Assembly (NCBI GenBank): GCA_002269645.1
Contig: NIVC01000664.1
Span: 1-64,000, forward strand
DNA: 64,000 nt
Source of the DNA: Macrostomum lignano
Lineage: Eukaryota
Direction of reading: 5' to 3'
In this document: positions 1-64,000 of the stretch, piece by piece
Layout: each line of letters begins with the position of its first letter
How positions within the stretch are numbered: the first letter of the stretch is position 1
The notes under the pieces: model-generated
The model's database searches: none
What the model was told of the DNA's origin: nothing
What the model saw: only the letters and a program-made list of their open reading frames with translations
Position numbers and translations under genes: made by a program

Positions 1-3000
1 CACAGCACTTCTAGGCGATAATCTGAGCCAGGAGTCTCCGAGAGACTTTCGTTACACATCCAGATGTTCTGCCTTGATGCTGGACTAGCTCACTTTCTAG
101 GAATCTGTTCTGATTGCATTCTAACAACTGAAGCATTCTCGCACTAAACTTTCTCGGCGGCTCTGAGAGCCAGAGCCTTAAACAGACAGAGAAATCTGTT
201 TCGAGTTGTGTCTGTAGGTTAGGTGGACCAGCTACTGAGAGCCAAAGCCTCAAACAGACTGAGAGAGCTGATTCAGTTGTGTCTGTAGTTATGTGGACCA
301 CCTAAGAGCCAGAGCCCTAAACAGACAGAGAAATCTGTTCGAGTTGTGTCTGTAGGTTAGGTGGACCAGCTACTCCAAAGCACTTCTAGGCGATAATCTG
401 AGCCAGGAATCTCCGAGAGCCTCTCGTTACACATCCAGATGTTCTACCTCGATGCTGGACTAGCTCACTTTCTAGGAATATGTTCTGATTGCATTCTAAC
501 AAACTGAAGCATTCTCGGCACTAAACTTTCTCGGCGGCTCTGAGAGCCAGAGCCTCAACAGACAGAGAAATCTGTTCGAGTTGTGTCTGTAGGTTAGGTG
601 GACCAGCTACTGAGAGCCAAAGCCTCAAACAGACTGAGAGAGCTGCTTCAGTTGTGTCTGTAGGTTATGTGGACCACCTAAAGAGCCAGAGCCTAAACAG
701 ACAGAGAAATCTGTTCGAGTTGTGTCTGTAGGTTAGGTGGACAGCTACTCCAAAGCACTTCTAGGCGATAATCTGAGCCAGGAATCTCCGAGAGCCTCTC
801 GTTACACATCCAGATGTTCTACCTCGATGCTGACTAGCTCACTTTCTAGGAATATGTTCTGATTGCATTCTAACAAACTGAAGCATTCTCGGCACTAAAC
901 TTTCTCGGCGGCTCTGAGAGCCAGAGCCTCAAACAGACAGAGAAATCTGTTCGAGTTGTGTCTGTAGGTTAGGTGGACCAGCTACTCCACAGCACTTCTA
1001 GGCGATAATCTGAGCCAGGAATCTCCGAGAGCCTCTCGTTACACATCCAGATGTTCTACCTTGATGCTGGACTAGCTCACTTTCTAGGAATATGTTCTGA
1101 TTGCATTCTAACAAACTGAAGCATTCTCGGCTAAACTTTCTCGGCGGCTCTGAGAGCCAGAGCCTTAAACAGACAGAGAAATCTGTTCGAGTTGTGTCTG
1201 TAGGTTAGGTGGACCAGCTACTGAGAGCCAAAGCCTCAAACAGACTGAGAGAGCTGATTCAGTTGTGTCTGTAGGTTATGTGGACCACCTAAGAGCCAGA
1301 GCCCTAAACAGACAGAGAAATCTGTTCGAGTTGTGTCTGTAGGTTAGGTGGACCAGCTACTCCACAGCACTTCTAGGCGATAATCTGAGCCAGGAGTCTG
1401 CCGAGAGACTTTCGTTACACATCCAGATGTTCTGCCTTGATGCTGGACTAGCTCACTTTCTAGGAATCTGTTCTGATTGCATTCTAACAAACTGAAGCAT
1501 TTTCTGCGCTAAACTTTCTCGGCGGCTCTGAGAGCCAGAGCCTTAAACAGACAGAGAAATCTGTTCGAGTTGTGTCTGTAGGTTAGGTGGACCAGCTACT
1601 GAGAGCCAAAGCCTCAAACAGACTGAGAGAGCTGCTTCAGTTGTGTCTGTAGGTTATGTGGACCACCTAAGAGCCAGAGCCCTAAACAGACAGAGAAATC
1701 TGTTCGAGTTGTGTCTGTAGGTTAGGTGGACCAGCTACTCCAAAGCACTTCTAGGCGATAATCTGAGCCAGGAATCTCCGAGAGCCTCTCGTTACACATC
1801 CAGATGTTCTACCTCGATGCTGGACTAGCTCACTTTCTAGGAATATGTTCTGATTGCATTCTAACAAACTGAAGCATTCTCGGCACTAAACTTTCTCGGC
1901 GGCTCTGAGAGCCAGAGCCTCAAACAGACAGAGAAATCTGTTCGAGTTGTGTCTGTAGGTTAGGTGGACCAGCTATTCTACAGCACTTCTAGGCGATAAT
2001 CTGAGCCAGGAATCTCCGAGAGCCTCTCGTTACACATCCAGATGTTCTGCCTTGATGCTGGACTAGCTCACTTTCTAGGAATCTGTTCTGATTGCATTCT
2101 AACAAACTGAAGCATTCTCGGCACTAAACTTTCTCGGCGGCTCTGAGAGCCAGAGCCTCAAACAGACAGAGAAATCTGTTCGAGTTGTGTCTGTAGGTTA
2201 GGTGGACCAGCTATTCTACAGCACTTCTAGGCGATAATCTGAGCCAGGAGTCTCCGAGAGACTTTCGTTACACATCCAGATGTTCTGCCTTGATGCTGGA
2301 CTAGCTCACTTTCTAGGAATATGTTCTGATTGCATTCTAACAAACTGAAGCATTCTCGGCACTAAACTTTCTCGGCGGCTCTGAGAGCCAGAGCCTCAAA
2401 CAGACAGAGAAATCTGTTCGAGTTGTGTCTGTAGGTTAGGTGGACCAGCTACTGAGAGCCAAAGCCTCAAACAGACTGAGAGAGCTGATTCAGTTGTGTC
2501 TGTAGGTTATGTGGACCACCTAAGAGCCAGAGCCCTAAACAGACAGAGAAATCTGTTCGAGTTGTGTCTGTAGGTTAGGTGGACCAGCTATTCTACAGCA
2601 CTTCTAGGCGATAATCTGAGCCAGGAATCTCCGAGAGCCTCTCGTTACACATCCAGATGTTCTGCCTTGATGCTGGACTAGCTCACTTTCTAGGAATCTG
2701 TTCTGATTGCATTCTAACAAACTGAAGCATTCTCGGCACTAAACTTTCTCGGCGGCTCTGAGATCCAGAGCCTCAAACAGACAGAGAAATCTGTTCGAGT
2801 TGTGTCTGTAGGTTAGGTGGACCAGCTACTCCACAGCACTTCTAGGCGATAATCTGAGCCAGGAGTCTCCGAGAGACTTTCGTTACACATCCAGATGTTC
2901 TGCCTTGATGCTGGACTAGCTCACTTTCTAGGAATCTGTTCTGATTGCATTCTAACAAACTGAAGCATTCTCGCACTAAACTTTCTCGGCGGCTCTGAGA

Positions 3001-3380
3001 GCCAGAGCCTCAAACAGACAGAGAAATCTGTTCGAGTTGTGTCTGTAGGTTAGGTGGACCAGCTATTCTACAGCACTTCTAGGCGATAATCTGAGCCAGG
3101 AATCTCCGAGAGCCTCTCGTTACACATCCAGATGTTCTACCTCGATGCTGGACTAGCTCACTTTCTAGGAATCTGTTCTGATTGCATTCTAACAAACTGA
3201 AGCATTCTCGGCACTAAACTTTCTCGGCGGCTCTGAGAGCCAGAGCCTCAAACAGACAGAGAAATCTGTTCGAGTTGTGTCTGTAGGTTAGGTGGACCAC
3301 CTTCTGAGAGCCAAAGCCTCAAACAGACTGAGAGAGCTGATTCAGTTGTGTCTGTAGGTTAGGTGGACCAGCTTCTCTAC
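1..3380. repeat. Higher-order tandem satellite (~238-bp and ~376-bp units built from ~69-bp subunits)
   Basis: Unit start 'cagcacttctaggcgataatctgagcc' recurs at about 1, 376, 751, 988, 1363, 1741, 1979, 2217, 2593, 2832 and 3069; long units carry two extra ~69-bp subrepeats ending in gtggacca. Confidence 0.95.
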
Positions 3381-5109
3381 AGCAATTGAGTTGCAGGCCC
3401 TGCAGCTAGCTACTTTGAGATCATCAAACGAAACTCACTTTTCTGGACTCGGTGTCGACGGATTTGCGAGCAGACTGATGATTTTCACCAGGCGATGCGG
3501 CTTCTTCGATTTCGCAGTGGCTTTTTGCGACGGTGTTTTTTTAGTTTTTATTTTAGGCTTGGCGTCCTTTTTTGCGGGTTATCATATCTTGGTTGTAGAT
3601 TACAGTTTTTGGCACAATAAATTTATATGTGGATGAAACTTGGAGTAAGGATTAACATTAGACCTATTAAGTATAAAAAACCGTTCTAATCTATACAATT
3701 GCAATCCTTTAGAGTTGTATAGTATGGATTATAAGTACTTTCTTTTAAACTGTCTGTGTCTGGTCTCACTACGCCATGGTTTACGTGGACCACCCGCTTA
3801 GACATTATATATCCCTCTCTCCACTGTCTTACCTTCAGAACGCTTGCGGGTTTCCTATTGGCTGCGGTCGGTCCCATTGTTGGGGTGGATCTATCCTCCT
3901 AAGTGTTAACCAGCCAATTATAGAAAGGGAGGTCTGTCTGTCTGTCTGTTCCAACCCTATACTCCTGCACATGTGTTTACGTGGACCAAACAGACAGTGA
4001 GTGTTAGGCTGACTGTTAATGCGTTCTTAGTTTTACTGGGACCGCAATCAAGTCGACCTTTTGCTAGAGAGTCAGAGACCCGATCGCTAGCTAAAAGGCC
4101 CTTCTTAATTGCGTCCTCTTGATCAAATCTTTTGCATGTACATGTATGAATTGTCCTTTTCAATTAGGTAAATTGCATCTTCAACTTTGCACTTGAAAGG
4201 CTGCAGCTTAGGATCTTCTTCTTCCAACATTGGAGGAGGATAGAACAGGATATCCCATAGTGTTTAGGATAGAATTGGCAAGCACTTAATTCATGAAGTT
4301 GCTATTTTCTTCTTGTGTAATGGTAGAGCCTCAGAAATTCGCATTTACACAGTGTGGCTATCAAGGACCACTGGGAGTTCTTGAGAAGTCATTGAAGAAT
4401 ACTATTTAAGCTTCACTTAAATATCTTTCTTGTCTCGGAGTCTTTATCGTTTGATCTGGTTAGCGAATTGGATTTCTTTACGTTGGTGTCTTACTCTGTG
4501 AGTCTGTGCTCAGAGTACGATACCGGAATTGCTGGAACTGAGCTAATTAAATGGAGTTTAAAGTTTACTGTATCAAATTCATTTCGCATACGAGGTTTCA
4601 GAATTTTTAATTAACCTGCGCACCTACTTGAATGTCAAAGAACTGAACGCATATTGTTTTAAAGCCAGTAGCGGTCATAATATGATGCCAACATAGCCCT
4701 TTGTTCGTAAGGTAATGATCTGTAAAAAATTCAGTTTTGCATTGAATCTATGCTTAATAACTGCTATACACAAACAGACACAAACAGACACAAACAGACA
4801 CAAACAGACGATTTCGAAAAATTTTCTGAAATTTTTCGGTTTACGTGGACCAGACTCGCTCGGTTTAGGTAGACCAGGCTGGAGGTCCAGCTAAACTGAA
4901 ATGCAAATAACTTTGGCAAAATCCATGCTAGACATCCCAAAATTGCTTAAGCCTTTCTTGACCCGCCTGACATTAATGTGAGATCCTCATCAACGTCTTA
5001 ACCCACCAGAGACAAAATTATTTGGTGGTCCACCTAAGTGGTCTACCTACACCGGTTGGTCCAGCTAACGAGGCTACTGAACTTCCAAAAAGTCCACGTA
5101 AACACACAG

Positions 5110-5117
5110 ACAGTAGA

Positions 5118-5170
<53 letters not shown>
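5110..5170 (+). repeat. (CAGA)n microsatellite
   Basis: Direct inspection. Confidence 0.95.
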
Positions 5171-5189
5171 GAGACATGCATTTTTCCAG

Positions 5190-6264
5190 GCAGGTACTTC
5201 TTCTACAGCATGTTCATGAAGCTCCCAGTTGGCAGCAAGCTGACCATAGGCTGGGCGCTCATCACGTCTCTGTACAGCGGCGACCGAAGCTACGAGGCTC
5301 GCGCCGCTCAAATCGTTCTGGCGCCGCGCGGCCTGACAGGTCAGAGCCGCGACTTCATCGACTTCTGCCAGGCTGAGCTGGCCGCCGTGCTGCGCTTGAT
5401 GACGCGGCAGGAGAATCTGCCCTGTCTGGTGCATTGCTTTCTCGGCAAGGACCGAACGGGACTTATTGCCATGCTGCTGCAGTGGCTGCTGGGCACGCCG
5501 CGGCAGGTCATCGAGGACGAATATCAACTGTCGCAGGTATCGCAGCCAATCATCAACATGCCAACCATCCCTCTCGCCAACCACCGCACTCCGCCAACGA
5601 CCTCACTCAGCTAAACACTACACTCCGCCAACCACCTCACTCCGCCAACCACCTCACTCCGCCAACCACCTCACATCGCCAACCACCTCACATCGCCAAC
5701 CACCTCACTCCGCCAACCACCTCACTCCGCCAACCACCTCACTCCGCCAACCATCTCACTCCGCCAACCACCTCACTCCGCCAACCACCTCACTCCGCCA
5801 ACCACCTCACTCCGCCAACCACCTCTCTCCGCAAGCCAACCGCTCTACCAATCACCTCACTCCGCCATCCACCTCACTCCCCCATTCTTCTCATTCGATC
5901 TGCCTTTTATTTAATCTCCAGACGATGACAGAAGAAGTCCGCGGCGAGGCGGTCAAATACTACGCTGAGAAGAGCCTGCCAGCCAGTTTCGCTGAGTGCA
6001 ATGTTGAAGAGTTGCGCGCCGCCATGGAGTACATCGAGACTAAGTGAGCCTCAGTTATGACATTTACATGTGCAATGCAACGATTATCAAAATCAAAGCT
6101 AAATATTCAAATCTATAATTATGCTTCTCAGATACGGAGGCGTAGAGTCCTACCTGAGAACTACTGGTCTCAGCCAGCAAGAGCTGGACTTGCTAAGGCG
6201 GAACTTTGGTAGCGAAAGTTCGAATGAGGAATTACCGACCGATTCGAACTCGAAGTCATCTTAA
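5190..6264 (+). CDS. Protein tyrosine/serine phosphatase, Y_phosphatase3 (IphP/PtpB-like) family, 3' exons: join(5190..5536,5922..6043,6132..6264)
   Basis: P-loop VHCFLGKDRTG followed by LLQWLLG..VIEDEYQLS and C-terminal KYGGVESYL..GLSQQELDLLR; GT-AG exons join in phase. 5' exons were not found in the window. Confidence 0.85.
5570..5880 (+). repeat. 17-bp minisatellite (CCGCCAACCACCTCACT)n in the phosphatase intron
   Basis: Direct inspection; explains the spurious PPHSANHLT ORFs. Confidence 0.95.
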
Positions 6265-6909
6265 AAAACTGAATTCAATTTCGAATCCTATGAACAGCAG
6301 ATTCTAAAATTTATTTATCAATGACCGAAAATTTTAAATGAGTTCTTTTTTGTTAAACTTTCCTAAAGTAATTAAAAAGCGTTAAATGACCGATTCCTTA
6401 ACTTTATTTTTCATTCTTATTATTTACACTGTAATCACTATCGTTACAAAACTTCCCAGTCTTACTAGCACTGATGAATCTCAATTGCAGAATGTTGTTA
6501 ACACAGGCATTGTTTTGCATGACTCTTACTTACTACTCAAACAAGCAGGCCAGATGCGTTTTGCTAGATTAATTGGTAGCAAACAGACAGACAGACAGAA
6601 AAGCTTTTGCAATATGCAGCAGCAGCTATGGAGCTATAAGTAGTTTGTGCTCTATCAAGCGCTGAGATGGTATATCTCGTTGATATTTGTAATCCTTAGC
6701 GCCAGTATTGAAGCGATATGCGTGTCATGGCTAAGCTAGAAGTTGGCCAGTTGTTTATGGGCGAACTCGAAAATTGACAGCTCAGTCCAGAAGCTTTGGT
6801 GGGATCTTTTTAAACCGAGCTTCCCAAGAAGTAAAGAGACGTCTGCACTTTTAGTTGCCTCTCTGTTCTCAGCAACCCGGGTCTTTCTCTACTTAATATC
6901 TCAACAGCG

Positions 6910-7415
6910 ATGAAAAACTCTAAGCCCAAGGAGGCTGGAGACAGCTTCTGGGAGCAGGACGCCAAGTGTCCTCGCGTGACCTCGGCCAGCCTGATGGTGC
7001 CCAAGGAGATCACCAAAGACCTGTTCAACCAGACGGAAACATCTTGGATAGGAGGTTGGAGACCATCCAGTACAGGTGCTATTGCCGGTTCCGCATGACC
7101 AAGCTGTCCCCGAAGAATCCAGGACACAAGGTCTGCGACAGGGTAGTAGTTGACTATTCCTACCCGACCAAGAACCACCACGTGACGCTGCGCTTGTTCA
7201 GCGAGTTGGTGCAGCAGCGGGCGACCGCGCTGCGGGTCACTTCCTTGCTGAAGGTGAGCGGCGTCACGCACATGATTCCGCAGCCGCTACCACCGCCGAG
7301 CCAGCAGCAACAGGTGACAGCCAAATCTGCTCTGGTGATGACAAGAGGCCACCACGCTCTCCGGGTTGACAGCGGAGACTCTACCGACATGGGCCGCAGC
7401 GCCACTGACGAGTGA
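6910..7415 (+). pseudogene. Unknown protein, paralogue A of 59348-59878, with a 1-bp frameshift at ~7030
   Basis: ttcaac-cagacggaaac versus ttcaacccggatggaagc in the paralogue; the rest is nearly identical at protein level. Could be a sequencing indel. Confidence 0.7.
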
Positions 7416-8038
7416 CAAGAATTTTTTAATAAAATCCTAACCAAATAATGACGAAACCAAAAGTTTTTTTTCTAAATCGCTCCGTGCATGGCATTGCCGC
7501 TTTATTTTTCTGTACAAACTAGTATGAAATTTCACTTAATGCAATCCAGCAATGATATAAACAAAGAAAAGTAACAAAAAAGACTTTTCACACTTTTGCT
7601 TTTTATTTTTTTACTTAAGTGTACGTGAAAACGTTTGTGCTGTGAGTTGGATTGTTTGTAAGTATTAATGAACGTATATTACAAGTCGACGGTGAGCAAA
7701 TTACTGGATCGAAGTACAAGGAGTACTTACGGGTACTTTAACTACATGTATACAGTAACAATAACGACTACCAAAGCAATTTGGCAATTGCTTATGGCAA
7801 GCTTATGGCAATACCAATCCATGTACATGTACATGTAACATGTCGTTACAAGCGAAGAAAACAGAAAAGAAGTTGCTGCCTTCAAAAAAGTTAGCAATTA
7901 AAGTGCTAATTAATAATTCAGAAATTAGAGAATTGCTTTCAATGTAAATGGCCTAATAGGGCCCAAATATTTTGGGAGAGATGCAATCCACTGTTCATGG
8001 TCAAAAGTACTAAAAGTATTGACTAAAAAGTTGGATTT

Positions 8039-8570
8039 GTGGATACCGATGGCGAATAAAACTAAAACTTTATTTGTACGACAGGTTTCGCTGAACATAC
8101 AGCATATTTAGTTGGAATAAAATATTTGTGAGACCAACAGGGCAAGAGAGACGCAAAATACACTCAGCATTCAGCAACATGTTCAAGTTTCCACCCCAAA
8201 ACCGATGGTCAACTTTCCTCAGATCTCAGCCCCAAGTGACGCAATTTTCACACCACGTCCACGGGCTCGTACGAGCGTATGGGCTGATTTCGCAATCAAG
8301 CTGAGATGAAGAAAAACAAACCGATAGTGTATTGTCAATGATAATATTAATAATTAATCAATTCATTCATTCATTTTTCAACTGATTATTAATTTATCAG
8401 TTGACCACTGGCTTCTCGGGGTGGAAACCTTAACATGTTGCTGAGTGTAATATTGCGTCTCTCTATCCTGTTGGTCTCAAATATTTTATTCTACCTGACA
8501 ATGCTGTATGTTTAGCGAACGAAGCATGTCGTACAAATAAAGTTTAGTTTTATTTTCCATCGGTATCCAC
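8039..8570. mobile_element. MITE-like element with ~170-bp imperfect terminal inverted repeats
   Basis: gtggataccgatgg (8039) pairs with ccatcggtatccac (8570); the arms stay complementary to about 8215/8400. No TSD found. Confidence 0.7.
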
Positions 8571-9726
8571 GAATACTCGAAAAAGCAAATGTTTCTTGTG
8601 GGCTTTGATATACCATTATGATATACCAACAAACTTTCTACTTAAGCATACCAACAAAAATGTTAAACTCGTTTTCTCGTAACTAATCTTATTATCGCGC
8701 TTCCACGTTAGTCGTTTTTTTGTTCTCCGTTTTTTAGCTTTATATACCGCAAAAATTTACTTTCGCACAAATTCAAATTCAAGTCACACAATTTCGTTTC
8801 AAAGAAAATGTTCGTTTTTACAACGAAGTTAATTGTGAAAAAGTTTGCCTCTTATCGACCAAACCGGCTGTTCAGCCTGAGCCACTTTATTACTACTACT
8901 TCTACTGAATTTTACGAGCGATCATTGAGCGGTGACATACAATTGATACATCTCAAAAGACAAAAGTATTCTAATGTACTATGCCAGCTTATACTAGAAA
9001 TAGAATATATCAGATATATGAGATAGAACTGTCTCCAACCTTTGACCAATTAATGTGGACGTACTTTTTAGTTTTTTTCGAATTTATGCATTAAGCCTTA
9101 TGGAATGCATATGCATTTTTATTGTCACACTACAGGCATATTTACGATTTAGTATTGAATACCAGACCCAATAGTATTACTATATAATACTATCAGTCCC
9201 AAATTCCCAATAGCAATGAGCTATAAATTATAATATGCAATGCTTCAATGTTTCAATTTTATTTTCAAAATGTTTATATCATAATATAAGAAAATTAGTT
9301 GCAAGTAATAAAAAGTATTGCAAATTCTACAGATTTTGACTTTTTTCTTGATCAAATTCAAATCTTGACCAATCTTGCCAAGAATCTGAGATATAAAATA
9401 AAGTAAAATAAAGAGCCCTAGCCTAGGTTGAATATCAATCTTTTGAAATCTGAATATCAATAATAACACATTGAATTTAACATGAATCAAATTAGTGCCA
9501 AAAAATCAACTCATTTTAGTTTCATACATATTAAGAGATTTAGCTACTTTTGGAAAATTGATGCACCAAAAATTTCTATGTTTTTTTATAAATTAAAGGT
9601 TGTGATTTTTTAACAAAAGTGTATAAAGTTCTTGTTTGTTTTTCAAATATACAAAAAAGTTGTACAAAGCAAAGTGCCTACTATTTTCAGTTTTAGCATT
9701 GTCTAATTTGAATTGAATATCTTGTC

Positions 9727-12622
9727 CTGGGTTTTTTTTTTCGCCAGAGATAAGGTGCGAAATCGCACCTTGTGCCAAATTTCAAGGTGCGATTTTAAGG
9801 CTCAGAGTGCAATTTCTCTTGAGTCTTGTTTAGAATGTGAGGGTTTCACGAGAGATATTCAGACAGGCATTCGAAACGATCGTCTGTAACTTTAAACAAA
9901 ATTGACCCGCTTCAACCATCTTTTTGGCAAATACTTACGCAAGTGTTGGGCATCGAATAAGCTTTAATTTATTAACTGAAGTAAAAATCCTTCTGACATA
10001 CATTGATTTAAAAATTGCTTAGCAACACTAGCTCTGATTAGAAATCGCTTTACTGTTGACTAAAATTGTTTTGATCGTAGCAGCCTAAAAGCAGATACTG
10101 GATTTAAAAATGCTTCGATTTACTCTATACGCATGTCTCAGCTTTAAAATGACACCTCAGGCGTCGCAAAAGACAGCTTTGATGCTGAGATATTCGACAC
10201 TAAACATGCATTGCTTTGCGCAATCTCACATTCAGAAATTTCACTGATTTTTTGTCGATATTTGTGCAGTTGCCGTGTCCTTGTTTTTCATCAGAAACTT
10301 GTCAAATTCTAGTCATGTCCAGTTTAAACCTGGACTTCTCTTAAACTGTCTTAAGTATTTGATTTTTAATGATTCCTGCCTTTATATTGCATAGATTGTA
10401 CCTGAGTCAGTGAGTCTGTGAGTGTACATTTGTACATATGGCAACCAATCATGACTTTTTCACCGCTTTGCTTTTCAAATAAATATACGAGTGTACGAGA
10501 AACATGTTCTAACTGTTATTGAGAGAAATTGACGTCGCGTTTATTAACAGTCAGTGGCAATTAATATGAAGCAAATAGTTTATTGTTATGTTTTTACTTT
10601 TTTTGCGTGGCAATTCTGCTATCCAAATCGGAATGAGGTAAGCGGTGGGAATAAAATAAAAAGGAAGATTTTTTTCTACTGTTGTTGCAACCCAATAGCT
10701 ATATGTACTTCAAACTTTTTAGATTGAACAGGCGATTTCTAATGTACTGCTAAGCTTTCCAATCCCTACGGACTACAGTAGCAGTTCTTAACTTTTTTTC
10801 TGTCTTGACTTCTAGACTCGGAATTTGGAACAACCTAAGGAGCCGCATGAAAATATTTAATTGGATAAAGATATTTTCTAAAAACAGCTCAAGTCGTGAC
10901 ACATCTTCTTCTCACCTCAGTCCATCAACTGCTGCTCCTTCTGAGACCAAAGCGATCGTGAAAGGAAAACAGATCAGTTTAGATCCCATGGCCATGAATA
11001 CAACCATTTCAATTGTGAACCTGCTTCGCTTACAAGTACGAGCACTAGCCTTCCATTTGATGCCATTAGCTCACTTAACTCTGAAATAGTTCAAGGACGG
11101 TTCCAAATGTTGAGATCTGACGTAGAAGCAGTCCAATTTGTGGAAATTTATCAACTGGACTCCATGAATCACTCAAATGAAAGGCGGCGAATAGCTGCAG
11201 AATGCGTAAACAAGTTTAAGTGAGTCACAAAAACCCCATTTACTATAACTACATACACTTGTACGTTAGCAAGGCTCCATGCGATGGTTAATAAATGGAG
11301 AAGTAGACAAGCATCTGAACAAATATTGAATAAAAATCAGTGAAGTTTCCGAATGTGAGTTTGCATGAGCAAAGCAATGTTTAGTGTCGAATATCTCAGC
11401 ATCAAAGCTGTCTTTTGCAATGCCTGAGGTGTCATTTTAAAGCTGAGACATGCGTATAGACATGACTAGAATTTGACAAGATTCTGATGAAAAACAAGGA
11501 CACGGCAACTGCACAAATATCGACAAAAAATCAGTGAAATTTCTGAATGTGAGATTGCGCAAAGCAATGCATGTTTAGTGTCGAATATCTCAGCATCAAA
11601 GCTGTCTTTTGCGACGCCTGAGGTGTCATTTTAAAGCTGAGACATGCGTATAGAGTAAATCGAAGCATTTTTAAATCCAGTATCTGCTTTTAGGCTGCTA
11701 CGATCAAAACAATTTTAGTCAACAGTAAAGCGATTTCTAATCAGAGCTAGTGTTGCTAAGCAATTTTTAAATCAATGTATGTCAGAAGGATTTTTACTTC
11801 AGTTAATAAATTAAAGCTTATTCGACGCCCAACACTTGCATAAGTATTTGCCAAAAAGATGGTTGAAGCGGGTCAATTTTGTTTGAAGTTACAGACAATC
11901 ATTTTGAATGTCTGTCTGAATGGGTCTTCCTAAAACACGCCCCGCCCCGCCCTGCAGCGCTACACATTAAAACAAATTGGACTATAACTAAAGACACTTC
12001 AGAATGCGTTTTCTGTTAAGCTTCAAGTTTTTATTAAATTTAGTTTTTTTACTTTGAAATATAAAATTCGGTGAACAATAAGTGATATTAATAATAATAT
12101 TAATAAAATAATAATATATTATTGCGACATAATAGCAGATAGCAGTATTAATAATAATATTATAATTTAATAATGAAAACGAGAATATAAAAAATAATAA
12201 TATTTAAAAAAATAAATAAAGATATTTATTCCATTACTATTTTAACTTTTCCTTGCAATCAAATACTGCATTGACAAACAATGTTATAATGTGTAGCAGT
12301 TCGGGGCCCGGTGCGGGGCGTGTTTTAGGGAGCCTTTGTCTGAATATCTCTCGTGAAACCCTCACATTGCTCACATTTCAGACAACTGGGAATGTATATT
12401 TTAATATCTTACATAAGGCTATAGCTATAGGCTATATCGCCTATATGACTTAATAGGATTTAAAGAGTTATTTTGTTTCATATTTTAAGGCAGTGCATAA
12501 AAAATAGCTTAAGCATGGTTAAGCCTTTAAAGAAAAATGGTTATAAGACCGCACCTAAACCGCACCTACTTTTTTAATTTCAGGGTGCGATTTTAAAATT
12601 TAGGGTGCATACGCACACTCTG
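9727..12622. mobile_element. Foldback-type non-autonomous element with ~490-bp near-perfect inverted arms
   Basis: ~9833-10320 is the reverse complement of ~11459-11921 plus ~12337-12380; the outer ends gggtttttttttt / aaaaaaaaaaccc are also inverted. Confidence 0.75.
11922..12336. mobile_element. 415-bp MITE nested in the foldback right arm, 9-bp TSD (Mutator-like)
   Basis: TIR cctaaaacacgcccc / ggggcgtgttttagg; TGTCTGAAT is duplicated at 11913-11921 and 12337-12345. Confidence 0.8.
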
Positions 12623-13459
12623 CGCACAAAAAAAAAACCCTGTATCTTGATATCTTAATCAAATCCCATATTATAGGCCTATTGTCAAAAAATATTGAAT
12701 ATCAAAAATCTCAAAAATTTAGTACTGTCTGACCCCTAGGCCTAATTAGGATGCAGGCAAATTTTGCGACACAAATTAAACAAAAACAAATTTGGCAAAA
12801 GCAAATTTAGCAACAAGTCTCTTGTCTCTTATTTAATTTAACTCTTTTTAAGAGATCATTTTATACTCTTTTTTCTATAGCTTCATTTCAGAAATTATTA
12901 TTTTTCTACAAAAAAAGTATGATGATTCCATTCTTAAAGCAAAGTGCATGTATGTGATTTTGATAGAAAAAATGTATTTGATTAAAATAAATGAGACATT
13001 GTATCTTTTGAAAATGAATAAGCACTTCTTAAGAAGCACTTTGAAAGATAAATAATATATAAAAAATTCAGTTAGCTAGAAAAGCAAAGTTAGCATTGAC
13101 AAGTACCATTGTATTGTTTTTCTTTTATTGTTGCTAAATTCAAGCGCCATGGAATAGGGGGGGGGGCGGGGGGCAGCTGCCCCTCTGACATTGAGTTGGG
13201 GGGCATTGCCCCCCTCAAATACCATTCAATAGTATAATTTTGCTCAAATTTTTGGTCACTGTCCAAGACAGGGTCTGGGCTTGAGTTTCGGAACTTTGGT
13301 CCTGCCCCCCCCCCCTGGCAAAAACTTGTTCCGCAGCACCTGGCTAAATTTGACTAGACTGTTCTTGTTTTTGCGTTTGCCAAATTTGTCTTAGAATCTT
13401 TATGTTATTTTGAATATGACTAGTCTACCTAGTCCTACCAAATTCAGGTTGTTTAGCCC

Positions 13460-14583
13460 CCAAACCATTTCAGCCATGTACATTTCGCCCCTAGACCATT
13501 TCGCCCATAGTCCGTTTCACCCATAAACCAGTTCGGAAATGGGCATTTCGGCCAAAATGGTGATTTTAGAGATACAGCCATACATGTATCTTTATTTCTT
13601 TTTTCAATGCTAATTTTTAGTTTTAATTTGTAATAAAATATGATCTGAATTGTTGCCACAACAATTGTGTTATTGCATTATTGCAATTTTGTTTATTACG
13701 ATTGAGAATTAATAAAATTATGAGTTTTTTTAAAGTCATTCCTTTTCAAAAGTGCATCAATTATTTAAACCAATTTGTACAATCAGAGGGTGAGAAAGGA
13801 TTTCTCGATCAATTAAAGCACAAAGCATAAAACTGTGATAAAATATAAAAGTAAAAATGCTATATAAAATTAGTCATTTCAATCAAAGCACAAAGTGTAA
13901 AACCCTGATCAAGTAAAGTAAAAATGGCTAGATTTATACCTTTTCATAACTTACAATTTTTTCACACAGTAGACATAAATTACTACCTAGCTGCATCCAT
14001 ATAGTCCACAGAGTTGCTAAGATCTATAGTTTTGTAAAAATTTGTAGAAGTCAGCTAGCTAGCTACTGTGTTCGTTTAAATTGCCTTCAAATCTATATAG
14101 TCTATAATTTGCGTGTACTATAGTCATACAAGCTGAGTTTTGCAAATATAATGTACAATATGTATCTGCAAGGCTAGTCAATGAATAATCAATAAATTAA
14201 ACTGCACTGTACATTTTGGCCTAGAATGAATTGAATGGAATTGAAGTTACAATGTACATGTATTAGTGTTATTTCTCAGTCAGCCAGTAATGCAATACAT
14301 GTGCTCACGCTCAATTTGCAATCATAATTTTAGTATACATTAGTATATAGATTGTTGGTGTTTTAGCCCTGGAGTGGGGTGGCTACTATTGAACCTCGCT
14401 TATAATAAATCGTATTGTTGCGCCCATGTTCATTTCAACCCTGGTCCGAATTGGAGGCGAAACGGTCCATGGCTGAAATGGTCTGTGGGCGAAACGGTCT
14501 GTGAGCAAAATGGTCTGTGAGCAAAATGGTCTGAGGGCAAAATGTCCATGGCCAAAATGGTTTATAGGCAAAATGACCGGTTA
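13460..14583. mobile_element. Probable non-autonomous DNA element with inverted subterminal ~15-bp repeat arrays
   Basis: accatttcgccc-type repeats at 13477-13560 face aaatggtctgtgagc-type repeats at 14460-14580. Confidence 0.45.
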
Positions 14584-15118
14584 AAAATAATTTGACCTTG
14601 TTTGTTTGTTAAAAATATAATTAGCCTTTGACCTTGTATAGTCATTATTGTCAATATCTTTAAGGAAACAATATTTCAATAAAAAGGCAAAAAATTGCCT
14701 TCAAAGCCAGCTATTTATTCAGCATGTCAAGCTGTGAAATTTTAGCTTTTTAGCCCTTATAAGACATGGCATTTTAGTTATCCATTGAGCTTTAAGCCCA
14801 TTGCATTTTGATCCCATTGCCTGATCCATATCTTCATCCATAGCTAATTTTATTAATTTCCTATAACTATCAATAACTTTAAATGGTATTAAATCTACTA
14901 ACCTCACCATATCAACTATACAATATATGTCAAGTATGTAGAACATCTATAGCTTGAATCTCCAATCCTAGTGACTCAAAGTTTCTACACAGCTGAAGCT
15001 TATGTAAGATTATAAAATTTTTATCCTTCACTTCTGGCTTAAAATGTTTATTGGACTGATATAGGTAAACAAAGAAAGAATGCATTTACCTAGACATTGA
15101 AGTCAGTTTCTATCGAGT

Positions 15119-15929
15119 ATGGGAAACTCCTGCATCACAAGAAGAGAAGATGATTTTGCTTTGTCATTTCTACCTGGAGATGGACCTCATCAAGCTGTTC
15201 ATTCCATCCGGCGCATCAGCCAAAGTCGCTTCATTGTTGGCAGCGGAGGGTTTGACGGGATTCCAGACCTGATGGCTCCGTATGGTAGCAGGGCTGGCAG
15301 TGTACGGCAGCACATCCGGCAGATGCTGAAATTTGTGGTGCAGAACTACGATAAGTAAGCTTTGTTGATTAACTCCGCTGTAGTCAGTGGAATGGGCAGA
15401 ATTGGGTGTGTAAACTTAAATTTGTACCTATGAAAGAAATATAAGCAAAAATTAACGTAATTTTGAGTAAATGGCAAGAGTAACTATGACTGTATTATCA
15501 AGGCTAAATGCTTCGTCATCTAATTAGTAATGCGTCTATTTTGGTGGGTATTTTTGCGACTTACCTTGGCTGCTCGGCCGGGTGTTGCGCATGTACGGTT
15601 GGAACTGAAGGTTTAAAGGTTGATGCTTCAGAATTGGGACTGAAAAAGAAGCATTGATTTAAAGAAACACTGAATGAGAAATACTGCTCACAGATCAGGT
15701 TTCATGCCTTGTACCTGCTCACACTTGTACTCAAACAGCGATGCCAAGGATCTGCAGAAGCGCAACGTGCTGTTTCAACTGCACGGCTTGTCCGCTTCGG
15801 AACGGCCTTTTCTGCTGGTTATTGACGTGCTGCTGGATGAGGTGCCCATCGATCACAGCCTCAGCAGCAGCATCGTTGCCATGGTGATCTGCGGCGGCTG
15901 TCTGCCAACTAAGGTGGGGAGACACTGGT

Positions 15930-15980
<51 letters not shown>

Positions 15981-15995
15981 GTCTGTCTGTCTTAG

Positions 15996-16044
<49 letters not shown>

Positions 16045-16055
16045 TTCTGCCTGCC

Positions 16056-16088
<33 letters not shown>

Positions 16089-16091
16089 GCC

Positions 16092-16140
<49 letters not shown>

Positions 16141-16171
16141 GTCTGTCTGTCTTAGTGTCTGTCTGTCTTAG

Positions 16172-16216
<45 letters not shown>

Positions 16217-17871
16217 TTCTGCCTGCCTGTCTTTCTGCCTGCCTGCCTGTCTGTCTGTCTGTCTGTCTGTCTGCCTGTCTGTCTGTCTGTCTGTCTGCCT
16301 GTCTGTCTGTCTGTCTATCTGTCTGTCTGTCTGTCTGTCTGTTTGTTTGTCTATCTGTCTGTCTGTCTGTCTGTCTGTTTGTTTGTTTGTCTATCTGTCT
16401 GTCGGTTCTGTCTGTCGGTCTGTCTGTCTGTCTGTCTGCCTGCTTGTCTGTCTATCTGCCCTCTCCCCGCCTGCCTCGCAGGAGCTACTGACAGACTTCA
16501 TGTCTCTGCTAGGCCTGTCCACGCCCTCTTCGGAGACCCGGCAGAAGAACGCCCTGACCGCAGTGGCCGCATTCGCTGGCCGTCTGTCTGGCGCTCTGTC
16601 TGACTGGCTGGCCACGGACGCTCTGCTGGCGTTCGTTCACAGTCGGCTGGCCCGGCTGTGTCCGGCCGCCGTGTCCGAGGCCGGACTGCGTCCCTACCGG
16701 GAGCCATCGGATCCGGGACAGCGGGCTGAGCGGCTTCAAGTGGCTCTGGCGGCTGCCCTGCTTCTGCAGACATTCATGCACACGTGTGAGCTGCCTAGCT
16801 GTGATTGGGGTGAGGGCACTCTACCCCCCTTAGATCCACTAAACAGTATCAATACCCGAGTATAGCCAAAAACCAACAGGTGTAAACATTGAAAAACAAA
16901 AGCTTTGTAAACAACTCATTAGTGACTCTAGCGACCCCGAGGCGACTCTTGACTTTTTAACAAATCAAACGATTGCAATGCGACGAAGAGGCGACTGTTC
17001 AGTCACGAACGCATCACGTGGGTTGCAGAATCATAAGAGAGTCGCGAAAAAGCCATCCAACAGTTGTTGTGTTAGCGCTTCATTTTTCTGGCTCATGTAG
17101 ATTTAATAGAGTTGTTATCAATGCGAAATGCGATGATTTTTTTATTCATACAGTGATGCAGATGCGCTTTTTTAGAAGATACGAATCTACAGCTCCAGAG
17201 CCTCGAAGTGACTCTCTTTGACGACTTTTTTGTCGACTTGTACCGTGACATCTCGTTTTAAAGTCGTTTGGGGTAGTCTCCCTTTTTCAACTAAATAGAT
17301 GGCGAGGCATTTAGGTTTAATAATACAGTTATAGTTACTCCGGCCGTTTACCCAAATTACGCAAATTTTTGCTTAGGTTTTTTTTCCATAGATAAGTCGC
17401 ATTTTTGGTAAAAAAAACTTTGCGCCGCAGTCTGCGAACCCGAGCGTCAGCGCCTCCTCGGCCGCCTGTCCAACAACTCGGATGCGTCCGTCTGTCGTCC
17501 GAGTTTCGTTGCCCTCCTGTCCGAGCTGGAGTGGCGTTTCGGCCAGTCCGGTCACGGCCCGGCCAGACAGTTGAGCTGCCTGTCCACCGGCCTGCTAGAC
17601 GGCTATCTGAGACCGGCTGGCCGACTGTCTGCCTGGCTTGCTGAGCCCGCACTCAGCAGCCGGGCTCGAGTTTGCTGCCTGCTGAGTCCGACTGAGTCCA
17701 CCGATGCTGTGCAGATTCTGCCCAGCGGCCTGGAGGCTCGGTCCGATGCGCCCGGGTTCGAGACCGCCGTGGCTGCCTGCAGTGTCGGAGTGGGCAGCGG
17801 CAACTGCTGTCGGTGGTACTTTGAGGTCACCCTGGTCACCGCTGGGGTCATGCAGGTGAGAGAGATAGATA

Positions 17872-17945
<74 letters not shown>

Positions 17946-19154
17946 GCCCTAACGCAAGCATTGTACTAACCACCGCCAACTCAGCTTAACTTGCATTTGC
18001 TATTTAATCTTTGTTTATTAGACCGTGTCGAGCAGTAGTCTGTAGGACCATTGGTGACTCCTTTAATGCTTTAATAGCCTTAAGACTCGCAAAACTGTTG
18101 GTGGGCTGGCTTTTGTCCATAGACGTCTGCGGGGTCAAGGCTCCAGCGAACTTCAGCAGCTTCTCACACTGTGGCCTCTGTTCTAACAGCAGATAGAGCA
18201 CGGCTTCTCCTTTAAGCTTGATTTCTCTAGAGCAGAGCAACAGAAGCAGTGCTTCATTCCCACTCACTGTATATTATGGAATGCTCCAGCTGCAGCATTA
18301 GCTAATCCTGGCGTCAAGCAATCTACGATAGGACTAGGGTCCAGAGCAGCTCAGCGATAAACACGTCTTGTCGTAAAGACAATTAGAAAGTCAGGACCTC
18401 TGTACACGGTTGCGTGGCACGAAGGCGTAAACGTTAAAGTAAACTGCTCTTCCGCCAGATCGGCTGGGCCTCCACCGACACGCCGCTGCTCCGCGACGAA
18501 GGTCTCGGCGTTGGCGACGACGCGGCCAGCGTCGCTATCGACGGCTGCCGCTGCTGCCTGTGGCACCGCGGCCGGCAGGACAAGCGGCGCTATCGCTGGC
18601 GTCGCTGGCGAGTTGGAGACGTTGTCGGCTGCCTGCTGGAATTTTCAGCCAATCAGCAGCAGCAGCAGCAACCGCAGTCGGCCGGCGGCTGGGCCGCTGC
18701 CCGCTTCAGCCTGAACGGCGCCTGGTCCAGCGCCGGCACCGCCGTCCGCCTCCCAGCCGTCGGGGCGGCCTACCGGCCAGCCGCCAGTCTGATGGCCAGC
18801 CAGCAGCTTCGGTTCAACTTTGGCGGCTCCGAGCAGCCGTTCCGCTACCGACCTCCGATCTCGGCTTCGACGTCAGCCATTGTCACGTCGCCAATAGATT
18901 TTGCGGCGGAAGCGTCGGGCGTTTCATCGGCTGATCGGCGACTTCTCGGCCTGCCCTGGCCGCTGGCCGTGCGGGAGCGGCGCTTCAACCTCACGCAGAC
19001 GGCGTCGCCGACAGCTGCGACTTGCATTGTGTGCGTCGACAGGCCCGGCGACGTCCGGCTAATGCCGTGCGGACACACCGGCCTGTGTCGGGTCTGCTCC
19101 GCTCGGCTGTCCGCCTGCCCGTTCTGCCGAGTTGAACTGGCCGGCATCGAGTGA
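15119..19154 (+). CDS. RSPRY1: RING finger and SPRY domain-containing protein 1: join(15119..15354,15739..15913,16482..16785,17431..17855,18459..19154), ~611 aa
   Basis: N-terminal MGNSC; VPIDHSL...LPTK; SPRY motifs [61 protein letters not shown]; C-terminal C3HC4 RING CIVC..MPCGH..LCRVC..CPFCR. All junctions are GT-AG and in phase. Confidence 0.93.
15929..16455 (+). repeat. (TCTG)n microsatellite in RSPRY1 intron 2
   Basis: Direct inspection. Confidence 0.97.
17873..17943 (+). repeat. (AG)n microsatellite in RSPRY1 intron 4
   Basis: Direct inspection. Confidence 0.97.
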
Positions 19155-19286
19155 CGTCAGCATCGCGCGTCTGATTTTTTATACAAAATTTGCTGAATTG
19201 CCGCGCTTCAAGCGGCTTCATTTTTTATGTGCTAATCATGTGAGCCGGAGCTGCTGCACTTTGCCTTTTGGCCAAAACCTCAACTT

Positions 19287-19715
19287 CACCCTCTCCTGAC
19301 CTACCCTAACACCAGAGTGCACCCTCTCCTGACCTACCCTGACACTCCAGAGTGCACCCTCTCCTGACCTACCCTGACACTCCAGAGTGCACCCTCTCCT
19401 GACCTACCCTGACACTCCAGAGTGCACCCTCTCCTGACCTACCCTGACACTCCAGAGTGCACCCTCTCCTGACCTACCCTGACACTCCAGAGTGCACCCT
19501 CTCCTGACCTACCCTGACACTCCAGAGTGCACCCTCTCCTGACCTACCCTGACACTCCAGAGTGCACCCTCTCCTGACCTACCCTGACACTCCAGAGTGC
19601 ACCCTCTCCTGACCTACCCTGACACTCCAGAGTGCACCCTCTCCTGACCTACCCTGACACTCCAGAGTGCACCCTCTCCTGACCTACCCTGACACTCCAG
19701 AGTGCACCCTCTCCC
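19287..19715 (+). repeat. 35-bp minisatellite, ~12 copies
   Basis: Unit accctctcctgacctaccctgacactccagagtgc in head-to-tail copies with no spacers. Confidence 0.97.
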
Positions 19716-20399
19716 CCAGAGTGAGCCCTGAGTTCCGAGTGATTAATTGTTTCTCAGGGCTGGAATTGAGTCTCTAAACCAGCACATGAGTCATGCTATT
19801 GTTTTTCGTAACAGTTCAATAATCAATAAATTGTATCCAGGTCACACAACCGCTTTCTGCTAGTCTCGGTTGCTTTACAATAATAATGGACACAGAATTT
19901 GAACTGTCATTGAAGCTTTTCGTCATCATCTGCTTGTGGTGTCCTCTTCCGCAATATCTAGCAATGTCTGTATTGAAGTGTTTATAATTTTTGTTCCAAA
20001 TTGCAATTAATATTTTTGCTTTGCAAAAGTAGAAGAGCTTGTGCAACTGATAAAATTTGTACCTGTTAACTCCAAGTGTGCTATATTTTTGGTCAGTAAA
20101 ATCAAGCAAAAATGATTGTCTCTCCGCTCGCTCTTTCCCGTCAGAGAATTCTCATTCCCATTATGGGACGCAAATATCCTGTCATAAAATTTCAGTTTTG
20201 TTTACTTATTAAAAAAACAAGCATCAAATTTTGGCCACAACATGAATTTGCGCGTTTGTTACTACTTAAATTATTTAATAGTAGTAGTACATAAAGTTAG
20301 GTCAGTGATGCGTTCACAAAAATTTCAATGGGTGGCACTTACCCGTAACTTACCTACCGTACGGAATTCTTTGCTACTGTGGATGGCCGCATTTCTCAC

Positions 20400-21517
20400 C
20401 TGGTTCGCAAACGCTCTCGAATACCGAATAGCCTGCATAGCTGCCCGGACTCCAGGAAGCTGATCCAATTTGGCAGCTCGAATCTGAGCTCTGCTCAATC
20501 AGCACCGAGCCATCGAGCTCAGGAAGTAGCAGGCGGCGGTCGCCGCACCCGACTCCGGATGCTGCGTAGGCGAGTCTCAGAGTGGCGCCGCTGTTGAATT
20601 CGGCAGTTCCGGTCGCAGAGTTGGAGCTCAGGCAGCCAGATGTGAGGCTCAGGTAGTGGCTGGAGGTCTCAACCGACCTGAAAGATACGGAATTCGGCTG
20701 GCCGCTCAGCCCGGCTCGCTCAGCGAATACCGAAGCGCTGGATTGATTGCCTATCAGCGCACACCTGGTGCCAGGTGCGCACAGCAAGTAGGTATCCGTC
20801 TTGGGCTCTCGCAGTCGCAGGTGTCCGGACGGACACCAGGCCCTGTCTGCAGCGCAAAGATGAGCAGATTAATGTTAATGAAGAACTATGCAATCTCAAC
20901 ACTAAAATGAGCAGACTCACAATCGACGCAGTGAAAGGAGAGCGCTGAGTCCGACTTGAACAGGTCATCTCCAGGCCAGTTGGACTTCGTCAGGTAGTAA
21001 CTCTGATGCCGGATCCTCTGGTCCGGGAACCGCACCGGACTGATGCGCCAGTGGTTGCAGAACTCCGATGCGATGATTGTGAAACTGGCCGACTGTCTGA
21101 AACTGGCTGAGTCCGATTTCACCTGAAAGTAAAATTTGGTGCCGCTGGTGACCAAGTAGAAGTCGGGCCTCGCAGCGTCAGAGATGGACACAGCGCTGGG
21201 AGTTCCGTCCAGAGCGGGCTCGAGCTGCATCTGCAGCGGAGGGCTCGACGTTGAGATGAGGACTCTGGAGGTGGAGTCGCAGGTCCAGAAGTGATTGGAG
21301 AAGGGTCCGTAGGCCATGATCATGAAGGTGGCACAGGAGATGTTCTGTCCTAGAAAATGTGTGTAACAAAAGTACTCATACTTGAGTGCGATACATGTAA
21401 CTCGCAATCTGCAGTTGAAGCTCAAGCAGCTGTTTGCATAGGCAGTTAAATTATCTTCTTACCTGCAACTCCGGCTAAGTAGAAAATAAGGCTGCTGAGA
21501 AGCAGCAGGCTTAACAT
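20400..21517 (-). CDS. Secreted tandem AbfB/CBM42 beta-trefoil protein, copy 1: exons 21517-21463 (signal), 21349-20921, 20846-20400; last exon unresolved
   Basis: Signal peptide MLSLLLLSSLIFYLAGVAG; AbfB-like repeats ALDGTPSAVSIS..RPDFYL..FRQSASF, RFPDQRIRH..LFKSDSA and GLSGQPNSVSFRS..SHYL..EFNSGATL; phase-1 introns. Confidence 0.75.
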
Positions 21518-21730
21518 TACTCGGATTCTAGTTGACAGGATTAGTTGTTTGCTCAGTGCAGTGCAGAAAGATGCTTGACGGGGTTAAACTTCGTATTCTG
21601 CGTGTTTAAAATACTCTGTTAAAGTGTTTAAAATATGGCTTTTGAGGCGTCGTCCAATCAGGTGTTGCGTCTACTTTAATTGGTTAGAGACGTTCTGTCG
21701 GTCGGTGCTTTTCTAGTGACAATTGTGACA

Positions 21731-22686
21731 ACAGCTGTGTCCTATTTCAGCTGTGTCCTTTTTCAGCTATGTCCTATTTCAGCTATGTCCTATTTCAGCT
21801 GTGTCCTATTTCAGCTGTGTCCTATTTCAGCTGTGTCCTATTTCAGCTGTGTCCTATTTCAGCTATGTCCTATTTCAGCTGTGTCCTATTTCAGTCCTAT
21901 TTCAGCTGTGCCATATTTCAGCTGTTTCCTATTTCAGCTGTGTCCTATTTCAGCTGTGTCCTATTTCAGCTGTGTCCTATTTCAGCTGTGTCCTATTTCA
22001 GTCCTATTTCAGCTGTGCCATATTTCAGCTGTTTCCTATTTCAGCTGTGTCCTATTTCAGCTGTGTCCTATTTCAGCTGTGTCCTATTTCAGCTATGTCC
22101 TATTTCAGCTGTGTCCTATTTCAGCTGTGTCCTATTTCAGCTGTGTCCTATTTCAGCTGTGTCCTATTTCAGCTATGTCCTATTTCAGCTGTGTCCTATT
22201 TCAGTCCTATTTCAGCTGTGCCATATTTCAGCTGTTTCCTATTTCAGCTGTGTCCTATTTCAGCTGTGTCCTATTTCAGCTGTGTCCTATTTCAGCTGTG
22301 TCCTATTTCAGTCCTATTTCAGCTGTGCCATATTTCAGCTGTTTCCTATTTCAGCTGTGTCCTATTTCAGCTGTGTCCTATTTCAGCTGTGTCCTATTTC
22401 AGTCCTATTTCAGTCCTATTTCAGCTGTTTCCTATTTCAGCTGTTTCCTATTTCAGCTGTGTCCTATTTCAGCTATGTCCTATTTCAGCTGTGTCCTATT
22501 TCAGTCCTATTTCAGCTGTGCCATATTTCAGCTGTTTCCTATTTCAGCTGTGTCCTATTTCAGCTGTGTCCTATTTCAGCTGTGTCCTATTTCAGCTATG
22601 TCCTATTTCAGCTGTGTCCTATTTCAGCTGTGTCCTATTTCAGTTGTGTCCTATTTCAGCTGTGTCCTTTTTCAGCTGTGTCCTAT
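21731..22686 (+). repeat. 16-bp satellite (CAGCTGTGTCCTATTT)n, left part
   Basis: Direct inspection; the same unit and orientation recur at 39205-39626. Confidence 0.97.
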
Positions 22687-23564
22687 TATAAGGATTCAAT
22701 TTCACATGCATGTAGGCCTTAGGGACTATTTAGGGACTATCGTAGGAACTATTAGGAATAGGACTTAGGATTTAGGAAATTAGGGAATTGCATTGTTATC
22801 AGAGCGTGGTGGAGTGTAGCAGTTGTAGACAGCTGCACTCTTACAAAAAGCCACAAGTGCTTGATGACGGCATTGCAAAGGGCGAGTGCAGGCCGCCCTA
22901 AAAGTCTGCTTCCACTTTAGAGGGGTTGTATGCCTTTATGTGGGGCGGGGTTCAAATACATTTTTTAACAGAGGCATTTCAGGAATCGCACGAGAAAGGG
23001 GAACCGTGAGAATCGGCCGGAATTGCGCGGTGGCTGGAAGACGTGGGAAATGATAACGCAGACAGTTTCACAGGGACTTCATCGGGGAAATTTACTATAA
23101 ATAAGCGAGGGGTTAAATGCTAAAAACTTTACCTTTTCTCACTCTCTTTTCACTCTCTTTTACACGCCTTGTATTAACTTTTGGATTGCTTAATAGTTTC
23201 TAAATCACGACGACCGCTTCTGCAGACACCTGTGACCGGAGGGTAAGACTGAGCACTGCCATGACTATAGATTTATGAATATTAGCGTATCGGTCTCAGA
23301 CCAGGTAGATAGGCGTAATTTATATATATATATATAATAGATTAATAGGAGTATTTGAGTAGCTTAGTTATACCGTAGTGTCTCAGACTTATTCTCCCTG
23401 CTTGTAGCTCGCTTATTTGCTTATTAATACAAACGTTGAAAATGCAGTAGTAAATATAATTATATGGTTGATCGGTAAATAACATCCAAGCATATTCTAC
23501 CTCGTTTGCGTTACTATTAATTATATGTAAGGTTCTTAGTTTGCGGCCAACTAGGAAACTTATA
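22687..23564 (+). mobile_element. Candidate 5' LTR (878 bp) with TATAAG...CTTATA termini
   Basis: 6-bp inverted termini, internal TATA-like ctataaataa (~23095), and a PBS-like motif 2 nt downstream followed by gag. No 3' LTR in the window. Confidence 0.6.
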
Positions 23565-23566
23565 TT

Positions 23567-23577
23567 TGGCGACCACG
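23567..23577 (+). promoter_or_regulatory. Primer-binding-site-like TGGCGACCACG
   Basis: TGG start 2 nt after the candidate LTR end, resembling Ty3/gypsy TGGCGACC PBSs; the cognate tRNA was not identified. Confidence 0.6.
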
Positions 23578-24452
23578 CTAAAAGGTTATTTAGAGGGACT
23601 TTGCCAGGATAGTCTTGATAGCTGCCCAATTATTATGTCTGGCGCATAATTCAGCAAAAGCTGACGCAGCACCTAGGTTTATTATTGAATTATTAAATTA
23701 TTTATAATTTGGACATGCATGTCATTAATTTAGTAGGACAGTGGCCAGTTGACTTTTGAAGTCACATTTTCAGCGCCAGTCAATAAAATATTTGTTTAAT
23801 ATTTTGGCCACAGAAACTTTATATTAAAGAGGTACCTCAGAGAGTGGCACACAAGGTGACCACAAATTAGGTGGTAAGGCAATATTTCGCGCGAGCCAAA
23901 TCCACCCCTTTAGTGAGCGCATTGCATGGTTCGGTCGTGGAAGACTCAGGAAAGCTCGAGACTAACCTATTCAACCATTTTCTTTCTTTAGGCTACATAT
24001 TACCTGTTCAACCTGTTCTTGGGATTAGCCACCCTGGTATTATTCGTTACCGAATAGCCGGTCAAAGTGCTCCAAGTCATCTTCAAACTTCCGAACCGAG
24101 TGACGTGCACACAAAAGGACCTAAGGTTGCTGTGAGTTATATATATATATGAGATATTTGTCCCACAATAGCAAAAGAAAAGGAATATTATTAGGGCAGT
24201 CTATTAAATTTATATTTCAAGACTATATGTGTTTAGCACAAATTTAACAACAGATTATTTGTCTAAATAAGATATCGATATCTACTTTGATTACAAAACC
24301 TGGCAAGCTATTGGTTAAGAAATAAGAAAAAGTCCCCGAAGAGCTCTGATCAAATATCAGAAGTAGATCATATAAACGAAGAAGCAATAGAGAGTGAGAT
24401 AAACTCCACGCTGGTAGAAGACTCCGCCGCATCAGAAAGTGTTAGAAATTCA

Positions 24453-25622
24453 TTGCTGGAAACATTAGTGACAGAAACAGGTTCTGGAGATTTCACAAGT
24501 GAATTTAACGACATAGTAGGAAGAAATCAGAATCAAGGCAATCTAAGAGCTGATCAAGAAATAGGAGAATCCGAAGCCGAAGTCGAAACAGAAGAAATAG
24601 AGGTAGAAAAAGAAGAAGAAGAAGAGGTTGAAGTCGAAACAGACGAAGCCGAACCAGAAGAAACAGAAGAAGCAGAAGTGGACGAACAACCAGAAGCAGG
24701 AGCAGGTGGAGGAGACGACGCCGAAATGGCAGCAGGAATCGGATCAACGATCACTGCAATGGAAAAGATGGTCAAACCACTTGCACTTTTTGGAGATGTA
24801 GCCAAATTTTTGGACGACTTTGATACAGCGTCTGAGGTTTTCAATGTAACGGCTGCAAATAAACTAAGAATTTTTCCATTCTTTCTTGAACGACAAGTGA
24901 TGGAGATCTATAGAGCGATTCCGAATGAAAGGAAAGCTACTTATGCGCACATGGCTGAAGCACTGAAGGAAGAAATGCGAAATTACGCTCCTAACGACGT
25001 TGTCACAATGACCCAGTTAACAGCTAGAAAGCAAAAGGAAGGCGAGAAATTCATGCACTTTTACAACGATATTCGTCAACTTGTTCAGAAAATGGTGAAC
25101 GCAGAAGGAATTGAACCAGGCGCGGAAGGGAATCGCGAATTAATGCGAAGACAGGCCGAAAAGTTGGTCGTGCGGTATGCAATTAGTAATTCGCGCATCT
25201 ATCTCCGCAACAAACTACTGGAGGAAAATATCCAGACTACCCAGCAATTGCTAAGCCGAGCAAACCACTTCGAGTCGGTCGAGCCACTTAGGACGGAGAC
25301 AGAAGCTCAACTCGACAGCATCAATAAGAAACTAGAGGTAATGGCCTTGCAGATGGATGGCAATGCTGGAGGTCAACGGAGAGAATGGACGTACAGCCAT
25401 CCTAGAGACAATGGATGGCAGAACCACTGGCAAAACCAATATAGAGGTCAGCAAAACCCAAGAGGATGGCAGCCTCGAGGATTTAATCCTCAAAATCAGT
25501 GGAATCGAGGAAGAGGAAATCGAGGCCAAGGAGGAAACCCAAGAGGATATTGGAACAGAGGATCTTTTGCCAACAACCAAGGATATGGTCGAGGAAATCG
25601 TGGACGAGGCGGACGATACTGA
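24453..25622 (+). CDS. Ty3/gypsy-type Gag-like protein (acidic N-terminus, capsid-like core, RGG-rich C-terminus, no CCHC)
   Basis: FGDVAKFLDDF..KLRIFPFFL..IYRAI..TYAHMAEAL..LTARKQKEGEKFMHFYNDIRQL fits the retrotransposon gag pattern. Confidence 0.75.
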   Translation: MLETLVTETGSGDFTSEFNDIVGRNQNQGNLRADQEIGESEAEVETEEIEVEKEEEEEVEVETDEAEPEETEEAEVDEQPEAGAGGGDDAEMAAGIGSTITAMEKMVKPLALFGDVAKFLDDFDTASEVFNVTAANKLRIFPFFLERQVMEIYRAIPNERKATYAHMAEALKEEMRNYAPNDVVTMTQLTARKQKEGEKFMHFYNDIRQLVQKMVNAEGIEPGAEGNRELMRRQAEKLVVRYAISNSRIYLRNKLLEENIQTTQQLLSRANHFESVEPLRTETEAQLDSINKKLEVMALQMDGNAGGQRREWTYSHPRDNGWQNHWQNQYRGQQNPRGWQPRGFNPQNQWNRGRGNRGQGGNPRGYWNRGSFANNQGYGRGNRGRGGRY

Positions 25623-26288
25623 AGCAGAGGACAAATCAATAGAGGCCGAGGAACTGTCGGAAGAGGAAGAGGAGCAGGAGTGAATGTGGTTGACGCGCAA
25701 AGTGCAGTCGGAGGAACAGATTCTGCGCATGAGTATGAGCAGACCGGTGGTAATGAGGAACTTCAGCTTCTTGAGTTCCCAGAAATTAACGTCATGGAAA
25801 TGAAACCTCGGACAGCGGAGCGATGGTCATGGAAGATAATTTTCCTTTTCGTCTTCATGCTTTTAAGCCTAGGAGGAGTTCGGGCCGAGACCGAGTTGCA
25901 AGGCTCTGCGTCGAATCAAATGACCTACGGACTAGTCTGTGACCGATCGGTCGGACAGCAGGTATTCCGATTTCCAGAAGAAATCACCTGTCCAGAATTA
26001 AAAAGGAACCAGAATAGTGCAGAGCACAATAACTTTACGATATTTAAGCCGAATACGCAAACATTCAATGGGAAAATGGTTGTATGTCATCGAGAAGAGA
26101 TTCGTGTCGAAGCAAAGTGGTGGGGAACAGTGATGAATATCCACCACAGCATTGTCTTCAAGGTTACACCCCATGAGGTTTTAAGTGAGAACTGCAAGCG
26201 ATGTTTGCGAAAGAGCCAATCACAGAGCCCGGAGTGGGATGGGTGGTTTGTGGTGGTTCGGTCGAGGGTATATAAGCCCCGAAATTGA
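25623..26288 (+). pseudogene. Truncated env-like glycoprotein resembling the rhabdovirus G N-terminal ectodomain, in frame with gag
   Basis: Hydrophobic signal WKIIFLFVFMLLSLGGVRA, then FPEEITCP..IFKPN..CH..KWWG..IHHSI..TP..ENCK; native sequence ends at ~26200, where Polinton sequence begins. Confidence 0.6.
26216..26276 (+). promoter_or_regulatory. CCAAT box (26216) and TATA box TATATAAG (26269) upstream of the PC4-like gene
   Basis: Canonical motifs at promoter-like spacing, ~105 bp upstream of ATG 26381; duplicated at ~38417-38477 on the minus strand. Confidence 0.6.
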
Positions 26289-26380
26289 CAAGAAAGAATT
26301 CTCAATTTTTCAAATCCAAAATTTCATCCGAACTTTTCCTCAGCTTTTAACTTTTGTGAGTTTTCAATTGCGAAAGGAAA

Positions 26381-27073
26381 ATGGACATCTGTGAAGGCTA
26401 TAAGGCACAAGTCCAGGAGTTTGAAGGACAAAAATTTATCGCTATTCGCAAGTTTTACCGACACGGCAGCACGGCAAGTCTGAAGCCAGGCGTCCCAGGA
26501 TTCAACCTGAATGTTCACCAATGGAAGAAATTGAAGGAGGTGAAACGCTCACTTGTGATTTCTGCACGCAACAACGAGCCCAAGGTCGTGAAACTCGGCT
26601 TCGATAAGTTTGTGGAAGTCAAAGGCGGCATCATTTGGCTCAAACGGCTGCCGGAAGATTGCTGCGAGGAGTTTTTGAGACGAAACGCCGTACCACTGAC
26701 TCCGCCGCTGTGGCAGAAGCTCTGGAAAATCGCCTCCTGGATCGACGGTCAGCTGGTGGCTCCCTTGAGGAACTCAATGCAGTACGAGCTGGAGTCTGAT
26801 GAGGAAGAGGAGGAAGAGGACAAGAAGCTCAAGTTGGAGGCTGACCAGGACACGAAGCCCATAATGGAGACTGATGAGGGCGAAGAGCATGCTGATGACG
26901 AGGACGTTAGCTCGCCCACAAGGCCGCGCATTGTGACTGAGCCTATCACATCCACACCGATACCTTCGGTTGATTCTGATGCTGGACTGCTTCCGCAGCG
27001 GGACAGCGGGACAACCTTGAGGAAGATCCGGTGTGGTATCAGTTCAGGGCGCATGCAGCGGCTTCGACGGTGA
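26381..27073 (+). CDS. PC4/Sub1-like ssDNA-binding / coactivator protein with acidic tail (230 aa)
   Basis: VQEFEGQKFIAIRKFY..LKPGVPGFNLNVHQWKKL matches the PC4 pattern V..F.G...vDIR..Y...kPg.kGi.L...qW..L; a second degenerate repeat follows. Confidence 0.75.
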   Translation: MDICEGYKAQVQEFEGQKFIAIRKFYRHGSTASLKPGVPGFNLNVHQWKKLKEVKRSLVISARNNEPKVVKLGFDKFVEVKGGIIWLKRLPEDCCEEFLRRNAVPLTPPLWQKLWKIASWIDGQLVAPLRNSMQYELESDEEEEEEDKKLKLEADQDTKPIMETDEGEEHADDEDVSSPTRPRIVTEPITSTPIPSVDSDAGLLPQRDSGTTLRKIRCGISSGRMQRLRR

Positions 27074-27485
27074 GCAGCAGCAGCAGGAAGCGAAAGCTGC
27101 CATTTCAACTTCGTCGGCAGGACGCGATGAGGCTGCCCAATGTTCGCTTTGATAACTGAACAGCTAGAATGCTTTGAATGCATTGGACTAACTAAATTAC
27201 TTTTAGCTTGCACATGATTATCCAGCCTATATCTGACGGCACTATGCTGTTTTTTATCTCTGCTATTTCTGAAATGCTGGTGTGCGAGTGTTTTAGTGTT
27301 CGTTTTTATGGATTGTTTGCTTTCGGAAAATACACCGACTGTTACGATGTTAGAGGTTTCAATCTGACAGTAATAAATTAATTTGCCACTCGTTTCTCTA
27401 TCATTTAATTGGAATATAAATTTCTACTTAAGAAAAAATACTGTACAGCTAGAGCAGGTGGATAGGCACGTATCTTGATAAACCC

Positions 27486-28554
27486 ATGATGGAGAAAATT
27501 TATTTGAAACCTGAGCAACCGGCTAGTTTTTCTTGTGCCTCAAAGTTGCTGCATGAAGTGAGGCAAAGAGGTGATCGAATATCTGCAAAGAGCATTGAGC
27601 AGTGGCTCAGCGAGCAGCCAGTGCACACTCTGCACAAGCCAGCTAGGAGGCGATATCCAAGGGCCCCAATCATAGTGCGCGCAATCGATGATCAGTGGGA
27701 ACTTGACTTAGTGGAAATGATTCCATTCGCAAAGCATAATAAAGGCTACAAATATATTCTCACATGGATTGACGTGCTCTCAAAATGTGCTTGGGCCAAG
27801 GCACTGAAAAAAAATCTGCTGCAGAAGTGAAGTCAGCATTCGAGAGCATACTGAGAAGTTCAAAGCGCCAGCCACGCACAGTTCGCACAGATCAGGGGAA
27901 GGAATTTATCAACTCTACTTTCCGTCAATACTGCATTGACAGAGGGATTCTGGCTTTCCCAACTAACAGCGAGCAGAAGGCGGCTGTCATTGAGCGATGG
28001 AATCGGACTCTGAAAAGTAGAATGTGGCGCTACTTCACCTACAAGAGCACACTGCACTGGCTTGATGTGCTGCCTAAGCTGGTAAAATCCTACAACAATA
28101 CCTACCACAGAAGCATCAAAATGGCACCCACTAGTGTCTGCAAAGAGAATGAATCTGAAGTGTGGATGAACCTGTACGATGGAAAAGCAGCCGAGACTCT
28201 AGAAAAATTAAAGAAGCCTAAGTTCGCTGAAAACCAGTCAGTGAGAATTTCCAATGCTCCACGGCTATTCAAAAAGGGATACAAAGCGAGCTGGAGTGAG
28301 GAAGTGTACACCGTGGTGAGCAGAGCCCCAAAACATTACCCTACATGTACAAGATTAAAGACATGCGGGGGCAAGAGATTCGAGGACTCTTCCATGAGCA
28401 CGAGCTGCAGGCTGTCCCGGACTCACAGCGGCTGTATGTGATTGAGAAGATCCTGAAAACGGAGAAGCGGAAGGGAAAGATTCGCTATCTGGTGAAGTGG
28501 GCCGGCTACGACTCGACTGGCTGGGTGGATGAAAAAGACTTAAGAAAGGTTTAG
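27486..28554 (+). CDS. Polinton retroviral-like (rve) integrase with C-terminal chromodomain; 2 frameshifts (~27810, ~28340)
   Basis: DDE motifs QWELDLVEM, RTDQGKEF and AVIERWNRTLK; YNNTYHRSIKMAP; chromodomain VIEKIL..RYLVKWAGY..WVDE. Confidence 0.92.
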
Positions 28555-28573
28555 CTTTGGCACATCCCTCATC

Positions 28574-29390
28574 ATGAAGTTTATCTTTATAATGCGAACT
28601 ATTTTGATTAACAGTGAGCATGCTGAAGGTACTCCTTGTGACTTTAATTTTTACCTGCCTTCACCTATTTACTTGGATCGAAATGTGGACTATGAGGCAG
28701 GTCTGGCTGAAATCCATCTGCCTGCTGCATGGTTCAATGTTGACGAGCCTTACTGCTTCACTGTCTCAGATGGAAGAGAGCATGAGGCCCTGGTTCTTCA
28801 ACCCGGACGCTTTGCTAGAGTGGAGGAGCTGGTGGAGCGCTGAATGAGCTGCTGGCCAACTCTGATTCGCTGTTCTTTGATGCAATGAGTGACAGGGAGT
28901 CTGAGATGGAGGCTGATGAGTCCGGCCTGATGGGGCGTAGTGGCAACAGGGAATTTGGTATGAAGTTCGAAATCCGCAACTCACGAACTGTGGTGCACAA
29001 CAACACTGCGAGAGCAGAGCTGTTTCTTCCATCTAGCAAAATTCTGCATTGGCTGGGATTTGGAAACCAGGCTGTGAAAATCCAGCCAGGGAGCCGCGTG
29101 TCCGAGCATTGCACTGGCTGCCCGCGCACCAGCTTAATCAATGTGCACTGCAGTATCGTTGAGTCAACTAATTGCAACTGGAGCTCCTTGTTGAGAACAG
29201 TTGGAATGAAAGCCGGCATTGAATGGGGCAACTATCAAACAAAAATATTTAAGAAAACAATATTCTTCCCGATTCAACGAATCAGTCTTCTCCACAGCAT
29301 TCGAGTTCAGCTCCGTGACATCTATGGAACAGACAGACTCACAGCCCTGTTCTGCTTACAGTTCAAATTCAGGAGAAACGCATTCAATGA
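28574..29390 (+). CDS. Minor capsid protein (penton), frameshifted
   Basis: FNFYLPSPIYLD..YEAGLAEIHLP..WFNV and C-terminal INVHCSIVE..LLRTV..IRVQLRD; position between INT and MCP. Confidence 0.75.
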
Positions 29391-29763
29391 ACTACCAGCA
29401 GCTAATCCAGCAATATTCGGGGGTGAGGACAGGACACGAAAAGCCTGCACTCTATGGCTGTGGGAGCTTCCCAGGGATCATGACATACCAGCCTCCGCCA
29501 GCGGCTATATCATCATCATCAGCCTCGACGCTTAGCAACGTCAGGCGCAAAAGAAATACTGAAGCAAGTCCGAAACGATTGAAGAAAAGAAGGGCACCCG
29601 AAAGGCAACTGGTGGAAATCGCAGTAAGAGGTCGAGCAAGGCTAGTGGGAAAAAGCTTAAGAATAGGAAGACGAAAGCAAAGAAGAATAGAGCAGGCGGA
29701 GGAAAGCGAAAGCAAAAAGTCAGCAAGAAAACTGTGAAACGCGTGCTCGACTCTCTGTCATAG
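29387..29763 (+). CDS. Small basic PZ-like core protein
   Basis: MNYQQLIQQYSG..GSFPG start and a K/R-rich C-terminus (alternative frame ..GGGKRKQK..); lies directly upstream of the MCP. Confidence 0.5.
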
Positions 29764-29765
29764 AC

Positions 29766-31044
29766 ATGGCTTACGGATTCAATCCCAGACTTGATTTATT
29801 TAAGACGCCCGTTCTACAAACCTGCATTGAAAAAGCTACTTATGTTGATATTCACCCAGTTAATTCCATTGTTGCAAACTCTCCCATTGAATTTGACTGC
29901 CACCAATCTGCCGATGAATATACAGATCTGCTAATTCTTTTCTTTATATTCGCTGCCGCCTTGTGAGACTGGATGGGGGTTGCTGAGGGAGGATGTTCGA
30001 GATGGAGATGGCATCATCACCGAGCGCAGAGACAGTGACGTGCACCCAGAAAATTTTGTTCTGTCTACAGTCTTCTCAGATGTAATTGTGAGCATTAACC
30101 AGCGAGTGGTGTCTGGTGGAGACCAGCTCTATCCCTACCATGCGTACTTCAAAGCACTAATGAGCTCATCTGATGCCCAGCAACTAAAACTTTACCCTGC
30201 TGGCTTCCTGGAGCCGAACTCGGCAGCTGAAGAGCACACGGAGAGCCACAGGGAATCCCATGGATGGAGTATGCGGGGCCGCTCTTCAGCGATGTTTTCC
30301 AGTGCCCAGTGTTTCTGCTAACAATCTGCACTTGCACATCAAACTGGTGCCCAGCGATGGGGCCTTTGCCATCAGAACCCCGAATGCAAACAACGCGGCA
30401 TACCGAATGGAAATCTCTCACAGCATTCTGCATCTTCGCCGAGTCAAAGTGGTGCCCCACATCAGCCTGGCCCATGAGCAGGGGCTGACAAACCAAAATG
30501 CACTGTATCCCATCGAGCGAACTGAAATGCAGAACTTCATCCTACCCCAGGGTATTCAGTCAAAAAACATTGAAGGATTCACTCATGGAAAATTGCCGAA
30601 GTTCATCATGCTGGCCTTCGTGAGCCACCGAGCATTCAACGGTCATCATCACGCGAGCCCGTTCCAGTTCCAGAGCTTCAACCTTAGCCGATTGGCTCTA
30701 AAGAAAGGTGGGGAAACCGTGTGCCACGGCGCCTTCACACCTGAAAACAATTCCTTTGTAAGAGAATACTTGCACTACCTGAAAAGCTGTCAATCTGCAA
30801 GCCACACAAACTCGGTTCCGTGGATCCCCTACCAGCTCTTCTCCAACAACAGCACGGTGTTTGCATTCGATCTCACACCAGAGGAGCGGCTCTGTGGTAC
30901 GGACAGAAGGAGGGCAACCTGCGGCTGGAGATTCGCTTCCAACAGGCTCTGAATGAAGCGGTGTCCCTGATTGCTATGTGCCTGTATGACTCGCTGATTG
31001 AGGTCACCAAGCACCGAGAGCTTTTGCTGGACTATTCATCTTAA
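29766..31044 (+). CDS. Major capsid protein (double jelly-roll), several 1-nt frameshifts
   Basis: LDLFKTP.LQT.IE..YVDIHP..PIEF..EYTDL; LPKFIMLAFV..AFNG..SPFQFQ.FNL; VFAFDLTP; GNLRLEIRF..L..YDS.IEV..RELLLDY. Confidence 0.88.
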
Positions 31045-31049
31045 TTGAC

Positions 31050-31562
31050 ATGGATGCAATTCAACTACTTAATCTCGCCAGAAAATTTTTGCCTTACCAA
31101 AAATTTCTCATAGTTACTTTACATTTGCGCTATAAAATTTCTCTGCCCTTGAATGTAAAAAGAAAATTTAGATCATCAATTTCCTTTGAAAACAAGTTTG
31201 TTTTTGTCCTACTTCAGCACAATGGCTCATTTGGTCACTGGGTGGTGTGCTATGTTGGGCAAGGAAATCGCATTGAGTTGTTCAACTCCCTCGGCTGGGA
31301 ACCTGAAATTTTATCTTTGGTTTATAATTTGTTTCGAGAGATTAAAACAACTGGCTTTTGTCTCCGAAGCAATATAAACAGATTTCAATGTGCTAACTCT
31401 AATAAATGCGGAATGTTTTGCATCTATTTTGCTTATCAAAAGTTTCTGTTCAATCGGTCATTTGAGGGGATTTTGAAGCATTTGCATGCTAATGAAAAAA
31501 ATCATTTGAATGATAGAATCTTACAGAGGTTTGAAGCCAACTTAAGAAAAAGATGTCCGTGA
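31050..31562 (+). CDS. Adenain-like maturation cysteine protease
   Basis: GHWV..ELFNSLG..FQ..S.KCGMFCIYF (His and Cys with oxyanion Gln; the usual Asp reads Asn). Confidence 0.85.
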   Translation: MDAIQLLNLARKFLPYQKFLIVTLHLRYKISLPLNVKRKFRSSISFENKFVFVLLQHNGSFGHWVVCYVGQGNRIELFNSLGWEPEILSLVYNLFREIKTTGFCLRSNINRFQCANSNKCGMFCIYFAYQKFLFNRSFEGILKHLHANEKNHLNDRILQRFEANLRKRCP

Positions 31563-32233
31563 TTTCTAATATTTATGCATTAAACATGGGAGAAAAGCAA
31601 GTTTGCTACGATATCCGCCTCAGGCAGGGAAGCTGCATGATTGTCTGCGGGCCCACCAATGCAGGAAAAACAACCTTTGTCAAACACCTGATCCAGTACA
31701 GAGACGTCATGTTTGATGTGAAGCCTGGCAGAGTTCTGTGGTACTATGGGATCTCACAGGCAGGCCATGCAGAACTGAGCAGCCTAGGTGTGCAGCTGCG
31801 CCAGGGATTTCCCACCAACATCGAGGCAGCACTTAGGCCCAATGACCTGGTTGTTTTCGATGACTTAATAGAGGAAACTTCAAACTCTGCTTCAATGCGA
31901 AATTTTTTCACAGGAATCGCACATCACTTGCCGTGCTTCTTGGTGATGCTGACTCAGAATATATTTTTCAAGGGAAAAGAGTCGCGAACAATGAGCTTGA
32001 ATGTAATGTATTTAGCTATCTTGAAAAACCCCAGAGACCAGCTGCAGATTGCAGCACTGGGCAGGCAGTGCTTTACAGAGAAGCCCGGCTTTCTGCTGTC
32101 AGTGTTCAAGCACGTGACCGCGCAGGGCAGGGGAGCCTACCTGTTCCTGGATTTTCATCCATCAACTCCCGATGAGCTGCGAGTGCGGGCCAGAATTTTA
32201 CCCAACCAGCGACCCCATCTTGTATTTGCTTAA
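31553..32233 (+). CDS. FtsK/A32-like genome packaging ATPase
   Basis: Walker A GPTNAGKT, Walker B LVVFDDL, FTG..HH, LTQNIF, RTMSLN..Y..KNPRD..QI..LGRQ. Confidence 0.93.
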   Translation: MSVISNIYALNMGEKQVCYDIRLRQGSCMIVCGPTNAGKTTFVKHLIQYRDVMFDVKPGRVLWYYGISQAGHAELSSLGVQLRQGFPTNIEAALRPNDLVVFDDLIEETSNSASMRNFFTGIAHHLPCFLVMLTQNIFFKGKESRTMSLNVMYLAILKNPRDQLQIAALGRQCFTEKPGFLLSVFKHVTAQGRGAYLFLDFHPSTPDELRVRARILPNQRPHLVFA

Positions 32234-32274
32234 GAAAGTGAAGCTTGTTTTTATCAGCTATTGTTTTCATCGCT

Positions 32275-32580
32275 ATGGAAGTGCTTGATTCATATGCAAG
32301 TCTGTTTGCGGTTCTTGCGTCACCTAAATATACCGTGCGCTTCAAGCGGCTGTTGATAAAAAATTGTCCAAAAGAAGTGCGTTATTTTCTTGTCGAGGCC
32401 TGCCATAATCTCTTACAAAACAATCTATCGTTTTCGCTCGATGAAAAAGCTGTTCTTGCAAAGTCAAAAGAGATAATTCGAAAAATTACTCACAAAAGAA
32501 GAAAGACAGACTTGTTGAAGGCTGGCTTCATCAAAATACTCCCGATTCTGCTTAAGCTGGTAAAGAAAAGAAGCAAAATG
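32275..32580 (+). CDS. Conserved small Polinton protein
   Basis: E.CHNLLQNNL.FS..EK..L.K.K.IIRKI pattern, typical of the ORF next to the Polinton ATPase. Confidence 0.55.
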
Positions 32581-33269
32581 AACAAATTTTCAGAAATGGT
32601 TCTGATTCCTAAAGCAGAGTATGAGATGTTGATGCAGAATTTGAAGCCAAATGAGAATACACTGAAGCTGACTTGAAGCAGGCTCAGAAGAAATGCGATG
32701 ACATCTTGTATGCCGAAGATTGTCCAGAAGATGTGAAAACCGCCATGTACCAAAGTGCAATGCAAAGTTTGCTGGCCAAGCGCAAGCACGCTGGAAAAGA
32801 AGGAGCACGCAATACTGAAGCCAAGTTGATGAAAACAGAGACACCCCAGATGAGCACCTGGGAAGAGAAGATCAGCAAGTCGGTGCCACAGAAATTCAAA
32901 ACCAGGGCTCGCAGTCTGTGGACGATCCTGTCCACCAATCCAGAGCTGATTCGAGTTTGTGAAAACGGGGAGGTGGAAATCGCAGGCACGTCAATCCCTT
33001 CCTCAAACATACTGGACTTGATTCAGCACACAGTGAGGGATTCGCCATGTGAGCGTGAACCAGTTGGGTGGAACGAGTTCATCGATTTTCTGCAGCAGAA
33101 AAAGCTTAATGTTCCGCTTTCCGCTATTGGTAAATCAGTTAAGAAGAAAATGGCAACCAGCAGAGGGGGTGAACTGGAGAAAGAACAGGAGAGTCTAGTC
33201 AAGGGGTACGGGAGCAACACAGCCTGGCTGAAACTGCCCGGAAGAAAAGTATATAAGAAGGTGGACTGA
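32578..33269 (+). CDS. Polinton PW-like conserved protein (frameshift at ~32665)
   Basis: MVLIP..Y start; ENGEV.I.G..IPSSNILDLI..P.GWNEF..L..NVP..IG. Confidence 0.7.
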
Positions 33270-33298
33270 CTCCGAAATTTTCGAAGGAAAGCTGCATC

Positions 33299-33733
33299 AT
33301 GAACTACATTGACTTCCAGGGATTCCCGTGCAACAGCACAAGCAAAAAATTTGTTGTGAAGGAGTTGGCAGTTGTTCAAATCAGAGCGGGGAGCTACCGC
33401 ATTGCTCACCATGTGTACGCACCTCCGTATCCATGGGAGAGAGTCTCACCTGACATGCGAGTTTACTACAGACAGCTATCTAAGAGTCTGCACCAGTTTA
33501 AGTGGAATGATGGAACCCGTCCGTACATGGAACTGGCGGAAGACATTCTGAGCATTGCCAGTGGTCCGATCTGGTCAAATGGGGAAAGGAAGTCGATTTT
33601 TCTGACTGAGCTGCTTGGAAGACAGGTTTATAACCTAGAAGATTTGGGAGCACCTTCGATTGAAGATTCAGATACTGGCTGTGCAGTGAGAAATTCATTG
33701 CTGCACTACAGTCGGCTTAAGCCAAAGTTCTGA
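33299..33733 (+). CDS. DEDD-fold exonuclease-like Polinton accessory protein
   Basis: IDFQGF..FVVKELA..APPYPW..HQFKWNDG..Y..NG.RK.IFL..VYNLEDLG.P; a CPWH motif follows in another frame. Confidence 0.6.
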   Translation: MNYIDFQGFPCNSTSKKFVVKELAVVQIRAGSYRIAHHVYAPPYPWERVSPDMRVYYRQLSKSLHQFKWNDGTRPYMELAEDILSIASGPIWSNGERKSIFLTELLGRQVYNLEDLGAPSIEDSDTGCAVRNSLLHYSRLKPKF

Positions 33734-33819
33734 AATCAACTTAAGAAGCGAGCAGTGTCCGTGGCACACGAGCAGTAAAGTTGGCAGAAGCAGATTTGGT
33801 GAAGAAGTTGACGATCGAA

Positions 33820-34393
33820 ATGAGCCCACCAGCTACAGCCCTAAGAGTGACCAATCTGGTTGGCGGAGTAGATCTGAGACTGGATGGTGGCAGGGGCGCC
33901 CCAGCTGCCTCTACGGGAACTGGCTCTCAGCATGGCTCATGTGATCTACCGGCCCGTCTGGCCCCGGGTGCTCATCAAGCGGATGCGGATTCCCAGAGTG
34001 ACTCTGTTACTCTACCCTACTGGGCAACTGAGCATCTGCGGTGCCAAGACCCACGCAGACGCCAAAAGGGCTGCCCGTCGCTTCGTGGCTATGCTGCATC
34101 GGAGAGTGCCGGCTCAACTGCTGCCTCATCAAACAATTTGTGTTCGAATTAAAACTATCACTGCTCATGGACAGCTCCCAGTTCATTCCGCACTTTCCTT
34201 ATTAATGTTAAAATCAATTATCCCAAACGCCGAATATGAACCAGAATCCTTTTCTGCTTTAATTTTCAATTTAAACTTTTGTAAATGTCTGCTTTTTCAC
34301 AGCGGCTCTTTTGTTCTCAGTGGAGCTCGGTCCTTGAATCAGTTGCATACCGATAGCATGCGTCTACTCAATGTAGTTCTTTCCATTGAATAA
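33820..34393 (+). CDS. TATA-box-binding protein (TBP)-like, ~190 aa after removing one G at ~33893
   Basis: Two TBP repeats: VTNLVGGVDL..LPLRELA..IYRP.WP.VLI.RMRIPRVTLLLYPTGQLSICGAK..AKRAARRF and NAEYEPESFSALIF..CLLFHSGSFVLSGARS. Confidence 0.85.
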
Positions 34394-34974
34394 AAATAAA
34401 AGTCAAGTCAAGCAATTTGCCGCAAATATTTCAATGATTAGTGAAAAGTGAATAAAAGGATAAACTTGGTATTCTTTACATTCATTTTCCCAGGCAGACA
34501 GCTATGGAACACTTCAAAAACGTATTTAGCCCATCACCAAAAGTATCGCAAAACGCATATCAAATCCGAAAGTAAACAATACTACCATCGTTATAACAAA
34601 CGATGTGCACCGAGAGAAGAGAAATAGAAAAGTGATAGAGAAAATTTGATTAAAACGCTGATTGAATTTACAGGAACAATTTATGTCAGATAAAAACCAA
34701 AAACACATTTTAAACAAGTAGTACACAAAGCAAAAAAAATGAATTAATATTGTATGAGCGCACTTGCCACAGCTTTATAAAAAGTAAAACTTAAATTGAT
34801 ATCAATATTTCACGCCGCAAAAACAAATTGACAGCTAAATCTAGCGCAATTAGCCAAGCATACAAATTTGTAAATGTTACTACATGCAAGTCACTACATT
34901 TTAAAACAGAATTTGGCAATTTAAACAACTCTAAAAGCAAGAAAAAGTACTAAACAGTCTGTTAAACACCCGCA

Positions 34975-37824
34975 CTAGACCAGTCGGATGCGCTTCAGCT
35001 GATCGTGGGATGCGGGCGTCAGCGCATAGTGTCCGTAGGGCAGGCTTCGATTACTGCTAAGCCACACTCGCTTATCCTCCCACACCGATAGGCTTCTTTT
35101 CTCCATGACCGACGTGAAGATTTCGTGTTTCTTGGAAACAATCGCTGTCATGGCAACCATCTGCTCTTGCTTGGACTCGAACGCGTCGACATAGTTCGCA
35201 TGCGAAATTTGCTGTCTTACTACTGACTGCTTCACGCCTTTGGCAGTTTTCTTGATCTTTGCACTCGAATTCTCGGCAGGGAGAAACGAATAAAGTTTTG
35301 GACGCAAAAGAATTCACTCCTGGTAAATTCCACCAGCAGATTCATCTTTAACGCAGCCCAGCTTTCCTTTTAACTCTTCAGAGAAATGCGGATGGTCACG
35401 AGAATAGTTGGATGTGTCAAGTATTTTTTCCTCTCTAAGCTTCGGGATTACCTCCGATGTTAAATCATGATTCTTGAAAGCTAGAAAAAATGAGTCAGTA
35501 TCACCTCCGCAAAGCATCATGTCTCTGGAACCGTCTGAATGACAGAACAGCGGTCGGAGCCTGTCATATAGTAGGCTGTACATGGCAATCTTAGAGAGAT
35601 CGAGAACTGCCTGGCCAACGAAAATGGCCTTGTCAAGCGTGATTTTATCTTTTTTGAGCTGAAAAATGCTCAACGACTCATTGATAATCGAGAATGCGGC
35701 ACAGTTTGGTCGAGAGGTGCAAGTTTCTGCTTGAGTCTGGTTAGTGCAAATTCGAACATCGCATCTTTTTCGAACGTTCTCCATAGTTTTTCCAAAGAGA
35801 GAATTGTTTTTCAATTTGTAAAAAATCCTTAGCAAACTCGGAAGTTGCCAAAGCTCTTTTTTCATTGTTGCTGGCAATGTACGGCGCGAAAATATTTTCC
35901 TGCTTGAACGAAATCATTTTTTTGACGCACTTGATCCGCATTCCGTGTTGCAGGTAAAATCTTAAAACGGTGCTGTGAACTACGTAAGAATCCTTGTCGG
36001 TACAGGTGAGTAGAAGCTTCTCCGTTGCTTGAAATTTAGCTTCAGCATTGCCAGTTCGCTGTTCAGCAATCTCTTTCCATAGTTCGGCCATGTACGGCGA
36101 GAATTGATCTGGCTGTGGTTTTGATTTTTCAGGTGCAAACGGTAACTCCTGAGTCGAATCGTGAATCTCAGCTGGGTATTCTAGATCGAGTTGAACAAGG
36201 TAGGCGATTTCGGCTTCTGGATTGAGTGACAGAAACCGATTGGAGTCCCAGAACTGGATTTCCTGTTCCGGTACCCACCTGAATTCCCTGCATGGAAGCG
36301 GAAGCGACAGGGCAAAGCCATACAAGTTGTTCATATCGATCGGCATGAGGCTTACACTCTCTTGCTGATCATCATAACCTGGCAAGCTAGGATTATTACC
36401 TTTGACGCAATGCACATTAATGAAGGACATGCCTCCTCGTATTCCCTTCTCAAACAGATGATACATGTCAGCATCAGTCAGCTGCTCTAGAACCACTCCA
36501 GTCGACTTTAGAGCTGAGTCGTAAGACAAACCAGGAGTAGTAAAGTAGTGTACCGGATCCAATCCGTCCTCTTTCAGACTGGCCTGTCGGAATGTCTCAA
36601 AAATGTCAGCCAGCTGCCTTACATCCATTTCAAGATAGGCGAGCATATAATCCTTCAAACTTTTGCATTGAAATGCCGCCCATGCCGCTCTTGCTCTATT
36701 GTAGTCGTCGTCGGAAATTCCCCTATCGGAAAGTCGATTAAAAAAAGCATCTTTAGGCGGCAAAACCGACTGCTCGAGAATCTCAAATCCTGTGAGGTAA
36801 TCATATGGGAAAATCCCTTTTTTCGAAGTAGCTCTCTTGAAAGATGTGGTCTTGACTCAAGCATTTGCATTGTCAGCTTGCATTCAGCTTCGGGAAGATT
36901 AGCAAACAAATTGGACAAACTTCCCTTCAAAAAGCAGAGCGAGTCGATGAACTGAATTGTAAACATGATTGGCACAACTTTTCCGTTCTTTACGTAACTT
37001 GCAACAGGGAATTCCGCCCTTAGTGACAAGTATCGCTCGGATGATTGCGGAACAACACTAAGTTTCCAATTTTTCATGCTCCCAAGCGCAGTGGAAAGTA
37101 GAAGATGAAGGTCGTAGCCGCCTAAGTTGTGAAAAACCAGGGGCAGAAACCGGCGTCGGAGCTGTGCTCGCAGGTTGCATTCTTGACATGCTGCACCTTT
37201 GTACTGTCCATTTAAATGATCGTGGTCAAAATGTTTATCTGTAGAACTTTTAAAGTTCTTCTTGCAGTAGTGACATACCTCAGCAGAATTGAAATCATCC
37301 ATGACGGTCGCGGATGATCGGTCAGCCGGCTGGTGGCTATGCTTCTGGTTCCAGTGAAATATATCCTGAGCCAGGCTTTCAAGAGATTTGAGAAAACCAA
37401 GGATACACTCATCAGGGTCCGCATTGCAAAAGACCTTGTACATGTCTCCTTCTGGCCTAAGCGGAGGTCCTGTCATGCCTTCACGAGGCACTGCAAGAAA
37501 AGCTGCTGCACATGGTTCATGCTTCGAGATCAGGTTAGCAGGGTCTGTGTTCGCTCGCAAAATGGCTTCCAGGTCGGCATAGGCAACGAATGGTGGACTG
37601 ACAGTGTTTTGACAGTTTCGGAACTTTATTTCATTCTTTCCTGGAACTGGAAGCGTTTCTTTGACAGGATTTTCTGCAGTAATGCTGCATTCGTTCCTGT
37701 GCTCTTGAAGCCTCTCGTTGCTATAAAATGATGTTAAACATTTCGTGCACCACTTCCTCATGGCGGGACCATTACGACTGTTCATTAACCTGTCAAAATT
37801 AGTAATTGCACACCAGTGCTCCGA
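34975..37824 (-). pseudogene. Protein-primed family B DNA polymerase (pPolB) with endonuclease-VII-like insert; N-terminally truncated, 2 frameshifts, 1 in-frame TGA (35314-35316)
   Basis: YADLE; CHYC..DHDHLNG..AACQECNL; FHNLGGYDLH; FIDS; KGIFPYDY; YLEMDV.QLADIFE.FR; GIRGG; DMNNLYG; KLKNNSLFGKT; GDTDS; LRPKLYS. Confidence 0.93.
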
Positions 37825-38492
37825 TCCATTATGGGCTTCGTGTCCTGGTCAGCCTCCAACTTGAGCTTCTTGTCCTCTTCCTCCTCTTCCTCATCAGACT
37901 CCAGCTCGTACTGCATTGAGTTCCTCAAGGGAGCCACCAGCTGACCGTCGATCCAGGAGGCGATTTTCCAGAGCTTCTGCCACAGCGGCGGAGTCAGTGG
38001 TACGGCGTTTCGTCTCAAAAACTCCTCGCAGCAATCTTCCGGCAGCCGTTTGAGCCAAATGATGCCGCCTTTGACTTCCACAAACTTATCGAAGCCGAGT
38101 TTCACGACCTTGGGCTCGTTGTTGCGTGCAGAAATCACAAGTGAGCGTTTCACCTCCTTCAATTTCTTCCATTGGTGAACATTCAGGTTGAATCCTGGGA
38201 CGCCTGGCTTCAGACTTGCCGTGCTGCCGTGTCGGTAAAACTTGCGAATAGCGATAAATTTTTGTCCTTCAAACTCCTGGACTTGTGCCTTATAGCCTTC
38301 ACAGATGTCCATTTTCCTTTCGCAATTGAAAACTCACAAAAGTTAAAAGCTGAGGAAAAGTTCGGATGAAATTTTGGATTTGAAAAATTGAGAATTCTTT
38401 CTTGTCAGTTTCGGGGCTTATATACCCTCGACCGAACCACCCCAAACCACCCATCCCACTCCGGGCTCTGTGATTGGCTCTTTCGCAAACAT
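37825..38492 (-). repeat. 668-bp inverted duplicate of 26201-26868 (promoter plus the first ~163 codons of the PC4-like gene; ORF 38312-37785)
   Basis: Near-identical reverse complement; two substitutions seen upstream of the ATG. Confidence 0.95.
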
Positions 38493-38539
38493 TATTTCCA
38501 ATTACATAGATTAACATTCATTCAGCTAAGCTAACCCAC

Positions 38540-38850
38540 TCCATCCTATCTCTGCAGTGTTAACCACCCCCAATGCAAAGAGATAGGCCGCCTCTCCTCC
38601 TATCTCTGCAGTGTTAACCATCTCCAGTGTAAAGAGATAGGCCGCCTCTCCTCCTATCACTCCAGTGTTAAGCAGAGATAGAGCTCATATCTCTGCAGTG
38701 CTTAGCCGTCCCCAATGCACAGAGATAGAGCTCATATCTCTGCAGTGCTTAGCCGTCCCCAATGCACAGAGATAGAGCTCATATCTCTGCAGTGCTTAGC
38801 CGTCCCCAATGCACAGAGATAGGGTTCATATCTCCGCAGTGTATTTTTCC
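38540..38850. repeat. 47-52-bp tandem hairpin-forming repeats near the element's right end
   Basis: Unit agagatagagctcatatctctgcagtgcttagccgtccccaatgcac with an internal agagata/tatctct inverted repeat. Confidence 0.85.
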
Positions 38851-39204
38851 CTATACATTTGCATTGCCGCCTATCTCGCCAGTGCTAGTGCGGCAGTATC
38901 ATAATTCGCCCTACTACTCACGCCGAAAGGAGCCAAACGAGACAAATCAGTTGCGAAAAGCAGGCAGCGGCCGAGAAAGCGGATCCCAGCGAAGCGTTTG
39001 TTTATTAGTTTAAACGAGTTAATATTTATTGGTTCGTAAAAAGCAGAATAAAAAATTGAGAAATTGCGACGGAGCCAAGCCGGGCCGGGTGCGCGGCCAA
39101 CACCCCCACACCTCAACCCCCCGCCAAAGTACAGCGATATGTACAGCGGCACCCTCCGGCGCGTCTAACACACCTTACTCAGAGAGTAACGATTGCATTA
39201 TCAA

Positions 39205-39626
39205 TGTCCTATTTTATCTGTGTCCTATTTCAGCTGTGCCATATTTCAGCTGTGTCCTATTTCAGCTGTGTCCTATTTCAGCTGTGTCCTATTTCAGCTG
39301 TGTCCTATTTCAGCTGTGCCATATTTCAGCTGTGTCCTATTTCAGCTGTGTCCTATTTCAGCTGTGTCCTATTTCAGCTGTGTCCTATTTCAGCTGTGTC
39401 CTATTTCAGCTGTGTCCTATTTCAGCTGTGTCCTATTTCAGCTGTGTCCTATTTTATCTGTGTCCTATTTCAGCTGTGCCATATTTCAGCTGTGTCCTAT
39501 TTCAGCTGTGTCCTATTTCAGCTGTGTCCTATTTCAGCTGTGTCCTATTTCAGCTGTGTCCTATTTCAGCTGTGTCCTATTTCAGCTGTTTCCTATTTCA
39601 GCTGTGTCCTATTTCAGCTGTGCCTG
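39205..39626 (+). repeat. 16-bp satellite (CAGCTGTGTCCTATTT)n, right part
   Basis: Same unit and orientation as 21731-22686. Confidence 0.97.
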
Positions 39627-40043
39627 TGTCCTACTAAACTAAGGCTTAGAAGCGCAGTATATAGTCTGATTTATGAGGTTTGCATTACATGCAGCCAACA
39701 CGGACAGTAAAATATGAAGAAAAACTGCACGGGACAGCGCAGGAAGGTTTCAAACCTGTTTGCTAATTGCAGTCGGGAATGACAAGGCATGCAGCGGAAC
39801 AAATCGAAGCAGAATTAAGCTTCTGGACTCATTTGCCACTACCCAACTGTCTAAGTAAACATAACTGTCCCAACTGTCCAAATAGCTGAATTGCAAACCC
39901 ATTAGTGCAAAGCTTCGATAATAATGGATCACGGCGCGACTGTCATAACTCTTAAATTATGGCAGAGAAACTGTAAATCCAAGACAGCTTGGCTGTTACC
40001 GGTATAATGTCTCTTACAATAAGTCTACATGCATTTTCTAAGA

Positions 40044-40420
40044 CAGGGGTCTGCAAACTTTTTCAGCGTAAGGGCCAGGTATAAAATCTAGCGCATGACT
40101 GCGGGCCAGAGAGAGGAGAGGAGAGAAGGGAGGGAATAGAGGAAAAAAGGAAGAACGGATGAGAGAGAGAGAGAGAGAGGAGATAAGAGTGGAGAGAGGA
40201 AGGGGAGAGAGGAGGGAGGAGAGAAGGAAAGGTGAGGAGAGAGGCGAGATGAGAGATAAGAGGGTAGATGAGGGGAGAGAGGAGAGAAGGGATAGGAGAC
40301 CCCGGAAGAGCGGAGTGAGGAGACCTGAGAAGAGACAAACCTTGAGCGGGCCAGATTGCTATTGTGAAGTTTCAATGACCTGAGGGCCGGATAGAGAGGG
40401 CTACGAGTTTGCCGGCCCTG
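40044..40420. mobile_element. hAT/Charlie-like MITE with a GA-rich interior
   Basis: Ends caggggtctgcaaacttttt..gggcc and gggccgg..gagtttgccggccctg; TSD imperfect (taagac on both sides). Confidence 0.6.
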
Positions 40421-42325
40421 ATAAGACAATTTATTTTATTTAGTTAGATCCGAGACCCAAGGAAAATCGTCGGCGAAGTGACTCCTGACGTCGGCGACGA
40501 TCTACGCAGCGGAATCACTGCCACAGCCGGTGCAGGATCGAGGTGCTGCTGCTGACACTGCAGGCACCCTACCGGCGGGGACAGACGAAAAACACATATA
40601 TTCGGAAGTTCATGATCTGAACTGGGGTCAGCTGGAGATAATTTCGATTAAAAATTATAAAATTTAGTAACCAGGACAAAAACTTCCTAAAGTATACTTT
40701 CAATGAATTAAACACCTGTGCTGCTTTCATGACAAAATAGTTGGAAACATTGTGCGCTACAATGGACGCGAAACAAGGAGATGCAATTGGGGTAGTTTCG
40801 GTAAAAAAAACGACTTGCCCGAGACTATATGCAGAATCTTTTTAATAAATGATATCCCCAAATGCTAATTTAAGTAAAATGAGGATTTTGAGAGATTGTG
40901 GTTCTTGAGGAAACGGAAGTCAAGTCGGGGTTTGACCCTAGACTGTGCTCTCTGTGCCAATTCATCTCCGGGTTCGCGCTTCCGCTCGACCCTCTTGCTT
41001 CAACGAATCTCAACACATGGTGTGCTGGATAGTGACTCTTCTGAGGAGACAGGCGGCTGCATCGTCCACAGCCACAGTTTTTGCGACTGGATCTTCATCG
41101 GCTCTCGGGTCACTTCTACCTCTGGTGATGCTCGCCCGTTGCTGACCCAGGGCAAGGTTGCGTGCTACGTTGACAACAAAACAAACTGTCTGCATTCTCA
41201 ACAAGGCTGGTTCTAACGTCTCTAAGCTGCTGCGTTGGCTTTAGACTTTTGGTCTCATGCTTATGTTCCCATTTTCTGCTTTTAAAGGTCCTGGCTTTGC
41301 AGTGCGACTGCTTCTGGGCAGTTCGTCTGGTCGAGCTGTCTATTGCGGAGTCCACACGGCTGACCTACGAGGCTGTCTGGCGCGCATTATGTTGTTTCTG
41401 TCTATAGGCATCAATGAGCCACCTGAGCAGCTCACAGTGGAGCTTCTCGTGCTCCTACCTCTCCGATGTCTCTGTTCGTCTAACTTCGTTCAGAAGCGTA
41501 CAACTTCATCTGCAACGTTGAGCTCTATCTCGACATCAGTCTCGATGAAGTTTCGCGTTCTCCAATTGTGCCACTCATCCTGATAGATAATTAGACTGGA
41601 CCTAAACAAGTCGTGCCGCAACAGCCAACAGAGCAGCCGCTCCGATTGGAGCATTCGATGCGCATTCGCCCAGCAGCTGCATCTGTCAGATCCAACAGGG
41701 CTGTTGGCACCCTGGCGTAACGCCTTCGGCGACATCAGCGCTGACGGCAGTTCTGCCCATTTCGCTGACTCCTGAGCACATGCAAGCGCGCCAATACTGC
41801 ACTCAGACACACGCTCTCGGTGTACAACAGCTCTGACTGTCTACTCATCAGGCATGTACACTCTGGGCTTGAGTTGGGGGGGGGGTTGGCCCAAGTCCCA
41901 AATAAATGCGGTTTTGCATGGAATGGCTGCAATTGACTCAGACGCGTGCCGCTTAGCTTACTCCGCCCCTCCCTGCCATGAAGCGGCCTTTATGCAGTTG
42001 CTAAGCGCTGCTTAATTCGTTAGTAAAACAAAATGTATTAACTCGGTGTGATGTAATCACTAATCCCTTTAATGGCAAGAGACATCTGAGAGTGAATCTT
42101 TATTTCCAACTGACTCTATACATGCACATGAATATATTTACAAATTAAGTACAAGAAACAGAAACAGTTAAAAACATGCAGCTGAAGTCAGATAAACAAA
42201 AATCGATGCAAAGCAAAAAAATTCTAAGAAACGAGGAATTTATCAGACGCAACTATACTTATTCAAAAAAATTAAAAATGCCTATATCAGCCAGTCTAAA
42301 TTGTGAACTCACCTTTACTCACCTT

Positions 42326-43142
42326 TGTTGATACTTAACAATTATTTGCTTTTGTTGGGCTGCGCCCTTCCAGTGCGTATGTACTCGTACTTGTGTATGA
42401 ATTTTGCTTGCCATCCCGCCCCGTCCCCCGTCTCGCGCCCGGGCCAGGGTTTGTGAGAGGCGTAAGTCTCAACCCTGGCCTAGCCCTTTGCACCCAGCCC
42501 CCGGCCCAACCTCTGTCCAATCTGGGTGCCGACCCTACCCCCCTCCCCCAGCCAATACGAGCCGCCCGCCTCACCCTGGGGCGGCTCGTATTGGCTGGCT
42601 GGTTGATAAGCCGGCTGGGCCGCAGGGTTTGGCTCGCCCTCTCCAGTCTGCCCCACCCCTTCCCCTTTTTTGTGTATTATTTAAATGCTAGCCCTGAGCG
42701 GGCTGCGCTCCACGTTTTTCTCTATTGGTGTCCGCTCGTTGTTCATCTGCACTTTGCTCGTTCGTCTGCATTCTGCTTGTTCGCTCGCTTAACTGTTGTG
42801 ATCGATTGCAATTTGTTCGATCAAACTGTCTGCTCTCGGCCAATAAATACTTCGTTAAATTCCAAGTATCTGACTGGAGAGGTGAGCTCGAGCTTTCGTT
42901 CTTCTGGGTTGCCGCGTGGGGCCGGGATCTGCAGGGACCTGGGAACGGTGAACTCTCGCTGATCCCAGGGTGTTCGGTCAGGCGAACTCTCGCCGATCCC
43001 AGGGTGTTCGGTCAGGCGAACTCTCGCCGAACCGAGCGAGACAGGGTAGGAATAGCCGGGGTGAGGGCTGGGACCGGGGTGTCTCAGGCGGGGAGGGCCC
43101 GAACCTTGACCCGTCCAGCGGCCATTAGGCCGAGACACAACA
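42326..43142 (+). mobile_element. Probable solo LTR (817 bp)
   Basis: tgttg...caaca termini, CCAAT-like boxes, TATA-like tatttaaat (~42678), aataaa (~42842), internal 36-bp direct repeat; TSD imperfect. Confidence 0.5.
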
Positions 43143-43206
43143 CTTTGCTAAAACTTAGATGGCATTAAAACCTGTTAGAAATGCAAAAGATTAAAGCTTA
43201 AATTAC

Positions 43207-44227
43207 CTGGTTCGCAAACTGGGCTGAACGCTTCATAGTCGGTGTAGCTGTTTGAAGACCAGGCAGTAGCCTCAATCTTGCAAGCTCCTGTTCTGTAGTT
43301 CATGACGGAGCTGCCGAGCCCCGGCAGCAGCAGGCGGCGGTCGCCGCACCCGACTCCGGATGCTGCGTAGGCGAGTCTCAGAGTGGCGCTGCTGTTGAAC
43401 TCGGCAGTTCCGGTCGACGCCAGCAGCTTGAAGCAGCCGGAGTCCGAGCTCAGAAAGTGGCCGGGACTGTCAGCTGACCGGATCGACACGGAGTTCACCT
43501 CGCCGCTCAGTCCGGCCTGCTCGATGAAGACTGAGCCGGTCGATTTGGTCGAGCTCAGGTCGCAGGAGCTTCCGATTGAGCAGGACAGGAAGCTGGCAGT
43601 GGATGTTCTCAAGCTCAGCCTTTGAGACGGGCACAGGCGCGTGTCTGAAGAGAAAGTAGTCGATAAAATCAAATGAAAATTTATACTCTTTGGTAGCTTT
43701 AGGCTCAGCATGAAGTTTTATATAAATAATTTTAGGATGAAAATCAGCAGGTAGAATGTTAGCTCAGTTAAGGGTGCGATTTAAAAATTTAGACTCACAA
43801 TCAACGCAGTGAAAGGAGAGCGCTGAGTCCGACTTGAACAGGTCATTTCCAGGCCAGTTGGACTTCGTCAGGTAGTAACTCTGATGCCGGATCCTCTGGT
43901 CCGGGAACTGCACCGGACTGATGCGCCAGTGGTTGCAGAACTCCGATGCGAGGATTGTGAAACTGGCCGACTGTCTGAAACTGGCTGAGTTCACTTTCAC
44001 CTGAAAGTAAAATTTGGTGCCGCTGGTGACCAAGTAGAAGTCGGGCCTCGCAGCGTCAGAGATGGACACAGCGCTGGGAGTTCCGTCCAGAGCGGGCTCG
44101 AACTGCATCTGCAGCGAAGGGCTCGACGTTGAGATGAGGAGTCTGGAGGTGGAGTCGCAGGTCCAGAAGTGATTGGAGAAGGGTCCGTAGGCCATGATCA
44201 TGAAGGTCGCACAGGAGATGTTCTGTC
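43207..44227 (-). CDS. AbfB/CBM42 tandem beta-trefoil copy 2: exons 44227-43799 and 43644-43207; signal and last exons not found
   Basis: Nearly identical to copy 4 including the intron; bounded by the solo-LTR-like and SINE-like insertions. Confidence 0.7.
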
Positions 44228-44304
44228 CTAAAACCGTTGATTTTCACATGATAAAAGTCAATGTTAGATTTGGGGTCAATGGATCAAATTAATTAGATAG
44301 CACA

Positions 44305-44575
44305 ACAGGGGGCAGAGAAGCTCAGCGATGGTTGTGTCTGACTCTCGCCACAGTCACTGGTTCGATTTCGTGCATTTATTTAGGCTTGGGCATTAAGGAA
44401 CTGGCTTGGGGCTTGGGAAAACCACTACTTTGTACGCAAGTCGGAACCAAGACGAGGCTGAGGACGAGAAATTGCAGCAAACCACTGGCTTCTGATGGCC
44501 GGTCTGTCGGCGCTATCTGGCTGGCAATATTTCTATGAACTGAACTGCCTTCCCGGATCAAGGTTAAACACTAAA
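44305..44575 (+). mobile_element. tRNA-derived SINE-like element
   Basis: A-box-like agctcagcgatgg and B-box-like ggttcgattt, followed by a non-tRNA tail. Confidence 0.4.
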
Positions 44576-45965
44576 ACCGCTGTCCGATGCTCTTTGTTAG
44601 CTCTGGCTGTAGGAACTCCGCCTCAACATGCTTAGAATGCGCGTTATTGCTGCCTTTTATAGTCTTGCTCAATAGTGAGGATATTTGCATGATAACCAGA
44701 CCCCCCCCAGAATTCTGGAATTTTCCGGATACCTACGATTATGAGACTGGTTGTGCTGAGCTACATCTCAGTAATTTCAGAAAGGAGCAAAAAAGCCATC
44801 GCTAAAAAGTGAAAAAGGAGCTGAAGTCAATGTCGTATCTTCCTTCGCAGAGACATGAATTATACATGAAACAAATATTCTCAAAAGGGTGCTCAAAGAA
44901 AGCTTTTGAAGTTTTGCTTACCGACACTGACAGAGAAGTCTGAATAATTATCTCCCATAGGAGTGGCGATTGCTATACCGTTTGACTGTGTGAGTCGCAT
45001 CTCCCACCTGTGTATTTCCCACCGCTGCTCAGAACTACAACCGTATCACAGCAGGGTGAACTCAGCTCCGCTCAGTTTGCAACTGGTTTACAACAGCTAC
45101 TTTGAGGATGTTATATACGTCAGTTTGAGGCAGGTATCTGACTTTAACTGGTTTTAAACCCCCCATGCCGGCCTGGTCTCGTGTAGGTGGGTTTATTGAG
45201 TGCGGGTGCTTTGCGTTCGTGCAGGGCTTAGGGCTGCCTCTTCTCTCCACTCTATGCTATTTATTATATATCGTGTCGCGGCCTCTGAGTCGGCGTAATT
45301 TTGGCAAAATATTCTTCTTCGTTTTTAAATTACAAAAAATAACAGATTTCATCGCTTACGGGGTTCACTTCCCCTTTCTGGACCGGGTGTGCCGGTCTTT
45401 TGTGACATTTGCTTTTGCTCTGCATTTGTCTTTTGTGATTTGACTGGCATATTCAGCTGTTTATACTAATTGGGGCCAACTCTGCTTAGCTGCTTATCTT
45501 AGCCCTCTGTGCAAGTTCCGGTGAACTCTGTAAATATTTAGCATTGCAACAAAGAGAGATGACTGCATGGATTGCATGAAAAGAATAATCAAAAACCAGT
45601 TGCACTGGTAAAAGTGTAAAGATTCAGATGGTTGTGTCAATTCTTCCTATTACTCTCGTACCACTAAAATTGCAAAAATACTTGGAATAGCCTGGTGGTA
45701 TCATTGAGCTTTTATGATTATTGTTGATCAGAAATGATCAAAGCATTCACAGTATACATGAAGCACGAGTACATGAGACAACTGATGCGCACATCGAACT
45801 CACCTGCACTCATCGCGGTTTCTACTCTTCTATTTGCTATGGAGCTAGAGAAATCTTGCTCGAAATGAAAGCAGAGAATTTACCAAAAAATTCCGAAAGC
45901 CCAACTCAGCCCGTGCTGAATCCGAAACGTTCGCAGGAGGACTGACAGAAAATTGAAACTATGCT

Positions 45966-46092
45966 GCCTTACCAGGTTCAGAGACTGGGCTGAACACTTC
46001 ATTGCTTGTGTTGTAGTCTGGAGACCAGGCTGTAGCCTCAATCTTGCAAGCTCCTGTTCTGTAGTTCATGACGGGCTGCCGAGCCCCGGCAG
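45966..46092 (-). pseudogene. Isolated 3' fragment of the AbfB exon B
   Basis: VMNYRTGACKIEATAWS..VFSPVSEPG plus a donor site, joined to unrelated sequence at gctgccgggg. Confidence 0.7.
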
Positions 46093-48293
46093 CCTCCACA
46101 AACAAGGCAAAAACCAGTAGAACGGCCACCGGACGACTTAGGTGCAAATGTCTCACCTAGTGGTAGGTAATCGTTTTCGGAGCAGTGTCTTGCTTCTTTT
46201 TCTTATAATAGCGGGAGCAGTTCTGTTTGAAAGGAAAAATGTGAGATGCGGGCTAAGATAAAGCCTTTGGTGTCGGTGGTCCGTTTAATTCCGGTGCACT
46301 TTACTTTCTCTACCGCTTCATTCAACTGTTTCAACTCGTAACTAACGAAGGAGTCCGATGCTGCCAATGTAGTGAGCAGGGTGCTGGCTCTAAGAGCTGA
46401 TTCTGCCGTGGGGAGTAAATGCATGGATTCATCAAAACTGTGTGAAAGCTCAAAAGCTGATGTCACAGTGAGAGGCTAGTCGAATTGAGTCGGTTTGATG
46501 GAACGCTCCTGTTTACACCAGTGCCCCCCCCCCCCGAAATTTCCTTGCAGACAACTTGCTTCAATTCAGACTGGGTGTTTCAAGAGTGCAGAACTATAGG
46601 GAATAACCAGGAGCCTATACTCCCAACTGACTCTAGCGTCATATTTCTTTAGATTCAGCTCCCAGAGAAAAAGCACCCAAAGGTGCTTTCCGACGCACCT
46701 TTCAGTCGTTGAACTCGGTCGTTGAGCTCCCAGAAAATGCCAGTCTTCCAGAAGCAAATCTGATATTTGTTTCTTTTTAGCTCTCATTCATTTTTCAAGA
46801 AAACTATTCCCATTTAATTTTTTAGCATTATTTTGTTCGAAGGCAATCGAATGTCAGCCAGCTAACACGCAGCTGTAGTGTCAGTTTCATGGGAAAAAGC
46901 ATCTTCTATTGTGAGGGGGGGGGCGTTGGGAGTCTTGTGAGTCGCTCAAAAGCATCCAACTTCGATTTCGTGCGCTTAGAGGGGCCAGACTCCAGGGCAC
47001 AGATAGTGTACATGCTCAGGATTTAGCAGAACGGGCATGACTGCTCGCCTTCCTGCTGGCTGCAAGTCTAAAATTGCCTTGATTTTCGAACTAGCCAATA
47101 ATGAATCCACGGCTTCTAGTGAAGAAGTGGTGGAAGAAGCGGCGGAGAACTCTTGGCTTTGACTTTTTATGTTCTGTAATGAAAGCCCGCTGGCAAGTTT
47201 GTTGATTACCGTTAGTAGCATTCGTGTAATTTCACTGCTATTTTTTATATTATTCTAATCTAAATAACTAAACTTCACTATCAGATATGTCTTTTACCTC
47301 TAAAATTCCACCGCAGTCTCTTAGTTCTCTCTGTCTAACAGCACTTCATCAGTATAGGTATATTTGAACTACTCGGTCATTAAGCAATAGCGAACAAGAC
47401 TTGTCGACAAGTCTCAGACAGGCATTGGAATAATTTATTGTATTTCCCGATTTCCCAATATTTCTCCCTTCGCAGGTGAGTGTTAAAAGAGCGTTTTTAG
47501 GAGTTTTAAATTTAACTTCACTTCTGACTTGCGCAAATGCTACCAGATCTGCTCTGAAATCGATACAGTCAGACGCCTGAGGGAACGATTCAATGGGTAT
47601 ACAGTGTTTCCACTTCACAATCTTTGCGTCCTAGTTAGCATAGAAAGAACAACTCTGCTTTGCGGTCGATCGCGGGAGAGGAAGTGTTTGAGTTGATGTG
47701 TTCCTTATTACTGAGACCTTTCTCGGTTATCAAGGAACAATCACTTCTAGCTCTTAGCTAGGCAACCCAGTTATCAATGAAGGTACTGCTTACCTTGACT
47801 CAGGTGAGATCTCGTCTGTAGTATCCTGCGTCAGTAGTTCTCTCAGTTGATTTGGTAGATCAGGCGCCTTGGTTCTTCAGTTGCTCTGGTCCTGGTTCCT
47901 CTTGTACTTCCGATGAAGTTACTTCCGGCCGGTATCTGCAGTCAGGACCAATCAGAGGCCTCGTATCAAACAATGGGTACCCTGCGCCGAACAGCGGTTT
48001 CTCCTTAGCCTTCTCCTTCTAGTAGTGCCTCTATGCACTCTAGGTAATGCTCCGGTAATCTCTAATAGATCCTCTAAGATCTATTAGGGTAGTCCTTCGG
48101 GCGACTACAGCCAATGGAGTCTCAAATGGACTCAAGAGTCTCAACAGACTCTAACACTATTACAATAGTAAGTCGACTCAATAACAACGGGCGCAAATGA
48201 GAAAGGCTTACCGCAACAACTCGACCGAGTCTCGATTGACTTAGTGATCAGGAAATCCTCCTAAGGCTTCCTCCTCGGAGCTTCTCCTATCGT

Positions 48294-48600
48294 TGGACTT
48301 CACTTGGACCAAAGTTTTGACTTGCACCTTGACTGGACTTCACTTGGACCAAAGTTTTGACTTGCACCTTGACTGGACTTCACTTGGACCAAAGTTTTGA
48401 CTTGCACCTTGACTGGACTTCACTTGGACCAAAGTTTTGACTTGCACCTTGACTGGACTTCACTTGGACCAAAGTTTTGACTTGCACCTTGACTGGACTT
48501 CACTTGGACCAAAGTTTTGACTTGCACCTTGACTGGACTTCACTTGGACCAAAGTTTTGACTTGCACCTTGACTGGACTTCACTTGGATCAAAGTTTTGA
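48294..48600 (+). repeat. 40-bp minisatellite, ~7.7 copies
   Basis: Unit ggacttcacttggaccaaagttttgacttgcaccttgact. Confidence 0.97.
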
Positions 48601-49336
48601 GAAATGAGAAATGATTAAGTTATTTAGTTCCCAGAAGGCTGCGGGCGCTGCCGCAAATCAAGAAAAGTATTTATGCCAATTTCGCTGAAGTCTGAGCACT
48701 GACACGCACATGGATGCGTGCGCAGGCACACAGCCTCAGGGTGCGCAGCGGCCCTGAAATTATTTTGATCGGGCATGTAAACACTGAGTATGTGAATCGC
48801 AAAACAGCCGAAGGTACATTTGCTCAAGAGTCAGACGCGTTACCGCCAAGCTACTCTGCATTTTGTACCTGCGGAGAGACGGACACACAGCATCAACTCA
48901 TGCAGGATTTCCTCAAAGGCCTCATGGATTTCACTGCGGAAAGTAAAAACGAAGCTTTTTAAGGAGTTTTAAAAAGGAGAAAAGATCCAAAACATGTAGA
49001 AATTATCTATCATAAATGAATTCATTTTTCATTATTCATTTTCTGGACAGAAACTCTTCCCGCACTTTCGAAAGAGAAATAGAAAATTACTGAATCCCAA
49101 AACTCACTCGCTACTTGCTTACTCGCCATCCCAATCTAGACCCTGATTGGACAGAAAGTCAGACAAAGCCTCTAAAAGTGGGCAACAAGACCATTCAGTT
49201 GCTCTAGAAGTCTGCCTCCTCTCGTTGACTTAGCAAACCAACTACCAATCCGAACGTATTGTTGAAATTATTTCCGTGAACTCTGCTTGAATAAGCTTCT
49301 CATCAAAATATTTCTTTGCTGGTTGACACCGACAAA

Positions 49337-50553
49337 ATGCTTAGCCTGCTACTCTGTGTTCTGCTACCTGCTGCTGGAGTTGCTGGTAAGGCAAATGAGG
49401 CAGATCCTCATTTGACTAAAAAATCAAAACTGTGGAATATGACAGTCCTGCAAATTCTTACGTAAAACATTCCAGGACAGAACCTCTCCTGTGGCACCAT
49501 TCATGATCATGGCCTACGGACCCTTCTCCAATCACTTCTGGACCTGCGACTCCACCTCCAGAGTCCTCATCTCAACGTCGAGCCCTCCGCTGCAGATGCA
49601 GCTCGAGCCCGCTCTGGACGGAACTCCCAGCGCTGTGTCCATCTCTGACGCTGCGAGGCCCGACTTCTACTTGGTCACCAGCGGCACTGAATTTTACTTT
49701 AAGGTGAAATCGGACTCAACCAGTTTCAGACAGTCGGCCAGTTTTACAATCATCGCATCGGAGTTCTGCAACCACTGGCGCATCAGTCCGGTACAGTTCC
49801 CGGACCAGAGGATCCGGCATCAGAGTTACTACCTGACGAAGTCCAACTGGCCTGGAAATGACCTGTTCAAGTCGGACTCAGCGCTCTCCTTTCACTGCGT
49901 TGATTGTGAGTCTAAATTTTTAAATCGCACCCTTAACTGAGCTAACATTCTACCTGCTGATTTTCATCCTAAAATTATTTATTTTAAACTTCATGGTGAG
50001 CCTAAAGCTACCAAAGTATATAAATTTTAATTTGACTTTATCGACTTCTTTCTCTTCAGACACGCGCCTGTGCCCGTCTCAAAGGCTGAGCTTTAGAACA
50101 CCCACTGCCAGCTTCCTGTCCTGCTCAATCGGATCCTCCTGCGACCTGAGCTCGACCAAATCGACCAACTCAGTCTTCATCGAGCAGGATGGATTGAGCG
50201 GCGAGGTGAACTCCGTGTCAATCCGGTCAGCTGACAGTCCCGGCCACTTTCTGAGCTCGGACTCCGGCTGCTTCAAGCTGCTGGCGTCGACCGGAACTGC
50301 CGAGTTCAACAGCAGCGCCACTCTGAGACTCGCCTACGCAGCATCCGGAGTCGGGTGCGGCGACCGCCGCGTGCGGCTGCCGGGGCTCGGCAGCTCCGTC
50401 ATGAACTTCAACCCTTCTGAGACTTGCAAGCTGCAGTCTGTTACCTGGCATTCAGATAGCTTCACCGAAGATGAAGCATTCAGCCCAATATGCGAACCAG
50501 GTGTTATAACAGCTATTATTATTATTTTCGAATTCCTTACTGCCTTCGAGTGA
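49337..50553 (+). pseudogene. AbfB/CBM42 copy 3: exons 49337-49385 (signal), 49476-49905, 50060-50500; 1-bp insertion at ~49499
   Basis: Signal MLSLLLCVLLPAAGVAG; exon A is 430 nt versus 429 in paralogues (tgtggcaccattc versus tgtgccaccttc). Confidence 0.7.
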
Positions 50554-50787
50554 TTGGATGCAGAAAAAAACCGGATTCAGGGGTAAGTGCAAGTATGTTG
50601 AAGTCGACTTCACTTTTGTTTTGCGTGTTGTTGATTACAGTAGTTTTACTCGATTTTGATTGCTTTTTTAAACTATTTTGGTATTTCGATCACGGGAAAT
50701 TTAGAAGCGGATGCCAATTGTAGCTACAGAATTCAGCCCCGGAAGTGAAGCTACAGGCTTGAGCAACTTGCTGAGAATGTCCAGCAG

Positions 50788-53226
50788 TTAAGGCTTGCCC
50801 ATTATTGAAGCTTTGTGGGTTACATCAGAGAAATTCGCAAACGGGTGGCCATAGTCACCTGCTGTTGAAGGTCCAGAAGCTCCGTCTGGATGACGGTCAG
50901 TGATCAACGAAGTCATAGCTGATGCAGACACACGTTGGTCGACGTGCTGATGAAATTGTGAGGCTTGGCAAGACCGCACGGAGGCGCAGTGCTGATTGGC
51001 GCACAAGGTTGAATTGAATACACTGGCGCTTATGAGAAAATCCGACCTTCTGGCAGAATTGTTGAATATCTGGACGGTCCGGATGGCTGGCGACTGGATT
51101 CTTGCTTGAGAAGGTGCGCAACAAAAGTCAGCCCGTGTTCTTGAACTTCTTGTGCCTGACTAAGCAAAAAAAGTCGTCGCAGGAGAATCCCTCTACCCCT
51201 TAGTAGTTCTACTGTTAAGTAATGTTTGCCGGGAGTTCGGCCCAACCAGCCAACAAGAAGCACGTTACCTGTTGTCCTAGTAAAGAAGAGATAGTCAGTA
51301 CCTTTGGTGTTTTAGAGTGAAGAGAATTAATCTTTGAAACTATTGTGTCGTGGGGATCAGCTTTTAAAAGAGCATGAGCTAATTTTCGTGCTAAATTAAA
51401 AAAGATCAGTTGGTAGAACACTTCCAGCATTATACTCGTAAAATAAAGTGCAATAAGAAAAGCACACGCAGTTATATTTGTAATGTACAGTCGAGTCCTA
51501 GGGAACTCAAAAAGCTTTCAAGCAATCGTATGCTGATAGTAAAAAATACATACCTTATGCTCGTAATACTCGTAAACTTTGTTAAACACATCCAAAGAAC
51601 CAACAGTTACATAGTGAATAAAAAATGTTTAATCTTATAAACTGAAGTTGTTCCAACTCACCTGCGCTTACCTCGATTGGTCTCCAATTTCGATTCAGTA
51701 AAGCATAGAGGCCGGGTAATCGATAAAAATCTTGCATATTTTTGAGTGAGAGAACAGACAGAAAACCCAATTCACCTGGTTCGCATATTGGGCTGAACGC
51801 TTCATATTCGGTGAAGCTATCTGAATGCCAGGTAACAGACTGCAGCTTGCAAGTCTCAGAAGGGTTGAGTTCATGACGGAGCTGCCGAGCCCCGGCAGCA
51901 GCACGCGGCGGTCGTTGCACCCGACTCCAGATGCTGCGTAGGCGAGTCTCAGAGTGGCGCTTTGTTAAAACTTAGATGGCATTAAAACCTGTTAGAAATG
52001 CAAAAGATTAAAGCTTAAATTACCTGGTTCGCAAACTGGGCTGAACGCTTCATAGTCGGCGTAGCTGTTTGAAGACCAGGCAGTAGCCTCAATCTTGCAA
52101 GCTCCTGTTCTGTAGTTCATGACGGAGCTGCCGAGCCCCGGCAGCAGCAGGCGGCGGTCGCCGCACCCGACTCCGGATGCTGCGTAGGCGAGTCTCAGAG
52201 TGGCGCTGCTGTTGAACTCGGCAGTTCCGGTCGACGCCAGCAGCTTGAAGCAGCCGGAGTCCGAGCTCAGAAAGTGGCCGGGACTGTCAGCTGACCGGAT
52301 CGACACGGAGTTCACCTCGCCGCTCAGTCCGGCCTGCTCGATGAAGACTGAGTCGGTCGATTTGGTCGAGCTCAGGTCGCAGGAGCTTCCGATTGAGCAG
52401 GACAGGAAGCTGGCAGTGGATGTTCTCAAGCTCAGCCTTTGAGACGGGCACAGGCGCGTGTCTGAAGAGAAAGTAGTCGATAAAGTCAAATGAAAATTTA
52501 TACTCTTTGGTAGCTTTAGGCTCAGCATGAAGTTTTATATAAATAATTTTAGGATGAAAATCAGCAGGTAGAATGTTAGCTCAGTTAAGGGTGCGATTTA
52601 AAAATTTAGACTCACAATCAACGCAGTGAAAGGAGAGCGCTGAGTCCGACTTGAACAGGTCATTTCCAGGCCAGTTGGACTTCGTCAGGTAGTAACTCTG
52701 ATGCCGGATCCTCTGGTCCGGGAACTGCACCGGACTGATGCGCCAGTGGTTGCAGAACTCCGATGCGAGGATTGTGAAACTGGCCGACTGTCTGAAACTG
52801 GCTGAGTTCACTTTCACCTGAAAGTAAAATTTGGTGCCGCTGGTGACCAAGTAGAAGTCGGGCCTCGCAGCGTCAGAGATGGACACAGCGCTGGGAGTTC
52901 CGTCCAGAGCGGGCTCGAACTGCATCTGCAGCGGAGGGCTCGACGTTGAGATGAGGACTCTGGAGGTGGAGTCACAGGTCCAGAAGTGATTGGAGAAGGG
53001 TCCGTAGGCCATGATCATGAAGGTGGCACAGGAGAGGTTCTGTCCTAAAACGTATTTGTTAAAGCGATGCACTTGTTACTGCTTTCCACAGGTACATGAG
53101 TGGCTTTTGCACTATTTGCTTGAACTGCTTCTTACCTGACCCAGCGGCCACTTGCAGCAGTACAAAACAGACGGCAGTCAATAGAAGTCTGGCGACCTTC
53201 GAGAGGCCCAGATGTAGGTCGGTCAT
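50788..53226 (-). CDS. AbfB/CBM42 copy 4, apparently complete: join exons 53226-53136, 53044-52616, 52461-52024, 51155-50788 (~441 aa)
   Basis: Signal MTDLHLGLSKVARLLLTAVCFVLLQVAAGS; all introns phase 1 and GT-AG; exon lengths 91+429+438+368 = 1326 nt, open to TAA. Confidence 0.72.
51776..51961 (-). pseudogene. Extra 3' half of AbfB exon B (copy-3 type) inside the last intron of copy 4
   Basis: ATLRLAYAASGVGC..NPSETCKLQSVTWHSDSFTEYEAFSPICEPG with a donor site but no acceptor. Confidence 0.75.
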
Positions 53227-54033
53227 GCCGTCGTTTGCGGTTTGCGTAATTTCAGCTCAGCTCAGTTTTAATCGTCAACAATATATTTTTTTTTTGTTGT
53301 ATATCCAAGGAAGGTTGTGTTTCAGGCTCGGAAATTTATCTTAAATGCATTTTGAGCAAGATGTGAGGCTGATTTTATGCTAGAATTTCCTTGTCCCCAG
53401 CTGAAGCGTTTATAGATTGAATTGCAGCTCTCGAGAAAAGCATGTTTGCCTCAAAGTCGCTTCCTTCTTCAACCATGCGTGGTTTGCCTTCGCTCCGCTT
53501 GACTTTCCCTGCTTTTTAACTGCCTAGTGATAGGGATGTTGCTGCATCAATTGCTGGTTGATATCGTGCTGCCTGTATGCTTGATTGTTCGCGAGCACAA
53601 AAAACATGTAGCAGCTTGGTAACCATGAGCTGCTCAGTTTTTGACACTTCGCCTGGCTGATTGGAAGAAAACCGATCTAACCAAGGAGACAGTGGCTGCA
53701 ATGTATCTAGCAGATGGTCATGGCTGAGAAGCTAAGACTCAGGAAGAAGTTCGTGAGATGCCAATTAGCGTCAAAGGGAGAGTTAGGGTTAGGGTTAGAG
53801 TGAGGCCATGGCTTGTACGTGTACTTGGTTTCGCAAGCAGGACTGAAAGCTTCATAGCTGCTTTATAGCTCGTACGTCTGAATCCCAGGCATAAGACTTG
53901 AGGTTTCAACCCCCAGCAGAGCTACAGTAGTTCAACAAAGTAACGTTGAACCCGGGCAGCAGCAGGCGATGGCACCCGATACACCCGACTCCGGATGCTG
54001 CGTAGGCGAGTCTCTGTGTTATTGCGTAGGCAC

Positions 54034-54250
54034 TGCTGCTGAACTCGCTGCTGCTGAACTCGCTGCTGCTGAACTCGCTGCTGCTGAACTCGCTGCTGCT
54101 GAACTCGCTGCTGCTGAACTCGCTGCTGCTGAACTCGCTGCTGCTGAACTCGCTGCTGCTGAACTCGCTGCTGCTGAACTCGCTGCTGCTGAACTCGCTG
54201 CTGCTGAACTCGCTGCTGCTGAACTCGCTGCTGTTGAAGTCGCTGCTGTT
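54034..54250. repeat. 15-bp minisatellite (CGCTGCTGCTGAACT)n, ~14 copies
   Basis: Direct inspection; adjoins a degenerate AbfB exon-B fragment at 53950-54012. Confidence 0.95.
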
Positions 54251-54251
54251 G

Positions 54252-54252
<1 letters not shown>

Positions 54253-54288
<36 letters not shown>

Positions 54289-54438
54289 TGAGTGAGTGAG
54301 TGAGTGAGTGAGTGAGTGAGTGAGTGAGTGAGTGAGTGAGTGAGTGAGTGAGTGAGTGAGTGAGTGAGTGAGTGAGTGAGTGAGTGAGTGAGTGAGTGAG
54401 TGAGTGAGTGAGTGAGTGAGTGAGTGTGTGTGTGTGTG
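54253..54438. repeat. (TG)n-(GAGT)n-(TG)n microsatellite, probable 3' tail of the LINE
   Basis: Abuts the 3' end of the minus-strand LINE. Confidence 0.85.
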
Positions 54439-54439
54439 C

Positions 54440-57240
54440 GCCTAGTAGATACCGAGCTTCTAGTGACGTCCTTCCTCACGGAACTTCTTCCAGAACTCAG
54501 CCGCGTTCCCCGGCCTTCTGCTCAGATCTCTCAGCCCGTGCAGATCTTGCTTCTCCCTCAAGCTGCGCGTGACGGGCAGTCCATAACGTGTTCAATCGTC
54601 TCATCCGCCATGTCGAACCTAGTGCACCACCCTTCTTCTTGCTTGCCCACCCGTTTTCTGTGTGCCGCCAAATCCATGGAGTGGCCACTCCTGAAGCGTC
54701 TGAAATCGACCGCTTCCTCCTTACGAAGTCCCGTTGGTTGGAGCACCACTCCCTGCTCGCCACTCTGCTCCTCCTGTGTGATCTGTCGTCGTCTCTACCT
54801 AGCTTGCTCTGGATGTAATTTTTGCTGCTGCTGGCTGGCACTCTGATGCCATCCTGGGCCCTAGTCGACGCCACTTTCGCCACCTCATCCGCCAGTTCAT
54901 TTCCTGCAAGACCGCAGTGCGCTGGCACCCATATCAACTTCACCACCATCTCTTCCTCCTCCAGCTTCCTCAGCATATTCCTTGCTCTGATAGCCAACGG
55001 GTTTTTGCTCAGCCTTTAATACTCGTAGCTTGCAGGCAGCTCTGGCTGTCACTAATGATCATGACGCGCCCTCCTTTGCCGGCGTGTTCATCTAACCAGT
55101 TCAGGCCAGCGATGACCGCATAGAGCTCCGCTTGCGTAGATGAGCAGGGCGTACCCGCAGCTTGTTGGATGGTCGCCTCAACTTAACCGACCCCCTCTGG
55201 GTCGTTTTCCGTGGGTTGGCACACCACCACTCCACTGCCTCCTTTGTCCTCAACCACTGATCCGTTCGTGTAGAGTATCCGGTCATCGGTCCCTGTTCCA
55301 TGATGCTGGAAATCCTTTCCTCCAATTGTCCTTCGGCAGCATTTCCCTCACACCATCGATCTTAATAGCATCCCTCACACGCGGTTGCCATGGTGGCGGT
55401 GGCACCTCATCCTCAAAGGCCATATTCTGAAGCTTGCACTCCGCCATGCCCGCTTCCGCCTTCTTCCTCCAGCCAAGTTATCCTCGGCGTGGGCTTTCCA
55501 CTCCTCGGCTTTGCTCCTCCTGATACTCTCTCTCAGCTTTTCATTCGCCGCCGACCATTCCGCCTCTCCACTACCATTCTCGTCCGCCAATTCTTTCTTC
55601 TCATCTCTAGCTTCCATCTCTGCTCTGATCTGCCTGGCGATCAACCCAATACACTTTCTGGCCGCAGTTAATAGGCCCTCCCGAAGCCGTTTCTCAGCAT
55701 CAGATGTAGAGCCCTCATCAGGGTTGTATTCCAGAGCCAGCTTCGAAAGCATCTCACGATAGGCTTCCCAGTCCGCCTTTCTCCAATTCCATGTGATAAT
55801 CTTTCTGCTCACCTCCGGTATACCGCTTCGGCCGCTACTCATGATGATCGGTCTATGATCCAATCCCAGCTCTTTGACCGTCTGCCAGCCCCAGCGCGCC
55901 TCTTGCGTGCGGTAGCATAGCGTGACATCCGGCGCCGAATGCCTAATATCACCTCTGGCGTCCCTTGTCGGATCGCCCGTATTTAGCACCACCATATCGT
56001 TGTCGTCCATCCAGTTTACCAGACGCTCTCCCCGCCCGTCCGCTTCCATTTCATTGTCCCACAGCTCGTGGTGCGCATTAAGTCACCTCCAACTATCCAA
56101 TTTTGTCCGCTCGGGATCCTGTCCATGTCCTGCGCTCCTCCTCCCCTGTCCGGGAGGATGTACACATTCGCCAGCTTGATGGGACCTCCATTCATCGTGA
56201 GTTGGACCGCCAGGATCTCCACACCCTCTTCACCATAGTTGCAGTACTCCCCTAATATTCTGTAGGGGATCCCCTGCCGGATGAGCGTGACCAGCCCTCC
56301 TCCCCGGGAGTTCCGGATAGCTTGCTGCCGGGTTCTGTCCTGCCTGACCACTTCAAAGCCAGCCACATTGATGGTTCCGTCCTCAGCTCTCAACTTGGTC
56401 TCCTGGAGCATAGCAACGTCTACATCGTGCTTGTCCAAGAAGACTCTCAGCTCCGGGATCTTAGCCATCAAGTTGTCACAGTTCCATTGCAGGATGTATG
56501 TTGATGCCTTCGTCGCTCACCTCCGTGTCCTGCTTCATCTCCGCCGTTTTGTCGGGTTTCACCTGTTTTTCCTTCTCGCACTCCGTGCACATAAAGCCTC
56601 CACGCTGCTTCATTCTTTCCTTGACCGTACGGCTGCTCAGACCAGCGCAAGTCCAGTGCACTTCTTTGCCACAGCGTCTGCAACTGGTGCCGTGTCCCGT
56701 CCTTCTGAATCTTCCGCAGACCGCGCACCGTCCCTTCTTCATCGGGACCTGCCCCCGTCTCCTGCTTCTCCATTCACGCGATAAGACTCAGAGCAAGGAC
56801 CACTAGAAGTTACCGTGACTTCGATACAACGGTAACTTCTAGTGGTCCTTGACTCAGAGCTGAACTAGAACAGTGGAGGCGTGGAGAAGGCTCTTGCGTC
56901 AAAACTCAGAAGCGATAATAAAATGCAAAACACAGACCTAATTATGATCGATAGACTGTCGGAAGGGGGAGCGGCGCAAAAACAGTGCACAATTCAAGAT
57001 CGAGAGAACAATCCCAGCAGCAGCCAATCAAAACAAAACACAAACACGGGGGCAGGGCAGCGCGAGTGCCAGACCAGGGCCGGCCGCAGCCAATCAAAAC
57101 GCGAGCACGGGGCAGACGAACGGGGGCACGCCTAAGCCTATAGCAGCAAACCAGACCGGCGACGAGCACCAACCCCCAGGCAACCGCCAAAGTCCACCGT
57201 TCACCTACAGCCCTACAAGGGCACATGCCCTACCCATTGT
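54440..57240 (-). mobile_element. Degenerate I-group-like non-LTR retrotransposon: PHD finger, AP endonuclease, RNase H; RT domain missing
   Basis: PHD C..C..C..C..H..C..C..C (56742-56580); APE QWNC, LQETKL, GGDL-NAHH, PDVT, DHRPI; RNase H YTNGS, QAELYA, ISDS, WVPAHCGLAGNELAD. Frameshifts and stops present; 5' end approximate. Confidence 0.85.
56794..56851. mobile_element. 58-bp palindromic micro-insertion with an 8-bp TSD (hAT-like)
   Basis: caaggaccactagaagttaccgt / acggtaacttctagtggtccttg form a perfect 23-bp IR; actcagag at 56786-56793 and 56852-56859. Confidence 0.8.
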
Positions 57241-57994
57241 AAAATGGTGCGCTTTCGCTGTTCCCTCTACTGGACCGGAAATGGGTGCAGAAAGGATTCA
57301 AACCGCTTTTGTGAGCAGACACGTAAATTTTATTTGGCTACGGCTAGCAGTTGATGCTTAATGAATTTTAGCTGTTGGAACATTGAAAAGGGCTCCAAGG
57401 CCTCGCTCATAGAGACAGGAAAATCTCCAAGCTATTAAAGCTGCCTACGAGCGTAATTGATGCACTTCAGGATGCAGCGACACAATTTGAGCCTTATGAA
57501 GTAGAATTGGCACTGTCTCTTAGCTTGAGCATAGTAGCTGAAGTGCTTTTATAATGTGCTATGCTTTTAGAACGGACATTTCGAAACACAGGAGACTCCT
57601 TCGCCTTGTTAGCTCAAAATGATGAACGACGAATTCAAGGGTATACTTGTGCCAATTCAGGATGCACTCAGCATCAACTTTTTTGGTGCTGAGTCTGAAA
57701 GCTCACAGCAGAATGGCTTTGCATCGCTGATATTTTTTCAGAAAAATTAATCCTATGAGTTTTTGCTCTGCAAAAAGTTGTCAACAGAAAAGTTTGGAGA
57801 GCCATTCAACTTATTATTAAATGTCAGAAAGTTCGAATAAACCTCCATGGAACTTTCTGAAGTGTATCCCTGAAAAACATACTTTTACGCAAGGTCTGAC
57901 TGAGCATCTGACTTTGAAGAGACAATTTTCTGAAGAAAACCACGTTTCAAAAAAGTACCATGATTATTTTAGATAATACGGTATGCAATTTGAA

Positions 57995-58440
57995 TGGTCT
58001 GTTCTGGAGTGGTCTGTTCCGGAGTGGTCTGTTCTGGAGTGGTCTGTTCTGGAGTGGTCTGTTCTGGAGTGGTCTGTTCTGGAATGGTCTGTTCTGGAGT
58101 GGTCTGTTCTGGAGTGGTCTGTTCCGGAGTGGTCGGTTCTGGAGTAGTCTGTTCTGGAATGGTTTGTTCCGGAGTGGTCTGTTCTGGAGTGGTCTGTTCT
58201 GGAGTGGTCTGTTCCGGAGTGGTCGGTTCTGGAGTGGTCTGTTCTGGAGTGGTCGGTTCTGGAGTGGTCTGTTCTGGAGTGGTCTGTTCCGGAGTGGTCT
58301 GTTCTGGAGTGGTCTGTTCCGGAGTGGTCCGTTCTGGAGTGATCTGTTCCGGAGTGGTCGGTTCTGGAGTGGTCTGTTCTGGAGTGGTCCGTTCTGGAGT
58401 GGTCTGTTCTGGAATGGTTTGTTCTGGTGTGGTCTTTGCT
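57995..58440. repeat. 15-bp minisatellite (TTCTGGAGTGGTCTG)n, ~30 copies
   Basis: Direct inspection. Confidence 0.97.
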
Positions 58441-58599
58441 GGACAGTGGTCTGTTTTACAGATTGGTCTGTTCTGCAAGGAGTGTTAGGTTCAAACATTA
58501 TGGATGTTGTAGGAAATTCCTGGTTGATGTCGCGTTCTTTATCCCGCAGCAACAAAGTTGAAAATTAAAAACGCTGTCACAGGGCGAACAAGTACTATA

Positions 58600-58860
58600 G
58601 ACTATAGACCGACACATTATCATCAGCCAACAGGCAGTCGACGAAACACCGATTGGGCCTGTGTCCTCTCCCGCGCGAACAGCAGTAGCAGCCCTCCTGC
58701 ACAGGCTGTGGACAGTAAGTAGGACTCGGTGCGGATGAAGTGTCTTGCCAGCTGGAGTCGGCGACGGTTGAGCAGGTCACTTTGACGGGTGAGACCGGTG
58801 CAGCGATGGTGTGTGTGTCTCTTTTCGCTGAAGATGATCTAGCGATGGATTACGAGTACG
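58600..58860 (-). mobile_element. Decayed 3' fragment of a non-LTR (RTE-like) element
   Basis: SDLLNRRRLQLARHFIR.ESY / YCPQPVQ..FVDCLLAD across frameshifts, resembling a LINE RT C-terminus. Confidence 0.45.
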
Positions 58861-59347
58861 GATTTAGATAAAATTGAAGGATGATCTTGAAAACAGCAGG
58901 ACAGCAGGGTAAGCATCCTGAATCGACTCTTAGATTAGCGTTGGACCCTGTGTCGCAGCAGCGGCAAGCGGTCATCGTCATAAGGAAAAGCTGTCAAGTC
59001 AAGAGTTCAGTGAAGCGTCAGACCTTTGAGCGTTTAAGTGTGTATCCAAAAGTTTCTTCAAAAGCTTGTTTTATAGTGTACGAGCACTAGCTGGAGAGTG
59101 TATCTCGTACGTACTAAGAGAGATGAGTTCAAATTGCAGAATAATCTATGGCTTTTAAGTATTCGTACCAAAAACATTTACACTTTTTTGGTGACTAAAT
59201 TGTTCCACTAAATCTTGTTAAAAACTGTCTTTGAGCTCGGCGGACTTTCTTAAGAAATTGCTGTCCCAAATCAGAGACGCCTGCACTTTTAGTTGCTTCT
59301 CTGTTTGCAGAGATCTCGGGTCTTTTTCAACTAATACATCAACGGCG

Positions 59348-59878
59348 ATGAAGAACGCAAAGCCCAAAGAAGCTGGAGACAGCTTCTGGGAGCAGGAAGC
59401 CCAGTGTCCTCGCGTGACCTCGGCCAGCCTGATGGTGCCCAAGGAGATCACCAAAGACCTGTTCAACCCGGATGGAAGCATCTTGGATAGGAGGTTGGAG
59501 ACCATCCAGGACAGTTGCTATTGCCGGTTCCGCATGACCAAGCTGTCCCCGAAGAATCCAGGACACAAGGTCTGCGACAGGGTAGTAGTTGACTACTCCT
59601 ACCCGACCAAGAACCACCACGTGACGCTGCGGTTGTTCAGCGAGTTGGTGCAGCAGCGGGCGACCGCGCTGCGCGTCACTTCCTTGCTGAAGGTGAGCGG
59701 CGTCACGCACATGATTCCGCAGCCGCCTCCACCGCCGCCACACCAGCAGCAGCAGCAGCAGCAGCAGCAACAGGTGAGAGCCAAATCGGCAGCTGCAATG
59801 TCCAGAGGCAACACTCGCCGAACTGACAGCGGGGACTGCTCTGCGGACATCAGTCGCTGCATCACCAAGGACTACTAA
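59348..59878 (+). CDS. Unknown intronless protein, paralogue B (176 aa, polyP/polyQ tract; possible degenerate KH-like fold)
   Basis: Open ORF, highly conserved with 6910-7415, with many differences at third codon positions; shared ~70-bp upstream sequence. Confidence 0.75.
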   Translation: MKNAKPKEAGDSFWEQEAQCPRVTSASLMVPKEITKDLFNPDGSILDRRLETIQDSCYCRFRMTKLSPKNPGHKVCDRVVVDYSYPTKNHHVTLRLFSELVQQRATALRVTSLLKVSGVTHMIPQPPPPPPHQQQQQQQQQQVRAKSAAAMSRGNTRRTDSGDCSADISRCITKDY

Positions 59879-60496
59879 GAATCCTCGAATTTATCGTCGA
59901 AACAAGAATGCAGCTATTGCTGGCTGAAGTGATTCGGCCAGCCCTTAAGTCTGGATTGCTTCAAACTGGACCCACCTGGCGGTCAAATTTCACCGGTAAA
60001 CAAAAACAGAAACTTAGTTACGTATATCGAAAAAGGAATGTACTTTTGCATCGCTTTATTTTCTTACGCAGAAATAGATCACTTTGGTACAGCTTTCTTT
60101 CAACCCACTCCTGTCGTACAGCAGTTTCACCTCGCTCAAAGCTTTGCTGTTTTTATTTTTAATCGGTCCGGCTTGACGAATGCGCTAGCGAGGTCGTTTT
60201 GGATGGCTTTAATGTGTTAGATACGCTTATTTACTATAAATATAAAGTTACGAGCGGTGTAGAGCGCATTCGATGGTATAAGAAGTGAGAACCGGCAGCC
60301 ACTTAATTGAAATGATACTTGAGTATTTTATTCTTTGTCCTCTTCCCTTGTCCTTGACAACCGCAAACTTTTTCTAGTATCAAATCTACGGCATTGTGAA
60401 GACGCGATACAACAATCCTTAATTTTAGTGTTCTTTGCGTTAGCTGAATCAAAATAAAGTCCAGTTTTTTACTCAGCAAAGATCTTAACTGTTCGT

Positions 60497-60885
60497 TAAA
60501 ACAATAAATCAGGCTTGAGCTTTGAGCTGATCACCAGGCCGCTGTACTCTGGAAGCAGGAAGCGGCGACCGCTGCACAGGTCTCCGGATGCTGTGAAGGT
60601 GAGTCGCAGAGTGGCGTTAATGTTGAACCCAGAAGTGCCAGTAGTACTCGTAGACGCCATTAAACTGAGGCAGCTGGAGCTCATGCTGAGTTAGTAATGA
60701 GGATTGTCAGCTGATCGAAAGCTCACAGAGTTTGGCCGGCTGCTTAACCCAGTGTGCTCAGTGATGCCGTGGCGCCCTGCTCGAACGTCAGTCGACAGGA
60801 GACATCCGGTGGACAAGTTAAATACTCTCGCTGTCGACTACTCTTAGTAGCAGGCGCTGTGATTGGGATAAGTTTGTGTCTGGAA
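60497..60885 (-). pseudogene. Diverged AbfB exon B with an in-frame stop (copy 5 remnant)
   Basis: SVSFRSADNPHY*LSM..SGFNINATLRLTFTASG..RRFLLP. Confidence 0.7.
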
Positions 60886-61057
60886 GAGTTGTTTTCAACG
60901 AAATAAAATTAAATTTGAAAATAATTTAAACATGATGGCAGGTTTTGTTTCAGCTACTTCACTTATCAAAAGATAAACTCTCGAGTGTGTCATGAATTGT
61001 CTGTTTTATTCGCTTCATTTTTGCTTGTGTAGTAAAAGCTGAAAAATCTGAACTCAA

Positions 61058-61308
61058 GACTAGGATCAATGAGCAAGTGACCAACAGTCCAGAATAGACC
61101 AGGATCAATGAGCAAATATGACCAATAGACCAGGATCAATGAGCAAATGACCAACAGACCAGAATAGACCAGGATCAATGAGCAAATATGACCAATAGAC
61201 CAGGATCAATGAGCAAATGACCAATAGACCAGGATCAATGAGCAAATGACCAATAGACCAGGATCAATGAGCAAATGACCAATAGACCAGGATCAATGAG
61301 CAAGTGAC
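61058..61308 (+). repeat. ~29-bp minisatellite (GACCAGGATCAATGAGCAAATGACCAATA)n with variants
   Basis: Direct inspection. Confidence 0.92.
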
Positions 61309-62251
61309 AAGCCTTCAATGAGAAGTTCCGGCTCTCTTTCCAACCAACTTCTTACCATCCTAGCTAGTGCAAAAATCGATGCTGCAAGGGATTTTTAGCT
61401 AACAAGAGACACTCGCCGAAAACTTGGTGAGGCCTCACAAAGAGGCTGACAGTACCGATACGGCTCAGCACCAAGCGTAGGACTCATGAATACAGGCTAA
61501 TACTCTATTATTTCTCCTGAATGTTGAGGCCAGAATTATAAATTTTTTGACTTTACAAACCGGAAATTGAGAAAGTTTCTCTTAGTCTTAGTATGCTTAG
61601 TCAGGCTCTCTTGCTTCCAGACTTTTCTTTCAGTGTGGAGGAAGCTCAGCACAATGAAACAAGCAACATTGCTTGGATCGCTATTCAGTGGTTCATAGCT
61701 GCGGATTGTCTCGTCACCTTTGCTTTGTATGAGTAAGTCCTTCTTGTATGAAGACTATGTGTGGTGATTATTGTACTTTCTGAGCCGTGCTGTCGTAATT
61801 CTCCTCAATCTTAATCTTTGAAATAAAATTAGAGCGCCCAGCAGAAGCTCTTAGTTATAACCTAACGCGATATACTTAAGTTCTTAAGCCTCTGTGCGCC
61901 ATAACAGACACTGACTGCTTCAAAGTACAATACTTAATAGCAATTGGATCTATGAAATACGGAATGATTTCAGATACAATAGTGTCTTCATCACCGCTAT
62001 AGTTAATGCCATATATTCAATATTTGTTTTAATCCGTGACAGAATTAGACAAATCAAAGCAAATCAGCAGTGTACGAATGCTCTTTTAGAAACCGGAAAA
62101 GTCTCACCTGTAAATACAGAAAACAGCTTATTTAATAAATTTCATTAAAAGTACATTACCTGTACTTACCAGAGATTTTTATGACGTCATAACTGGGGTT
62201 CTGGATTTTACGACAAGCTCGTATGACTAATTTTCGAAAAGAACGGCTCAC

Positions 62252-63742
62252 CCGGTAAACAAACAGGGCTGAGCACTAAATAACTGGTATATCGATTCGG
62301 ATCCCAAATGAACGATGCGATTTTCGATCCCAAGCTGATGTCACGGCCGATCCCGGTGCCGCTCAGACCCGGCAGCAGCAGGCGGCGACCGCTGCACTCG
62401 TCTCCGGACGCTGAGTAGGTGAATCGCAGAGTAGCATTGATGTTGAACGCTGCATCGCCGGTTCTCAGCTCAGCTAGGCTGAGACATTTCGAATCCATAA
62501 ACAGAAAGTAGCCGGGGCTTTCTGCCAACCTCAGAGACACGGAGTGCGGCACTTTGATCAAGCCGGGCTGCTCAGTGAATACCGTGGCGAATATTTCAGG
62601 CGATAGGAAACAGCACTCTCCCCTTGGGCACGAGACGAACTTGTCATCAGCTGTTTTCAAGCGCGTCCGCCGACTTTGACACATTTCAGTGACTGCAAAG
62701 AGATGCTGAGGTTATTTTTTCTGACCTTCAGATAAGCCTAGTGGTCTTGCGCTAGTTGTCCAGGCTCGATTCCAAGTGCAGTCCCATTGGGGCTGAATTG
62801 GAATCTCGGCTTGGCTCTGCTCGTGCAACTAATGCCCTTGAGGGCCAACCCCCAAGGCACAGTGAAGTGTACATGCCTAACGATAAATAAAGTTAGGGCC
62901 GCTGTACACTCCTGTGTGAGTGTGTGCCTGTGCGTATGACTGCGTACGTATCCGCGCGCTTGTATGCCTGCTCAGGAGAGTCGGCGGAATGGGCAGTAAT
63001 GCCTCTCGCCGGTTGTGTGACAATGTCGCTTGAAGTGCGCCAGGGTGCACACAGCCCCTGCCTCTAACTAAAAAAGAGTGCACAATCCAGCGTAACTTAA
63101 AAGCCAGATGTGTAGACAGAAAATTTAATCAGATGTACGGCTCGTAAAACTCACAGTTGACGCAGTGAAATGCAAAGGCCGAATCGGACCTGAATATGAC
63201 ATCATTGGTCCAGGTGGACTTCGTCAGCATGAAGTGCCAATGCCGCAGTTTCTGCCCCGAATACTTCAGCGGAGCGATGCGCCAGTGGTTGCAGAACTCC
63301 GCAGCTGCCTCGATTCTGAAGCTCGCCGATTTCTGGAATCCGACCGCGCTGTCGTTTCTGGCCAAGTAGAGCCGACTGTCTCCCATGGCCAGGTAGAAGT
63401 TCGGTCGCAAAGCATCAACGATGGACACAGCGTCGGCCGTTCCGTCCAGTGCTTGCTCGAACTGCATCTGGAATGGCGTATCGCTTGCCGACTCGGAAAT
63501 GAACACGGTAGAGTCCGAGCCGTAGGTCATGAAACGGTTGGAGTAGGGACCGTATGCCATGAGCACGAAGGTGCTGCACGAGATGTTCTGACCTACAGGG
63601 ATGGGTGGGCGACGTTTCCTACTCTTAAGACAGTTGTAGCACTGATCGAGACTGGAGTTTGAGTTGACTCACCTGCCACGGCAGCTAGGAATAAAATCAG
63701 CACAATGCTGGGAGTCAAAACAAGCCCACAGAAGAGCTTCAT
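62252..63742 (-). CDS. AbfB/CBM42 copy 6 (most divergent): exons 63742-63673 (signal), 63592-63155, 62692-62252; last exon unresolved
   Basis: Signal MKLFCGLVLTPSIVLILFLAAVAG; ALDGTADAVSI..PNFYL..FQKSASF; KLRH..FRSDSAF; GL..SVSLR.AESPGYFL..AFNINATL. Confidence 0.75.
62733..62890 (+). mobile_element. tRNA-derived SINE-like element in the copy-6 intron
   Basis: A-box-like agcctagtgg, B-box-like ggctcgattcc, A-rich end ataaataaa. Confidence 0.45.
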
Positions 63743-64000
63743 AAATTGGTTGCTTGGCTCCGTAGTTGAAATTGGAAGAAGTAAAACATGCGCAGCTCGT
63801 GCCTTCATTGATATCCTTTAAGTAGCAACAGAGCCGATGGTTGTGAGGTACTGCTATCAGTTTGCATTTGCATCAGCTCTTATGATGAGAGCACTTTATG
63901 GCACTTGGATTGGAACTGCCAACTCACTCAAATACAGTAGTATTTCAGTGCAGCCCGGATCTATACTTGAGTACTAGCAATTTCCCATGCAAGCACCGGT

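Follow-up and report, generated by a model that had tools for sequence, protein, structure and literature searches.

A TATA-binding-protein-like gene in Polintons of Macrostomum lignano and a TATA-variant box before the element genes

The 64,000-nucleotide stretch of Macrostomum lignano DNA analysed here (the window) holds a Polinton whose forward strand carries, at 33820..34393, a core-only, two-lobed TATA-binding protein (TBP)-like gene. New here are the 8-mer CTTAAGAA, which stands on the sense strand before most of the co-oriented genes of this element, and the occurrence of three TBP types with three boxes side by side. From the aligned sequences and a predicted fold, we consider it fairly likely that the encoded protein is a core TBP of altered specificity, which would recognise CTTAAGAA, a TATA variant private to the element, and direct host TFIIB and RNA polymerase II (Pol II) to the element genes.

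The open reading frame (ORF) at 33884-34393 of the window matched the Pfam TBP family (PF00352) in two stretches with 84.8 bits (E 3.8e-24, cut-off 22.9), and the best PDB sequence matches of the window TBP ORF were archaeal and eukaryotic TBPs, with 1mp9 at the top (E 1.2e-18). The N-terminal part of the gene begins at 33820 in a frame other than that of this ORF. An AlphaFold2 model built from a Polinton-only alignment reached a pLDDT of 90.3, and the model built with host rows in the alignment gave the same result. Foldseek matched the predicted protein to human and archaeal TBP at TM 0.82-0.83, VIA gave Z 19.6 with an rmsd of 2.2 over 175 residues, and a search of the ESM Atlas returned only TBP clusters. 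A database protein labelled Macrostomum lignano is 99% identical to the TBP of the window element. The core-only, two-repeat TBP proposed in an earlier sequence-only reading of this DNA is thus borne out by the two Pfam stretches and the predicted fold, which together identify the ORF as a two-lobed core TBP, a real gene in a broken copy. The gene is intronless, comes after the ORF at 33299 and is convergent with the pieces of the protein-primed DNA polymerase B (pPolB), as that reading had described; the AATAAA that it had placed at the stop, a putative poly(A) signal, overlaps the stop codon at 34389..34394 (+).

When 150 of 222 candidates were scored in the 764-Mb genome to which the window belongs, at least 151 TBP-like matches were obtained. 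In 28 of 29 sibling loci, a single open 190-aa ORF starts at the upstream ATG, and the 29th holds an open ORF of 185 aa, so that the upstream MSPPATAL... segment is, as had been proposed, part of the gene. The window copy is frame-broken at ~33,899-33,901 and not, as first read, in the run of four G near 33893; five siblings keep this run yet differ from the window at the former positions, and contigs from two of four sequencing runs show an indel at 33,900. The contigs of these four runs, guessed to be RNA, covered 30 of 30 bins evenly with intergenic DNA included, and are therefore uninformative on expression, strand and start sites. The window element is 98.9% identical to the sibling C1021 with 29 gap openings, and is collinear with it from 26201 to 37827. 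It is without its left terminus, and the right ~4.5 kb of the sibling is missing, replaced at 37825..38921 (-) by an inverted copy of the left end with a second PC4 start and a terminal AGTAGTAG-type end. The switch after 37827 is either a rearrangement or a misassembly. Judged by this structure, the window element is a dead, rearranged and defective copy, and its biology was hence read from the siblings.

Copies whose TBP is 73-100% identical to that of the window were assigned to family A (with one degraded copy at 46%), and copies at ~37% identity with a different layout to family B; a search with the family-B capsid gave a third lineage, families C-E, whose capsid is ~30% identical to that of family A. 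Around each of 30 copies, picked to span the identity range, ~20 kb was fetched: the upstream ORF lies directly 5' of the TBP gene in 29, a putative capsid gene is near in 29, and pPolB is found in 24. The sibling C1021 is 16.8 kb long, with a 333-bp terminal inverted repeat (TIR) and AGTAG / AGTAGTAG ends. On the forward strand of the window element, a PC4-like ORF (transcription coactivator / ssDNA-binding; Pfam PC4, E 4e-08) at 26381..27073 is followed by an rve integrase in pieces at 27486..28441, which in the sibling is a 356-aa protein with a chromodomain (rve, E 3e-13). A broken putative major capsid gene lies at approximately 29766..31044, assigned by size and position only; the 427-aa sibling ORF at this expected place had no Pfam or PDB sequence match. 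Next to it are an adenain-like maturation protease at 31050..31562 (Peptidase_C5, E 5e-4, just under the cut-off) and an A32-like P-loop packaging ATPase at 31553..32233 (weak Pox_A32 match, Walker A in the sequence). The pPolB gene occupies 35314..37785 on the reverse strand, in pieces and with its 5' part missing (DNA_pol_B_2, E 3.5e-5 on the window piece, under the cut-off), and its ORF in siblings has 1,096-1,152 aa. With pPolB and an rve integrase, a protease and a packaging ATPase, TIRs, a length of 15-20 kb and AG-rich ends, the element is classed by its predicted genes and termini as a Maverick/Polinton.

The upstream ORF lies at 33299..33733 (+) of the window, and has 283 aa in siblings, where it shares DNA, in a different frame, with the first ~110 codons of the TBP gene. 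Its position agrees with the sequence-only reading; the label 'exonuclease-like' given there found no Pfam or PDB support, and rests on what we take to be a D-x-E-like N-terminal motif. This overlap (33299-34150 of the window and L004:903-1754) covers the first 107-111 TBP codons in nine of nine family-A representatives and 129 codons in five of five family-B copies. The overlapping frame stays open in 1% and 0.1% of synonymous shuffles for families A and B, respectively, and synonymous divergence rises from 0.27 to 0.70 at the end of the overlap; the pattern reflects either dual coding or a recombination boundary. Two family-B copies (L133:148-1212 and L137:520-1611) have one ORF that fuses the upstream gene to a TBP minus its first strand, which is an assembly error or a real variant. 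The PC4-like gene is present in families A and B, with a canonical TATA in 16 of the 17 distinct family-A upstream regions listed. It is the second gene of the element related to transcription, and may be expressed early. Two ORFs at 24726-26190 adjoin the truncated left end of the Polinton. One presumably resembles gag, for which Pfam gave no support, and weak matches to herpesvirus glycoprotein B (gB) were obtained for the other (11 of 11 listed PDB hits of gB type, best E 0.016). Outside the element, the window holds a lone RING-finger ORF (18792-19154) and three AbfB-domain ORFs that are ~98% alike (20886-21323, 43764-44201 and ~52608).

The median dN/dS among nine family-A subfamily representatives was 0.14 for TBP residues 8-110 (36 pairs, which are not independent of each other) and 0.15 for residues 111-172 (25 of 36 pairs unsaturated). 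The TBP is a fixed accessory gene of these Polintons under purifying selection (dN/dS ~0.14); the earlier view of a diverged TBP carried by a Polinton is sustained by this value, by the linkage in 29 of 30 copies and by the fold. An alternative is that the gene is a recent processed copy of a host TBP, or the decayed passenger of one element, for which its intronless state and the broken window copy might speak. The host TBP is also intronless, so that the former proves nothing, and the at least 151 genome matches, the open siblings, the low dN/dS and an identity of only 26-29% to host TBP all stand against it. Furthermore, the AU test rejected a clade with host TBP (p 0.0008) and, weakly, one with host TLF (p 0.036). 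This alternative was ruled out on these grounds, leaving it almost no probability, and a recent host insertion absent from the other copies, which the sequence-only reading had named as the finding that would undo it, was not what we observed. Its term 'captured' likewise fails if it is taken to mean recent capture from this host (p 0.0008).

Host TBP and host TLF were located at other loci, three each, and the DNA face of host TLF is very altered. In a tree of 42 rows, the TBPs of families A and B formed one group with four relatives from outside this genome (99/96), and the AU test did not reject the grouping of these two families with C-E (p 0.29); long branches limit both this tree and the AU tests, and the tree names no donor. 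A tree of 143 rows is a quick tree only. A Polinton-only profile search found nine related proteins, which are encoded on short contigs or carry the label M. lignano, with few close relatives outside this genome; when host TBPs were added to the profile, cellular TBPs dominated the result. Scans of viral contigs with the Polinton alignment and with the query P0040 found no relative. In a metagenome scan, 32 loci at 23-33% identity were obtained, and tblastn showed convincing Polinton genes at none of them. Mini-TBPs of 169-189 aa (P0040, P0041, P0081, P0115, P0145, P0084 and P0091; from ENA, Logan and NCBI) have the second Asn absent and branch near the Polinton TBPs; they are probably TBPs of other mobile elements.

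The box CTTAAGAA occurs six times in the window element, each time in sense orientation, and five times on both strands in the remaining 51 kb of the window. It was located (all +) at 27427..27434, in non-coding DNA 59 nt before the integrase ATG; at 28539..28546, 44 nt before a putative minor capsid gene; at 29656..29663, 110 nt before the putative major capsid gene; at 31541..31548, before the packaging ATPase with 42-58 nt to the Met common to the subfamilies; at 32229..32236, where it overlaps the ATPase stop 46 nt before a ~112-aa ORF; and at 33740..33747, 80 nt before the TBP ATG. The upstream exonuclease-like ORF is preceded by TATATAAGAA (33250..33259, +; 49 nt before its ATG), which is a canonical TATA and a TAAGAA box in one, and the PC4-like gene by a canonical TATATAAG (26269..26276, +; 112 nt). 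The latter TATA box, put forward earlier as a binding probe, is probably not the main target of the element TBP, for which CTTAAGAA is the better probe.

Across five family-A blocks, the sense/antisense counts of CTTAAGAA were 6/0, 6/0, 6/1, 5/0 and 6/0, for an expectation of 0.1-0.3. The box was first picked from the data; its core TAAGAA was then fixed on one copy and tested elsewhere. In the discovery copy, 8 of 10 genes have this core in the 150 nt upstream (random 1.8). A diverged subfamily likewise gave 8 of 10 (random 2.0, p 2e-4), and the held-out family B gave 5 of 9 (random 1.2, p 0.003), its integrase being left out of the nine for its split start. The two of ten genes that miss it are the protease and a ~230-aa ORF. 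Four boxes lie wholly in coding DNA, which was reached in 6 of 3,000 synonymous shuffles, and when diverged subfamilies were compared, 62 of 64 box bases matched as against 107 of 192 flank bases. The distance from box to shared ATG is 35-150 nt and almost never below 35 nt; the integrase box of one subfamily is more than 200 nt upstream, and the box-like TATAAAAA of family B is only 11-23 nt before its ORF. These exceptions, like the two genes that miss the core, count against the proposed role of the box. The TBP gene stands behind the variant box in family A and behind TATAAAAG in family B, and the diverged C130 subfamily of family A has no canonical TATA in its whole block. The family-A arrangement and the C130 block argue against a tidy early/late switch.

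In families C-E, a separate and very diverged TBP precedes pPolB (Pfam 31 bits; 83 genome matches; 8 of 9 copies examined). Family B shows (C/T)ATAAGAA five times in sense and never in antisense, plus one CTTAAGAA, and families C-E show TATAAGC(A/T) at 5-6/0, with zero CTTAAGAA and zero (C/T)ATAAGAA. Stray TATAAGC(A/T) was seen once in five A blocks and not in two B blocks. TATAAGC occurs within 170 nt upstream of 4 of 7, 3 of 8 and 5 of 8 genes in C-E (p 0.005, 0.049 and 0.001), the motif and the 170-nt limit having been chosen after the data were seen. The boxes of A and B mostly start with C and those of C-E with T. No Polinton free of TBP that could act as a negative control was found in this genome: four capsid loci of 45% identity proved to be family-B copies, and the group at 34-36% carries a TBP too.

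All three boxes contain TAAG, which raises the possibility that they are late initiators of the TAAG type, used by the transcription apparatus of a large DNA virus acting as helper, and that the TBP has another role. Its model is presumably the baculovirus-like DTAAG, and virophages and PLVs are, as general background, known to share helper promoter motifs. Plain DTAAG was unenriched in 12 of 12 blocks, with observed counts near or below shuffle expectation; the plain DTAAG initiator was rejected on this count, and only the lineage-specific 8-mers are enriched. A distance of less than 35 nt between box and shared ATG is also almost never seen, which a TATA position would predict, and we regard a helper initiator as very improbable.

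Several further features were observed in these lineages. In the family-B copy G000:C114, the integrase is apparently split by an intron, and its apparent first ATG has a CATAAGAA box 35 nt upstream. The TBP frame of family D (L224:2276-2845 (-) onward; G000:C297 and C362) runs on into an open frame of 469-473 aa, whose following domain we take to be a P-loop resembling deoxynucleoside kinase. Gene order differs in families C-E (L201-L220), where the TBP frame has no Met to start from and, in C593, comes after what looks like a 3' splice site; some ORFs of these families are presumably dUTPase-like and parvovirus-PLA2-like.

The family-A TBP keeps two Phe, the first Asn in the first N-x-V, YEPExF and LLF, and has T-x-T in place of the second N-x-V; the retained YEPExF and LLF and the lost second N-x-V had already been noticed in the window. 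The second Phe position of repeat 1 is Tyr, also as first read; the Trp assigned to the first position depends on the alignment, since MAFFT and hhalign both put Pro in this column and Trp one residue earlier. Relative to what we take to be the canonical TATA-binding set (yeast F99/F116/F190/F207, N69/N159 and P191), F116 is Tyr, the F99 column is Pro or Trp, N159 is Thr and P191 is Ser, Thr or Asn, so that the full set is not retained. Some lineages have changes or uncertain residues at three of the four Phe positions that bend DNA, which counts against binding of a TATA-type box. Common to all three TBP types are Tyr-Pro at the second repeat-1 Phe, Ser/Thr replacing the following Val, and Thr/Ser replacing the second Asn. 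The repeat-2 Pro is lost in families A and B, and F-P is kept in C-E. On the DNA face, Y65, T112, T114, S71 and H160 are conserved across lineages that are 37% identical, and in the acidic TFIIB stirrup Glu140 and Glu142 are invariant in 13 rows. The change of Val to Ser/Thr may admit the G of the box; apart from the role of the Pro, the assignment of base-by-base contacts is presumptive. Phe-to-Tyr is reported in PMC7221094 to influence TATA binding, and PMC12529657 holds that the repeat-2 Pro favours T at the first TATA position. By the latter statement, the first base of the box, C mostly in A and B and T in C-E, fits the repeat-2 Pro being lost and kept, respectively. This match of residues to boxes is suggestive only, as three TBP types are few and share ancestry.

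These features can be joined into one scheme. Host TBP would first turn on the genes with a canonical TATA, namely the PC4-like gene and, in most subfamilies, the exonuclease-like one. The element TBP with its remodelled DNA face would then bind the variant box, lying at the TATA position ~30 nt before the start site, and its acidic stirrup would bring host TFIIB and Pol II to the integrase, capsid, packaging and neighbouring genes. Host TFIIB is the expected partner because both stirrup Glu are invariant and no element TFIIB was found: Pfam gave no match among the scanned ORFs, and phmmer with one host TFIIB exon against three elements gave only an 11.4-bit match in the PolB frame; a remote cyclin fold could have escaped these sequence searches. 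We infer this pairing from the residues alone.

The same residues can be read in another way, in which the reader of the box comes from the host (its TBP, its TLF or some other core-promoter protein) and the element TBP is a decoy for TFIIB or TBP regulators. The invariant stirrup beside a much altered DNA face agrees with this, as do TATAAGAA and TATAAGCA, which are one or two changes off TATA, and a host TLF with its very altered DNA face. A single host reader, however, leaves three lineage-specific 8-mers in one genome unexplained, and conservation of the DNA-face substitutions across 37%-identical lineages is unlike relaxed selection; we judge a decoy unlikely. Among the functions suggested from the window alone, altered specificity and redirection of Pol II gain support from the lineage-specific TATA-variant box before genes, and the decoy gains none. 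It is also conceivable that the element TBP binds the box mainly to repress, keeping integrated copies silent. Such a repressor fits the same box and selection data, and the family-A TBP gene has a box of its own, as autorepression needs. Its retained TFIIB-contact Glu speak against repression, and since CTTAAGAA is not a canonical TATA, the box genes would be left with no obvious activator, which makes the repressor quite unlikely.

The closest working analogue of the altered-specificity TBP favoured here is found in beta- and gamma-herpesviruses, whose TBP mimics, such as KSHV ORF24 and EBV BcRF1, read TATTWAA late promoters according to PMC12529657. ORF24 is described there as a large multidomain protein of a six-protein complex, which binds Rpb1 directly and is without the TFIIB-binding acidic residues. 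In both systems, the virus or element encodes a TBP fold, its own genes, structural ones included, are the only ones with the TATA variant, and transcription is by host Pol II, the last of which is our inference for the Polinton. Unlike ORF24, the Polinton protein is a bare 190-aa core with the TFIIB Glu kept, its box is CTTAAGAA, and no partner complex was found; by this comparison it is not a member of the ORF24-type viral TBPs, and would be an analogue in its working only. With cellular TBP/TRF/TLF and archaeal TBP, it shares the two-lobed saddle, the first N-x-V, the repeat-2 Phe pair, the YEPE stirrup and a basic helix 2 (family A). It differs from cellular TBPs in its 26-29% identity, the missing N-terminal extension, T-x-T, the repeat-1 F-to-Y with Pro, the lost repeat-2 Pro and its separate branch.

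Among large dsDNA viruses, TBPs are known from NCLDVs (PMC7221094) and mirusviruses (PMC10132985); such viral TBPs mostly lose the TFIIB glutamates and pair with their own viral TFIIB, as stated in PMC7221094. The Polinton TBP has a viral TBP fold in common with these, and its best BFVD match was the Heterosigma akashiwo virus TBP (E 1e-11). Its identity to them is 7-20%; in contrast, it keeps the Glu and resides in a 17-kb element in which no TFIIB or RNA polymerase was detected. Other Maverick/Polintons (adintoviruses) likewise have pPolB, an rve integrase, a protease, an ATPase, putative capsid genes and TIRs, to which this element adds TBP-like and PC4-like genes and a shared promoter box. 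The statement that such a gene had not been described for Polintons needs a qualification, since the legend to Fig. 5 of Starrett et al. 2021 (PMC8502044; preprint 10.1101/697771) gives the label 'TBP' to a gene of a MELD virus whose PolB is adintovirus-like. This is a TBP-like gene in a Polinton-type genome, given in the searched text as a legend label without analysis of residues, promoter or function. The text of PMC8502044 does not mention Macrostomum, and the one supplement searched had no TBP match. In the full-text literature searched, which covers few subscription journals, this legend and its preprint were the only trace of a Polinton-type TBP, and no Polinton promoter box paired with a TBP was found.

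A wider form of the altered-specificity reading is that each animal Polinton lineage has a mini-TBP re-specified for a TATA variant found in that lineage, as private and mutually orthogonal codes, with host TFIIB and Pol II kept; we hold the chances for and against it to be about even. If true, a single protein would do for each lineage what the late-gene complex does for herpesviruses, so that co-resident lineages could be activated independently of one another, and the Polintons would together supply a natural library of TBPs with altered specificity. The presence of three TBP types and three boxes in one genome makes the idea directly testable by cross-binding, and a named protein with a named 8-bp site makes the reading testable in a flatworm that is kept in the laboratory. 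Few proteins are as conserved as TBP, and natural variants of it beside candidate sites would give a direct test of the rules of TATA recognition. For Macrostomum lignano, the finding suggests that each of these Polintons, the high-copy one of the window included, likely brings its own switch, which would steer the host transcription machinery to its own genes.
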